In this document: piece after piece, positions 1 to 64,000 of the stretch | Layout: each line of letters begins with the position of its first letter | Numbering within the stretch: position 1 is the first letter of the stretch | DNA from: Podarcis liolepis | Taxonomy: Eukaryota | Strand: one strand, 5' to 3' | Assembly (NCBI GenBank): GCA_965112155.1 | Contig: OZ218107.1 | DNA: 64,000 bases | Position numbers and translations under genes: made by a program | The notes under the pieces: model-generated | Told to the model about the DNA's origin: nothing | Databases searched by the model: none | The model's input: the letters and a program-made list of their open reading frames with translations, nothing else

Positions 1-634
1 TGAGCATTGGACTCATTAATCTGAAGCATCAGACATAGCACAGTTGGAATATCCCATCAGATACATGCCTATGTGGTAGCAGAACCTGTTGCTTAGACCC
101 TAGGGACAGCAAAATAGCTTGTGAAAATAGGGCATTTCAATTTTGTAGAAGTTACACCCTGAGTATGAGCTACATGAAACTTGAAATGTGTCAAGAATAG
201 ATATATTTCAAAACTGGATAAAACCCACACCAATTTGTCATAGGACTAATGGCTGGGTTAGCAGGCTTCCATCAGTTGATTAATGGAAAGCATAGCACAG
301 AGGTTGCCAACTTTTTTTGGCTTGTGGGCACATTTGGAATTTTGGACAAGTGCACCATCCCTTCTGGCCACTTCCCTCAGCCAGGTCAGCCTCCCCACAG
401 AAAGAAGATCACTTTTCCAAGTGATCTTATCCAGAATAATTAATCTGGGCCTTGCAAAGGACATGGAGCTAAAAGAGAAAGTGGAAATAAGCATCATGCT
501 TCCAATTTCCTCATTCAGCTCTATGCATTCCCCCCTCGCCAGCTCATTAAAAGGGCAGAAAGTAAGAGGGGATCATTTGGCCTGTCGGAACCATAGGAAG
601 ACCTAAGGGGCACTATTGTGCCTACAGTTCAATG

Positions 635-877
635 CTGACAATATTTTTATAACATACTGTTTCAAAATTCATAAACAGAAAACATGTGCATGGACAATGT
701 GCATGGATGTTCCATTTATTCAATTCTTATTAATTTGTGACTCCATGCACATATGTTTTCTGTTTATGAATTTTGAAACAGTATAATGTTATAAAAATAT
801 TGTCAGTACATTATTAGCCAACGTGTTGCTTGTTGTTGTTTAGCGTGTTCTGTTTGCAACACGGGATTTTTTGGGTG
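635..877. mobile_element. Unclassified fold-back insertion with a 15-bp TSD
   Basis: Inverted arms at 635-694 and 742-806, identical apart from two small indels. TACAGTTCAATGCTG duplicated at 623-637 and 878-892. Confidence 0.65.
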
Positions 878-3660
878 TACAGTTCAATGCTGGCAATCCC
901 TGCTTAGCAAAAGAGGTTTCAAGATTGCTATTTCAGATTCAGAAGTTGGACTTGACAGGAAAGTCCCAACACAACTATGCTACTAGATTACATTTTGCAA
1001 AACACTGATTTTCTGCTGTTTTCAAAGCGTAATCCCCACAAAATTAAGAAATTGCCTGTACTCTTTTAATTGTTTGCAGTTAATGCACCAGTGTGCATAT
1101 TACGTAGTAAAATTGACTGTGGGCTGTTTATAGAATCTCTCAAAAGTTGGAGAAGATTGGTATAATGATTAAATACACACAGAAAGAAAATATTATCAGA
1201 ATTGTAGTACTAATCCAAATGATGTGCTGCATCCCCTTATAACTTGCAGTTGGAGCCAGCTTTCCAATACCTGTGTGTGTTACATAAGAAATATAATATA
1301 TGGCTCTTCATGATAGCTGTTAATAATTTTAGTTCTCCAGCCATTTTATAGCACAAAACAACTGAAATAGAATATGAATTCCCACATTTAATGTGCTTTG
1401 GTTAGTCACTTGGAAGATTTGCATGTGTTGTACAACACAATGCAAAGGTTATGTGTGTAACTTTATGTGTACCTTTGTGTAGGAAGATGAAGTAGTTGTA
1501 ATACTCTTCCCAGGAAAAACAAATGAGACACAGTAAACATCATGTGACTTTACAACTTTGTTTCTTTAAAATGCATTATTTCTTTGGTATGGGAGGTAGA
1601 TAATATATCATTAGCATAACCAGGTCTTCCACCTTCCTCTTCATCTTGGTAACCAATTTATAGTGATAACAGTAGAGAATAATGTTCTTAATTTGCACTA
1701 ACGTTTAACATTAATTTGTCCAAAAAAATAGTGCAGGATGCCTGCTATAAGTATGCAAACTCTTCTACATACTGCTATTTAATTATATAATGGAATGAGC
1801 AGAGTGTGATCTGTAGGATTACAGACCTTGCTGGGAACAGTTTGAGGGGAACAGTAATCTCTTCATGGTTACCCAGTTACTATCAACATGCCACTGAAGA
1901 TCCAAGGGTTAACAACTTTTAATTTTTTAATAAATATTGTGAACAAGAAAGAAAATCTTCAAAAGCAAATAATCTATATAATAGAGAATTTTGTTATGGT
2001 AATCTTAATGTACATGATCATCCCCTTGAGAGAGATTGAAATAAAATATCCCCCTAACTGAATTTCATCCATAGATGAAATTAATTGAATAATAATAATA
2101 ATTTCTAAATAATAATTTAGAAGCTGATCTTCCTTTTCTTAAAGATTTCATTTCATTGTACAGGCTTAACATAGGCATTTAACTCTGTTTATTGGTTTTT
2201 AATCATTCTTTAATAGTCATGTGAGATTTCTACTTTGCAACTAAAGCAGTGATTTAGGTTTAAGGGATAATTTGTGGTTCTTTGTGATCAATCTCTGTGC
2301 AGGTTTCATGTGAAATTTTGGTGGAGTTTTCCCTTATTCATTACTTTTGTATCATTCATTCAAGAAGTAATGGAGGCATATATTTAGTGCTGTGGGTGCT
2401 GAAGCCTTTATAAGTTTTTATATTAAACCTATGATATTAATCTTGGTTGCTGTTTTGTATAAATTCCCAATGTCTTTGGAGGTGGGTTTTTTTTAAAAAA
2501 AATATTGATTGGCACTTTCCCTTTCTGTGCTGTGTTGTGCTGTATTGTGCCGAATAACCAAGTATTCTAGATGTAGAGCTTGCTTCTAGTACTCCCTAGT
2601 GGGCAGTCCTTCTGTCAGGTATCAAGATAACAGGTGCAGTAAAAGAGAACCAGCGCTAAAGCTTAACAGAGATACTGTAAAATTGTTAAGAGCAAATATA
2701 TTTTGAATAGTTAAGACATACTAGAATCTCTATGGTGTTGTTTTTTTACAGAATTCCTAAACACCTCTGGGCCATAAGCATCTAGTTCAATTTTTTTACC
2801 CCCACCCCAAAAACACACAAAAAAACCCAGAATTTGGGGATGTTTTAACACAGATACTCATGTTGAGGCTGATTCACCCACTAAAGGCAGCTATACAAAA
2901 CTGAATTGTTTCAACTTATAGAGTAACAGAAATCTTTCAAATCTGAACCTTTGCTAAGGAAAAAAAGGCGCATTATCTATCTTTTTGTATATGCACCTCT
3001 GCTTTCCTGGAAAAATGTGTGTACTGATTCACTAGTATTCATATACTCTTCAGCTAAATATCTACTTCATGTATTACTGTGTGCACCCTTTTAGATCTGC
3101 CTTTTTAAATGCTCACCTAAATATTGTGAGTGTGATAACCATGTGTTTGCAAACATACATCATGCAGACACACTTAAAATATAATTTTATATCCTGCGTA
3201 TACATAATAATAATTAGAATAATTTTATTATTTATCCCCCACCCATCTAGCTGGGTTGCCCCCAATAGTCTCCCATCCAAATAATTGATCAGGTCCACAC
3301 CTGCTTGGCTTCACCTGCAATGCTGGAGCCTCAGGCATCCACGGACACATCTCCAGGCAGCCTTGATTAACTGCACCTCATTATGGAGCACACAGTCTGT
3401 GACAGATCTGAGGTTTGCCTCTGTGCAATGTGCATAGCCGTGAGGCAATGCTGGCAATCAAAAATTCTTAACTGATTACTGTCCCTTTTTCAGTTTGAAA
3501 ACCAGTTAGAGAGAAAAGACAGATGTGACCTGTATAGAGCAGTGAGATTTGTTTGGAAGAAGCTTCATCTTGTTCAAACATGTTCTTTAAAAACAAACAA
3601 AATAAAAAAATCAAAAAACTGTTTTGCAAGTTTGCAGCCCAAGCCAGGTGTACATGTGGC

Positions 3661-4027
3661 CAGGGGCGGAGGAAGGGAGGTGCGATGGGGGCAGGCTGCC
3701 CCAGGTGTCTTCGCTTGGGGGGGTGACATTCAGTGTGCTGCCCAAGCCTACCCCAAGCCATCGGGGGAAGGGGGGAGCTGCGCCACTTTGCTGGTAGCAT
3801 TCCCCCCTCCCCCCTTCGTTTTGACAACTGGGGGGGTGGGGGCGAATGTCCGCCCTCAGTGGCTCCCTCCACCCCCAGCTGCAGGGCGTGTGCACCACTC
3901 TGTGCACCCGAGTGGCTATCCTGCACCTGGGAGGGCACCCTCTGTGCCCCACCCTGCTCAGGAGCGCGTTCTGCCCCCCTCAGGAGCACGCCCACCCTGG
4001 GCAGCGCAGGCATATGCTCCGCCGCTG
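3661..4027. mobile_element. hAT-type MITE, 8-bp TSD
   Basis: TIR CAGGGGCGGAG/CTCCGCCGCTG; TSD CATGTGGC at 3653-3660 and 4028-4035. Confidence 0.85.
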
Positions 4028-6653
4028 CATGTGGCATTGATAGGAGGGCAACTACAACAATACACACACACAGTTTTCCGCTTTAAAAAACACTTTTGTC
4101 CTTTTTTCATTAACAGAATAAGGCAAGGCTGATTTCTGAGCCAGCATTGAATTCACTGGTATGCAGATCTCATTAAGCTAAGAAGCAGGGAAGAATTCAC
4201 TGGATGTTTTACTCAACTAAGCTACGCAACTATGTTTTACTCAAAATAGACCCATTGAAACTAACGAACCTGACTTAAATTAGGTCCAGTAATTTCACTG
4301 GGTGTAGTCTGAATAAAACACCCTCTCTCCCCCTGTGGCTCCAAAACATACTCTATATATTACATCTGTTTTTCCCAAATTTGTCACAGAACCTATAAAA
4401 ATACTTAATGGCAACTACATTCCCTCACAATGGCAATGCCTTGCTAAACATCTTTCTTATGAAAACAACACAAGTTTATGCTGTCCTGGCTGAATGATGC
4501 CCAGCAAGGAAGATGCAACATTGTAAGAGACAAGGCATTGCTGAGTTCAAAGTCATTCTCATTGTGAACTTTAGATACTAATTCTCTTCATTTGAGTTAA
4601 TTTATAATGAGAATTGCTTTTGATGTGAAAGCTTGTCAACTTGATTATCTTTCTGGTGAACTTGTACTATCTAATTATAATGAAAAGAAGGTGAGGCTGA
4701 GGAGGGAATGTAATAATTCTATTTTTCAGACTCTTAATAATACATCTTTCCCCACACACATAACCTCCCCCACTGCTCCATTAAAGCACATGGTTCTTAC
4801 TTGTGGTTCCTAGTAGTGCTTTCTTGTGAACTTTATCTGAATTAATCAGCAAGGTAGCCTCCTAATACAAAACTGAGGCTGAGGTGTTCTTTGTATTGTT
4901 TTGCTGAACTAGGATAACAATTAACTTGTGCTTTGAAGCATCAACTGGCAAGGTGTTTAGTTGGGTCCAGAATAGCAGAAGTGTAGTGTTTTTCCATTTG
5001 TGTCTGAAACACAGTAATAACATGATTATTGGAATACTGTATTTTGTACGACAAAATATGTAAATACACTTTAATATTAATCTCAGTCCTCATGGAGTAA
5101 TAAGTGCTTTCATTGTAACCTCTGCAAACTCATTAAGATATTTTAATGTAGCATGGTTTGAGGATTTTGTTTCTTAAAAAACTGCAGAAATCAAGCGAAA
5201 TTAAATTATTGTAGAGCTTTGGTTTGTGATGCTTTCTATTTACAAAATGTTTAATAAACCACAAAAAGTAGAGACACTGAGAATTGGCATGGGAGCTATT
5301 TCTGTGGTCACTGAGTTTATTCATAATCACACTCAACTGGTTTTGTTTGGAGGCAAGCCTATCTTGCCAGTTAGCAGTATCCTCATGCATTAATTCCTGT
5401 TGACAAAAAGCACACGATGATTTCAGAAATGCAAACTACTCTGAATGTTGTGTTCATACGTGCTCTTTGCACCAGCCTGGTGTGAATTGTCATTCAGCAC
5501 ACTATACATTAGGTTTATGGTAGCTTAGCCATAAAAAAAGGTAGATGAATTTAGAAATATTTTTTTTTTTTGTCAGTATTCTACATTGGCATCTGCTGCA
5601 TGCAACATACTTCCCTTAGCATTTCTCCAGCTTAATGACATTATTTCTGCTGTTAAAACTCCATTATCATTGGCATGGAAAGCTTGATCTGCTTATAACA
5701 TAGCTGGATACAGTGTCCCTTTAAAAATATGTTCTCAGATAATCCTGCAGCATAGCTATGTTATTTTTCCATAGTTAGAGAGATTAACTACTCAGGAGTT
5801 TCATTGTCTTTACTCCATTCTGTTCATTTGGAGCAGCAGGTGAGTGTTTAGCTCCATTTGTCATTAAACAGGGGAAATGTGACTGCAATATAAAATGTGA
5901 CCTTTTTTGGTCAAAACTACTCTTTGTTTTTGCTGTATAACATTTGCATTTCTCTTTGATGTGTTCCAGTATGTACTGAATGAAAGTGTGTAGATTAGTA
6001 TATAAAATGCTTTTCAGTCATAGATTTTAAGGCACTACATTGTAGGATCGTTACCATTTATAAAAACATCAGGGTAAAAATGTCTATCCCTACCCATTCC
6101 CCCCCCCCCCCCGTACACACAAATGAATAATGGATGACTGTCGAAAGGACTTAAAAATGATAATCCTGGTAAGAAAAAAAAACATTTTCATATTCAAAGC
6201 CTACCTGGTATTCATTTTTATGACACTTTCTAAATGATAGAAATAAGGATATGAGCTCTCTGATGGTGGATTGTCTGGGTATGTAAGTCTCTCTGCTAAG
6301 TGTCTTTTTAAAAAGAATGCTTTTGTTTTAAAAATGTAAAGTTTTGACTGTATTGAATTGTTGGATTTTCCCCCCTTAAAAAAATAAAGTGTATATTCTA
6401 CTAAGTACAAGATATAGTCACTGCAGTATATTGTTTGCAAACTGTCACCAGAACATAAAGATGTGGTGCAGATCCTTCAGCTGTCTCTGATATCTGTCTG
6501 TAGGAGTTGGTGTCAATAATCACTTTCAGAAGTCAGGCTGTACCCTTGCTTCCTATATTTACAAGCTAGTTCTAGCCACGAATGAACACAAAAGTTTATT
6601 TTATTTATATTTATTTATCCTCAAGTTTTTACCTTGTGAGTGTATAAGAAATA

Positions 6654-6783
6654 CAGGCATACCTCAGAGATATTCCAGACCACCATATTAAAACAAATAT
6701 CACAATAAAGGGAGTCAAACTTCTTTCTTTTCTTTCCCAGTGCATATAAAAGCGTTGTTTATACTTTAATGCAGTCTTTTAAG
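6654..6783 (+). mobile_element. Tigger1-like DNA transposon 5' end fragment
   Basis: TA|caggcatacctcagagatatt ccagaccacc...aatatcacaataaag...tttcccagtgcatataaaag resembles the Tigger1 left end as I recall it. Confidence 0.65.
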
Positions 6784-7000
6784 CCAGACCCCCTGGCTGC
6801 AGGAGTGAGAGGGGAAAACCCAGCTCCAGCCCTAGCCCCCACCACTCCAGCACCCAGAAGAGAAGCAGCAGCGTCAGGGAGCGAGTTTTCCCTGGAAGCA
6901 GCCCGGCTTGCTGCAACTACAGCCAGTATCTGTGGAGCGCAATAAAGCTGAACAGGGTTGCTTCTCCTGAGAAAGAAAAGCAAGCGCCACGTACTGCGCT
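6784..7000 (+). mobile_element. Possible LTR fragment
   Basis: GC-rich segment with gagcgcAATAAA abutting the Tigger fragment; family not identified. Confidence 0.3.
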
Positions 7001-7484
7001 TCTTAAAATGTGTGTGGGCAAAGTCACATCCTGAGTAATCCCTCCTGAAGCACTTAACACTCCTAATGTTTATGGAATCCACCTATTTCACAAATGGTCT
7101 CCCGCAGCCTTTTGTTGAAAATCTTGAAACAAAAGGCAAAAAATTAGTCTGTTCCTATGTACTGGAACTGCCTTAAAAGGGGAGTGGGGATGGGACCTTT
7201 TGTAGGAATTAAAACTTCACATGCCGTGAAGAATCTATCGACTGTCTCCGAAGCACCACTAATCAATAGTAAGTTAATCTTCTTAAGCACCAGAAAGGAT
7301 TGCTTAAAAGAGTACTAAAAGCTCTCCCTAGAGCATAAGTACTGAAGTTAGATGCCAATCATGCAAGTCAAATTACATCCTATGCAGATGGAAAGAGAAC
7401 ATTAAATTGCCTACTGGAGCTAGTCATGCCACAAGTCACTTACTGCTTCCTTAGCAATGAAGTCAGTTTCCAGTAGGGTAAGAA

Positions 7485-7736
7485 CAGGGGTCAGCAAACT
7501 TTCAGCAGGGGGCCGGTCCACTGTCCCTCAAGACCTTGGGGGGGGGGGAGATTATATTTTGAAGGGAGGGAAATGAACAAATTCCTATGCCCCACAAATA
7601 ACCCAGAGATTCATTTTAAATAAAAGGACACATTCTACTCATGTAAAAACATGCTGGTTTCCGAACCACCCGTGGGCCAGATTTAGAAGGCGATTGGGCC
7701 AGCTCCAGCTCTCAGGCCTTAGTTTGCCTACCCATG
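7485..7736. mobile_element. hAT (Charlie-like) MITE, 8-bp TSD
   Basis: TIR CAGGGGTCAGCAAACT/AGTTTGCCTACCCATG; TSD GGTAAGAA at 7477-7484 and 7737-7744. Confidence 0.87.
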
Positions 7737-8398
7737 GGTAAGAAGATGTGGCAAACATGAAAAAAGAGACCAAAAAAAATCCCCACTTGGTAGAGTTTGC
7801 ACAACATGATACCTAGACTGCCCCCCCCACCCTTGCCGGATACCTGCCTCTTGCCCTCTGAATGCTGATGGGCAGTAGGAGTTTTGTGGTAGTGTTTGGC
7901 ATTAAGATAGCAACTATTGATCATAAATGTTCTCGGGTTTTTGTTTTTGACAAATGGGGTTTGGATATGGAGGTAGAAAGACAGAAGATTCAAACTTGGC
8001 TATCTTCGTGCAACTTCAGCTAAATATGGCTTTTAAATGACAAAGTGTAGAAATCTTTGGGACTCGGAAGTCTGAGGATGATAAGCAGTGCTATGCCTCA
8101 AAAAACTAGAATTAATAAAAATTATTCATTAAAAAACTGGTGATATCTAAGGTTGGTCAAACTCTTGAGTGGATAAATTGAAATCACTGGAATTGCGTCC
8201 ATTGATTTTGATGACTTGCACACATCAGCCACAAGAACTGGGTTAGACTGTCTCCTTTCTGACAAGAGTGCTATAAATGTTTCCAAAGGGACCTTTGCAG
8301 AAATCTTGGGTCAGATTAAAAAATGCTTTTTTCAAAGAATTGAAGGTGGTTTGAAAGATAGATTGCTGCCGTGGGGGGGGCGTGGCGTTGTGTGTGTG

Positions 8399-8401
<3 letters not shown>

Positions 8402-8439
<38 letters not shown>
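8402..8439. repeat. (AC)n microsatellite
   Basis: Read directly. Confidence 0.97.
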
Positions 8440-8441
<2 letters not shown>

Positions 8442-9553
8442 TCCTCCTTTTGACTCTGCTTAAACAGGTTTTACAGGATTTTGTATTGGTTGCAAAAAAC
8501 CTGCTTGATAAGAGGCAACAATGGAATCAATGAAATATCTGTCTTTCTTGGAAACAATTTCTCCAACCACTTCCAGCTTTTAAACTACGTATTGTCTTTC
8601 TCCAACCTTGGAAATCAGTCTCTATTTTCCACTTTCTTTCATCTGACATTTGGTTGTAATGAGACACCATGGTGATACATTTCAGCTCTTCACAGTTGTC
8701 CCCTTGCAACTGAAGGAGCTGTCTTCTACATCAACCCCAGTCATACCACTGGCCCTTCCTCCAAACCAAATAGTTTTATTTAAATTGTGTTTATTTATTT
8801 GATCTATTTGTATGCTGGCTTTAAGAGTCAAACCCTGTTAAGTTGGCTTCTGTTAAATAATACAAATACAATATCATCAAAAAATTACAGACATTTAATA
8901 AGCCAGTAGCAATAAACATCCACCCCCCCACACCCCTATCACACATATATAGCCAAAATCAACTGCAGCAAGAAAAAATTAATTCAAGGAAAGGCCAGTG
9001 TGAGCAGGTAAGTTTTCAACCCTTTCCTAAAGTCCTGAAATGTTGTGGCCTGAAGGAGCCCAGCTGAAAAAGAGCTATGGTGACAATACAGAGAATGCCC
9101 TTTTATACTCATCAGTTTAATTGCTCTGGGTGTCAGGCAGGTGAGAATGACTTAAAGGTGTGGGCAGGCTGGAATGGAAGCAAGGAATGATAGAGTTTCA
9201 TTAAAATTTAATTGTGTGATGAGAAAATGTATTCCAGAGGATGTGCTTCAGAACTTTTGTATTCTGGAAAGGGGCAGTTGCCTATTATCTGTGTGCAACA
9301 TGGTTCATGTTTTTTGTTTTGCATCTCACCTGTCAAATCTCTTTTTTGGTGGATATACATCTCACCTGCCCCATTTTTGCTGTTTCCCAGTTATTCCGAT
9401 ACTATGTGGTGTCCCTCCATGAGTCTGTTGGGAGACTTCCATGTAGTATTTAAAAGTTTGTACCTCACATCTTGAAAAGTTTAGTGCTTTGTTATTTTCA
9501 TGCCTTCCTAAAATTGGAAGGATTTTTTTTAAAAAATTGCTGCCTCATTGGGA

Positions 9554-9556
<3 letters not shown>

Positions 9557-9589
<33 letters not shown>
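9557..9589. repeat. (GA)n microsatellite
   Basis: Read directly. Confidence 0.97.
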
Positions 9590-9594
<5 letters not shown>

Positions 9595-10349
9595 AGCAGT
9601 GGTTGTTTGGATCAAAAAACTGCATCTGAACTATCTTCTGCAAAAGGGGGAGTGACACGGAAAGAGCTAAGATTGGTGGAAGTGAGTGGGCAGCTGGAAG
9701 TAGCAAGGCTTTAGAGCAAAAGTACTGGCAGTACTCCAGGCATTGCAATAGGTGACCTTATGTACGATTTACCTGGGATACACTTGGAGTTACACTGCTG
9801 GAGGTAACACTGATTTTCTGGTTTTGAACTTTGCTTTGGGAGAGGAGAGCACAGTCAGCAAGACTGACCTGAAAGCAGCTTCCCTCACCAGTGGGGCCAC
9901 TGAAGTTCAGGGTTACTGAACAACTTCCATCCCTTCTGATTTTGAGGGAAGGGGTTTAGATTTTGTTTTCTGCTCTGCTTTGACCCTCTCTGTTCTCTAT
10001 TCACTTTTCTAGCCCTTGTGTCCAACTGAGCTTCTTAGTCTGAACAACTTACCAAGTAACCATGCAATCTCTCTCTCCTTGTCTCATGTTTTCAACCTTA
10101 TAATACTTCTGGCCATTATGAACCTTGGCTGCTTGCCCCTGCATTGGGCTCTTCACATGAGGCCTTGTTAGATCCTGGCCAAGGCCTGACAGTGGGGCAA
10201 AGGAGTCCAGGGAAATCAGGGGAGAAAGGATTCATCATCCCTCTGCATGCAGGTCCCCCCACATTTATACATGTGCCCTCATCACGTTCATCTTACCCCT
10301 TCTCCAATCTTCTAATTTGGTTAAGAAACGTTCTGCTTTTCTAATGACT

Positions 10350-10366
10350 CGCCACCAGATGGCGTT
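10350..10366 (+). promoter_or_regulatory. Candidate CTCF site
   Basis: CGCCACCAGATGGCGTT closely matches the CCACCAGRKGGCG core. Confidence 0.55.
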
Positions 10367-10889
10367 GTTGCAGCATAGCAAGTGCTGTGACCTTGTCCCT
10401 TTAAAAATAAATAACCCTCCCGATGGGATTGCACAAGAAACTAAAGGTTATTGATATGAAATGAAAGAGAGAGAGAGAAGCATACTGTTTTGACACTAAT
10501 CCAGCCAAAGCTTTGCAACCAGCTGTCTTGGAATGGTTTTTATTTTCTTTAACTGAAAGGCAGTAAAAAAATGATTGTAAATAAATAAACCTTGCATTAG
10601 CAAACAATCACACTTTCTTTCCTTTTATTTGCCAGTTGAACCAGCATGATGGATGATCAGGCTAGAGTCTTAAGACTCTACATTCTGGTCCACTTCTCCT
10701 CGAGTTTGTTTAGTATGGATGACTGAGCAGTTTCAAGGATAATGAATTATAGAAAAAAGTCTTTGTGCCACAAGTGAAAAGGATTGCAACCCCAGGGACT
10801 GCCATTCTGGATAAGAAGGATCTAGGCTTGTCAAAACCAATCTGTATGGGGAGCAAAATATTTTTTTCAGAGAGATATGTAGCAGCAAC

Positions 10890-11030
10890 CATGGGCGTAG
10901 CCAGGATTTTTGTTGGGGGGGTAGGCCTTTTGTGGGGGGGGGCAGAATTTAAGTTAGCTGTGTGTTTTCATTTATTTTTATTGATGGGGGGGACAGCTGC
11001 CCCCCGCTCCCCCCCCCGGCTACGCCCATG
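10890..11030. mobile_element. hAT-type MITE
   Basis: Perfect 13-bp TIR CATGGGCGTAGCC; imperfect 8-bp TSD gcagcaac/gtggcaac. Confidence 0.8.
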
Positions 11031-11797
11031 GTGGCAACTGCAAACTGCATTGGCAAAGGATCTACTTCCCTGCCCAAAAGGAGATTAATCTGCACTCTCC
11101 CATGCAGAAAGTGTTCTGCATTTAGCCCAAATTATATAAATGAGTGTTTTGACAGATAGTACTAAGTCACAGAAGCTTAAGTGCTCTTTTCTCCTGTATT
11201 GTGTGTTCATTTAAAGTGCAGTGAAAGGGACCTTTATCCAATTTATCACACTTGTAGCCCTATAAAAAGAAGGAAAATCGTTCCAAGGCTATCCCTTTCC
11301 TCTGCAGCAGAGATGGGCAACCTGTGGTTTGCCATATGTTGGTGCTAGTTTATGATTGATTTAAAGAAAAGAATGCCAGATTCCTAGATCCAAACACGGG
11401 GTAGAATACTTTCTGGAAAGAGAGAGCCTCAGCAGAGATTTTAAAATGCAAAACACACAGCAAAGTGAAGCATGGAAATATAGGCTCTTAGACATTTTAA
11501 ATATCTCATTCTAAGTTGCTTACGGCGACTTTCCCTTTCTACCCTCTTAGCATTGAATAGATTACACAGTTTGGTAAGTTTAAAAGAAGTGTACTTACAA
11601 AATCATCAACAGTCATATTCATGTGTTTTTCCATACAGCAGGAAAGAAAGCCAGGTTACAAAATAATGGCAAAAGTTTCTGAACATGCATTCAGGACTTG
11701 GAGCAATCCACTCACACATCCTGTCTAGTTGGATTCATATGGTGGAAGAGAATGAACAGCAGAAAGAAGGCAAACAAAATAAAATAACTTTCCTAAC

Positions 11798-11826
11798 TAC
11801 CTTTACCTTTACCTTTACCTTTACCT
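11798..11826 (+). repeat. (TACCTT)n repeat, same unit as the Sauria SINE tail
   Basis: Read directly; no SINE body upstream. Confidence 0.85.
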
Positions 11827-11964
11827 AAGCCTATGGCATTTTAAAAATTCAATACAAACTAAAAGATGAGGATTAGAGCCACAGTCTTGGGGTGCTACTT
11901 AATTCAGCTTTGTTACTGGAGGCCTTCATGATGTGCTTTGCAGTGTCTTTTCACCACCTGGTGT

Positions 11965-12975
11965 TGCCATGCCAGCCGTGGCCTTTTTGGACAGAGACAG
12001 TTTAGCCACAGTGATCCAGCTCTGGTCATTTCCAGATGAGATCACTGCAACATGTTTGGTGTGTAGATTACACACCTGCGTTACCTGTGTATATACAATA
12101 TGTGTGAATATGTTGCAGACTTCTCAAACTTCATTTGGTTTGGAATATTATCATTATATATATTTATTAAATTCCTATCCTGCCCTGCCTCCCAAAGGAA
12201 CCCAAAGTGGAAAACAACAAAGTAGTAAAACAAAAGAATTAAAAATTACAGTGGTACCTCTGGTTACAAATTTAATTCGTTCCGGAAATCTGTTCTTAAA
12301 CTGAAACACTTCTTATCCTGAGGCGCGTTTTCGCTAATGGGGCCTCCCACTGTGCGCGCCTCCAGCACGTAATTTCCGTTCGCATCCTGGGGCAAAGTTC
12401 ACAACCAGGAGCAGCTACTTTCGGGTGGAGCTTGTAACCTGAAGCGTTCGTAAACAGAGGTACCACTGTAAATAAAAGTACATCATAAAGTCACCAACTG
12501 GCACCAGGCCTAGCAAACATATCATGACTGCCTGTTTCCAAGCATAATTGCAAGTGCTAATACTTGTTGTTTAATGATCTATGGGGCTTTAGGTCTGGTT
12601 ACCTCTAGAGCTGCCTTTTCTCACATCTACCAGCTGATGTGTTAAGATCTTTGTAAACAGCTTTCTCCAGGTGTCTCTGCTACCTGAGGTGCATCAGGGG
12701 ACATGGGAGTGACCTGTTCAACTGTAACAACTCTACTTTCCCCAGGAAACGTAGCCTGGCACTCTGTGTCTTTTAGTGCTTCATGAACCCTTCTTATTTT
12801 CCTTAGACGTTTAAAAATACTGTATTGTGTTTGATCAACCTCTTGTGCTGATCAACATGCTGCTGCTGTTACCATTGTTGTGTTTTTAGTGCATGCGCTT
12901 CCTTTTTATAGTCAGATTGTTTTCAAAGTGTTGTAACAGCTGCCCTGGGATTATTTTGTGCTGAAAGTGTAGGAT
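11965..12975 (+). mobile_element. Decayed L2 LINE 3' region, interrupted by later insertions
   Basis: FLDRDSLATVI..L..SR.D.CN-like peptide near 11985-12052; A-rich aaataaataa end near 12990. Confidence 0.5.
12249..12468. mobile_element. pogo/Tigger-type MITE (TIR CAGTGGTACCTC, TA TSD)
   Basis: TA|cagtggtacctc...gaggtaccactg|TA; a more diverged family member. Confidence 0.85.
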
Positions 12976-13866
12976 ATAAATACAAATAAATAATGAAAAT
13001 GCCTGCCTGCCATTAGCTACAAACCCTAAAATCTGGTATCCTCTCAAAACCTCAGTCAGTTTTGTACCACAAACTCCATTTTTTGGCCACCGCCTCTTAA
13101 GTGTTTGCCTGACATTTTGAGTCATTAACACTAAAAAAGCAAGTATTAACTACTTGGCACCGGCCTCATGCTTTAAATGTATTATGTGAACGCATCCAAA
13201 GGTGTGACTTCCCCATGTGAACCTGATTTTTAAATTATTTTTATACCTTGATTTATGTTTAAATGCCATTAATCTCGTAGATCTAAGGTGCTTTGCATTC
13301 CAGGGTCATGGCTGCTACTATGTGATTTTAACATTGTTTTGTTGAGCTTTCAACCAATCAGTTGAGGCTGTAAGCTAAACTGCTAATGAATGTAACTGAA
13401 GTACCTTTACTGGACAGCACTTCCAACCGTGAGGGACCAATTTTATAGCAAGGAAATGGAAACTGTTAACAATGCAACATCAGACTGCATCTGAAATGGA
13501 GCTAGGTTAGGACTGAGGAGCAATTCTCATTGATTGTGCTACTTAAGCAGTGGTCATCAACATTTTTGGAATTTTGAGAGAATGTTGAAGCCACCAGTCA
13601 CAAAATGGCTGCCACAAGGCACCGTGGCTTGATGCAAAATGGCTGTCATGAGGGCATGGCTTGAAACAAAACTGGGAATACTCTTATTCCTATGTAGCAA
13701 AGCATCAACTAACTGATTGGTTGACTTGAGAAATGAAGGTTTCAATTCCTACTCAGTGATGAAGTTCGCTGGGCAATTTTCAGCCAGCCATTCTCTCAGC
13801 CCAACCTATGAGGATATAATGACGTGCAGGAAGAACTATGTATAGCACCTTGAGCTGCATGGAGGA

Positions 13867-13919
<53 letters not shown>
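13867..13919. repeat. (TAT)n microsatellite
   Basis: Read directly; source of the poly-Ile ORFs. Confidence 0.97.
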
Positions 13920-13920
<1 letters not shown>

Positions 13921-14190
13921 ACTAAAAAATAAATATGCCCTTCTGGGCAGAAAAGAAATGAGACAAGCCTTAAGGCAAGTGGGGATGGCATCCCCTTTGC
14001 CTCTTCCTCCCCAACACTTGATCAAAATACAAGACAAAGGGAAGCCAACCCTCTCCCCTCTTCTTTCCACCCCATCAAAATGTCCTCCAGAACGAGGAAA
14101 AGAAGGAAGGTAGAGCCATCCCTGCTTCACTTCCCACCCCATGCCATCCAGGGCAAGAAAAGGGGGGGGGGAGAGCACCTTCACCATGTA

Positions 14191-14421
14191 CAGTGGTACC
14201 TTGGATTACAAACACCTCAGGTTACAAACACTTTGGGTTACAGACTCCGCTAACTCGGAAGTAGTACCTCAGGTTAAGAACTTTACCTCAGGATGAGAGC
14301 AGAAATTGCGTGGCGGCAGTGGGAGGCCCCATTAGCTAAAGTGGTATCTCAGGTTAAGAACGGTTTCAGGTTAAGAACGGACTTCCGGAATGAATTAAGT
14401 TTGTAACCAGAGGTACCACTG
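14191..14421. mobile_element. pogo/Tigger-type MITE
   Basis: TIRs and TA TSD; opposite orientation to the 19040 copy. Confidence 0.88.
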
Positions 14422-17400
14422 TATTTCCCTCTCCACAAATAAAAATGATCTCCGGTGCTAGAAAAACAAGGAAAGTAAACCAAGAGGCCAGTAGGAAACC
14501 AACCATGCCACTTATCTGTCCCCCAGAGAAGGAGTTCACTGCCCTACCAAGTGGAGTGAAAAGGGAGGCCCTTTCTACTTCCAGAACTGCTTGGCATGCA
14601 GAACAATACCTATAGTTTCCCAGAGCGTTACTGGATGCCCCAAATCTCTTTCATTTTGCACAGAAAGCCAGTAAATTAATATATACTGTAGTTCTATTTT
14701 TGAAGCGTCCCCCTCCCCTAAAACATGACTCCCTTGGGAATTAAGTGAAATTAAGATTTATGCCTAAACCTGCACCCAGCACAGTGGCAGGATGTTCTGA
14801 ACTTTTGTCAAAATTTCTACTTCAGACATTAGGCTGTTTGATTACTGTAGACCACTTTTGGTGTTTAGGAGGCGTCTCTGATGACAATGAAAAGTCCCCT
14901 GCCCTCTTCTGCATCTGGTTGATCTGCAGACAGGAGCTAGAGCTATTTGCCTTGGTGCTGGTTGATTCAGCAACAGCCAGCCCAGGGAGTGGAGTGGATG
15001 AGCAGGGCTTTTGAGAGAAAGCTGGTCACATGTAGCCTCTTTACGCAGGCCTTCTCTTGCTCCTGACCATCTGTCTCTCCCTCTCTGTTCAGCTGATGGG
15101 GCAATTCCAGGGGTGTTAGATTCCCTATTCACTATGGTGCAGTTTCCACCGACATCCTGCTCTGGTCGCCCTGGGTGGGAATGGCAGTGGAGTGACCTTT
15201 CTAATATTACTACGAGAGAGAGGGACTGCCACTACTGCGGGGAATGGGGATTAAGGAGACACACCAAAGTCAGGAAAGGGGGATGGGTGGTGGCTGAAAT
15301 GAGGTGTACAACCTTCGGTGTTTGAGGAAAAATCTTCCCCAGCAGAGATAAGTGCCAGCTCAGGCGACCATACTTGCTGCTAGGATGATGAGGCACCTCC
15401 AGAGTCTGACCTGGACGTCAGAATCTTCAGGTTTACCTCATCTTTTTAGTGTTGCTGGTGAAGGAATTACCTCAGCTTTTTAGTGTTACAGTGAAGGAAT
15501 TCTTGTACTCCTTTCAACAAAACTTTGCAATATCTTATTCTTCTGCTTGGCACTATGAGAAGAGCTAGAGGAGAAGGGGGGCGGCGGCAAGAGATGAGCT
15601 ATAAAAATAGCTTTGTCCGATGGCTGCGGCTGTTCCACTCACTGCCTGTAATCCACCCTGTGGCATCCTGGCTCCCACGTGCACTGTGTGTTACATAATG
15701 GGAGACACTCGGGCATCACTTCAGCCTCAGAAAAGGGAAAGGGAAAGAGTGATGTGACATTTACACTGCTTGCGCTTCCCAATATGTTCCTCCAGCTGGG
15801 CTTTCCAAAGCATGTCAATGCTGAGCTGCTTTCAGAGGGGTTGATAGGCACCCAGAGAGCGTGAAAATAAAGCATTTCCATTTTGCACCAGAGGGCAGCA
15901 GCGGTTGACGTGGGTAGGGGCAGTAGAATGCCTTGCTCGAGAATGAATATAATTTGAGGGAGCAGGAAGAGAGTCAAAGAAAAGAAAAAGCTCTAAGGTG
16001 TCCTGTTAGGAGTATTTGCTGTGGAAAGATTAAGCCATTGGCAAGTGTCCAGGGACTAGGTTGCTTTGAATGAACAAGCCATTTTATAGTCTATAAAATA
16101 TAATACCAACTGTCACATGCTCAAAATAGGTTTCAGTGTTTGGAAAGGGAGGGCTTAGTTAGAATAATACATGGGGATTTGCTCGTGTGGGGAGGTTTGC
16201 GTGCAGCCCCAAAGGAGTTAGGGCTGTGTACATACCATACATTTAAAGCACACGACTTCCCCCTGAGATACCAGAGAACTGTGGTTTGTTGAGGGTGCTG
16301 TGAATTATAGCTCTGTAAGGAGTATAGTTCCTAGGATTTCGGAGTGAGTGTGTGTTTTAAATGTGTGGTGTAAAAAAAAACTTCTCAATAAATATCTTAA
16401 AAAATAAATAAATAAAAATAAATCTGTGGTGTAAAATTGGGCCTTTCCTGGCCAGTGACCTGCAGAGAGTCCTGTCTTACACACTCACTCAAACACGCAC
16501 ACACAAATACACACACTCTCACAGCCCAAGCCTTCTGTCTCCTCACATTTTGCCATATGGTTTTCAGCTGAGTGGAGTACCAAAAAAGAAAAAGAAAAAA
16601 TACTGCTTCTCAGCTTCACTTTTGGCTGCTATTGCCTCCCAATGTCAAGCAGCACAAACTTCTGTGAGGCTTCCTGCCAGGAATACTCAGCTGCAGCAAA
16701 AGGGGTTCCCTCTTCTGTGTTTCTCTCCTGGAAGTTTTTATTGAGCCACTCGTCCTAATTCATCCTTTGAAGAAGGATCTGGAACTGGTAAGTGCTGAGT
16801 AAAAAACAGGCCAATAAGGAAGTTCCAGAAGTCCATATGGGGTGGAGAGAAGGGGTTGAGTCCAGAAACTGTCCAACCATGGATCATGGAATATTTGGTA
16901 CCATACCAGAGTAGTATGGAAAGGGCAATTGGTGAGCACTCCAATATTCACAGTAGGGCAATTCATTTATTAGGAACAACCCAAATGACCTGCTAAACAC
17001 CGGCCTCTTCCCTTGCAGTTGCAACTAATGTTTTGTTGGCAAAAAGTAATCCAGTTTGGGTTGCACGTAAATGTCTACGGCCAGACTCTCTTGGGCCTGC
17101 AGTGATGAATCATTTTATTTTAAAATTTAATATGCATGTGTTTGAACAACATCTGTGGAATCAGACCCGCACGCATACTATACAAGGAGAAACAGCAGGG
17201 CTCTGTCGATGGCAATCAAAGGACCAAATGCTGAGTGTTTACTTTGTCCTGTCTGCCTTGTCACTCAACAGTGACTGTAGATTTTCTCCTTGTTCCATTG
17301 GAATAATATATATTGATTAGTCAACAGAAGTGAGTCCAGTGCGCATATAGTTCAAGTGTTTTTGTTCATTTCATTTAAATCCTCTGGTAGTGGTGGGTGG

Positions 17401-19039
17401 GAAGCGAAAACACAATTTGCAAGTAGGCCAGTCTTGGTTGCAGTCTTTTTATCCCAGAATTGATCATTTACATTAGTGGGGAGGTGAAGACAGCCTTTTC
17501 AGGACTGGGGCCACCTTTAGGCCACACATACCTCATGGGGCCCACTTCTTAATAGCTTAATATATATTTGTATGGTGGTTGTGTTGTTTTTGCAAGCCGT
17601 GTAGTTCAAGCTGTGACCCAGTAGTGGGTTCCAAACCTGCAGCAATTACCTAATGATGTTAGGTAATTGGGTTGGAGTTGCAGCCCTAGCTTCTGAAATA
17701 GGTAAGAGGAACCTATGGCCTTCCGGTTGTTGTTGGACTGCATCCCTGTCCATTGGCCATGCTGGCTGTGGATGATGGGGAGCTGCAGAGTCTGACAACA
17801 TCTGGAGGGTCGTAGCTTTCCCGCCTCTGCTCTAGAAGGCTTAAAGGATGAGGACTGGTGACTCTATAAGGATGTTTCAGCCCTTCTAAAGTAAATATTA
17901 TTTAGTGACATAGTTAAATTACCCTGGTGTAGTGCTTTACAGGAACCTTTGCTCTGCTCTCTTCTCATTGGTTATGACAAGGAGAGGCTCACATGACTGG
18001 AGAAACTTTCCTGAGCAAGTTGGATTATGAGCAGCTACTTAAGTTTTCTTATGTTCAAATATTGCTTTACAGAAACAGCTGCCTCTGAGAGGACTTTGAT
18101 GAGGCCCCAGAGAAGGGAAGTGGGGGGTGATGTAGGATGGTTTGTCCCTCCTGAATATTGTTGCCTCATTGGATTTATAAATAACATTCTCAATACCTTG
18201 GTTGCTAATTGTTTGTTAAGTATTTCCAGAAAGAATGAAGCAATTTCCAAGAACTATCATCATTGGCAAGGGAGATAGTTTGCTATGGAAGCCTTTTCTC
18301 CTTCCACATGCCCATTGTTCTCTACATTTCCAGTAATTTTTATTAATTGTCCAAGATCCTCTCTCTGTGCCTAAGAAGAAAAATAGGCATTTAGAATCTT
18401 AAGTAGTGCCATGGATATGATATGAGGTGCTCCTCATAGGTAGTTTCAAATGCTTGGGAACAGTGACCCCAATCAGCAACTGTGCATGGCAGAGAGGCTG
18501 CAGTTACTCTAATGTCTCCAGGAAAGAAGGGTAGTAAGATATGGCATTGGGGTGTCAAATGCAACAGTCAACCTGGCAATTCCCCATTAATTCAGCAGTG
18601 AGGTTGCCAGCCTCTTTTTCCAGCAAGGTTTTTCAGCCTTTATCAGATGCATTAAAGGCATAAATTCAACATTTCAGCCTTTTCCTAGTATGGAGATACA
18701 GTATTAGGAAATCTCCTCCTCCTCCTTTTTCCTCCAGGTTAATGTTTTATTATTAATTCAATAAATATGTTAAGAGCCAGTGGCTTAAAAACTTCAGCAC
18801 ATAACAAAGATACCAACAAGTCTCAATATCTGTAGACCCACCTGTCCTCCAGTTATCTGTTCCCTTCCCATGCTCCAGTAACAACACGATTGAAGTTATG
18901 CACAAGCCACCCTATGCTGTGCTATTCAAGAGAAACCAACATGAGAATAAAAGCAAGCTAAAATAGAGGGGTTGGAAGTAAAAAGAAGCTCTATTTTCGT
19001 TAGCTACTCCTCAAATGTTTAAGGAAAGACTAACATGTA

Positions 19040-19281
19040 CAGTGGTACCTCGGGTTAAGTACTTAATTCGTTCCAGAGGTCCGTTCTTAATCTGAAACTG
19101 TTCTTAATCTGAGGTACCACTTTAGCTAATGGGGCCTCCCACTGCTGCCGTGCCGCCGGAACACGATTTCTGTTCTCATCCTGAAGCAAAGTTCTTAACC
19201 CGTGGTACTATTTCTGGGTTAGCAGAGTCTGTAACCTGAAGCGTCTGTAAGCTGAAGTGTATGTAACTCGAGGTACCACTG
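19040..19281. mobile_element. pogo/Tigger-type MITE
   Basis: TA|cagtggtacctcggg...cgaggtaccactg|TA. Confidence 0.9.
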
Positions 19282-22026
19282 TATTACTAAAGCTTAGCAG
19301 ACTGCTGTTTTTGATAGGTCTCCCATTCTTTTACTGCTTGGCTCTCTCTGCCTCTGGGGTGGGGGGAGATCAGCAGGAAAGCTGAGCAGCTCTGCCACCA
19401 CAGAAGCATCCCTTACCTGGATTGCTTCTCCAGCAGTGGTGAGAGTAATGGGGCAGGTGGAGCACCAGTGGGGGCACCGCCTCTTGTGTTTCCGCTGCCG
19501 GAGGCGGCTCCTTCACCTTGCCTCATGGGTGGGCTGGCTCTGGTTTCAAATGTGATTTAAAGGTGTAGTGTGAATGCAGCGTGTTTCATACATGTTTTAC
19601 TTCCTAGGCGGCAGTCTGTGCTAGCTGTGGCTTTGTTGTGGTCCTTGGATGACCCAGTAAGATGGGTCTATCCAGATTTCCAAGAAGGCTGAGCTGCCTC
19701 TCTGGACAGGGATCAAGTAAGGGTAGAAACACAAAACAGATGACATGCAGGGAATGAGTTCTTTCAAGTACGTGCTGCGCACAATCCTGTTATGAGTTCT
19801 TCCAAACTACTTTTTCTTTTTTCTTTTGCATAATCTGTTACAGATAATCTCATGATGGCTCTTTCAGACTGCATCTGGTGAACTGTTGCTGCTTAATACT
19901 CTAGATTTTTTTTTCTTCCTTACCTGCCCCGCCTTGTTCACAAAACGTGCACCTCAGTTAGGATACTCCTGTAACATCAATAGTAGTTGTATAGAAGACA
20001 TTTTGGCAGGAGACAGCTTTCATCTTGGGTTGGGGGCAGGTGGAAAGGGTGAACTTGATGGCATTTATTCTCCTATAAAAGGAGCCCTGGCCAACTTTGG
20101 ACCTGGTCACATTTGCATCATTAGTTACAAACCTTCCTATTGCCTTTCCCCATCCACAAACCCACCCACCTAAATAGCAAGAATCTTGAAGTGCCTTTGA
20201 GTGACTGCTCCTCTTACTGTGCAATCTTAGGCGTGCTTACCTTAGAACCAAAGGCCCTCTTGGAGCCAGAAAGATGGGCATTGAATTGCAACCTTAATGT
20301 AAAACAGGTGGATTTCTTATTCCCTTGATGAATTGTATGTTCTTTGGCATCCTGGCTAGCTAATGTTTCAAACTGGAAAAGAGAAAACAGCATCTCTTCT
20401 ATGTGGCAAAAGTAGTTTCGCTTGGGAATCCACGGGCTGTTTTTAATTTGAACACATTGTCTTGCTTCTATTACATGAAACACTTCTGCTGAGGAATTGC
20501 CTTTATCCATTATGTGTGACCCTCTTAAAAAGCTTTTGAATGGTCTTCTTTTTGGGGGGGAGGGGGCAGGAGAGCAGGTGGGGGAAGAGGCAGAAGAAGT
20601 AAATCTGCTGCTAAATCTTCACCTCTGTAAGCTAACATGACCTTTCAGTTGGCCAAGTGTGCAGAATAGAGGCCACAGGACTCAGCCAATATTCGGGCAA
20701 AATGACACCAGTCGAATCTGATCCATTGGGCAGGTATGTATTCTAGAGATTCAAACCGTGGCCACGAAATATCTCTCTGTTGAGAAGACGACAGGTGAAG
20801 GGTTAACTTGCAGCAGCAGCCACACACAGCAAAGGGCTCTCCTCTCTCCGCCTGCCAGCTCCTGGAGACTAGCAGAGAGTTAAGGAGCTGGGAGTCTGAC
20901 GTCAAGAGGGCCAGAATAGAAGACTCTATTTATAGGGCTGTTCCAAAGGGAATGGGAGACGCACAGACAGAGAGATTGTTCACTGGCTTGTGCTTGCAGG
21001 GTTGTTTTCTCTGTTCTTAACAGTGCAGGCAGCTGCCCCACTAGCTGGCACAGCTGCCTTGTTGGGAGGGAAATGGGCTCTCTCCACTGGCCACATTTGG
21101 TCTGTATGTCCTCCCCATTCCTTTCCTACACAACCTCATAGAACGGTTACACATCCTCCTAATATAATTCATTTAGTGTCCAAATGCAGTACTGGTACTT
21201 TCAGTATATGATAAATCTTTTTCAGTGAATAATTCCTAGCATTTTATCCTGTGACCTACAAGTCTTTAACCCTTTCCCCAAATGCATGGGGACTGGCAGT
21301 GGTGAAAGAAAGGTACTCTGTTTGGAATCCGAGGTGTTCTTTACATGTTCTGAGGCTGTGATCTGGTACTGAAAACAAATACTTGCAGGTAAATCCATCC
21401 CGGTCTTGATTCATGTCAATATTTGCTCATATTCCCAGGAAAGAATTGCAAATTCTTTTGGGAACTTAAATTACCTGATTCAATGTTGTTGCCATGTTAT
21501 CTGTTTCCTTGTCTCCATGGGAAAGGATTGCTAAAAAAGGAAAGAAAAAATAGGGGCGGAGGAGCCCTCAGGCATAACATCTGTGCAACCAGTCCTCTCT
21601 CCAGGTTATAAGATTTATGCAAAAGCAAAACACAGAGTCCTGTGCCCTGTGATACCACTGTTGCCATTTACTTCCAAGCTTTCAGTCCTATCGTGGAGGA
21701 TGGCACAACTGCAAAATGCCCTAGCTTGAACACAATGCTCCTTTGATATTTCCCCCCACAAAGTTCCAATCCTAAAGATGTATTTACTTCTCTAATCTAG
21801 GAATAATCACTGTGCTACTTTCAGTCTCTCCTCTGCAGCATTTTGAGTATGCATAATCATTGCGGAGTTCTGTTGTTGCATTCCCTTTTGTGCTTTTTGG
21901 CAATGGAACAAAGAAGTCTTTCTTCTCTCCTAGTTATCTGACGTATGAAGCAGAAATGTGTGTTGTGATCTTCATTTCCACCTAGAGATTGTAGTATCTT
22001 TTAACTGGAACATAGCATGTCTAGCC

Positions 22027-22029
<3 letters not shown>

Positions 22030-22058
<29 letters not shown>
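22030..22058. repeat. (AC)n microsatellite
   Basis: Read directly. Confidence 0.97.
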
Positions 22059-22060
<2 letters not shown>

Positions 22061-22728
22061 AGTTTATAATCTCTGCAGCAATCTGTAATACCAGCATCTG
22101 GGGCTGGATTTGGGGCACATGCAGCAGCATTTGTGATGTCAATCTAATTTCTGAATGAGCGTAAAATGGTTGCAAAACCATGAATCCTATAGGCGCCCTT
22201 GTCAATCAGTCATGGTTGATGGCAGCTCCCTTTACTTCCTGCAGTACAGTCATTACACATTACAAAACTCAAACTGACACCAAAACCAGCATCCCCCTAA
22301 TTTTCAGCTTAGCCAGGGTCCAATGTCATCACAATGTGTGAATACCCACCTCATTAGATCACATCACTGGATGGTGGGGACAGGAAATGCACACTGTAAT
22401 GAAGCCCATCCATGTTGGCCAATGGGCAAGGGTGATGGGTGTTGCAGTGCAACTTTTGAAGGAACACAGGTTCCACACCTCTTCCTCAAGGACTAACAAA
22501 TTTATAAAGACATTATGCCAAACAATTATTTGTTAGCTTTCCTGCAAATCCTCCTAAAAGAATGAGGAGTACACAATAGACCGGAGACAAAGCTCAGAGG
22601 TAATCAGAAAAATATGTAAGAGATCCATTCTTCTAGTTGCTCCCTAAAATTCACAAGGAAAGCTTCTCTTTGCTAAAATAAAAAATTCCTTCCAGTAGCA
22701 CCTTAAAGACCAACTAAGTTAGTTCTTG

Positions 22729-22766
22729 GTATGAGCTTTCGTGTGCATGCACACTTCTTCAGATAC
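22729..22766 (-). ncRNA. Minimal type-I hammerhead ribozyme motif, inverted copy
   Basis: Exact reverse complement of 22785-22822. Confidence 0.7.
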
Positions 22767-22784
22767 ACTTCTTCAGATACATGT

Positions 22785-22822
22785 GTATCTGAAGAAGTGT
22801 GCATGCACACGAAAGCTCATAC
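22785..22822 (+). ncRNA. Minimal type-I hammerhead ribozyme motif (PLE type)
   Basis: GTAT-CTGAAGA-A-GTGTG(CATG)CACAC-GAAA-GC-TC-ATAC: stem I GTAT/ATAC, CUGANGA and GAAA cores, 5-bp stem II, palindromic AGCU in place of stem III. Confidence 0.7.
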
Positions 22823-23952
22823 CAAGAACTAACTTAGTTGGTCTTTAAGGTGCTACTGGAAGGAATTTTTTATTTTGACTATGGCAGACCAACACGGCTA
22901 CCTATCTCTTTGCTAAGTACACCTGTTGTGTCAAAATCAGGATCTATTTGGGGGCTATTTTGTAGCCTTTCTTGATTCCTTTCTACAAGATTTTATGCAG
23001 TAGAGCCCATCATTTATTTAAGATACAAAACATTTTATCAAGGCAGTGGATTGTATGCCTCCACTTACATACTGATCTGAACACTGCTGCTGCATGCATT
23101 TGGCATTGTGATGTGATGGCACCAGCAAGCTGAGACAGATTCCTGTGGGTTGTGCATCCTCTGCCTCCTGCATAAGAGAAATTTGACTTTCCTTGGAACT
23201 CTGGAGACACATCTTGTAGATGGCAGTCAGAGGCCACATGCACACCACATATTTGTAGTGATATTATGCCACTTTAAACAGTCATGGCTTCCCGCAAACA
23301 AAGAATCCTGAGAAGTGCAGTTTGTTAAGGGTGCAAAGAGTCATCAGAAGAGCCACATTACCCCCACAGAGCTACCATTCCCTGAGAAGGGAAGGACTGA
23401 TTGTGCTGTAGGGAATTGTGATGCTGAAAGACTACATGGCAGCAGTCTACACGCATCGTTCCAATCATTAACCAAAAGAATTGGAACAACCCAGCAGCTT
23501 CTATCCCATTTGTGGTTGTGTTTGCTGAGCACAAGTTAAACGTAATAGTATTGCTTGCTGGGATATAAAGCACTTCTCCTACTCATGATTTATGGATTGA
23601 AGTTTTAAATATTAACACAACATAAATAGGCCAAATAGCTTTTATCTTCACTGACTCAAAGGCTCTTCTTTAAATGAACATAAAATCCTTCCTTTTGTAG
23701 ATAAAGATGCCCATCTGTATTGCTCGTGAATCAAGTTTCATTTACTTTGAAAAACTTAAATCACGTTTGCCGTGCCGGGAGGACAGTAACAAGCAATGAT
23801 ACTTTTTCTGGAGTCAGATACAGAAACCTGAAGGTTGAATTGAACTTTGCTTATTATCTCTTGTTTTGTCTCTCCGGCCGCACACTTCCCATTCTGTCAT
23901 TTGTTGATCTCGGGGGGGGGGGGGGGCGCAAAGTTTGGCCTTTTAAAATTAA

Positions 23953-24170
23953 CGGTTATATCCCACCATTCCTCCAAGGAGCTCAAGGCAGAATACATGA
24001 TTTCTCTTACCTGTCACCCCCACAGTCGATTTTAGCCTTGCAACCACTCTGTGCTGTAGGTCAGGCTGAGAGACCACCAGCCCTAGTGTTTCACGACCAA
24101 GTAAGGATTTGAACCAAGTTCAGCATCAGTGGACTGTCCTAGTCCTAGTCCAGCATCATAACCATTACAC
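23953..24170 (-). mobile_element. MIR/CORE-like SINE remnant
   Basis: ggagctcaaggcag...gtaggtcaggctgagag...ggatttgaacc...aaccattacacc. A related plus-strand copy lies at ~13755-13866. Confidence 0.5.
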
Positions 24171-24450
24171 CACAAGAAAAGCCCGCTGGGCCAGAGCAGT
24201 GTCCCACCTAGTTCTGTATTGTGTTCTCAGTGTGGACAACCTATGGGCAGCCTGCAAGCGGGTTTTGAGTGCAGCTCCTGCAGTTTCCAGCAACTGGGTA
24301 TTCAGAAACATACCGCCTCTGGCAGTGGAAGTAGAGCATAGACATCAGGGTTAGTGGCAACTGGTGGCCAGCTTTATTCTCCATAAGTGTGTCTAGCCCT
24401 CTTCAAAAGCCGTCCACGTTGGTGGCCATCAACTGCCTCTTGTGGGAGCA
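24171..24450 (-). mobile_element. CR1 LINE 3' end remnant
   Basis: Reverse-orientation match to the 35415-35670 type. Confidence 0.55.
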
Positions 24451-24541
24451 AACACACTGGCTCTTGCTAAAAACAGGGGGCTTTATGGAAGCAGGCCTTA
24501 ATGAGAACATTACTCTTTGGACATGAGTACCCCATCCTCAC

Positions 24542-24891
24542 GTAGGGACGCGGGTGGCGCTGTGGGTAAAACCTCAGTGCCTAGGACTTGCCGATCGCAT
24601 GGTTGGCGGTTCAAATCCCCGCAGCGAGGTGAGCTCCCGTCTTTCGGTCCCAGCTCCTGCCCACCTAGCAGTTTGAAAGCACCCCTAAGTGCAAGTAGAT
24701 AAATAGGTACCGCTTTATAGCGGGAAGGTAAATGGCGTTTCCATGTGCTGCGCTGGCGCTGGCTCGCCAAAGCAGCTTCGTCACGCTGGCCACGTGACCC
24801 GGAAGTGTCTCCGGACAGCGCTGGCCCCCGGCCTCTTAAGTGAGATGGGCGCACAACCCTAGAGTTGGACCGGCAGGGGTATCTTTACCTT
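24542..24891 (+). mobile_element. Sauria SINE (full length, variant A)
   Basis: tRNA-like head gggacgcgggtggcgctgtgg, core cctagcagtttgaaagcac, (ACCTTT)n tail, TSD TACCCCATCCTCAC. Confidence 0.88.
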
Positions 24892-24905
24892 TACCCCATC
24901 CTCAC

Positions 24906-25255
24906 AGGACGTGGGTAGTGCTGTGGGTTAAACCATAAAGCCTAGGGCTTGCCGATCAGAAGGTTGGCGGTTCGAATCCCCACGATCGGGTGAGCTCCCA
25001 TTGCTTGGTCCGTGCTCCTGCCAACCTAGCAGTTCGAAAGCATGTCAAAGTGCAAGTAGATAAATAGGTACCACTCTGGCGGGAAGGTAAACAGCATTTC
25101 CATGCACTGCTCTGGTTCGCCAGAAGTGGCTTAGTCATGCTGGCCACGTGACCTGGAAGCTGTACACTGGCTCCCTCGGTCAATAAAGCGAGATGAGCGC
25201 CGCAACCCCAGAGTCGTCCGCGACTGGACCTAATGGTCAGGGGTCCCTTTACCTT
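24906..25255 (+). mobile_element. Sauria SINE (full length, variant B)
   Basis: Head with B-box ggttcgaatccc and 3' end ggacctaatggtcaggggtccctttacctttacc; same TSD as the preceding copy. Confidence 0.88.
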
Positions 25256-27675
25256 TACCCCATCCTCACAATGCTGGGATAAAGAAAAATAGAACCTTGC
25301 TGCAACTGTGTTACATCAGTGACATAATTTCACATGGTTCCTAAAGCTAAAGTAGAGCAAGCCATCTCAGCAAAGGAACACATTGGCCTGCTTTTCAAAT
25401 ATGCTGATCCTTTCAAAGGCAATGAGCCCTGCAAGTGACTCTGTGCACTTGCAAATAATAATCAGCAATTTTTTAAACGTGCAATTGCCCCTGAACCTAC
25501 AGCTGAGTGTTTTTCCCTTATTTACAGCCCAGGTTTTGTTCTCACTGGGAATGACTGCAATATTAATTAATGCTAGCCATTCATTACGGAAGTCAATGAA
25601 GTTAAAGGAGAGAGAAAAACTAGACGAAATTGTTTCTGATAAGCACAAAAGGTTGTCTAAGGTGACCACACTGTGAGGTCAGCACAGCAGAGGTGGGGAG
25701 GAGCAGGAGGCCTGGAAGCGTAACCCCTCCAGCGAATTAGTGGAGGGGTCAGGGTGAACGAGACTCATTCAGCTTAAGTTGGAGGGCAGCCAGAAAAGCA
25801 GAGGTAAGAGCACAGACAGGCACTTAAGGTTTTAAGGCTGGCTATCCTTGGCCCAGGCCTTTCCTACTTGCCTGTGTTTTTGTTGGCAGACTTAACATCC
25901 CCCCCCCCCCCGCAAACCTGCATTGTAGGGTATAGAATTATCACACTCCTGAGCAAGAAACATAATGTACAGTGGGGAAGAGGAAGGATGTTATGGAACT
26001 TATCTTGTTAACTGTTCATTTATACAAGAGTCATGCAATGTGTGCATTAGCCTGAACCATAACCCTTGAAGGTGGGGCCTGATTCAGAGGGACCATGTGT
26101 ATTCTGCCACTTATCCAGCCTATGACATGCCATGGCATTCAGGAAAGACAAAACTAACCTAGAGGTGCCAGGAGACCAGCTCTGCCACAGGGAAAGGGAA
26201 AAAGGAACATTAAATCAGCATCCCAGCATGTAGCCTGAATTGGTTGGGGGTCTTGCACATCTAGCAAGCCTGCTTTTCCCCCTGTTAATTGTTCTGCCTT
26301 TGCCCACTCCATACTTCCAACAAGTCCAGCCAGCAAAGTTGGCATTGGTACATTCTGAATTGGAGAAATGCAAAGGTTTACACTTTGTGGAAGCCACATC
26401 ACCTTTCTAGTGCCTGCCTGCTGTTTCAATGATGTAAAGGGAGGGATCAGTCCGATTCTGATCTGTGTCAGTTTCACATACGCAACTCTGTTCCACCCTG
26501 TTTTTGCATTAGAATGCAAATTATGAAACTGTACCAATTCATATTTAAGTATACATACTTGACTGTGTTTTCTACACAATAGGTGAATTTCTAAATGCAT
26601 CTTCCCTAAAAAATATTTCATTTTCTTATATTTGGATTCCACCATGACGTACATGAAATTCTCAGAAAGCCATGTTGTCTATCAATGAAGCCTGTAGGAA
26701 AGCATTCTAAATGGCTGCTTTACAGTTGCAAAAACTCCACATTGTGGAAGCTCAAAGTTAAAACCTGAGCCTCTTCCTTAACAGTGTAACTGACATTTTT
26801 ACTCTGGTTTTTTAATTAGTAGTAGCTAACTTGGAATTTGGTATGGATCTTGTTATGTTTTGTAAATTGAAAGTTTTAACATGACTGATACTGCTAATAT
26901 GTACACAAACTCTGAACTGATAATGTAAAAGCCAGCAAACTTAAAAAGTAAAAGCAGTAGATAGCCTTATTACTATTTCTCTGGGTTTTTTACACCAGCC
27001 CCTGTACTGTTTGGGAACAGCTCAAAAATCTTAAGACATATCGCCACATCAAACTCTTCTAGCTACAATGGATTATTTAGCAAAATCTGGGCTTGCAGTG
27101 CTGTAGAATGCAAGGCCCTCTGTGAAGCTGTGATTTTCCAGCTGCTACGGTGTGTGGGAAGCATGTATCTCCTATTTAAATCCAATAATCTAAATAATTG
27201 AGGCTTCAGCAGTCCTACGTTCCAATCCACTTTCTCCAGGCCTGTTGCTCTGTCTTCACATCTTAAGCATTGCAAGATCAGCCTTCTTTTCAGTTCTCCG
27301 ACAGCCCTCCCTTGCCCTTCATGGATGACTCATGCTGTAAGTTGTTGTTGCCCTAAGAGGGAATGACAGCAAGCAGAAATACCAGTGCTGTTGACATTAT
27401 AACCCATGTTCAGGTAGGATCCCTCCCTCTCAAATGACTCAATATTTCAAATTCTCTTAACATGGGAGTCCCCTGTGATGAATGTCTAACCACCACCCCA
27501 CACCCTAGCTTGGGAGAAACTATCCAGGAGTTTCTGGAGACATGTTAGAACTTGGTGCTCTGGCTAGGCTACCAAAGCACTATTGTGACCAAACTTGGTA
27601 TAGTTTGTTACTTAGAGGAAGGCGCTTAACTTGAAGGAAACACTTTTCCTTTTTTAGGTGCTCATAATAGTGGCT

Positions 27676-27911
27676 CCTGCCAACCTAGCAGTTCAAAAGC
27701 ACGTCAAAGTGCAAGTAAATAGGTACCGATCCGGCGGAAAGGTAAACAACATTTCCGTGTGCTGCTCTGGTTCGCCAGAAGCGGCTTAGTCATGCTGGCC
27801 ACATGACCCGGAAGCTGTATGCCGGCTCCCTCGGTCAGTAAAGCGAGATGAGCGCCACAACCCCAGAGTCGGCCACGACTAGACCTAATGGTCAGGGGTC
27901 CCTTTACCTTT
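27676..27911 (+). mobile_element. Sauria SINE, 5'-truncated
   Basis: Matches the 3' two-thirds of 24906-25255. TSD taatagtggct/taatggtggct at 27665-27675 and 27912-27922. Confidence 0.85.
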
Positions 27912-29014
27912 TAATGGTGGCTTCTTAAGTGCTGCATGACAAATACTGTACATTCTTTACAAAATACTGGTTTTCTAACCATTGCATGCAGCTACAATCA
28001 ACACTCAAGCAACATTGAAACCATCATAATACACTTTGCACACGTCAGAACAACAAATCCTGAAGCACTGGGCCAACTGAACACTTAAAACAGTCTGCCA
28101 CAAGAAGCCCCTAGTGATGATTGCTACTGCTACCGAAAAAACCAGTTTTGTTTAATCCAGGAATAAGGGCAGTGTTGCGGATCCTAGTTGATTTCTGGAC
28201 ATGTCTCACCTTACAGGCTAGCAGGGGTAGTAGTATTACAAAACTCCAGTGCAACATTATTTTCTGAGTTCTTGGTTGGCATAGCATTATGTAGTAAAAT
28301 GCTTTCATTTTATTCATATAATTAGGGCACTTTTTGTAATTTTGTTACGGTTAACTTTGCATGCTCCGGTAATCACTAGCACTTGTCATGCTGCCATGTT
28401 TTAAATGCTATTTGGAAGCAAAGCGAGTATTTTCGCAAACCCCTCCAATTGCATTTACCAATAGCATTTGGAATAACCAATACACTTAAGGGTTTTCTTA
28501 TATAAGGCAGAAATTTTAGAAAATGTTGGTATCCTTTAAGATAGGTGTTGCCTCATACACCCGACTTACTTCTAATACACAAATGTTAAGTCAAATTTCA
28601 CTGAATTCAGTCAAATTTACTTCCACATAGAAACATTGTGGTAGAAACGTAGTCCAATTAAAGATGTAATAGCCAGGAAAAGATCATGGTGCTAAACAGC
28701 ATTTTCTGCTTTATATACGGCTTCCAGTGGCTTCCAACCATACTTTGGGAGATTTCATTGTTGCAACATTTCCAGTTGTCATCCAGGTGGCTTTCAGCAG
28801 GTATCAGTCACGTCTGGTCTGTGCTGTTTCTGCAGTGAGCTCCTCACTCACCCTGGGGATGTCTCAAAAGAGCTGAGCCTGTCTTCAGGACATTTACTTT
28901 CTGGCTTTACACTACTGCACCCATCTGGAGAAATGTCCCTCCCAATCCCCCCAAAATCTATTTCCCACCCTTACAAACCCTTAGTGCCCTTGCACAAACA
29001 ACAGGGACAAGAGG

Positions 29015-32000
29015 CTATTATATATCATGCTTTTAATACAAACTTAAAAAAATCTGGAACAATAGAAACTGTACAGATTTGATCAACCTTTGTTTTTTTT
29101 TAACTAAATCTCTAGACACGCCAATGTCCTGTTCCAAAATATTGCACAACATTCTGAATACAAAACTCTGATTGTATTCCTCCTTCGCTAGAGAAAAAAG
29201 AAAGAAAAATAATGAAAACCCCCTCTGGATCCCTACTCAATGGCCCCCTGCATGTAAGAACCAAAAAACCAAACAAGAACAGCATGGACCTCTGCATTAA
29301 AAAACATACATAATTCTGTCCTCTTTGTGTCCATCCATACTCCAAGATCACACGTTGCTGATTCGCTCTTCAAAAAGGGTCAGGAAGGAGGGAAGCGAGG
29401 GGAGAAAAGGAGCTTTCACTGCTGCTTTTTTAAAATTTTCCTGAAAAAATATTTTTTTCTCTCTCCTCTAAGAAAAAATCTTGAAAAGAAAAAAGTTCAA
29501 TTTTTTTTACGTTAGAAATATACATATATTATATATACCTCTTACATTTTACAAATGTAGCAAATTATTCAATATAAACGGACAACAAAAAAATTAACAC
29601 AAACCCATAAAAATAAAAGTTAAAAAAAATCTCTTTTTCTTCCTAAGAAACCAGGTAAATTAGTGCAGGTTTTAAAAATAAAATTGAAGCTGAACGTCTA
29701 ACTCTTGAGACAACAAGACCAAAAAAGAGGCCGTGAGTTTCATTGTCGCCAGCACTGGAAATGCTTCTGAAGCACGGTATGTGTTCCTTTAGGAAATACA
29801 GAGGTTGGTCCTTCCCCTTTTCCTCCTTATGAACGCAGACTTCTTTTCAAAAAGCAGTTAACAGGATAAAGCAGTGTGAAACATCACATGTTGCAGGTGC
29901 TAGTGAGGTTCTCTCCCTCCCTTCAATATACTTAAGCCTGAGAAGGGTACATAACCCCACCCAAGGCAGTGGCTCAGGGCAGCTTTCTGCTGCATGTGGA
30001 AGTTCTCGGCGGAGATTATGCTGGGCAGATAGGGAGCCAGCAGCTCTCCTAGGGAGGAAGTCCAGTGTAAAAGCATGGCAGTCTACAGTACATGTTGAGG
30101 GGAAAGAAGTGGGTGGCAGTGGTAATGTTGGGAGTGGGGGTGGGGGGAAGACAAACAAACGTGTTTACTGAAGAGGTCTAACGTGTCTTGTTCAGGTTTA
30201 GGACTTCTAGCTTCATGAAACTTCACCCATCACATTACTGCCCAATAGTATCTTCCCTCCTCAACCCCTTAGTGGCTCACAGAAAACAGGCAGAATGCAA
30301 ATAAGTTTTTTCTTTTTTAGTGTCCTTTTCCTCAGCCCAGCAAAGAGGCAGGGGTAAGAAGGGGTACAAAGAAACAAAAAGGGGCTCAACTTGGGGATAC
30401 CTAGAGAAGATCTCATGCATAAGCCACATCACTGTGGCCTGGGCAGGAGACATTTCCCATCAATTTCACCGAATGATCTCTAGTGCATCAGAGTTAGGCA
30501 TCCTTCACAGGAGGACAGATGCTTGTAGCAGTTAAGGCTCATATACAGTCCTACAGGGAATCCTCAGTTTAGCTTAAGTGGAAACGCAAGTCTCCAGGTC
30601 AAGTCACTGGAGAGCTCTAGAATTGTAGCTTATTTATTCAATATGACTTTGCCAGAGAAGGTGCAAAAGCAACACTTTATACACGCTCCAAACCATGCTG
30701 TTTGGGGGTGGGGAGCAGATAGTGATGGTAGAGAGAATATGCCTAGAGTATGTAATCCACAGCCACATCTATGTTATCTCCCCTGAAGCACTCTCTCACC
30801 CCTTATCGCCATAGAGAAGTAAACTTTTGGACTCCGTAATTATCTCACAAGGCATAGATGGGGAAAGGTTTGCCAATCATCTGCCAAAAGAAAAGAAAAA
30901 CTCACTCTTGAAGGCCACTACTGTCCCTGTCTTCCAGGCTGTCCTCTCATGACAGAAAAGGGAGATGCAGGGAATACCATTAGGATTCCTAGTTCAATAG
31001 CAACAATAAGGAAGGAGAGACTCTACATTCTTATCAGAGAACACTTTCTTCTCACCACATGTTGAGCAACATTCTACAGCAAGCCCACTTCATTCCTCAT
31101 GCAGAGTCTCGAAATGGAACAAGTCCAGACTGGACCTGATATGTGGGGCGCTCTTCCGTACAGGAATGCCTGCTTCCTTTCAAATGAAAAATCATAAGGT
31201 TTTTGGTCAGAAGTCTTAAGAGACATGAGATTCAAAGTGCAAACCCTCATGCTATTCATCCAGAAAGCAGTCTGCACTGTAACTCCCTCTTCCCTGCCAA
31301 AAAGTAGTGCTATCATAGTCAAGAGCAGGAAACCATTCTTTCCATGAGAATTAGTAACCAAATGCTCGGCTGTCAACAGAAGAGCTCAGAACCCCATAAA
31401 CCAAGGCAATTGGTCCAGAGGAACATCAATGGGGGCTGCTCAGGCACAAAAAAACCCTGGAAGGCCAGCTCTCACTCCTACCCTTGAAAGAGAGTGCAAT
31501 ATACATGGATCAATTTTTCTCACAAGTCAGAAGTGTTTGCATCTAGAGTCCTATTTATACATCGTAGCATTAGCAGCTGACACGGGATCTAAGCTTCCCA
31601 AAAGAGTACATCTAACTCCAGACTCTTAAGGGGGCTAAGGGGAGAGGAGGTGCTTACAATGGAAAACTGTAAGGGGGGGGGGGAACCTGTCCCAGATGCT
31701 ACAATGCTGCCCCTTCCAGCATTCCCCTGAAGCTAGAGGGGCTAAGGCCTTGCCATCACCAGTTAGCGCAGGAAGAAACAGAAGCTGAGAACTTTGTTCT
31801 ACTCCCATTTTGCAATAGGAATACAAAAACTGAGTTATGAGAAATGAATACATTTGCTCCACTGTCTGGGCCTCTCATCACACATTGAGAAGCCCAGGCC
31901 TACCCTAGGAAGTGCTTGAGACTTCACACATCCAGAAGCCGTCTAAATCATCCCCCATCACTCCAAAACAGGGAGGGGGGGAATCAAGGTATCTGGCTGT

Positions 32001-32341
32001 GAGGGACATGACAGTACCCTGAAAAATGCCATCCTTGCAGTAAGAATATTTGAGAACCAGTTCCAAGAAGCAGCATGGGACATAATATAAAGTGGCTCTG
32101 GCTCCCACCACTGCTGGGCTGGAACAATAACCTTCCTCATTAAGTGTACAACAACGGATAGGAAAGAGCACAGGAAACAAGTTTAAAAAAATAATCAGTG
32201 CTTCAGCAGCGCTTCCTGGCATGACACAACGAATCAGGATTTGTCTCTTTCCAAGAAGCTATATTTATAAGATTTCAAATATTTCTAATTATTTTTTCTC
32301 TTTTTTTGGAAGTTATTTTCCCCAGAATACTCTCAAGGTGG
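29015..32341 (-). other. TOB2: TOB2 3'UTR (~3.3 kb) ending near an ATTAAA poly(A) signal
   Basis: ATTAAA on the minus strand at 29032-29037. The region is repeat-poor, and the U-rich distal block 29030-29800 resembles the mammalian TOB2 3' end as I recall it. Cleavage site is approximate. Confidence 0.7.
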
Positions 32342-33367
32342 TCAGTTGGCCAAAACCACTGGCTGGAACGACTGGCTGGGATACTGCATGGCGTTCAGAT
32401 TGTAGCTGAGTCCTTCCACGAAGGGTGTCTTCTCCAGAAAGAGGCTGTTGGTGCTGCCCCCAAAGACCTGAGCCATGTCAAAATTGCCGCTGCCGCCACT
32501 GGCACTGAATTGGGATGCAGGAGGCATGCCGCCGGCCTGGTTTTCGGTGGCTACACCATCAAAGAAGAGGCTGCTAGCTCCTGGCGATCCACCATTGTAA
32601 ACAAACTCCTTGGCATTGGGGGAGAGCTGAGATTGAGGGGCCGAACTGCCCCCGATGAAGTTCAGAGAATGCATAGACAGGGAGAGACCTTTGTGCTTCA
32701 GCAGGCCATTGGTGGGCGACCTGGCTAGGCGCTGCTGCTGCTGTGGTGGAACCCCTGTGCCACTGGTGGCTGCTCCAGCTCCTCCGCCTTTCTTCATCTT
32801 GGTTGAGCCAAACTTAGTGGCAGCAAAAGTGGCAGTGGTGAAGGTAATGGGCTGGGCAGAGCGAGGGATGAACGTGGGGCTGGGTGACTGGCCAAACGAT
32901 GGGGATGGAGAATTGGACAAGGAGTTGTCCTGGCTGCCAATGGGGACGAACACCTGAGCGTCAGGATTGAAGCTGCTCTTGATCTCCTTGTCCAACTCGG
33001 CTGCACTGCAGCCCTCACTGTCATCTAGATATAGAACCTTGACAGACCCTTTCTCACCAATCTGGTAGGAGACCTCAAATGGGTCAATCCAGACACTCAG
33101 TTCTTCAGGAACATTGGCCCGCACATCCTCTACAGCCAGCCCACTCCGCTTGGCTGCCATCTCGACTACGGGGTCCACCGTCTCCCCAATGTGAACACAG
33201 CGGTAGCCAGAACCCTTCAGGGGCTTCTCTGGGTACCAATGGCCTTCATATTTTTTCTTCAGCAGCCGCTCTAGCTCTTCACCAAACAAGTCGGCCCGCC
33301 TCCGTGGAAGCTTGTTGTACAGATATGAGATGATGAAGTTCAGAGCAACTTTGATCTCCAGATGCAT
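32342..33367 (-). CDS. TOB2: Protein Tob2 (transducer of ERBB2, 2; BTG/Tob family), single coding exon, 341 aa
   Basis: ATG at 33367 gives [54 protein letters not shown] (BTG/Tob domain). Two PAM2 motifs ([23 protein letters not shown]) and the C-terminus [13 protein letters not shown]. The ORF-track extension to 33466 crosses a splice acceptor. Confidence 0.97.
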
Positions 33368-33453
33368 ACTCCCTTCACAGCAAGCAAGGTAGGGCAGTAT
33401 ATTAAAAATAGACAGCGGACACAAACATAGACGGATTTTGGCTCCAAACAATT
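33368..33453 (-). other. TOB2: TOB2 5'UTR portion of the coding exon, with splice acceptor
   Basis: Minus strand reads ctctttgtctttttcag|AATTG: pyrimidine tract plus AG at 33454-33455, 86 nt upstream of the ATG. Confidence 0.75.
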
Positions 33454-35414
33454 CTGAAAAAGACAAAGAGAAATGAAATGTAAGGTGGAAATGTTGTATC
33501 TTTAATACTGTTGCAGCACAATAGTTATACTTTTAGTTGCAGAAACCGATTCCTGAGAATTCAACATCTTAACTGGCAATAATAAATAAAAGACTGTGCA
33601 AAGTGCATTTGCACCTTGACGATTGTAAAGAAGAATATCCCTTTATGCGTTTAACACATACACATTTCTCTGGTTCATTTCTCTGGTTCTCTGTCAAACA
33701 TTATTATTTATTAGTTTATCTCTAGACCACTCACCAGCCAAAAATTGCAAGGTGATATACAACATAAACAGCTGTAAAACTACACAATAAAAAATATGAT
33801 AGATCCTTTTAAAAATCACATTAAGTTAAATGTTATAAAGTAAATCAAACCAGCAAAATATACACCCTTGGAGTGCCTGAACTTCCTTCAAGAGCCTCAA
33901 TAAATAAATAAATATGTATTTTTTAAAGTGCCTAAAATTGCTAAGGAGATCAACTGCACCTCCAATGGGAAGGATTTTCATAACTGGGGTGCCACTAAAG
34001 AGAGGTGTTGCTATCTGGACAATGCCATTGATAGCACCACTAGCAGAGCTTTCATGTAGTTGCTACTGTCTTAATGAGTCAAAGTTTCATTTTAAGACAC
34101 TGTGCAAAGCAGATCAATACATTTCAAAAGACAGAAACTAGTTTAGTGGTGATTCATCCCATTGTAACACCAGCGATCCTTGACACTGTAATATTAAATA
34201 TATAACAAAAAGCTGAAAAGGTGTTTCTTCTGAAAATAGCTTCAGAAGGTCAACTCAGATAAACAGAAGATAATCCTGGATGGAACTAGCAGTAGCTTCT
34301 GATCCCAAGTGATATAAAAACAAGGCATACGTTCATCAGGAAGACTCAGGAAGGTTAGTACTATGTGGCCTGGAAGAGAACTTTAGGTCAGGCTTTCCCA
34401 ACGTGCTGACCTCTAATGTTTTGGTGTACAACTCCCATCCATCACTGACCACTGGCCAGTGATGAAGCCCAAAACACCTGAAGGACAATAGATTATGGAA
34501 GACTGACTTAGGTTCGCAAACACCAACTTTTCTTCTTTATCCCCCAGGTTTTTTTTACTAACATTCTAGGAGACCTCCAATCATCACTCATTCTATTAAA
34601 TACAACTCTAAATGCCCCAGAAAAAAATAACAGAAAATGAAGGATATTTAAAAAGAAAGCTGTATGTATTATCTTGGCAGCTTAGCAGGATAGAGACTAG
34701 CTTTTTGCTTCCTTAGGATCACCTATAACATGTGCCTACTAAAAAGCAAGGGCAAAGGATACACTCCAAACTTCTGGCATATATGTCAAACTGCTTCTTC
34801 TGGTGTGGTGTTTGGAGCTAAGAAGAAATCCTAGCTTATCCTGAAGAAGGGACAAAGAAGGAACTAACTACAGCATTAGGAACAACCAAGGAAGCTACTG
34901 GATAAGTTTCCATCTTACGTGCCATTTCTGAACATTTGTGTCAGCTTATCTGCCTACAATGTTTGAAACTGCCCTGGTGTATGAACAGCTGGAATTAGAC
35001 AAAATTGTGTGAAAGAAGGAATTAGCACACAATGACTGTACAAACTGTACACAGGTAATATACTGAATTTTCTACCAGAAGATGTAGTGATTATAGGTGG
35101 TGATTCCTTAAAACCAGGGTTGCAGTCGCCAAAAAGAATGCCTGGTTGCCATTTTGGGGCCAAACAGCTTGAAAGTTGTGTTTTTCAAAATGATTTTTTG
35201 GTTCCTGAAATTCATTTTGATTGTGCAAATAAAATATAATGGATAGAATTCTACAGGATGTGTTGCAAGTGTGTGAAAACATTCAAGACCCAAGGATTCC
35301 CAGGCATGCATCTCCAGATGAAGATGGCAGGCACCATCCTGGCGCCCGGGCATCTTCACCTGGCTGCAAGTGGCTGATAGCCAGCTGCAAAATGCACCTG
35401 GCAAATTTCAAACA

Positions 35415-35670
35415 CTGGCCACCACCAGTATTTGAGAGAGTAGACAGATTCATGGAAAGCAGCCCCATCAATGGCTACTAGTCATGATGGCTGTATGCTG
35501 TTCTCCAGGATTAGAAGCAACATGCTTCTGAAAGTTGCTGGGGAACAAGAGCAGACTATTGGACTTATGCTGTATTTGTTCCCATAAGCATCTGGTTGGC
35601 CACTTTAGGAAACAAACTGGATTTGATGGGTCTTTGGTTTGAACCAGCAGGACTTTGTGTTATTGTGTTT
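35415..35670 (+). mobile_element. CR1 LINE 3' end remnant
   Basis: gacagattcatgga...atcaatggctactagtcatgatgg...gcatctggttggccact...gatgggtctttgg, a typical squamate CR1 3'UTR. Confidence 0.6.
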
Positions 35671-37799
35671 CACTAAAGCGTTAAAAAACAAAACTCTGCA
35701 TTAAGTATGTCCACAGAAACCTGCCGATTCTATGCCTGCTATATTATCAAGTTGCAGCAAATAACAGAAGAGCTCTCTTTAAAAATTCCTCTGAATAGTT
35801 GACCATGGCCTGACCGCTAACAGCACAGCCCAAGACCTTGGAGCTTGTTTTTCAGGAGTTACTAAACCGTGAGAAGTTTTATCACAGCTATTTGAATGTG
35901 CTTCTTAAAATGGAAATTGCCACAGGAGAAATTTGAGTAAGGCAAATTTCTGAAAGGTCAACTAGAAGCAGAACATTTTCAAGCTAGGCAGTCAAACAAA
36001 CTCTTTAAGATGGAGCCTTCCAATGGATTTCTGGCTAAAGAACTATTGTTAAAGCAATGATCCTCAAATTTCTCCCCCCCCCCCAGAGCCCCTGCGGGTC
36101 TTGGCAAACCCCTAAATTCTGTTTATGCCTCTTGCAGCAATTATAATTATTTTTAATTTTATTATTACATTTGCATACTACTATTTGTCCAAAGATCACA
36201 GGGCAGTTCACAACAGAATGCACTGTGCTAAATACTGTATGATTTTTAATTGTATTTTTATTGCTTCTTCTTTTCTTATATTGTTATTTTGTTGTACTAC
36301 AATTTGAATTTCATAGGATTCTATAGAATTCCGTCACCAGCATGCTGTGGAACACCTGAATGATATTCAGTTTGGGAACCCCTACCATAAATCACACAAT
36401 CAGCTTGGAACAGAAGCTCATGTGCAAGTTCAACCCACACCACCCTCAGTAAACAAATAGGCTTACTTCTGCGTTTATTCCACATATAGCAAAGTTTCAG
36501 TCTGCTGTACTGAAAGCTTAGCAAACTTGAGAGGGTAATACATGACTGGCATTAAGAGACCTTATATTTCTATAAGGATGCCACATTTTGGAAACTAGCT
36601 ACTATAATTCAGATCTGATTGTATTTCTTTCTTTCTAAAGGGACGCAAGTATGTTTTCAGGAAATAAACTGTTTTTGCTTATGTACATGCTGGATGCCTT
36701 GGTCAGAATATTAAGTTACGGCTCACTTCAGAGTAATTATGCACAGGAGTAAATACCACCAAGTTGAAAGGGACATACTTGCAGTTAAGTGTACAAAGGA
36801 TTGCAACCTTCAGACCTAAATACCACTGTCCTGATTGAGGGGTGCTCTTTCATAGTATAGCTTTAAGACAGGCATCTACAGCTGGAGAATGGAAAGACAG
36901 GCGCTCTTTCTCTCTCAGGGAAATGAAAGGAATGTATTACTTTTCTTCAAGCAGAACTTTGATGGTTGTCAGTCTTCAAAGATAGTACGAAAAACTACAG
37001 ATATCTAATCTATATCTTTGGATATACCATGCTGCATTTATCACTACAATGATAAATTAAACGTTTGTGTTATAGCATCTATACAAATAACAATAATCAA
37101 ACACTAGCTGACCCACATAATTTAGCACAACAGTCTAAATTATTTTAGAAAAAAGGTCCACCAAGGAATATAAATCTAGCTTACATGTCAACAAAATAAG
37201 CTTTATATCCATCAGGATTCAGTAATCCCTAGGCTGTTAATATGGCAACCTACACAGGGGACGACTGCAGGTGGCAAAGCATAACAGTCAATACGGAATC
37301 CCTTGTTTTCTCTGCAGAACTTCATCAATAAAGGTGCACGTTACCTCAGGACTATGGTTCTGAAAATGTCAGAGGCAAGTAGCAATTTATTTTGCACGAG
37401 ACAATTACAAGCACATGACACAATGTGGAATAATGAGCTACACGACATTTGCCTATGATTCGATGCAAGAACAATCTCTGGCATTAGGGCATAATGTCTC
37501 AGTAATACAGGCATTGTCAAGGTCCATCACTTGCACATGAGGAAATTCTACAGTGGTCCAGTCATATTGAGTAAATACTTTAAATAATGACCTTGTTAGC
37601 TAGGTTTCTGACCCTTACACAAAATACGGCAATTATTGGGGGGAGGAAAGCGGTACGACGCTGGCTTCATAAAGCCATCATTGCTTTATCCCCAATATAA
37701 ATCAGAATCTTATAATAGTCTCCTAACATTTGATTGCAAGCCACACCCAAGCAAAAGAGCAACCTTCGATTCAGTTGACCCCACCTCACCAATGCACCC

Positions 37800-40700
37800 A
37801 ATTGCAGAGGATAATCTGAATTAAGTACAGATGCAATACAAATCGACGGTGCCTGGGGAGGGGCAAGCCCGAGGAAGACACGTTCTCGATCCACGATTGC
37901 ACAACCCACTCCCTCTTCTGCCAAAACCTCCTGCGTCTGTGGGCGTTATTTGCACCGGGCACCTCCCTCCCAGGCCTCCTCGCGAACGCAAAACTGGCAT
38001 TACCGTCCCGCACGGGGACCTGCTCTCCGCCCGCCTCCTGCCCCACAACTTCAATAATCGCCTGTGCCAAGGGATGAATGACCCAGCCAAGGAAGCCTCA
38101 ACACCCATTAAGGTTGGCCCCCTCCCCTCGCTCTGCCTCGACTGGAGTGTCCCGGGAGTTGTACTACGTAGCGAGCCCTGCTGCTCTCCTACACAAGATG
38201 CAGCGCCTGGGCGAGTGACCTACTTTGCCTTTTAACTACCCTTCTCAATATGCTTTGCGCCAAAGCTGGCCCAGACAGCGAGCGCCTGCTCAGTGGAGCA
38301 CGGCACAAAATTTTCCAAGGCGCATGCGCTCTCTGTGCTCGATTGCTCAACGCTTCTCCCCCCCCTCCATCCCCCCCCCGGCCTCAACATGCCATCTTGC
38401 ATTGTTGGATTTCTATGTGGAATAACTAATTTCTCGGCCTCTTTCTCCCCCGCGCGGGGAGGCGGCTTGCGGGGCGGGAGATGGATTAAGCGGAGGAAAT
38501 TTCAATCAGGGCTTATTGTTACGGTTGCAACTCACATCTGCTCCTGCTGGGTAGCTCAGAAGTAGACAACATTCCCCCCCCCAAAAAAAGACACACCAAC
38601 ACACACACACAGGCAGAGCTGCTAGGCCTACGAAACGGAGACTTGGCCAGGCGTCCTTGCAATACTCGAAAGTAAATCCCCCGCTAGTTCAAGTGCGCTT
38701 TGAAACTGACAGCCAAGGCACCAAGCCGGGAGATGCGGCCCGCACTGGGGGGCGAGGAGGAGGAAAGGCCGCTTCCCCTGTTCCCTCCCCAGCCACCAGC
38801 CGGCCTCCGCCTCCCCTCCCCGAGGGATGCACGCACCAAAGAACCGCTTGCAGCCTCCTCTTCCTACAGGGAGCCCCCCCACAATATGGGCGGAGGCCGA
38901 GGAGAAGAGTAGGCCGAGTGAAGGTGATCTGGCCCTGACCTTTACCTCCAGGCTCTGGGCTCTCCCTTCAGGGCCGCCCAAGCTTCTGGGTCACAGGCGC
39001 CCCCGCCCCATAGCCGAGAGCTTTTCCTCCCGAAATCCCCCTTCTCAATAATGGGGGGCGCGGAGGTGACACCCCAAAATTAATTTCGAGGGCAGTGCAC
39101 AAATGTGGCTTTGGGCTCCAAGCCGCCCCAGGCCCGCACCTGCAGGGCCCTCCGAGGCAGATCCCTGGGCCTAATTTACCTCACAGGGTGGCTGTCACGA
39201 TGAATGAGAGGAAGGAGACGGCCAAAGGCCCTTCCCACACCGAAAGCTGCTCCCAAAACCGAGTCCAGTGCTGCCGTTTTGTTTTCCTGAGCCTCCCCGC
39301 CTCCATCCCATTATTAAATCACTGCGGGAAGGAGAACAAGTTCATCATCCCACTTAAGCTGTGGGGCTGCGGGAGGCTGGATTTCTCCCCCCCCCTCCCC
39401 TTTACTCCACACTATAATATAAATATATCTGTATTTGCTTTGGTTTAGGTCTGCGTTTGTGACATAAGAAATCCTAAAGAGGCCCCCGGGGCTCTATTCC
39501 GAGGAGGGAGGGGGAAAGAAAGTTCGAGCACAAAACGGGCTGGAACCATCTTTTTTCCTGACAAAAGCCGAGCTTTTGAGTATTGATCCGGATTGAGCGA
39601 AACAGAAACCATCTTCTTTCTCGCTTTCTCGGGTCCCAAAGATCCCCCACGGCCACCCCTTTCGGTCCAGCCCTGTTGGTCTTCTTGTTGTTGTTGTTGT
39701 TACCTCCACCACCGTTTACATTCTTAAAAAGGATCGAAATTTTCTCCCCTAATTCACCCGAACCCGGGAGGAAGGCAGAGAGGAGGGTTTTTTGCACGAT
39801 AGGTGGTCCAAGGACTCGATCCTCGCGAATTACCTGAGGGATCTGGGGTGGCTGTTGTTGTTTGTTTTTAATCCACTCCGGTAAAATGAGTAGAAACAAA
39901 ATGGTGAACCGGGGACATTTTTCAATCGTTCAACCCAAATGACTTTCAACCTCCCTTCACCACGAAATGAAAAACATTAATATCTTTTGGAGTGGGGGGG
40001 GGGGGGAGAGTGCCGTGTAAGAGACACAGCGCTATTAAGACTAAGGCAGGGATTCATTTTTTTCCTCCTTTCTTTTAAAGGGGCAGAGCAGATCTGCCTA
40101 CGATGATTTGAGTAGAAGCCAGCCCTTCTCTCCTTGAGAGAACCAGAAGCGGAGTTGGAAGACTGGCGGCTTCTGAAAATCTTATTAGCACAATGCGATT
40201 AATTCGTTCCTTAAAGGAATATACGAGGCGCAAGCAGAACCCCAACGAGATAAGCCGGCGTGCGGAAGAAAAACATCGTTCAAGAAAATATTTAAATTGT
40301 GTGACTATGGAAATCGTTCCTCTTCCTTTGCCCTCATCACCCCTCAATTCTAGCAATAAGCCATCACTTACTTCTTTTTTTCAGCACCAGGTGAGATGGT
40401 TTGGTGGCTTCTTTTTCTTTCCAGGGTGTTTCTTGGGAGTTCCTCTCTCACAAAGTGCTGATATGGTGGTGGGCGTTCGATTTTTTTTATATAAAAAAAT
40501 TAAATGGATGCTGTTTTAGATAACTTCTCCCCCTTCTACAGGCCCAAACAGAAGCGGGGTGGGGGGATGTTGACTGGGGCGCCCCCTACTTCCTTCCTTC
40601 CCTCCCTGCGCAGGGAACCTGAAGCCACCCTCTCCCTGGCCCAAAGTGAGCAAAGTAAATGAAAAGTTTCACCCTTAGCAACCCTGCGCATGGATATTCC

Positions 40701-40900
40701 CTTCCACACCCAGGGTGACGCGTCCTGCAAAGGACAAGGAAGGGGAGGGGAAGGAGGGCAGGCTGGAACTACTTTCCCAAACACTGGTTTTAAATTAACC
40801 CGTTCTGCGCCGGGCGCGTTATATTATTGTTTCAGATGCTTGGAAACGCCTCCCGTAAAGAAACTCCGTCATTTGCCACGGATATTTATTTATTTATTTT
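37800..40900 (-). promoter_or_regulatory. TOB2: CpG-rich TOB2 promoter / non-coding first exon region
   Basis: High CpG density, a perfect NRF1 palindrome GCGCATGCGC at 38320-38329 and GC boxes. Minus-strand donor candidates GAG|GTAAAG (exon end 38946) and CAG|GTAATT (exon end 39834). Confidence 0.6.
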
Positions 40901-43014
40901 GGTACGTTTTAATGAATTTCCCCTCTTCATTCTGTGACAGGCAACAACTTGTATTCAACCCTTCAGAGAACCCTCCTGAGAACAAACCAAGGAAATTTTA
41001 AATAGATTGGACCCCCTTTACTTACTTCCGAGTAAACCTACATAGGCTTAGGCTGCATGAGAGATCAAGCTTTTATACTGAAGACTTTGCCCCTTGTAAT
41101 CTGAGTTAATTAATCTGCAATAACTACCAACAAGCTTTCTTCCATACACATAATCATTTATGGAGACAGAAATGCTCCCCGCCCCTAAGGATGTGCTGAA
41201 GGTGGGAAAATTCCACATTTCCCACCCTTAAGCCTCACTAATGGTGTGAGTGGGTGGTTAGCACCTTTCACCACCAATTAGTCAATGTGAATATAGAGAC
41301 AAGGGTTGGTAATTATATTTGATTCTACTCTGCTATCTTCAGTTAGGGCTGAGAAAGATTTCAGACTAAAGCCCTGGAGAGCTGCCAGGCAGTGTGGATA
41401 ATACTGAGCTAGATGGACACATAGTCTGATTGGATATAAGGCAGCTTCCTGCCTCTGACAAATGAAGCAAGAAATATTGTATAGCCTGGTGGTATCTATG
41501 CATGTTTATTTGGAAGAAAAACCCATGATATTCAGCAGTGCTTACTTCTCCAGTAAGAACCGTAGCTTTGAAAAAATATACACCTATTCTGTACCTCCTA
41601 CTTTACTCCATTAAATGCTGAAAATGTTTGTATGTCATCATACCAATGAAGGATATTTGAATTAGACTGAAACTGAACAATCTCTCCCCTTCCCACTGAA
41701 CATTTTGGTTCACCCAGTCCTGTAACCCTCCTGTCTGGTGCTGTCAGATGCCAACTCCAGCCTCAGACGGCACAGCCAACAGACAGGGGTGATAAGTGAT
41801 ATAGTCCAGCATTAGAAAAATGCTCACTGCAGGGTCAGGCCAAGACATTTTGCAGCCTGAGGTGCAGCACAAGATGGTGCACTTCCATTTGATATACACA
41901 ATGCAACTGGACTGGTAGCTGGATTTTTTTTCATCACAGGCCAGGGGGCAGTGGCGTCCGCCACACCTGTGGGAACCAGGTTCATTTAGGGCGGCCAGGC
42001 CATGTGGCAGGCAGAGCTCTGGCATCCAACAGCGAAGAGTGGATCTTGGAGCCAGGAGGAATGCCTGTGAGGCTGGCTCTGCTGCTTCCTAGCATCTGCT
42101 GCCTCATATGGCTAGTGGTAAGTGTAGGCCCTGTACAAAAAATGGGTTCTGTGCTTAGATTTTTAAAAAATAAACATGCTGCAGAAATTACATTTTATAA
42201 AATGACAAGCTAAACATGTTTAGGATGGATTTGTAGATTAGGGCAACAGCGCTTGTACCACGGAGTAGGACCACTATTTGTAAACACATTATTCAGTTTG
42301 GTTAAGAACTGCTTAATGTAGGTTAATTCTTATTATAAAATATGTACATAATTTTAGTCCACTAAATCAAAATTGTGTTGCTTTCCTCATTTTCATAAGT
42401 GATGGGCTTTTTTCAACCAGGACAATGATGATAGTAGCAGCTGGCTTAATTATGCCATAAAAGTGTTTCTGTGAGCTGATTCAGTGAATGGAGGATTATA
42501 GTCGAAATTTTGTTCTTTTCGACTCAATTGGCTCTTAGTACCTGTTTATATTACATTTACCTCTCAGGAAAAATCCACCTGCACTTTAAACATACAATAT
42601 TTTGACAGGTGAAATTGACACTCTATAATACTTGTCTCTGTAAATCAAATTAAATACTCTGCACTGCAGATTTCACTCATCCTTTTCCATGCATTGTTCC
42701 CAAACATTAAGTGGGTGTAAGTGGGGTAAGCTTTTAAATTCCTTGTGGCCATCCTAAGGAGAAACCACTCTGAGGAGGCTGGGAGAGCAATTTCAAGCCA
42801 TCTTTTTAAGCCATCTTAATTATGAAGTTCCTCTCAAACCTCTGCATGGCAAGAATCTTCTTTAAAGAACAGTAAGATAATTTCCTGCCCCATTGCTTTT
42901 GAGGGTGTTCTACAGAATAGGCTTACCAAGAGAGAAACCCTATACATCGTGTGTACTCAAAAGCAAGCCCCATTAAGTTCGATGGGACTTACTCAAAAGT
43001 AGCGTTTTCCAGAC

Positions 43015-43131
43015 AAGTAGCTATGTTAGCTGGTTCCTGCAAAAACATCGAAGAACCCTGTGGCACATTAAAGGTAAACACATTTATTATGGCATGAGCT
43101 TTCGTGAAAGAGAATCCGTTTCATTAGATGT
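43015..43131 (-). mobile_element. Decayed Penelope-like pLTR end with a mutated hammerhead core
   Basis: gtagctatgttag...gcacattaaaggtaaac...gcatgagctttcgtg...tcattagatg parallels the 22.7 kb element. Core reads CTAATGA instead of CTGANGA. Confidence 0.55.
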
Positions 43132-43449
43132 AAGAGTCCACTCCTTTGGTGTGCAACCGATAACTTGTCTATATCTAGCATTGGCAAAGTGGTGTTGGTG
43201 TGGAATCGGAGACAAAAACCTATTTGGCTGTTGTTCCTGTAGCTCTTTCACGGAGTCATGCCCTGCTAAAATAGTCTTGTCATAGCAGGAAATTGGATCC
43301 CCGACCATAGGATCTTTCAAAAAATGGCAGCTGTTAGTTTCTTTAAAAGGGAGAGAGAGAAGGGAGGGTTTGCCCTTGCCTGGAAACCGTGGGCTAAGAC
43401 TTCACAGCTCTGTGGGAAGCTTAAAACTATCTGCTTTTTGAGTGCATGA

Positions 43450-44340
43450 ACTTTCTTAAGAGCTCACTTAAAATGCGTGAGGTAGTCTTGACCCCTTCCC
43501 CTTCAATCTATGGAGAGGGCACTCAGAGGCACATTGCGCAGTCCCAGGATACGCTCTCGCTGCACAACAACCCAGACCTTTTGCTGGCACGGAAAACAGA
43601 TCCTGGGGCTGAGGGATCTCTGCGATCCATTCCCCAAATACCGTCCCCCCCCCCAATTTTCTTGGGAGTTATCCCCGTGGTTAAACCAGACTATTGAGAT
43701 CTGCGTGTGCGCGAGCGTGTCCTATTCGTCGATCGACAAACCCAATTTTATTTTTTTTTCGTTGGAATCCGAGCGTAGAATATACGTATTTATTTGTAAC
43801 ACGGTGGCATAAGGGGTTGGCGTGCGCCATCAGATCTCCCCACTGGCTGCCTTGCGTTAAGGCACGCGAACTGCAGGCTGCACAGAAGCGCACCTCTATT
43901 TCCCTGTTTATTTTCATCCTTCAAATGCCGGAGGGTATGCAAATCAGCTCACAGCCCCTAAACAAAACCCCACAAGGCACGGATGTCAGATGGCATTTTA
44001 ACTATTCATGGAGCACGTTTCCCCGCTCTCAATTGCAGGTGCTACTCCGCATGATTCAGGGACTACTTTTTCAGCACTGCGCCTGTGCATTTGCTTTCGT
44101 CGACGTAACTTCAGACGCAAGCACTGAGATAGGCAGAACAACCTGCAAGGTGTAGGAGCGCAGGCTGTTCTAAAAATAACAGCACCATGCTAGCAACAGC
44201 CTTCCCATTGGCTGGAGTCGTTAGGGAGTTTGGCCCATTGGTCTGCTGCGTTAACCAGTAGGCTAAAAGCAGGGTGGGGTCGGCTAGGTTTGTGTGTAAA
44301 ACTGGAAAGGCAACAAGGTTGCTGGGAAGTGTAGTTTTTG
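43450..44340 (-). promoter_or_regulatory. Second CpG cluster / candidate distal TOB2 promoter
   Basis: CpG-rich. Two minus-strand CCAAT boxes at 44207-44211 and 44237-44241 (30 bp apart), ZNF143-type ACTACACTTCCCA at 44323-44335 (minus) and NRF1-like TGCGCCTGTGCA near 44078. Confidence 0.45.
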
Positions 44341-47300
44341 CCCGTAGGTTCTCTAGGCCTGAAGTTGCCAAACGAAGGTTAAAAACAAGACTTAAGGAAC
44401 AATGTGAAGCTGTGCTGTTCAAAATAAGGGATGTGTTGTATTTTATCTGCTCCCATGGACAAATATGCTGCTTAGTTTGTGTCTCCATAGAGCATTTCAT
44501 TGGTTGTTTATAGGGAGGTGTAGAGACACATTCTGTGCATCTAAACCCCTATTAGCTATGGAAATTATTCTATGTTTTTCTTTTTCCTGTCTGTATAGCA
44601 CACAAGCAGGAAAGCAGGACAGGTTTAGACTGCCCTGTATGAACCATTTAGGTCTTATAGTAGATAAAGTGTCTCTCTACTCCTTATTCCTCCTATTCAC
44701 AGTTAAGCATGCGAGAGCTGCATTTACTACTTACAACAAAAGCCAGGGGCTTTGGCATAGTCCTAAAGCCAGCAGAAATATCTTCTACAGCATTCATGTT
44801 ACTGATTTTTATTGTATGTTAATATTTATTTATTACACCTCTACTAGAAGCTCCAGAGATGTAAACAAGCATATAAGTACAATTTTGGCAGTCACATAAC
44901 GAGTGTAATCCTAACTGCGCTTACTCGAAAGTCCACATTTCAATGTGGCTTGTTTACTCAAAAGCACAGTTCAGTATTGAGCTGTAAGGCTGCATTCTTA
45001 AATATACATGCTTGGAAGTAAACCTCACTGAAATTAATGCACCTGCTAGGGGCATACCATGGATGATTAATTAATATGAAATGAAATATTACTTGTATCA
45101 ATAGGATAATTTGCCCTATATTATTAAAAATAAATTTGACATGTTTTAAACCTGGATTACTATTCCTGTTCTTCATTGTGCTGCTCATCTCCATTCCACT
45201 CAGTGGGACGTTTGTAGTTTCCTATCCATAGTAGGAAAACTTGGTGGATTGTGCCCACAGTGAACATAACAGCTCCACCAGTTAAAATAACAATGCATTT
45301 GTCCAACAGGATGTTAGCAAACCTGCTAATCCAGACAACAGAAAAGTAGGACAGAATTTATATACAGTTATACCAATTTGACTTAAATGAGACTAAATAT
45401 TATGTCCCTATCCTAAACACACTTAATGCAAGTCTTTTTAAGTTCAAATCTCATTGTCCAGAAGACTAAATGGAGCGCTCAAAAGGATATGTTTTTCAGA
45501 TTTCATATAATCAACTCAATCTACATCTAGTAAAATGAAATTACAGCAGCATTTCTATACACATTTACCTGGAAGTGTCTTATTGAATTCAGTGGGACCT
45601 CATTTGTTCCATAAAAGTAAATGGACCTTAAGCTCATTTACAGCACAGTTCTATTAGAACTACTGTATCTTAAATCCTGGAAGCTCATATAATTAGAATG
45701 TAATAAATGTACAGCCCAGTATGCAATCTAGCATAACAGGTTATGTTCTATATGTAGGCTATATGATCATCATAATCGTTATGTATATTAATAGCAAACT
45801 CAGTTGCTGAGTTACGACGGCTATGTAGCCAAAATGGGGCTACTGAAAAGACAAGAAGTAAAAATATAAACATGCTTGAGAGAACCTGAAAATAAGCAAA
45901 AGTAGGGAAAAATAATTATATAAACTGTAATAACATTTTGTTGCAGGCCCCACTTGTAATATCATATTCTTTTGCCAGCATATTTGGTTGTTTATTGGGA
46001 AGACAATGTTCCAAATATTTAAATAAAGGCAATGACACCCAGAACTGTCCACTGACATACTATGTAGAGATGCCTCAAGCATTAATTTTTCCATGGTTCA
46101 TGTGCTCTTTTTACAAAGGTGAAATATAATATTCCAGTCATCTATGCTATACTTGAAGGAATACATGCACCCTGAACCACCATGCATGTTTATGAAAAAA
46201 CAGATCCTTGTATATTCAGTAAGGCTTGCTCCACAATACATTGAAATGCAGCACACACGTCTATTCTCAGATATATCCGTCAATTATTGCATCTATATTT
46301 CCATGATCTTTTCATCATTCGTATCCATTTGGAACCAGTCAGGGAGAATTAGGAAGACAAACTGAAATAGAAAACATTTTCAGCAAAGACACACAATTTA
46401 TTATTAAATCCAGCTATTCCTTATTTTGCTTCTAGTAAACCAGCCTTACATTAGACTGACCAGTCCAGTTTCAAACTGACACTGCAATTTATGTAGCTTT
46501 TCTAACAGTGCAATATCCTATACATGTCTACTCAGAAGTAAACTTCACTGACTTCCGTGGAACTTATTCCTAGGCGAGTATAGGATTGCAGCCTAAGATT
46601 ACATTTTAATTGATTTTAAATTGGATTAAATTGTTTTGCACTTTTTAAAAATTTCCCAGGCACATGGGCAGCCCTAATGGTATTTTATTATATTATTAAA
46701 TCAGTTTTTACTATTTAGTAATTTTATTATTGTATTTTTTATCTGTAAATTGCTTTGGAACTTTTTAGTGGAAACCAACACACACATTTAATACACTTTA
46801 AAAATAATCCAGAAAACATAGTTAATATTGCTGCCAATGACTGAATAAATCCTATTCATAGGAGAGGAAAAACATTCCTTCCACCATACTAGCTTTGCTG
46901 TGAGTTTTTAATACCAAGAAAGACCAGTCAGTCTATAATTAGGTGTAATGAGCACTTACTCATTGCCCAGCATTCTTTACCTTTACATCACCTGACACTT
47001 ACAACCCAAGGAAATTAGTTCTTTCCTGCCTTTCAAATGAAGAAACAGTTTGACAAGGAGCAGTTACTCACCATGAAGGTGCAAAACACAATATATACTA
47101 CAAAGTCAGACTTATTCATCTCAAATCATCCTCCAATTTAGTTCTCTTTATCTTAAGACTGAAAGGTGAGAGGTGTGGACTTTTGTGAGGGGAGGAACAA
47201 GTCATTCTCCTCCACCCTCTTCTTGATTAATGGCATTAATAGGGCACCTGTGGCCATCCAGATATTATTGGACTACAAATTCCATCCCTCCTGATGATTG

Positions 47301-48735
47301 ATCGTGCTCACTGGGGATGATGGGATGTAGGCATCCAACACCATAGATTCCTCATCCCTCCTTTATGTCTATTTCCCTGAGCTGACTTACCAAGCTGGAA
47401 ATCATGGGGCCAACTCTGTTTTTCAGTGTCTTTATGCCTTCCCTCAAGTGCTCACCTGACTTGGGAAAACTTGACCAGGTAAGATAATTGCTTCCTTGAC
47501 AAGGATAGTTGGGATGGCAAAGTCTGAGAAGCCATGAGACAGAAAACTACTGAGTTGATCACACCCATTTTAAGATGGTTACATGTAAGACTCAGGAAGA
47601 TGATCAGGCATGTGATACACATGATTAAAGCATATTACTAACGGGCTATTATGGGCCACTCCAGGTCTCCTCACATGAGCAAATTTCAGCTTAGTAGGTA
47701 TGACTCCTTTCTTGGCCTAAACAAAACATTGCAAGGTTTATTTTCATAGAACTTGGCCAGCTGTGCATCTAATGGGACACAAAGGCATAGATGTGAACAT
47801 AACAATGCATTTTAAGCAGGGCTAGCTGAAAGGTACATAATATATTCTCAACACCAGAGAGCACAATTTACACAGACCTTCATACAAGTTTTGTTGTGTG
47901 TGGGGTTTTTTTGTTTTTACAAATTGTATTATTGTAGGACCAACATGAGTTCAGCATCCATACCATAAATATTTGCTTCATTCTTTCTATACAATAATCT
48001 CACAAGGCAGGCTTTGGGCTCCATTTTCAGAGGAAAAGCCAGGCTGAAATATAGTGACTGGATTTAGGATTGGTAAATGCAGGCTTGAAAAAGCTATTCT
48101 CCATAGAGGTTGCACTGGTTTTTAAATCTTTTAAAAACACTCTTTAAACTTTGTAACTGAAAGATAAGGAGCCTATGCTATTAGTGACTACACATCATGT
48201 GGTACAAGCTTTTGAGTGCCAAGGTCGCTAAAAGTAGTGCACACTGTATCTTGGTAACATTGGTTTCCCTGGAGATTTACTAATGCAGGCCTGTATAATT
48301 TGTAATTCCTCAAGTTGAAAATAGCCCACCAGCCACATTATTGTGGCATGCCAAGCACTCCCCCATTCCAATTTTGCAGGTCCAGGAAGGAAGTAAAATC
48401 AAGTTTATTGAGCCCCTAGATGGCTGCCACATGCGGCTAGTGGAATTCATCCAGCTTGGTGATAAGACAAGATGTTTAGTCTCATAACAAAAAGTTGCAA
48501 AGAAATCAGAATAAATTTCTTATCTGAGCAGCCTGCTTTACATTGTCACTTTTGTTGGATTTTTAGGCATTAAACCAAGTCTCTCAAACCTGGGTCCCCA
48601 GATGTTGTTGATACCAGGATCAGTGGTCAGGGATGATGGGGGTCGTAGTCCAACAAGTTTGAGAAAGGCACAAACACGTATCAAATTTGAGATATCTGTG
48701 CCAAGTAGAAGCAAAACTCCTCATTAACAAGACAA

Positions 48736-49020
48736 TAAAGGTAAAGGTAAAGTGACCCCTAACCATTAGGTCCAGTCGCGGACGACTCTGGGGTTGCAGT
48801 GCTCATCTCGCTTTATTGGCCAATGGAGCCGGTGTACAGCTCATGTGACCAGCATGACTAAGCCACTTCTGGCGAACCAGAGCAGTGCACGGAAACGCCG
48901 TTTACCTTCCTGCCACAGCAGTTCCTATTTATCTACTTGCACTTTGACGTGCTTTCGAACTGCTAGGCTGGCACGAGCAGGGACCAAGCAATGGAAGTTC
49001 ACCCCGTCGCGGGGATTCAA
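48736..49020 (-). mobile_element. Sauria SINE, 5'-truncated, minus strand
   Basis: (AAAGGT)n tail followed by the reverse complement of the variant-B body. Confidence 0.85.
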
Positions 49021-49420
49021 GACAGTAGCTCACATTAAACAAGACAGTAGCTCACATTAAAAGGAATGTCACTTCTCTTTGTATCAAATATTTTAGTCTA
49101 TAACATAAACAGTAGACCAAGACAAGAAATCCACAAATCATGTCACAAGTCATGTTCTGAACACTTTTCATGCTTTTCCACATCATCTTCTTTTTCTTGC
49201 CATTTTCAGCCATTCCACATCATATACCCAATGTGGGGAACCTATGGTCCACCAGTCCTCTCCATTTGGCCCATTAGATCATTTGGGCTAAGCCATGCCT
49301 ACCTGCTTTATACCTGATATGATGTCTGATGTAGGACAGATGAAGACATGGCCGTGCCAAACTGGGGTTGTAAGCACTACCAATCTAGAGTACAGTCTTC
49401 ATTTTGAGAATTAATTTCTC

Positions 49421-49642
49421 ATAGAAGCATAGAATTGTAGAGTTGGAAGGGACTTCAGGAGTGCCTGGCGTGCTCTGGTCCATGGGGTCACGAAGAGTCA
49501 GACACGACTAAACAACAACAACAAGGGACTTCAAGGGTCATCTAGTCCAGCCCCTGCAATGCAGGAATCCTGCCCACAGCCATCCCTGGGAGGGCTCAAA
49601 CCACCAACCTTCTGGTTAACAGCCAGACACACTGACCCATTG
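49421..49642 (-). mobile_element. tRNA-derived SINE with a CR1-like 3' tail (interrupted by BovB)
   Basis: Minus strand has a tRNA-like head (caatgggtcagtgtgtctggctgttaaccagaaggttggtggtttgag) and the tail ggactagatgaccctt...ccaactctacaattctatg. Confidence 0.65.
49458..49522 (+). mobile_element. BovB (RTE) 3' terminal fragment with an 11-bp TSD
   Basis: gcctggcgtgctctggtccatggggtcacgaagagtcagacacgact-(aac)n; TSD AAGGGACTTCA at 49447-49457 and 49523-49533. Confidence 0.85.
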
Positions 49643-49921
49643 TGGCACTGGTGGCTACATGACTGGATAGATTTGCAATAGTTTGCATCTTGAGTCTTTC
49701 CATTCTGGTCCCATCCTCCCATCCAATTGCTCCCCAAAGGTAAAATATCTTATTGGTCCCCAGCACTAGCTCAGTAACAGCCTCTAGAGCCATTACCATT
49801 TTTTGTAAAAAGAAGAAAAAGCTTCACCCGCATTAAAAAAATAGGAAAGGCAAGCAATATTACGAAACCATCTATAAAAATCAAAATTCCAAAAGTATGC
49901 TTTTGGAGCTAGTACAGAGTA

Positions 49922-50160
49922 CAGTGGTACCTCGGGTTAAGTACTTAATTCATTCCAGAGGTCCGTTCTTAACCTGAAACTGTTAACCTGAAGCACCACT
50001 TTAGCTAATGGGGCCTCCTGCTGCCACCGCACTGCTGAAGCACGATTTCTGTTCTCATCCTGAAGCAAAGTTCTTAACCTGAAGCACTATTTCTGGGTTA
50101 GCGGAATCTGTAACCTGAAGAGTATGTAACCTGAAGTGTATGTAACCTGAGGTACCACTG
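49922..50160. mobile_element. pogo/Tigger-type MITE
   Basis: TIRs and TA TSD; very similar to the 19040 copy. Confidence 0.9.
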
Positions 50161-50954
50161 TATACTGAAACCTGTTCCAGTTATAGCATTTGATAAACAA
50201 TGTTATTCATGGCTATGCTGTAGTGGTGTGTTAATATGCTTTGCCTAACAGGCACAGTGGACTATAGAATTGAATAAGGTCACTTAAGAGTGACCTGTTT
50301 TCAGAAACCCTGGAAGCAAAGGCTGAGGTCCAGGGTTGCGAGTATGTAGAAAGCTTGCTGCTTCTCTTGCCAAACCTGTTCTGTGGAGAGTAGCTTTCTA
50401 CCATGTAGAGGCACCTTGGTGCTTAGAAGTACAAGTTTATTACCACACCTTTTACCACACCAACTATTTCCCTTCAGAGACGACAACTTGTGCACAATGT
50501 CTGGCTGTGATTTGGAATCTGGTAATCACAGCTCATAACAATGCCATTTATGGGATGGAAGAATAATCTGGGCAGGGCAACACCCATCTTTTTATAGTCT
50601 GCTTCTCATGGGTCTTTTGTCTGTAGCAGCAGTAGGATGTCATTTTCCTGCTGCTGAACTAGTTCTATGTGGATAATTGCACTAGAACAAAACTGGGTAA
50701 ATCTCAAATGGCAACTAGACTTTTTCAACAGTAGGCAAGAATGGCGGTTTTACAGCATAAGCATTTCACACTGATGCAAGACACACGTTAAGACAATATG
50801 AACTGCTGTTCTTTAAAGCCTTTCAGTGCTCTGGACTTCAAACTTGCCACTGTTGGAGGATATCATCTTATACATATCTAACAACAGGAGCCAAGAAAGA
50901 ACAATATGGAGAGATTCAGAGACAGGACCCTCCATTAGAAGACTACTATAAAAC

Positions 50955-50960
50955 TTTATT
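50955..50960 (-). terminator. PHF5A: PHF5A poly(A) signal AATAAA
   Basis: TTTATT on the plus strand ~390 nt downstream of the PHF5A stop codon. Confidence 0.65.
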
Positions 50961-51352
50961 GATGCATAATTCACAAAGATGATGTGCCTTGGCTTACTTC
51001 AGGGAAAATATAGGCACAGTCATAACACTAAGTGAAAGGATCCAGTCAACAGAAATTTAGGTTGCTTATCTATAAAGGGGTAGATTGGAAGTCACAGGGG
51101 CTGAAATGTAAATCTCTTTCCTCTGAGACACAGATGCAATAAAGATGCTCAACTCCCTTGGTAACATTAGGGACCACTGAGGAATGGCAGGGAAGACAGC
51201 AACCTCCAAATTTAGTTTTACATACTAGTTTCTGCAACAAATTTTAAGGACTAAGAACAAATGAGCTGCTTTCCAGTAAGATGGCAGTCCTTTTTTTTTT
51301 AAAAAAAAGAATCCTTGCAGTCTCCAGCAAATGTACCATGGTGGAGATGGGA

Positions 51353-51442
51353 TCACCTTTTCTTAAAGCCATACTTCTTTCGCTCATAGAAGAGATCTGT
51401 TTTTGAGCTGCCCAGATTGACAATCTTGGGACAGCCATCTCT
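51353..51442 (-). CDS. PHF5A: PHF5A coding exon 4 (90 nt including TGA)
   Basis: ttttcag|AGA GAT GGC... encodes [29 protein letters not shown]. The four exons total 333 nt = 110 aa plus stop. Confidence 0.97.
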
Positions 51443-51631
51443 CTGAAAAGGAACAGAAAAGGGATATAGTTAGAGCAAGGGTAATGCTAATAAATGTATC
51501 ATACAAGTTACTTCACAGTTCAGATAGGGTGTGCAAGAAAAACACACTCAACACTAGACCCGATTCTGATACACATACTGGCTACAGATAGTTATGCCAA
51601 CCTTTCATTTGAAGTCCAACAGAGATTCTGC

Positions 51632-51833
51632 CTTCAGGTTACAGACTCCACTAACCCAGAAATATTACCTCAGGTTAAGAACTTTGCTTCAGGATGAGAA
51701 CAGAAATCGTGCTCCGGCGGCACACCGGCAGCAGGAGGCCTCATTAGCTAAAGTGGTGTTTCAGGTTAAGAACAATTTCATGTTAAGAACAGACCTCCAG
51801 AACGAATTAAGTTCTTAACCCAAGGTACCACTG
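51632..51833. mobile_element. pogo/Tigger-type MITE, one TIR missing (PHF5A intron 3)
   Basis: Body matches the 57631 copy and ends aggtaccactg. Confidence 0.8.
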
Positions 51834-54811
51834 CACACTATTTTAGGATAGTGCTGCAATTCAATTTTATCTACCAGGGGCGTATGAATTCTACATCCAG
51901 AATAAGTTGCACAAAGCTCCTTTATTTAATCTGGCCTTGGTGTTTGGGGCTTTGCAGAATTTGGAGTGTTTTTGCAAAGACAGAGGGATTAAAAGATCCA
52001 AAGTCATACTCGGCAGACCCATGAAAATCAAGATTTAAGTTAGTGATGGCTGACTTACTGTAAGTCCATTGATTTAATTGGTCTACTCCAAGTATGACAT
52101 GGCTACCCAAAAAAAGCAGGCATGGACAGTGAGAAATATTAAGAGCTGTACAGAACAAGAATATTAAGCACTTTGCAAGCCCAACTCAAAAACTTTGCTT
52201 CAGCTTTCTGCAGATACACCAGCATATTTTCAGATTTATCTAAACCACCATAAGAGCTAGAAAATGAAAAAGCAATTGAAAGCCAATATGTGAGCTCCTC
52301 AAGAAGTCAAATAGCATGCTGCTGTTCAACTTTACAGAATTTGATGGCTTGAGGTAGTTCCTGAAGAAAGAACTGTTCTGAAATGCACTGAGCTGTAATG
52401 AATCTCAGTTGGCACTTTTGAGAAGCTTCTCCATTTTGCATTCTTTCTCATTTCTGTGGCACCTTACAGACTGCTACTGGCATGCAGTTTTCGAAACTCC
52501 CATTGTGACAGGGAATTTCCTTAGCGCGAGCAGTTTCTGAGCTCTGGGTGCAGTACTGCGCCTAAGATTTCAGACTAAAAATTGCAGAGTGGAAGGAAAG
52601 GAGGACCCTTTTCTGCCTCCCCACTTCCAGCTACTCTCTGAAGACTGGAGAAGAGACCGTCTGAAAAATATTAGGAGGGTTGGCAGGGGAAGGAGTAGAG
52701 CACGTGAAAAATGAACATAATATCTTAGCTGCAGTTCATTCATTTTCAGCTTTGTATGCTTGTTATAAAAAAAGCGCACCTAGACATTCTGTTGCTGCAC
52801 CCATAACATAGGTTCAAGGTGCCATTTGGCTCCTATCTTCCATATCTCAGTTTCTAACACTACTGGCATGGCAGCTAAAGGGTTAGGCAGGTAGAAGATC
52901 ATTTGCTGTTGAATATGCCAGGGTAGTTTGGATTCAGGGTAGGCAAGGACTGCTTATTGTTCCAAGAGCTGCTGTGAAGGGATGAAGGAACAGAGCGTGG
53001 TACAGTTACAGCTGGAGGAACCCACCTTACAGATAATTTTCAGTTACATTTAAGCTGATAGATCTGTGAACTTTTTGCAGGGTACTGGATTCTCTTCACC
53101 AACCTACCCGCTCAGCAGATGCAATATTTTCCTCAGTTTACACTTTCACACAGGAAATCAATAAATACCTCCCCAGTCTGAAGTGACACATTTTGTGCGT
53201 GCCCTATGCCACGTTTTCTGGAGGGCCACTTTCATTACTGTGCGATCAGTTGCAAACAGTTGCAGACAGGGCGCCCACACAACTCTTAAAGGTGAAGGAG
53301 CCCTGGCCTCTTTTTCACTTGGCTACCCTATTGTATTCACTGACAAACTTCCCACAAGTATAGAAATAGCTTTAAAACCAGTTCCAACTGCACTTCATGG
53401 CCTCGCCATTTTAGCATCTGTCTGATTTGGAGAGGATCCTCTTCATAGAATTCCATCTTAACCTGGGTGCAGCAGTACTTTATGCTAAAAGAACCCATTG
53501 TTACTGACCCATTTTCTTCATATTGTCTAGCAGCCCTAGTGCCTTCTTTTCTGTCTACAGCTGAGACGAGTTTATGCACACATTCAACATGCACTCAACT
53601 GTAGAATCCAATGTCGACTTACTCATAAAGCATCTATCACACCATAGATGGCCCTAATGTCACAGCATCTCAAACAGTACTTTTAAATGGAGGTAGTCAA
53701 TACACATTCAACTGCAAATCATCAAGTAATGTATATGCAAATTCAAAAAGCCTTTCCTTTTTAAAAAACCCCTCCTCCCAAGCTCTTCCTACACAGTTAG
53801 TATCAGACAGAATGAAGCTAATTGTCAGCTACTCCATTTTCAAGAGCCATGCTCTCTACTTCTGCTGATTTTTCAACTCAAATGTGAGATGGCTGGGTAG
53901 GAACAAGGTCACTTCTATTGTCCCTGCGTAGCAACCAGCAAAACAGGTGCATTTCACTTTATAGATAATTGCATTTCTGTGGTACAATTGGAGCAGCAAG
54001 GTGAAAAAAGAGAGCACAGGAGCTCCTGCACCTTTAAAAGATGTACCTTCCCTCTTCTCTACAACTATTAAAGATGCATGAGCCCTGACCTATTTTTCAC
54101 AAGGCCACTTTAGAGTCAAGGCATTTTTCCCTGTACTCATTCATTGTTAAAACAGTCTGAATCTGCTCTTACTGTAAGGGTTTCTGGTACAGAAGAACAC
54201 CAGCTCTACTGTGGCAACATTGTAATACCCACCCTCAGACAAAAATATAAGGTGTCCCAAATTCATAGAAGGGACCCTGAGGGTCATCTAGTCTAACCCC
54301 CTGCAACGGAGGAATCTCAACAAGTGACATTACAAAGGAATTTGTAGGACTGGCGACAAAATCTGATACCATTGCTACTTACAAACCACCCCACCCCAAG
54401 ACTGCTAACCCAGATTGCTGTTTAGAATATTACTACACTACAACGGCTAGTAGTTGATACTATAATTTTATATTAAAGGTTCAACTGCCAATGCTGATTT
54501 TTATTTTTTAAACCCCTGTCCTTGATCTCTTGTAATCTAAGGCATGAATGAAATCTGTCTACTGGTTTGCAGCCATAAGTTATTTTAGAAGAGTTTGAAA
54601 TTATAAATTATGTTTGTTTTAGGGCCCTTTTGAAAGAGACAAGTATGAATAGGCCTTTATTGAAGGTAGTGGACATGAGAGCATATAGATATTAGAATAT
54701 AAGCATCCCAGGCTTCAGATGTTTACCAACACATGGGCCAACGATAATATTTAAGAACAAACAATTGCAACTTAGAGAGCGGAAAAATGCAAACCCCTGT
54801 AACAATCTTAC

Positions 54812-54978
54812 ATCTTTCTCCTGGATGGTGCATTCTTTACAGTAGTATGCATCAGAGACACCAGGACCTCCACATATCACACAGCGCCCTTGATAAGACC
54901 CATAGTTGCACTCATCACATATGCGCACCAGTGTGCAGGGCCGCACATAAGAGTCACAAATAACACACTTGCCATCAC
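54812..54978 (-). CDS. PHF5A: PHF5A coding exon 3 (167 nt)
   Basis: tgcag|GT GAT GGC AAG... encodes [55 protein letters not shown], then |gtaag. Confidence 0.97.
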
Positions 54979-57272
54979 CTGCAAAATAAGTACACGTATT
55001 TCAAGTGAAAGAAAAGATGCAGACAAGCCACCCACAGAAAGAATATACACAGCTTATTAGATTACCCACAGAACATGCTACAAAAGCAAGGCGTTAACTG
55101 GGTTTGCTTCCAGGCAGATGTGTTTAAGGTGGAGTTGCCACACCCCAAATACAATGGCTTGAGTTGTTTACAGATAAAAGCCCAAAGCAATTGGCATTTG
55201 ATTGAACTTCTCCATAAACCAGTCTGCCACATTTTTTGAATTTTTTTAATCATAGGTAACACCAAATCAGCATCTCTGTGCACGGATGAACACAGAATGC
55301 TGCATCACAGATACATCAATCATATAATGCCCATGCAATCTTCTACACTTGAAAGGTATATTCAGTCATCTTCTTTTCTTAATTTGGCTTTAGGAAAGGC
55401 TGAACGGGGAAGTGCACACATACATAATTGAAGCCATTATTGTTGTAGATAGCTCTTGAGGTATGGAACCAAAGTTAGCAAGTAAGTAAATAGCCAACAG
55501 ATGGCAATGACAAGCACTGCCAGCCTGGACCATATCCAAGCAAATGACTTAAAGACGAAGAGCTTCATATCCCATTACCCTCGTCCATCTAATCTTTATT
55601 CCTACTAAGGACTTGTTTAACTTGCTCTTTCTTTCGGAAGGTGAACAAATTCTTTTTAAGAATGCTGCTGATAATCTCCTGGGTAACAGCTACAGTAGAC
55701 CATCTTATAGTTTCCCCCCAGTACTGCTGTATTTCTAGTTTCGAGGATGGGGCAGGAGTAGGGAGTCATTTCATTTGTGTGGCAAGTAGCCCTGGGAAGC
55801 ACCCAAGTGCAGCACCTTCTACTCTCTTACTCTGCATCCCTGGGCTGAAAAAGCATCTCTTTCCTGTCTGCAATAGCTTGTGTTGTTATCCTGTCCTTTT
55901 ATGACCAGGAGAGACAGCATATGTTACCCCAATAGCGATATTAGGAAAAGCCATAATCTGCCCATAACTTCATCCTTTCTGACATCCTTTTATTCCTTCT
56001 GACATCTTTTACTTCTGCCTAGTTTCACCTCAAAATGCACACTAGCTAGCCTGGTCATTATGTGGCCTGAAGTTTTGCTTTCACTTTACAGGTACCTGTG
56101 CTTTTTAAGGACCAGAGGAACAGGTGCAATAGTGCTTTGGAGACTCCGGAGTGCAGGTGTTTTTTCAACACAAGGGCTGCATTCTTTTCTGGGCAGCCTT
56201 CCTGGAGCTACATGCCAATGGTGGGTAGGGTGAGGTGGGGCAAAAGTGGGCATGGCACCAAATTTAAATTTTACCTTTGTAAAATAGCCTAGTTTCTATG
56301 CACACTCAATCAACCCTCTCTATCTTCCATCCATGAGTACAAGAGGAATTATCAGAGTTCAAGGACACATTCCAGCCAGGCAAGAGCTCCTGGGGTGTGA
56401 AGCATGGTCAGTGAGGTGTGTACTGGCGTGAGTTCCAGGGGCCAGGCAGAAAGGCCTGGAATTTGGCCCTTGAGCCTGAATTTCGCTGCCCCTGATTAGC
56501 ACACATGCTAATGCATGTGTGACTGTTACGTCTTAAAATGCCAGTAAAGACAGCTGCAGAATATCAGGAATGCTAAGAGTGTTTTCTGTGGGCTGGATTG
56601 GACAAAAGTCCAAAGCATGATGTGGTGCATCAAGAAGCCTGTGGCTGGTGCACACCTTCCTTCTTTTCACAGGTGCCTTGCTTTCCTGGTCTGCTTCCTT
56701 GAAGTCTTAAGTTGCCAGTGCCAAACTATGGTTTAACGTTACATCTGAAACAGCCCATGGTCTCTTCAGACATTCTAAGTTTGAGAAAAATGTAGCTACA
56801 GTAGTACTGGAGCAACACAGACATCCCTGCTTAACATTGCAAAGCTCTTAGGAAGCATGAAGTTAAAGGGGGACTGGAGGGAATGGCTGCCATGTTTTGA
56901 TACATTTTTCAACCCTTTCCTTTCTTCTCTTAAACTCTTACCAACTTTTTTCACCCCTTACAATCTATATAGCATTGATCCACCATGACTACTTTATTTT
57001 TAAATTATCTAAAGTAAACATATAGGTATGTTGCCAATTTGTATATTCCTTCTCTTGGGTTTAGATTAGAAAATGTTTCAGACAGGTTTAGGTGAAAAGC
57101 TGAAGTTTCTCAAGTCTATGGCAAGTCTTGAACATCCAAGCTGCAGTTATATACTAATTTGCCTGGGAGTACGTTTCAGTGAACATACTGTAGTGGGAAA
57201 ATTCTGAATATGCAAATACAGGATTATACTACATGTGTAACTAGAATTTTAAACTTAAAATGGCATCATACT

Positions 57273-57405
57273 CAGTGCTTGTTTTCAGGGGGTACTCAAG
57301 AGTATGCACTAGCAACACCTCTTTTTGTTGTTAAAAAGTGTGGCACTTACTGTAACAACTTCATGGTGAGTATTGGCACCTATTTTTCTAGAAAAAAATG
57401 CACTG
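57273..57405. mobile_element. Small MITE (PHF5A intron 2)
   Basis: Imperfect TIR CAGTGCTTGTTTTC/GAAAAAAATGCACTG. Confidence 0.6.
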
Positions 57406-57529
57406 GTTATACCTATAAGTGTAATTACATTTTAGAAGACAGACTTTACTCAGCTTGGAAGAAATCCTGATTCACAATATTGGGCTCTAAATCACAGAAG
57501 ACACACAGTATGTAAAAAGCTATACTCAC

Positions 57530-57553
57530 ATTTTTCACATAGTCGTCCAATAG
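57530..57553 (-). CDS. PHF5A: PHF5A coding exon 2 (24 nt)
   Basis: ttgcag|CT ATT GGA CGA CTA TGT GAA AAA T|gtgag encodes (A)IGRLCEK(C). Confidence 0.95.
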
Positions 57554-57630
57554 CTGCAATAAAAATGGAGAAAAATGAATAACATTCATTTGGAAATTCT
57601 GAAAGTTCCACATTATTTCTAGAATCTGTA

Positions 57631-57855
57631 CAGTGGTACCTCGGGTTATAGACGCTTCAGGTTACAGACTCCGCTAACCCAGAAATAGTACCTCGGGTTA
57701 AGAACTTTGCTTCAGGATGAGAACAGAAATTGTGTTCCAGCAGCACGGCGGCAGCAGGAGGCCCCATTAGCTAAAGTGGTCTTCAGGTTAAGAACAGTTT
57801 CAAGTTAAGAACGGACCTCCAGAATGAATTAAGTTCTTAACCTGAGGTACCACTG
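57631..57855. mobile_element. pogo/Tigger-type MITE (PHF5A intron 1)
   Basis: TIRs and TA TSD. Confidence 0.9.
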
Positions 57856-59499
57856 TACTACTCTTCAAGATTAACCTTATATTCAGGTGGGGATGGGTGA
57901 ACTATGAGAGAATAATAGGTTTTAAAGGCAATTAACTAAAATGTTTAATAAAAACTTTTGGTATTCTGTGAGAAGATCCTATCCAGACTGATATTCGGGG
58001 CTGGTCCTATCCATGCTTAGTCAAAGGTAAACTGAACGAACTTTAATCAGTGAGTAGCTAGATACAGTGCAGTGGCAGAAAGGCCACATGGCACAAAGTA
58101 CGAGAGTATATTTTAAGAAACAGCCTTTATATTTTCCCTTCAGTTTCAAACATTGGGACCTGTTTCCAGGCACGTGTTTTTAGGAATGCAACCGTAGGCT
58201 TTCACTGTTAATACGTTATTGGCAGGACTAAACTTAAAGCAAACATAATCTTTCCTCACTCTGCCTAATGTGTTTTGCCAAGATTAGAGCTTGTCATTTT
58301 CAAAACAGCAGTAAGAATGTAATACTCATAGGGAATGAAGGCAAAGAATGCGCTATTTTGATGAAAATACAAATAGCAAAGCCTTATGTCTTATGTACGT
58401 CACAGGCCGAGAGTGATGCAGCATCATGTAAACTTACAACTTCCAGAGGTAAATGAGAGGGCTGGAGGCCCAAAACCTGTAGTTGTATGGTAGGAAAATC
58501 TTGTAGCAAGTATGATTAAAAAAAATTAAAAATCCTTGCTGCTAAGAAGCAGTTAATAAAATATCAGTTAAAAGCAGGAGGGGACAGAAATGTAGGACAT
58601 TAGATATGACTATGTGACTCATGTAAAACTGTTGTAACTGATACAACATTCATTCCACTTTAAGCAAGTACTGTATTTGGTTGCAAGAAGATCTCCTCTT
58701 TTGCAGCCCAGCTAGCTGAAATCCTTTTAATTAGATGCTAGTGATTGATCAGAACTTAAGTGTGCAAATCATGTTCCAATATTATACAGCAGGACCTAAA
58801 TGCTTCCATCTACAAGCCACAATGATGCAGCAGATATACAGTACTTGTTTTTCCATCTAGGTCTGCTTATGACAGCTGCAGGGTTGGCATACGAACACTG
58901 CACTGTGTTAAGGAATATCTGACGGGGGCGGGAGAGAGAGGAACAGTGATGGGCTCCAGAGATGCATATGCATGCAATATAAACCATCCTAGGGGCCAGT
59001 TGGCAACTTGAGGATAGGAGAGCCATTAAGGAGCAACTACTTTATGCAGAACTTATGCTCTGAATTCAGCTATCACGGCTAACGGTTAAACGGACTAGAC
59101 CTCGGCTGATTTAAAGCTCCTTCTAAAGCCACCTAAGCCTGCGACTATCACTGCATCTGAGGGCACGGAATCCCCCGAGTTCACTGCCGCTTGCGAGATG
59201 ATGAGAATGAGGTTTCGCCAGTCCATTTCTGAATCTCCCGCCGATCCGATTTCATTGGGCGGCTCCGACTTCAGCCACAACGAGTGAGGCCCAAGCGCGC
59301 CGGTTCGCAATTCCGTTTCAGACGTGAGGCCTCGCCGCGTTTTGCCGTTTGGACCAGGGCAGAAGTCAGTCGAGCCTCGGAGACCCGGACGGTGGGGCCT
59401 TCCCGGCCGCTGCTCTCCGCCCGCCTCCCGCCGCGCGCGCAGCCCAGGCACCCCGAGGCTCCCGGTCCGAGAGAAAAGGGAAAGGAAGGGGGGCCTCAC

Positions 59500-59551
59500 C
59501 CACGCCCGCCTGCTTGCGGCAGAAGATCAAATCCGGGTGGTGCTTGGCCAT
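59500..59551 (-). CDS. PHF5A: PHD finger-like domain-containing protein 5A (SF3b subunit), coding exon 1 (52 nt)
   Basis: MAKHHPDLIFCRKQAGV, followed by a G|GTGAG donor at 59499. Confidence 0.97.
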
Positions 59552-60413
59552 CCCTGAACCCCTTCGCCTCGCGCCGCTGTCGTTACTGGCCTTTCACCTT
59601 TGACCCCTTCAGGTCCTGGGGAAAGCGGAGGTCCTACACACTCGCCCACCTCCACACAAACCGGCTTTTAATTCCCTTTCGCGCGCTACCGCGCCGGATT
59701 ACCACACTCGAATATCCCGCAAATAAATAACCTGTTTCTTCGTAGCCCTTATAATATCTTTAGAAGAGGGGAAATGTCGGCAATTTACAACTCTCTCTCT
59801 CTCTCTCTCTCTCAGGACCTTGCAGAATACCGCCCTCTCGACTGACGTCATTAGCACGCTAGAGTTTGGACCCATTTTTCAGACGGGCAGCGTAGAGTTA
59901 GACTTGAAACGCTTACAGAGGCCTCAACTTTCGTTTGCTTTCCCTCTCTAAGGGCGGAAGTGAGAGTTGCTCATAGAAATTTGGGGAGGAATTTACGATG
60001 CTAGCGTAGCAACCCGAGGCAGAAATAAGATAATACTCCTAATGTTGCTACTTTTTTTTTCCTGGGTGAACACGCTGCTCCTCCTCAGTCAGCTATGCTA
60101 AGCTAATAGACTTCCCCATTGATTTGTACAGGCAGCCTTATTTTCGGTACTATTGTAGTTGGACAGGTTATACGTATGCCAACGTAAGCCCGGAAATTTC
60201 CATTTTTTTAAAAGGTGGACTTCTCTGCATTTTCTTATCACTATGTACTATTCTTGACGAGGAAACCGGTTTCCTGTGGAGAAGTCACGCCTCCGGAAGT
60301 ACTTTGTTTCCACGTGCCCGCTTCTATTTAAAAGAAGACTTGATGGGCGCGGCTTAGGCCCCGCCTACGAGGCACGTCCTTTAAAACCCCCGTGTGACGC
60401 TATCGCGCGGCGA
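59552..60413. promoter_or_regulatory. PHF5A/ACO2 bidirectional CpG-island promoter
   Basis: 885 bp between the divergent ATGs. CRE TGACGTCA 59843-59850, ETS CCGGAAGT 60293-60300, E-box CACGTG 60311-60316, DR1-like GGGTCAAAGGTGA (minus) 59594-59606, GC boxes. Confidence 0.8.
59791..59813. repeat. (CT)n microsatellite inside the PHF5A/ACO2 promoter
   Basis: Read directly. Confidence 0.95.
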
Positions 60414-60442
60414 CTTCATCTTTGTCAGTGAACAAAATGGCG
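60414..60442 (+). promoter_or_regulatory. ACO2: Iron-responsive element (IRE) in the ACO2 5'UTR, overlapping the start codon
   Basis: CAT-C(bulge, 60420)-TTTGT-CAGTGA-ACAAA-ATG: 5-bp upper stem, CAGUGN loop, lower stem pairing with the AUG. Confidence 0.92.
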
Positions 60443-60472
60443 CCGTACTGTGTCCTAGTCAGTCGGTTACAG
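60437..60472 (+). CDS. ACO2: Aconitate hydratase, mitochondrial, coding exon 1 (transit peptide start); rest of gene beyond window
   Basis: ATG GCG CCG TAC TGT GTC CTA GTC AGT CGG TTA CAG|gtgag = MAPYCVLVSRLQ (human MAPYSLLVTRLQ). Head-to-head with PHF5A, with an IRE immediately upstream. Confidence 0.93.
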
Positions 60473-61647
60473 GTGAGTCTGGTACCCGTAGACTCGGTTA
60501 TGGGCAGAGCAAGCGGTAGAAGCTGAGTGTAGCTGGCGGAGTCGGCAGTGGGGGTCGAGGCCTGCGCGCCCCTCGCTGCTCTTCGGGCTCGGCATTCCGC
60601 TTCCTCGCTGTAGGTCAATGTGTCCCCCATGCCGGTCCCGCCTGTGACTCCCTGCAAGCAAGGAGGGATGTTTGCTTGGCAGTACCATAGAAAGGCCTGG
60701 CATGCCAACCCATGAACACTAGCGAAGGCTTCGTGCTGTCTCCGGGGTGGTGCGCTGTCTGGTGGGGCCCCGCTCACGAACTCAAGGTGAGGGCAAGGTT
60801 ACTGGGGTTCTGCGCCGCCGCTGGCTTCCATCCACACTCGGCATTTATAAGCGACGCATTGTACCGTTATGCATGCAGTCGTATTGATAGATGGATTTTT
60901 ATAACCTGCACACGGTAGGTGGCATAGGAATTCACTTTTCAGCAATAGGCCTCTTCCCTGTGGCTTGTTTCACACAAATAGTTCCCCAAATTTTACGCTA
61001 CAAATTATGCACAGAACTTCTTTTGGTTAACCTCTCTAGCCCTACAATCCTGTATACACTCTTATTTGGGTGAGCCACTCAATAGGGTTTCCTTCTGAGT
61101 AAAAATGTAGAAATTTTTCTGTAAAACCTATGCACCAAATAGTCAAGCTGTAAATGTTAGATGTATTGTTACTTTTAGAAACAGGTCAGGCTTAGGCATG
61201 AGATGGACATGCATAACTTTGTATGCTGCCTTTCCGTAGTTCAAACCATGCTCAGGACAGTTTGCAACATAAAAAATACATAATTACACACATAACAAAA
61301 GTAGACACAAACAATAAATACCAAAAGTTCACAAATTAAACAATTTCCACATAAATAATAATATTTAAAATAAAGATACCAAAAAAAAAAATGATTACAG
61401 CAGCAACCCCACTCAACAAAACCCCCTAAAAAGTACCCCAGTCCAAGAGTCTGTTCAGCATCCTTAACTTTTGTAGCTGGTATCAATCAGGATCCTGCCC
61501 GCCCAGGCCAGGTGGGTAAAAGCCTGCAGGGCAGGGAGCAGGTCTTCCAGGACTCTCAGCCAAGATGGACACCAACACTGCAGACAGGATGAACTTGAAG
61601 CTAAGATTGTTGGTTTATGAAAGAGATACCATGTGCATAAGGGAATA

Positions 61648-61873
61648 CAGTGGTACCTTGGGTTAAGTACTTAATTCGTTCTGGAGGTCCGTTCTTAACC
61701 TGAAACTGTTCTTAACCTGAAACACCACTTTAGCTAATGTGGCCTCCTGCTGCTGCCGCATCGCCGGAACACGATTTCTGTTCTCATCCTGAAGCAAAGT
61801 TCTTAACCTGAGGTACTATTTCTGGGTTAGTGGAGTATGTAACCTGAAGCGTATGTAACCCAAGGTACCACTT
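61648..61873. mobile_element. pogo/Tigger-type MITE (ACO2 intron 1)
   Basis: TA|cagtggtaccttggg...aaggtaccactt|TA. Confidence 0.88.
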
Positions 61874-64000
61874 TAATACTTACATTGGGGCCTCAATGGT
61901 GCTTGTTAATGGGTTCTGAAGACTCAAGAGATACTGTTGCTGATACCAGCCTGTAGATACCAGCTTTCATTTCCCCCAAGTGGGACAAATTGATTTCTCG
62001 GCACCCCTACTTCATATAGCCCTCTTCATTCTCTCTACTTGTTGAAAAGTCTGCTTGCTTGACCATAATAAAGAACGTTGCCCAATCCACATATTCAACA
62101 TTCATTTTCCCTGAAACAGTATCTTCCAATATCTTCCATTGATATAAAGTCAGGTCATATTAGGGACACTGAAGATCCAGTATGCAGCATACTGAAAACA
62201 GTTATTTTCTTTACCAAAACTAGCTCCCTGCACAGTGATGTTTTGTTTCCCCCCACTCCATTTATCCCTTAGTCACTTACATTGAGTAAGAGTGTATGGA
62301 GGGGACACACTCTGTGATTATTTCTACTCGAGGGCTTGCATGCTACTTCTGAACAGTCAGCCCTGAGGGAGGAATTTGTGCTGGATCTTCTAGCTGTTTG
62401 GTCCATCAGCTGCCAATCAAGTATAAACCCTGCTGCTGAAGGTGGTAGATCATCAATAAGCACACTCTTATACTGTTAATGGATACAGGTGGTGACCATT
62501 TCACATGGGAGTTCAATTCCGAGAATCCATGCACATCGGCGGAGCATGTATAAGCTCAAAAGAACCCATGTCTCAGTGATCGTGCATCAATTGGACATTT
62601 CTAAAATGGTTGCCGCCTGTACAGAGTTCCCTTTAAAAGTACTGGGAAGCTGCTAGAAGCTTAGCTGTATTGTGACTATACTACACAGTCAGAACTATAC
62701 CGTATATAGTAGCAGTGTGAGGGAAAGCAGTTCTGTTCTGGACAGTTCCAGTTTTATTTAAGAAGCAAGATACTGTGGAGGTGGCAAGCAGAGAATAGAA
62801 TTGGAAAAGTAACAGCTGTGTTAGAGTTTTGAGAGGTATATGCTAACTTCAGGTAGAAGGAGAGATTGCACACCAATAAGCTGACAATGGAATGAGGCTT
62901 TCAAGACCAACTCTGAAAGACTGCTGTGGGGACTGAAAATTCAGTGAAGTTTGGGATTGCATCTTAAGATTTGAAACAGTATTTAGAGTAAGGGTGGCTA
63001 ACCTTTGGCCTTCTAGATGCTGATAGACCACAATTCCACTTATCCCTGACTTATTGGACATGTTGACTGGAGCTGATATGAGTTGGAGTTCAACAATATC
63101 TGGAGGTTAGCCACCCCTATTTTAGGAGGCTTTATGTACAACTAGGGGAAAAGTTTGAAGAGGAAAAGTAGAACACATACTTGTGGGGGTGTAATGTTGA
63201 CATGTTTACAAAAATGCCATTGTGGTTGGCCAAGGACCTATGACTGAACTGAGACTTAATCCTGTGACCAGTGGTAATGGTGCTGCTTAAACACCTCTTT
63301 CCCTTCATAATTACCGTAAGCTATCTACCTGGAATGTCTCATGTGCAAATTCTGTTAACATGAATGTCACACTAATTTCAGTGGGATTGCGCAAGAGGCA
63401 TTCCTCATGTATTGTACTTTTAGTCATGATGGCTTTGAGGTAACATGTGAACCGCTCACTCAAAATGTCAATAGGAGCAGAAAAATGAGTGAAATCACAA
63501 ACAATGTTGCCTAGATTTGTATTTTGGGTTATGAAGTGAACAGTTTTCCAATTGTAGTTCCATTTAACTAAAGCAATAGGCAGAAAATCTAAAGCAGAGT
63601 CAGTGTTTTTAATATTCCGCACAAAGTGATGAATCTCAGAGAAGTCAAATTGAGGATTGGAGTCTTGAGTCACTTCCTTTCTCAGTAGAATTTTGTACTA
63701 AGATTTTTCAGGACAGATTTATGCAAGAAATTGTGAAGGTGGCTGACCATTACTTGATCAGATTTTAAACTGAAAGCTGTTTTAAGATCTGCTGACTTCT
63801 TCAGTCATACAAGGACATAAAGACAGCTTTGGCTACAATCCTAAGTACCTTTACTAGGGAGTACCATTTGACTAAATAGGATTTACTCCTGAATAAGCAT
63901 TATTAAGATTGCAGTATTGTGTTTGTCAGTCTCATATTAAAAATATCTCTTAAAATTTGAAAGCTGGAAGCTTGCTCAGGGATAGTGACAGCAACTGACA

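Follow-up and report, generated by a model that had tools for sequence, protein, structure and literature searches.

The window, that is, the whole 64,000-nt stretch of Podarcis liolepis DNA analyzed here (contig OZ218107.1), carries at 22665-22916 a short palindromic insertion, the features of which are collected in Table 1. Repeat analysis of the window confirmed what a sequence-only reading had described, namely two inverted arms of 94 nt each without mismatches, 14 nt apart, enclosed by an intact 12-nt direct repeat, TCTCTTTGCTAA, representing the TSD. The 14-nt interval had been regarded as a spacer. Its length is correct, but it is not unique sequence, being composed of a duplicated arm 5' end plus one base: a direct repeat is observed (22751-22764 and 22765-22778), and 22769-22781 re-copies the 5' end of the arm. 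The bases shared by each TSD copy with the adjoining tail or arm indicate microhomology at the insertion ends. A single-exon frame of 341 aa with BTG and PAM2 (TOB-type), which we take to be TOB2, is also located in the window, and an ATTAAA on the minus strand lies 6.1 kb from the insertion. No neighbouring bZIP gene was found by a motif scan of the window. No RNA dataset was listed as containing the locus, a result that does not bear on its expression.

Table 1. Features of the insertion and of the TOB-type gene (window positions). Family coordinates place 0 at the first C of the CUGAAGA core.
Feature	Position	Strand	Remarks
TSD, left copy	22665..22676	.	last 2 bases also match arm; single copy in empty allele
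Inverted tail-less pLTR end	22675..22768	-	family positions about -6 to +87
Minimal hammerhead motif, minus-strand copy	22729..22766	-	sequence, repeat analysis, folding
"Spacer": 13-nt second copy of arm 5' end (family -5 to +7) plus one other base	22769..22782	-	direct repeat
Direct pLTR end	22783..22876	+	family -6 to +87; its start coincides with the family hot spot of 5' junctions, a predicted transcription start
Minimal hammerhead motif, plus copy	22785..22822	+	predicted cut after 22818
One-sided PLE tail, ~30 nt	22877..22907	+	last 3 bases common to TSD; no such tail on left side
TSD, right copy	22905..22916	.	single copy in empty allele; first 3 bases also match family tail
ATTAAA	29032..29037	-	candidate poly(A) signal of TOB-type gene
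TOB-type frame (BTG + PAM2)	32342..33367	-	single exon, 341 aa

The contigs of four runs were compared with the window: X1, X4 (the same species label, another sample), and X3 and X5 (other species). In three of the four, X3, X4 and X5, one contig passes directly from 22664 to 22905, the 240 bp being absent and the 12-mer single. In X1, unique flanking contigs end at 22676 and resume at 22905, corresponding to both TSD copies; X1 is possibly the source sample and so provides no independent support. With 240 bp inserted, 12 bp duplicated and an empty allele present elsewhere, the insertion is young and unfixed. The empty allele in X4, X3 and X5 supports the earlier suggestion of a very recent insertion and shows it to be polymorphic.

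Several other elements of the window were recorded. At 23176, 6 extra bases are present in all four runs (X1 included), implying either a heterozygous deletion or an assembly error. A decayed inverted repeat of ~170 bp at 635-806, 74% self-complementary, AT-rich and MITE-like, is unrelated to the PLE family. Interspersed repeats of ~230 bp, 73-93% alike and in both orientations, are located at 12244-12470, 14189-14437, 19036-19283, 49916-50162, 51632-51839, 57629-57859 and 61632-61875. At 43057-43106, the minus strand carries a PLE pLTR end that is old and diverged (73% over 52 nt) and has a decayed hammerhead core.

The identity of the family was established from its longer copies. Searches of the 1.57-Gb genome with exact patterns gave 11,672 copies of a 34-nt motif and 13,700 of a 29-nt 3' motif, with 0 for the reversed controls. 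Long copies extend upstream into a frame with a terminal GIY-YIG domain. In the 5'-truncated frame of locus L109 (508 aa), RVT_1 (E 7.7e-8) and GIY-YIG (E 1.6e-5) both exceed the curated cut-offs, and the pLTR end that follows is identical to the window arm at 94/96 positions. Arm and tail together match L022 and L018 at 125/125 and L077 at 121/122 positions; copies joined to an RT + GIY-YIG frame are 94-100% identical to the arm. The sequence-only reading had proposed a Penelope-like origin on the condition, set beforehand, that the arm be linked to such a frame, and this origin is supported by the linkage found. Furthermore, a Cys-rich linker (Cys/His cluster) precedes the endonuclease in the family translations, as in Neptune; in the available text of PMC8557442 this RT-EN linker is a Neptune feature common to Nematis. 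The second feature given there for endonuclease-bearing PLEs also appears in the translations, and the insertion has the inverted truncated pLTR, the TSD and the tail on one side that characterize an endonuclease-bearing PLE. Judged by its sequence, the family is a Penelope-like element and probably belongs to the Neptune clade. The palindrome is an ordinary stub of this Neptune-like Penelope element, and the locus is not special. A full-length element was not found, one deep ORF pattern giving 2 matches.

Palindromic copies are abundant. Back-to-back cores within 13 nt occur at a minimum of 945 loci genome-wide, forward and reverse matches denoting the same loci because the pattern is self-complementary; this provides the genome-wide count of palindromes that had been suggested as a check. 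A second junction class, in which one arm is cut inside stem II, comprises 786 further head-to-head loci, and the 14-nt duplication of the window is common to 65 loci. Among the first 100 arms listed on contig C1, a dense region (71 loci), head-to-head pairs were counted at 29 loci, which is a minimum because an exact match was needed in both arms, and 26 of these 29 have exactly one tail. The samples used here and below are the first listed places, mostly on C1, and are non-random. Other arrangements are also present in the family: at L018 (G000:C1:1925014-1925189) a tailed arm is followed directly by a short tail-less arm in the same direction, a direct double insertion, while L028 and L102 are insertions inside older pLTRs of the same family, a hint of self-targeting.

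Both copies of the hammerhead motif were then considered. The plus motif consists of a 4-bp stem I, the CUGAAGA core, an extra A, a palindromic stem II and GAAA, with a palindromic AGCU in place of stem III. The conserved core, a helix I of 4-5 bp, helix II and a palindromic helix III remnant are the sequence features of a minimal type-I hammerhead, the presence of which on each strand had been claimed and is confirmed; the cut predicted after C22818 agrees with canonical hammerhead numbering. Rfam hammerhead models expect stem III. The search with such models, also suggested previously, returned no Rfam hammerhead family at E<=10; of its 34 matches, all under gathering scores, 29 were to miRNA-hairpin models. 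An RNA starting at -4 is predicted to fold as a minimal hammerhead (probability ~0.75 for stem I, 0.96 for stem II), and co-folding of two motif copies is predicted to favour an intermolecular stem II duplex. For a transcript across the insertion, a long hairpin of -175 kcal/mol is predicted instead. Forcing the ribozyme fold costs 65.9 kcal/mol on the plus strand and 47.5 kcal/mol on the minus strand relative to this hairpin, with a stem I/II pairing probability of 0.000, and in an RNA ending just past the motif the ribozyme fold still lies 59.6 kcal/mol over the hairpin. On both strands, the antisense arm is transcribed first. From this modelling, the hairpin is predicted to sequester the hammerhead motif and to keep it inert. 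The identical 38-nt motif is present in 51/66 sampled arms reaching -4, so that in a young family its intactness is no sign of selection. Separately, a natural pLTR hairpin that would mask the core in read-through RNA (stem I probability <0.03) was rejected as a designed switch, because 85/300 shuffles of the upstream 26 nt did equally well.

The points at which the arms begin were analyzed along the family coordinate. Among the first 100 C1 arms, 41 break at -8..-1, 20 at -290..-9 and 27 at 0..+48, the remaining 12 running past the reference copy. Break density is therefore 5.1 per nt at -8..-1, against 0.07 upstream and 0.54 downstream. It should be noted that a pile of 12 arms at -291 is the end of the reference copy and no real boundary. 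A TATATA begins at -37, and TCAGT, Inr-like by the Inr consensus, overlaps the hot spot. Genome-wide, 2,360 breaks are located at -4, 2,495 at -6 and 517 at -7. Of the 100 matches listed for the -4 break, 61 have G immediately before it, 21 have A and 18 have C; G precedes the break in 14/100 listed matches at -6 and 19/100 at -7 (Fisher p 5e-12 and 2e-9, respectively). At 30 inspected -4 loci, none represented a substitution in intact upstream sequence and none ran on into native upstream sequence, and the partner arm fails to explain 12 of 18 inspected G's. In the -6 class, to which the window insertion belongs, T and not G precedes the break in 74 of the 100 listed, which counts against a capped start; this class is also confounded by GTGT microhomology with stem II. 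In L1 insertions, an extra G marks capped 5' ends, according to the available text of PMC11702581. Read as the L1 cap mark is, the extra G at -4 breaks, together with the hot spot at the TATA/Inr-like site, suggests a capped RNA that would start at the first base of stem I, the start being taken from DNA alone. In the literature covered, which excludes most subscription journals, no published report was found of a junction hot spot in PLEs, of a cap G there or of their twin priming; Figure S2 of PMC11167929, which maps genomic PAc ends, may bear on the hot spot.

Whether one cDNA or two gave rise to the arms is reflected in the position of the tail. Of 70 pairs examined among 100 listed places from the 786-locus class, 62 had the tail on the short arm and none on the arm with the longer 5' end, 6 showed the reverse arrangement, 1 had both arms tailed and 1 neither (p 8e-13); 3 of the 62 "tail-less" assignments arise from early-broken alignments, without which the ratio is 59 to 6. 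For 45 of these 70 pairs, the best repeat flanking the insertion measured 12-14 nt. A dead stub might also be formed if one tailed cDNA reached the RNA 5' end, folded back and copied itself, or if self-priming occurred on an antisense template, as proposed for PLE palindromes in the available text of PMC3846280. Such snap-back after a full-length cDNA is documented for R2 in the corresponding text of PMC11371274, the tailed arm is longer at both ends in 6/68 asymmetric pairs, which fit a single-cDNA snap-back, and in the window the left arm falls entirely inside the span of the right arm. However, no copy can be longer than its template, so that under snap-back the arm extending furthest 5' should also be the tailed one, whereas in 62/68 asymmetric pairs each arm has sequence that its partner lacks, indicating that neither arm served as template for the other. 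The tail test is silent on the window insertion, because both its arms lie at about -6; there, both arms include -5/-6 with one base between them, leaving no loop for self-priming. An antisense template would, moreover, leave the break and the extra G at a sense TATA/Inr-like site unexplained. Formation by self-copying is thus considered unlikely. Strand-biased deletion at palindrome centres after insertion is a possible source of the asymmetry. In vitro, a Penelope protein cuts both strands and extends them, RT beginning at two sites that delimit the tail (PMC11167929, available text), that protein being of the Poseidon clade and not of the family here. The genomic pattern speaks for two cDNAs, with priming at both target nicks, and against self-priming.

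The locus is probably best described as a recent, polymorphic 240-bp insertion of two 5'-truncated PLE ends, head to head, likely from two short cDNAs, with a hammerhead motif that is predicted to be hairpin-locked and inert. Perfect palindromes can come from library fold-back, and in the runs compared the filled allele is spanned by no contig, so an assembly artefact was considered; fold-back of reads would leave neither a 12-bp TSD nor a tail on one side only, nor would the empty allele then differ by exactly 240 bp, and unique X1 contigs halt at both TSD copies, making this scarcely credible. The palindrome might itself be mobile, a MITE- or retrozyme-like family copied whole, as could be thought from the 65 loci with the same 14-nt duplication and from lengths clustering near 200 bp. 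Against this, a family copied whole would share its centre and ends, but 27 different junctions were present in 30 inspected of the 65 loci and palindrome centres differ from locus to locus; in 18 paired loci the duplicated arm was tailed in 9 and tail-less in 9, the other 12 being without a detected partner. A mobile palindromic unit is accordingly most improbable and largely refuted; the available part of a bioRxiv retrozyme paper contains nothing on inversion. The sequence-only reading had proposed a switch, in which read-through RNA would toggle between a self-cleaving hammerhead and a 94-bp hairpin or give rise to siRNA; such a switch might have a function at the TOB-type gene. It is true that both motifs are intact, that this gene is oriented towards the insertion from ~6-9 kb away, and that any transcript across the insertion would form a long hairpin. 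The switch is nevertheless unsupported, because in a transcript of either strand the antisense arm precedes the ribozyme, whose fold lies 47.5-65.9 kcal/mol over the hairpin, with stem probabilities of 0.000. Minimal hammerheads, in the available texts, do not cleave singly and cleave little as dimers (PMC4209133), and one PLE hammerhead required protein (PMC11167929); in addition, another sample of the species label lacks the insertion, and intact motifs are usual in the family. A regulatory switch is therefore very unlikely.

For the preferred reading of two short cDNAs, the following course can be envisaged. The pLTR promoter would give rise to a capped RNA starting 4-7 nt before the hammerhead core. 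The element protein would nick both target strands ~12 nt apart, and reverse transcription would be primed by each nick, in one case at the tail end (about +125) and in the other at the tail-less site (about +87). The cDNAs would then extend towards the RNA 5' end, about 95-130 nt away, after which their 3' ends may be joined by microhomology or end joining, in the window insertion after a 14-nt slip. Palindromes would be built anew at each insertion and, without promoter or reading frame, would constitute dead by-products. In its general form, to which we incline slightly, PLEs would insert by double TPRT: each staggered nick would prime its own cDNA at one tail-bounding start site, synthesis would run off a capped pLTR transcript at its 5' end, exactly at hammerhead stem I, giving a strong-stop-like product, and the 3' ends would be joined. 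If true, a single scheme would account for the inverted pLTRs, for the tail on one side only and for a fixed TSD, with no need of an antisense template, and thousands of genomic stubs would represent a readable record of insertion.

The locus itself matters little, being unfixed and one of about a thousand alike. Opposite-strand dual minimal hammerheads and inverted truncated pLTRs are already known from the available texts of PMC4209133, PMC8557442 and PMC3846280; what is new, within the literature searched, is the family-level tail asymmetry and the cap-like G. In the text available, PMC8557442 describes the formation of tandem and inverted PLE structures as still undefined. The asymmetry (62 v 6) and the cap-like G speak against self-priming and provide two sharp predictions testable in the published PLE in vitro system. 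The many young, polymorphic hairpins might also be used as presence/absence markers and, taken together, are a putative dsRNA source.

Comparison with known systems is made here as far as the available text of each paper goes. Head-to-head pLTR ends, a one-sided tail and a short TSD are common to the insertion unit of endonuclease-bearing PLEs (PMC8557442; Pen2a_Av, PMC3846280), in which a tail of 30-40 bp lies on one side with an inverted 5'-truncated pLTR; TATA- and Inr-like motifs in the pLTR are likewise shared. In contrast to that unit, both arms here are cut to ~95 nt and include no reading frame or promoter. In the available text of these two papers, where self-priming on an antisense template is proposed, neither a junction hot spot nor an extra G nor an asymmetry of the tails is mentioned. 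With metazoan PLE minimal hammerheads (PMC4209133), the motif shares a 4-bp helix I, the extra base between 9 and 10.1, G10.1-C11.1 and a palindromic 15.2-16.2. That paper reports reptile motifs, as well as dual motifs 100-700 bp apart on opposite strands, whereas the two motifs here are only 18 nt apart and fully complementary, and are for that reason predicted to be sequestered. Regarding TPRT by PAc (Poseidon of Anolis, PMC11167929), the two RT starts bounding the tail and the cutting and extension of both strands resemble the scheme above, and the ribozyme is dispensable for insertion, to which the motif here, predicted to be inert, may be likened. The family here differs from PAc in its Cys-rich, Neptune-like RT-EN linker, and head-to-head insertions are not derived from two-strand extension in PMC11167929. 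Twin priming of L1 (PMC11702581) is similar in the priming of both target ends, the discrete TSD, microhomology at the inner junction and the cap-derived G. L1 twin priming, however, inverts non-overlapping parts of one RNA, while here both cDNAs would copy the same ~95 nt, resulting in a palindrome, and, unlike in L1 twin priming, the head-to-head form is a main product (29 pairs in 71 loci).
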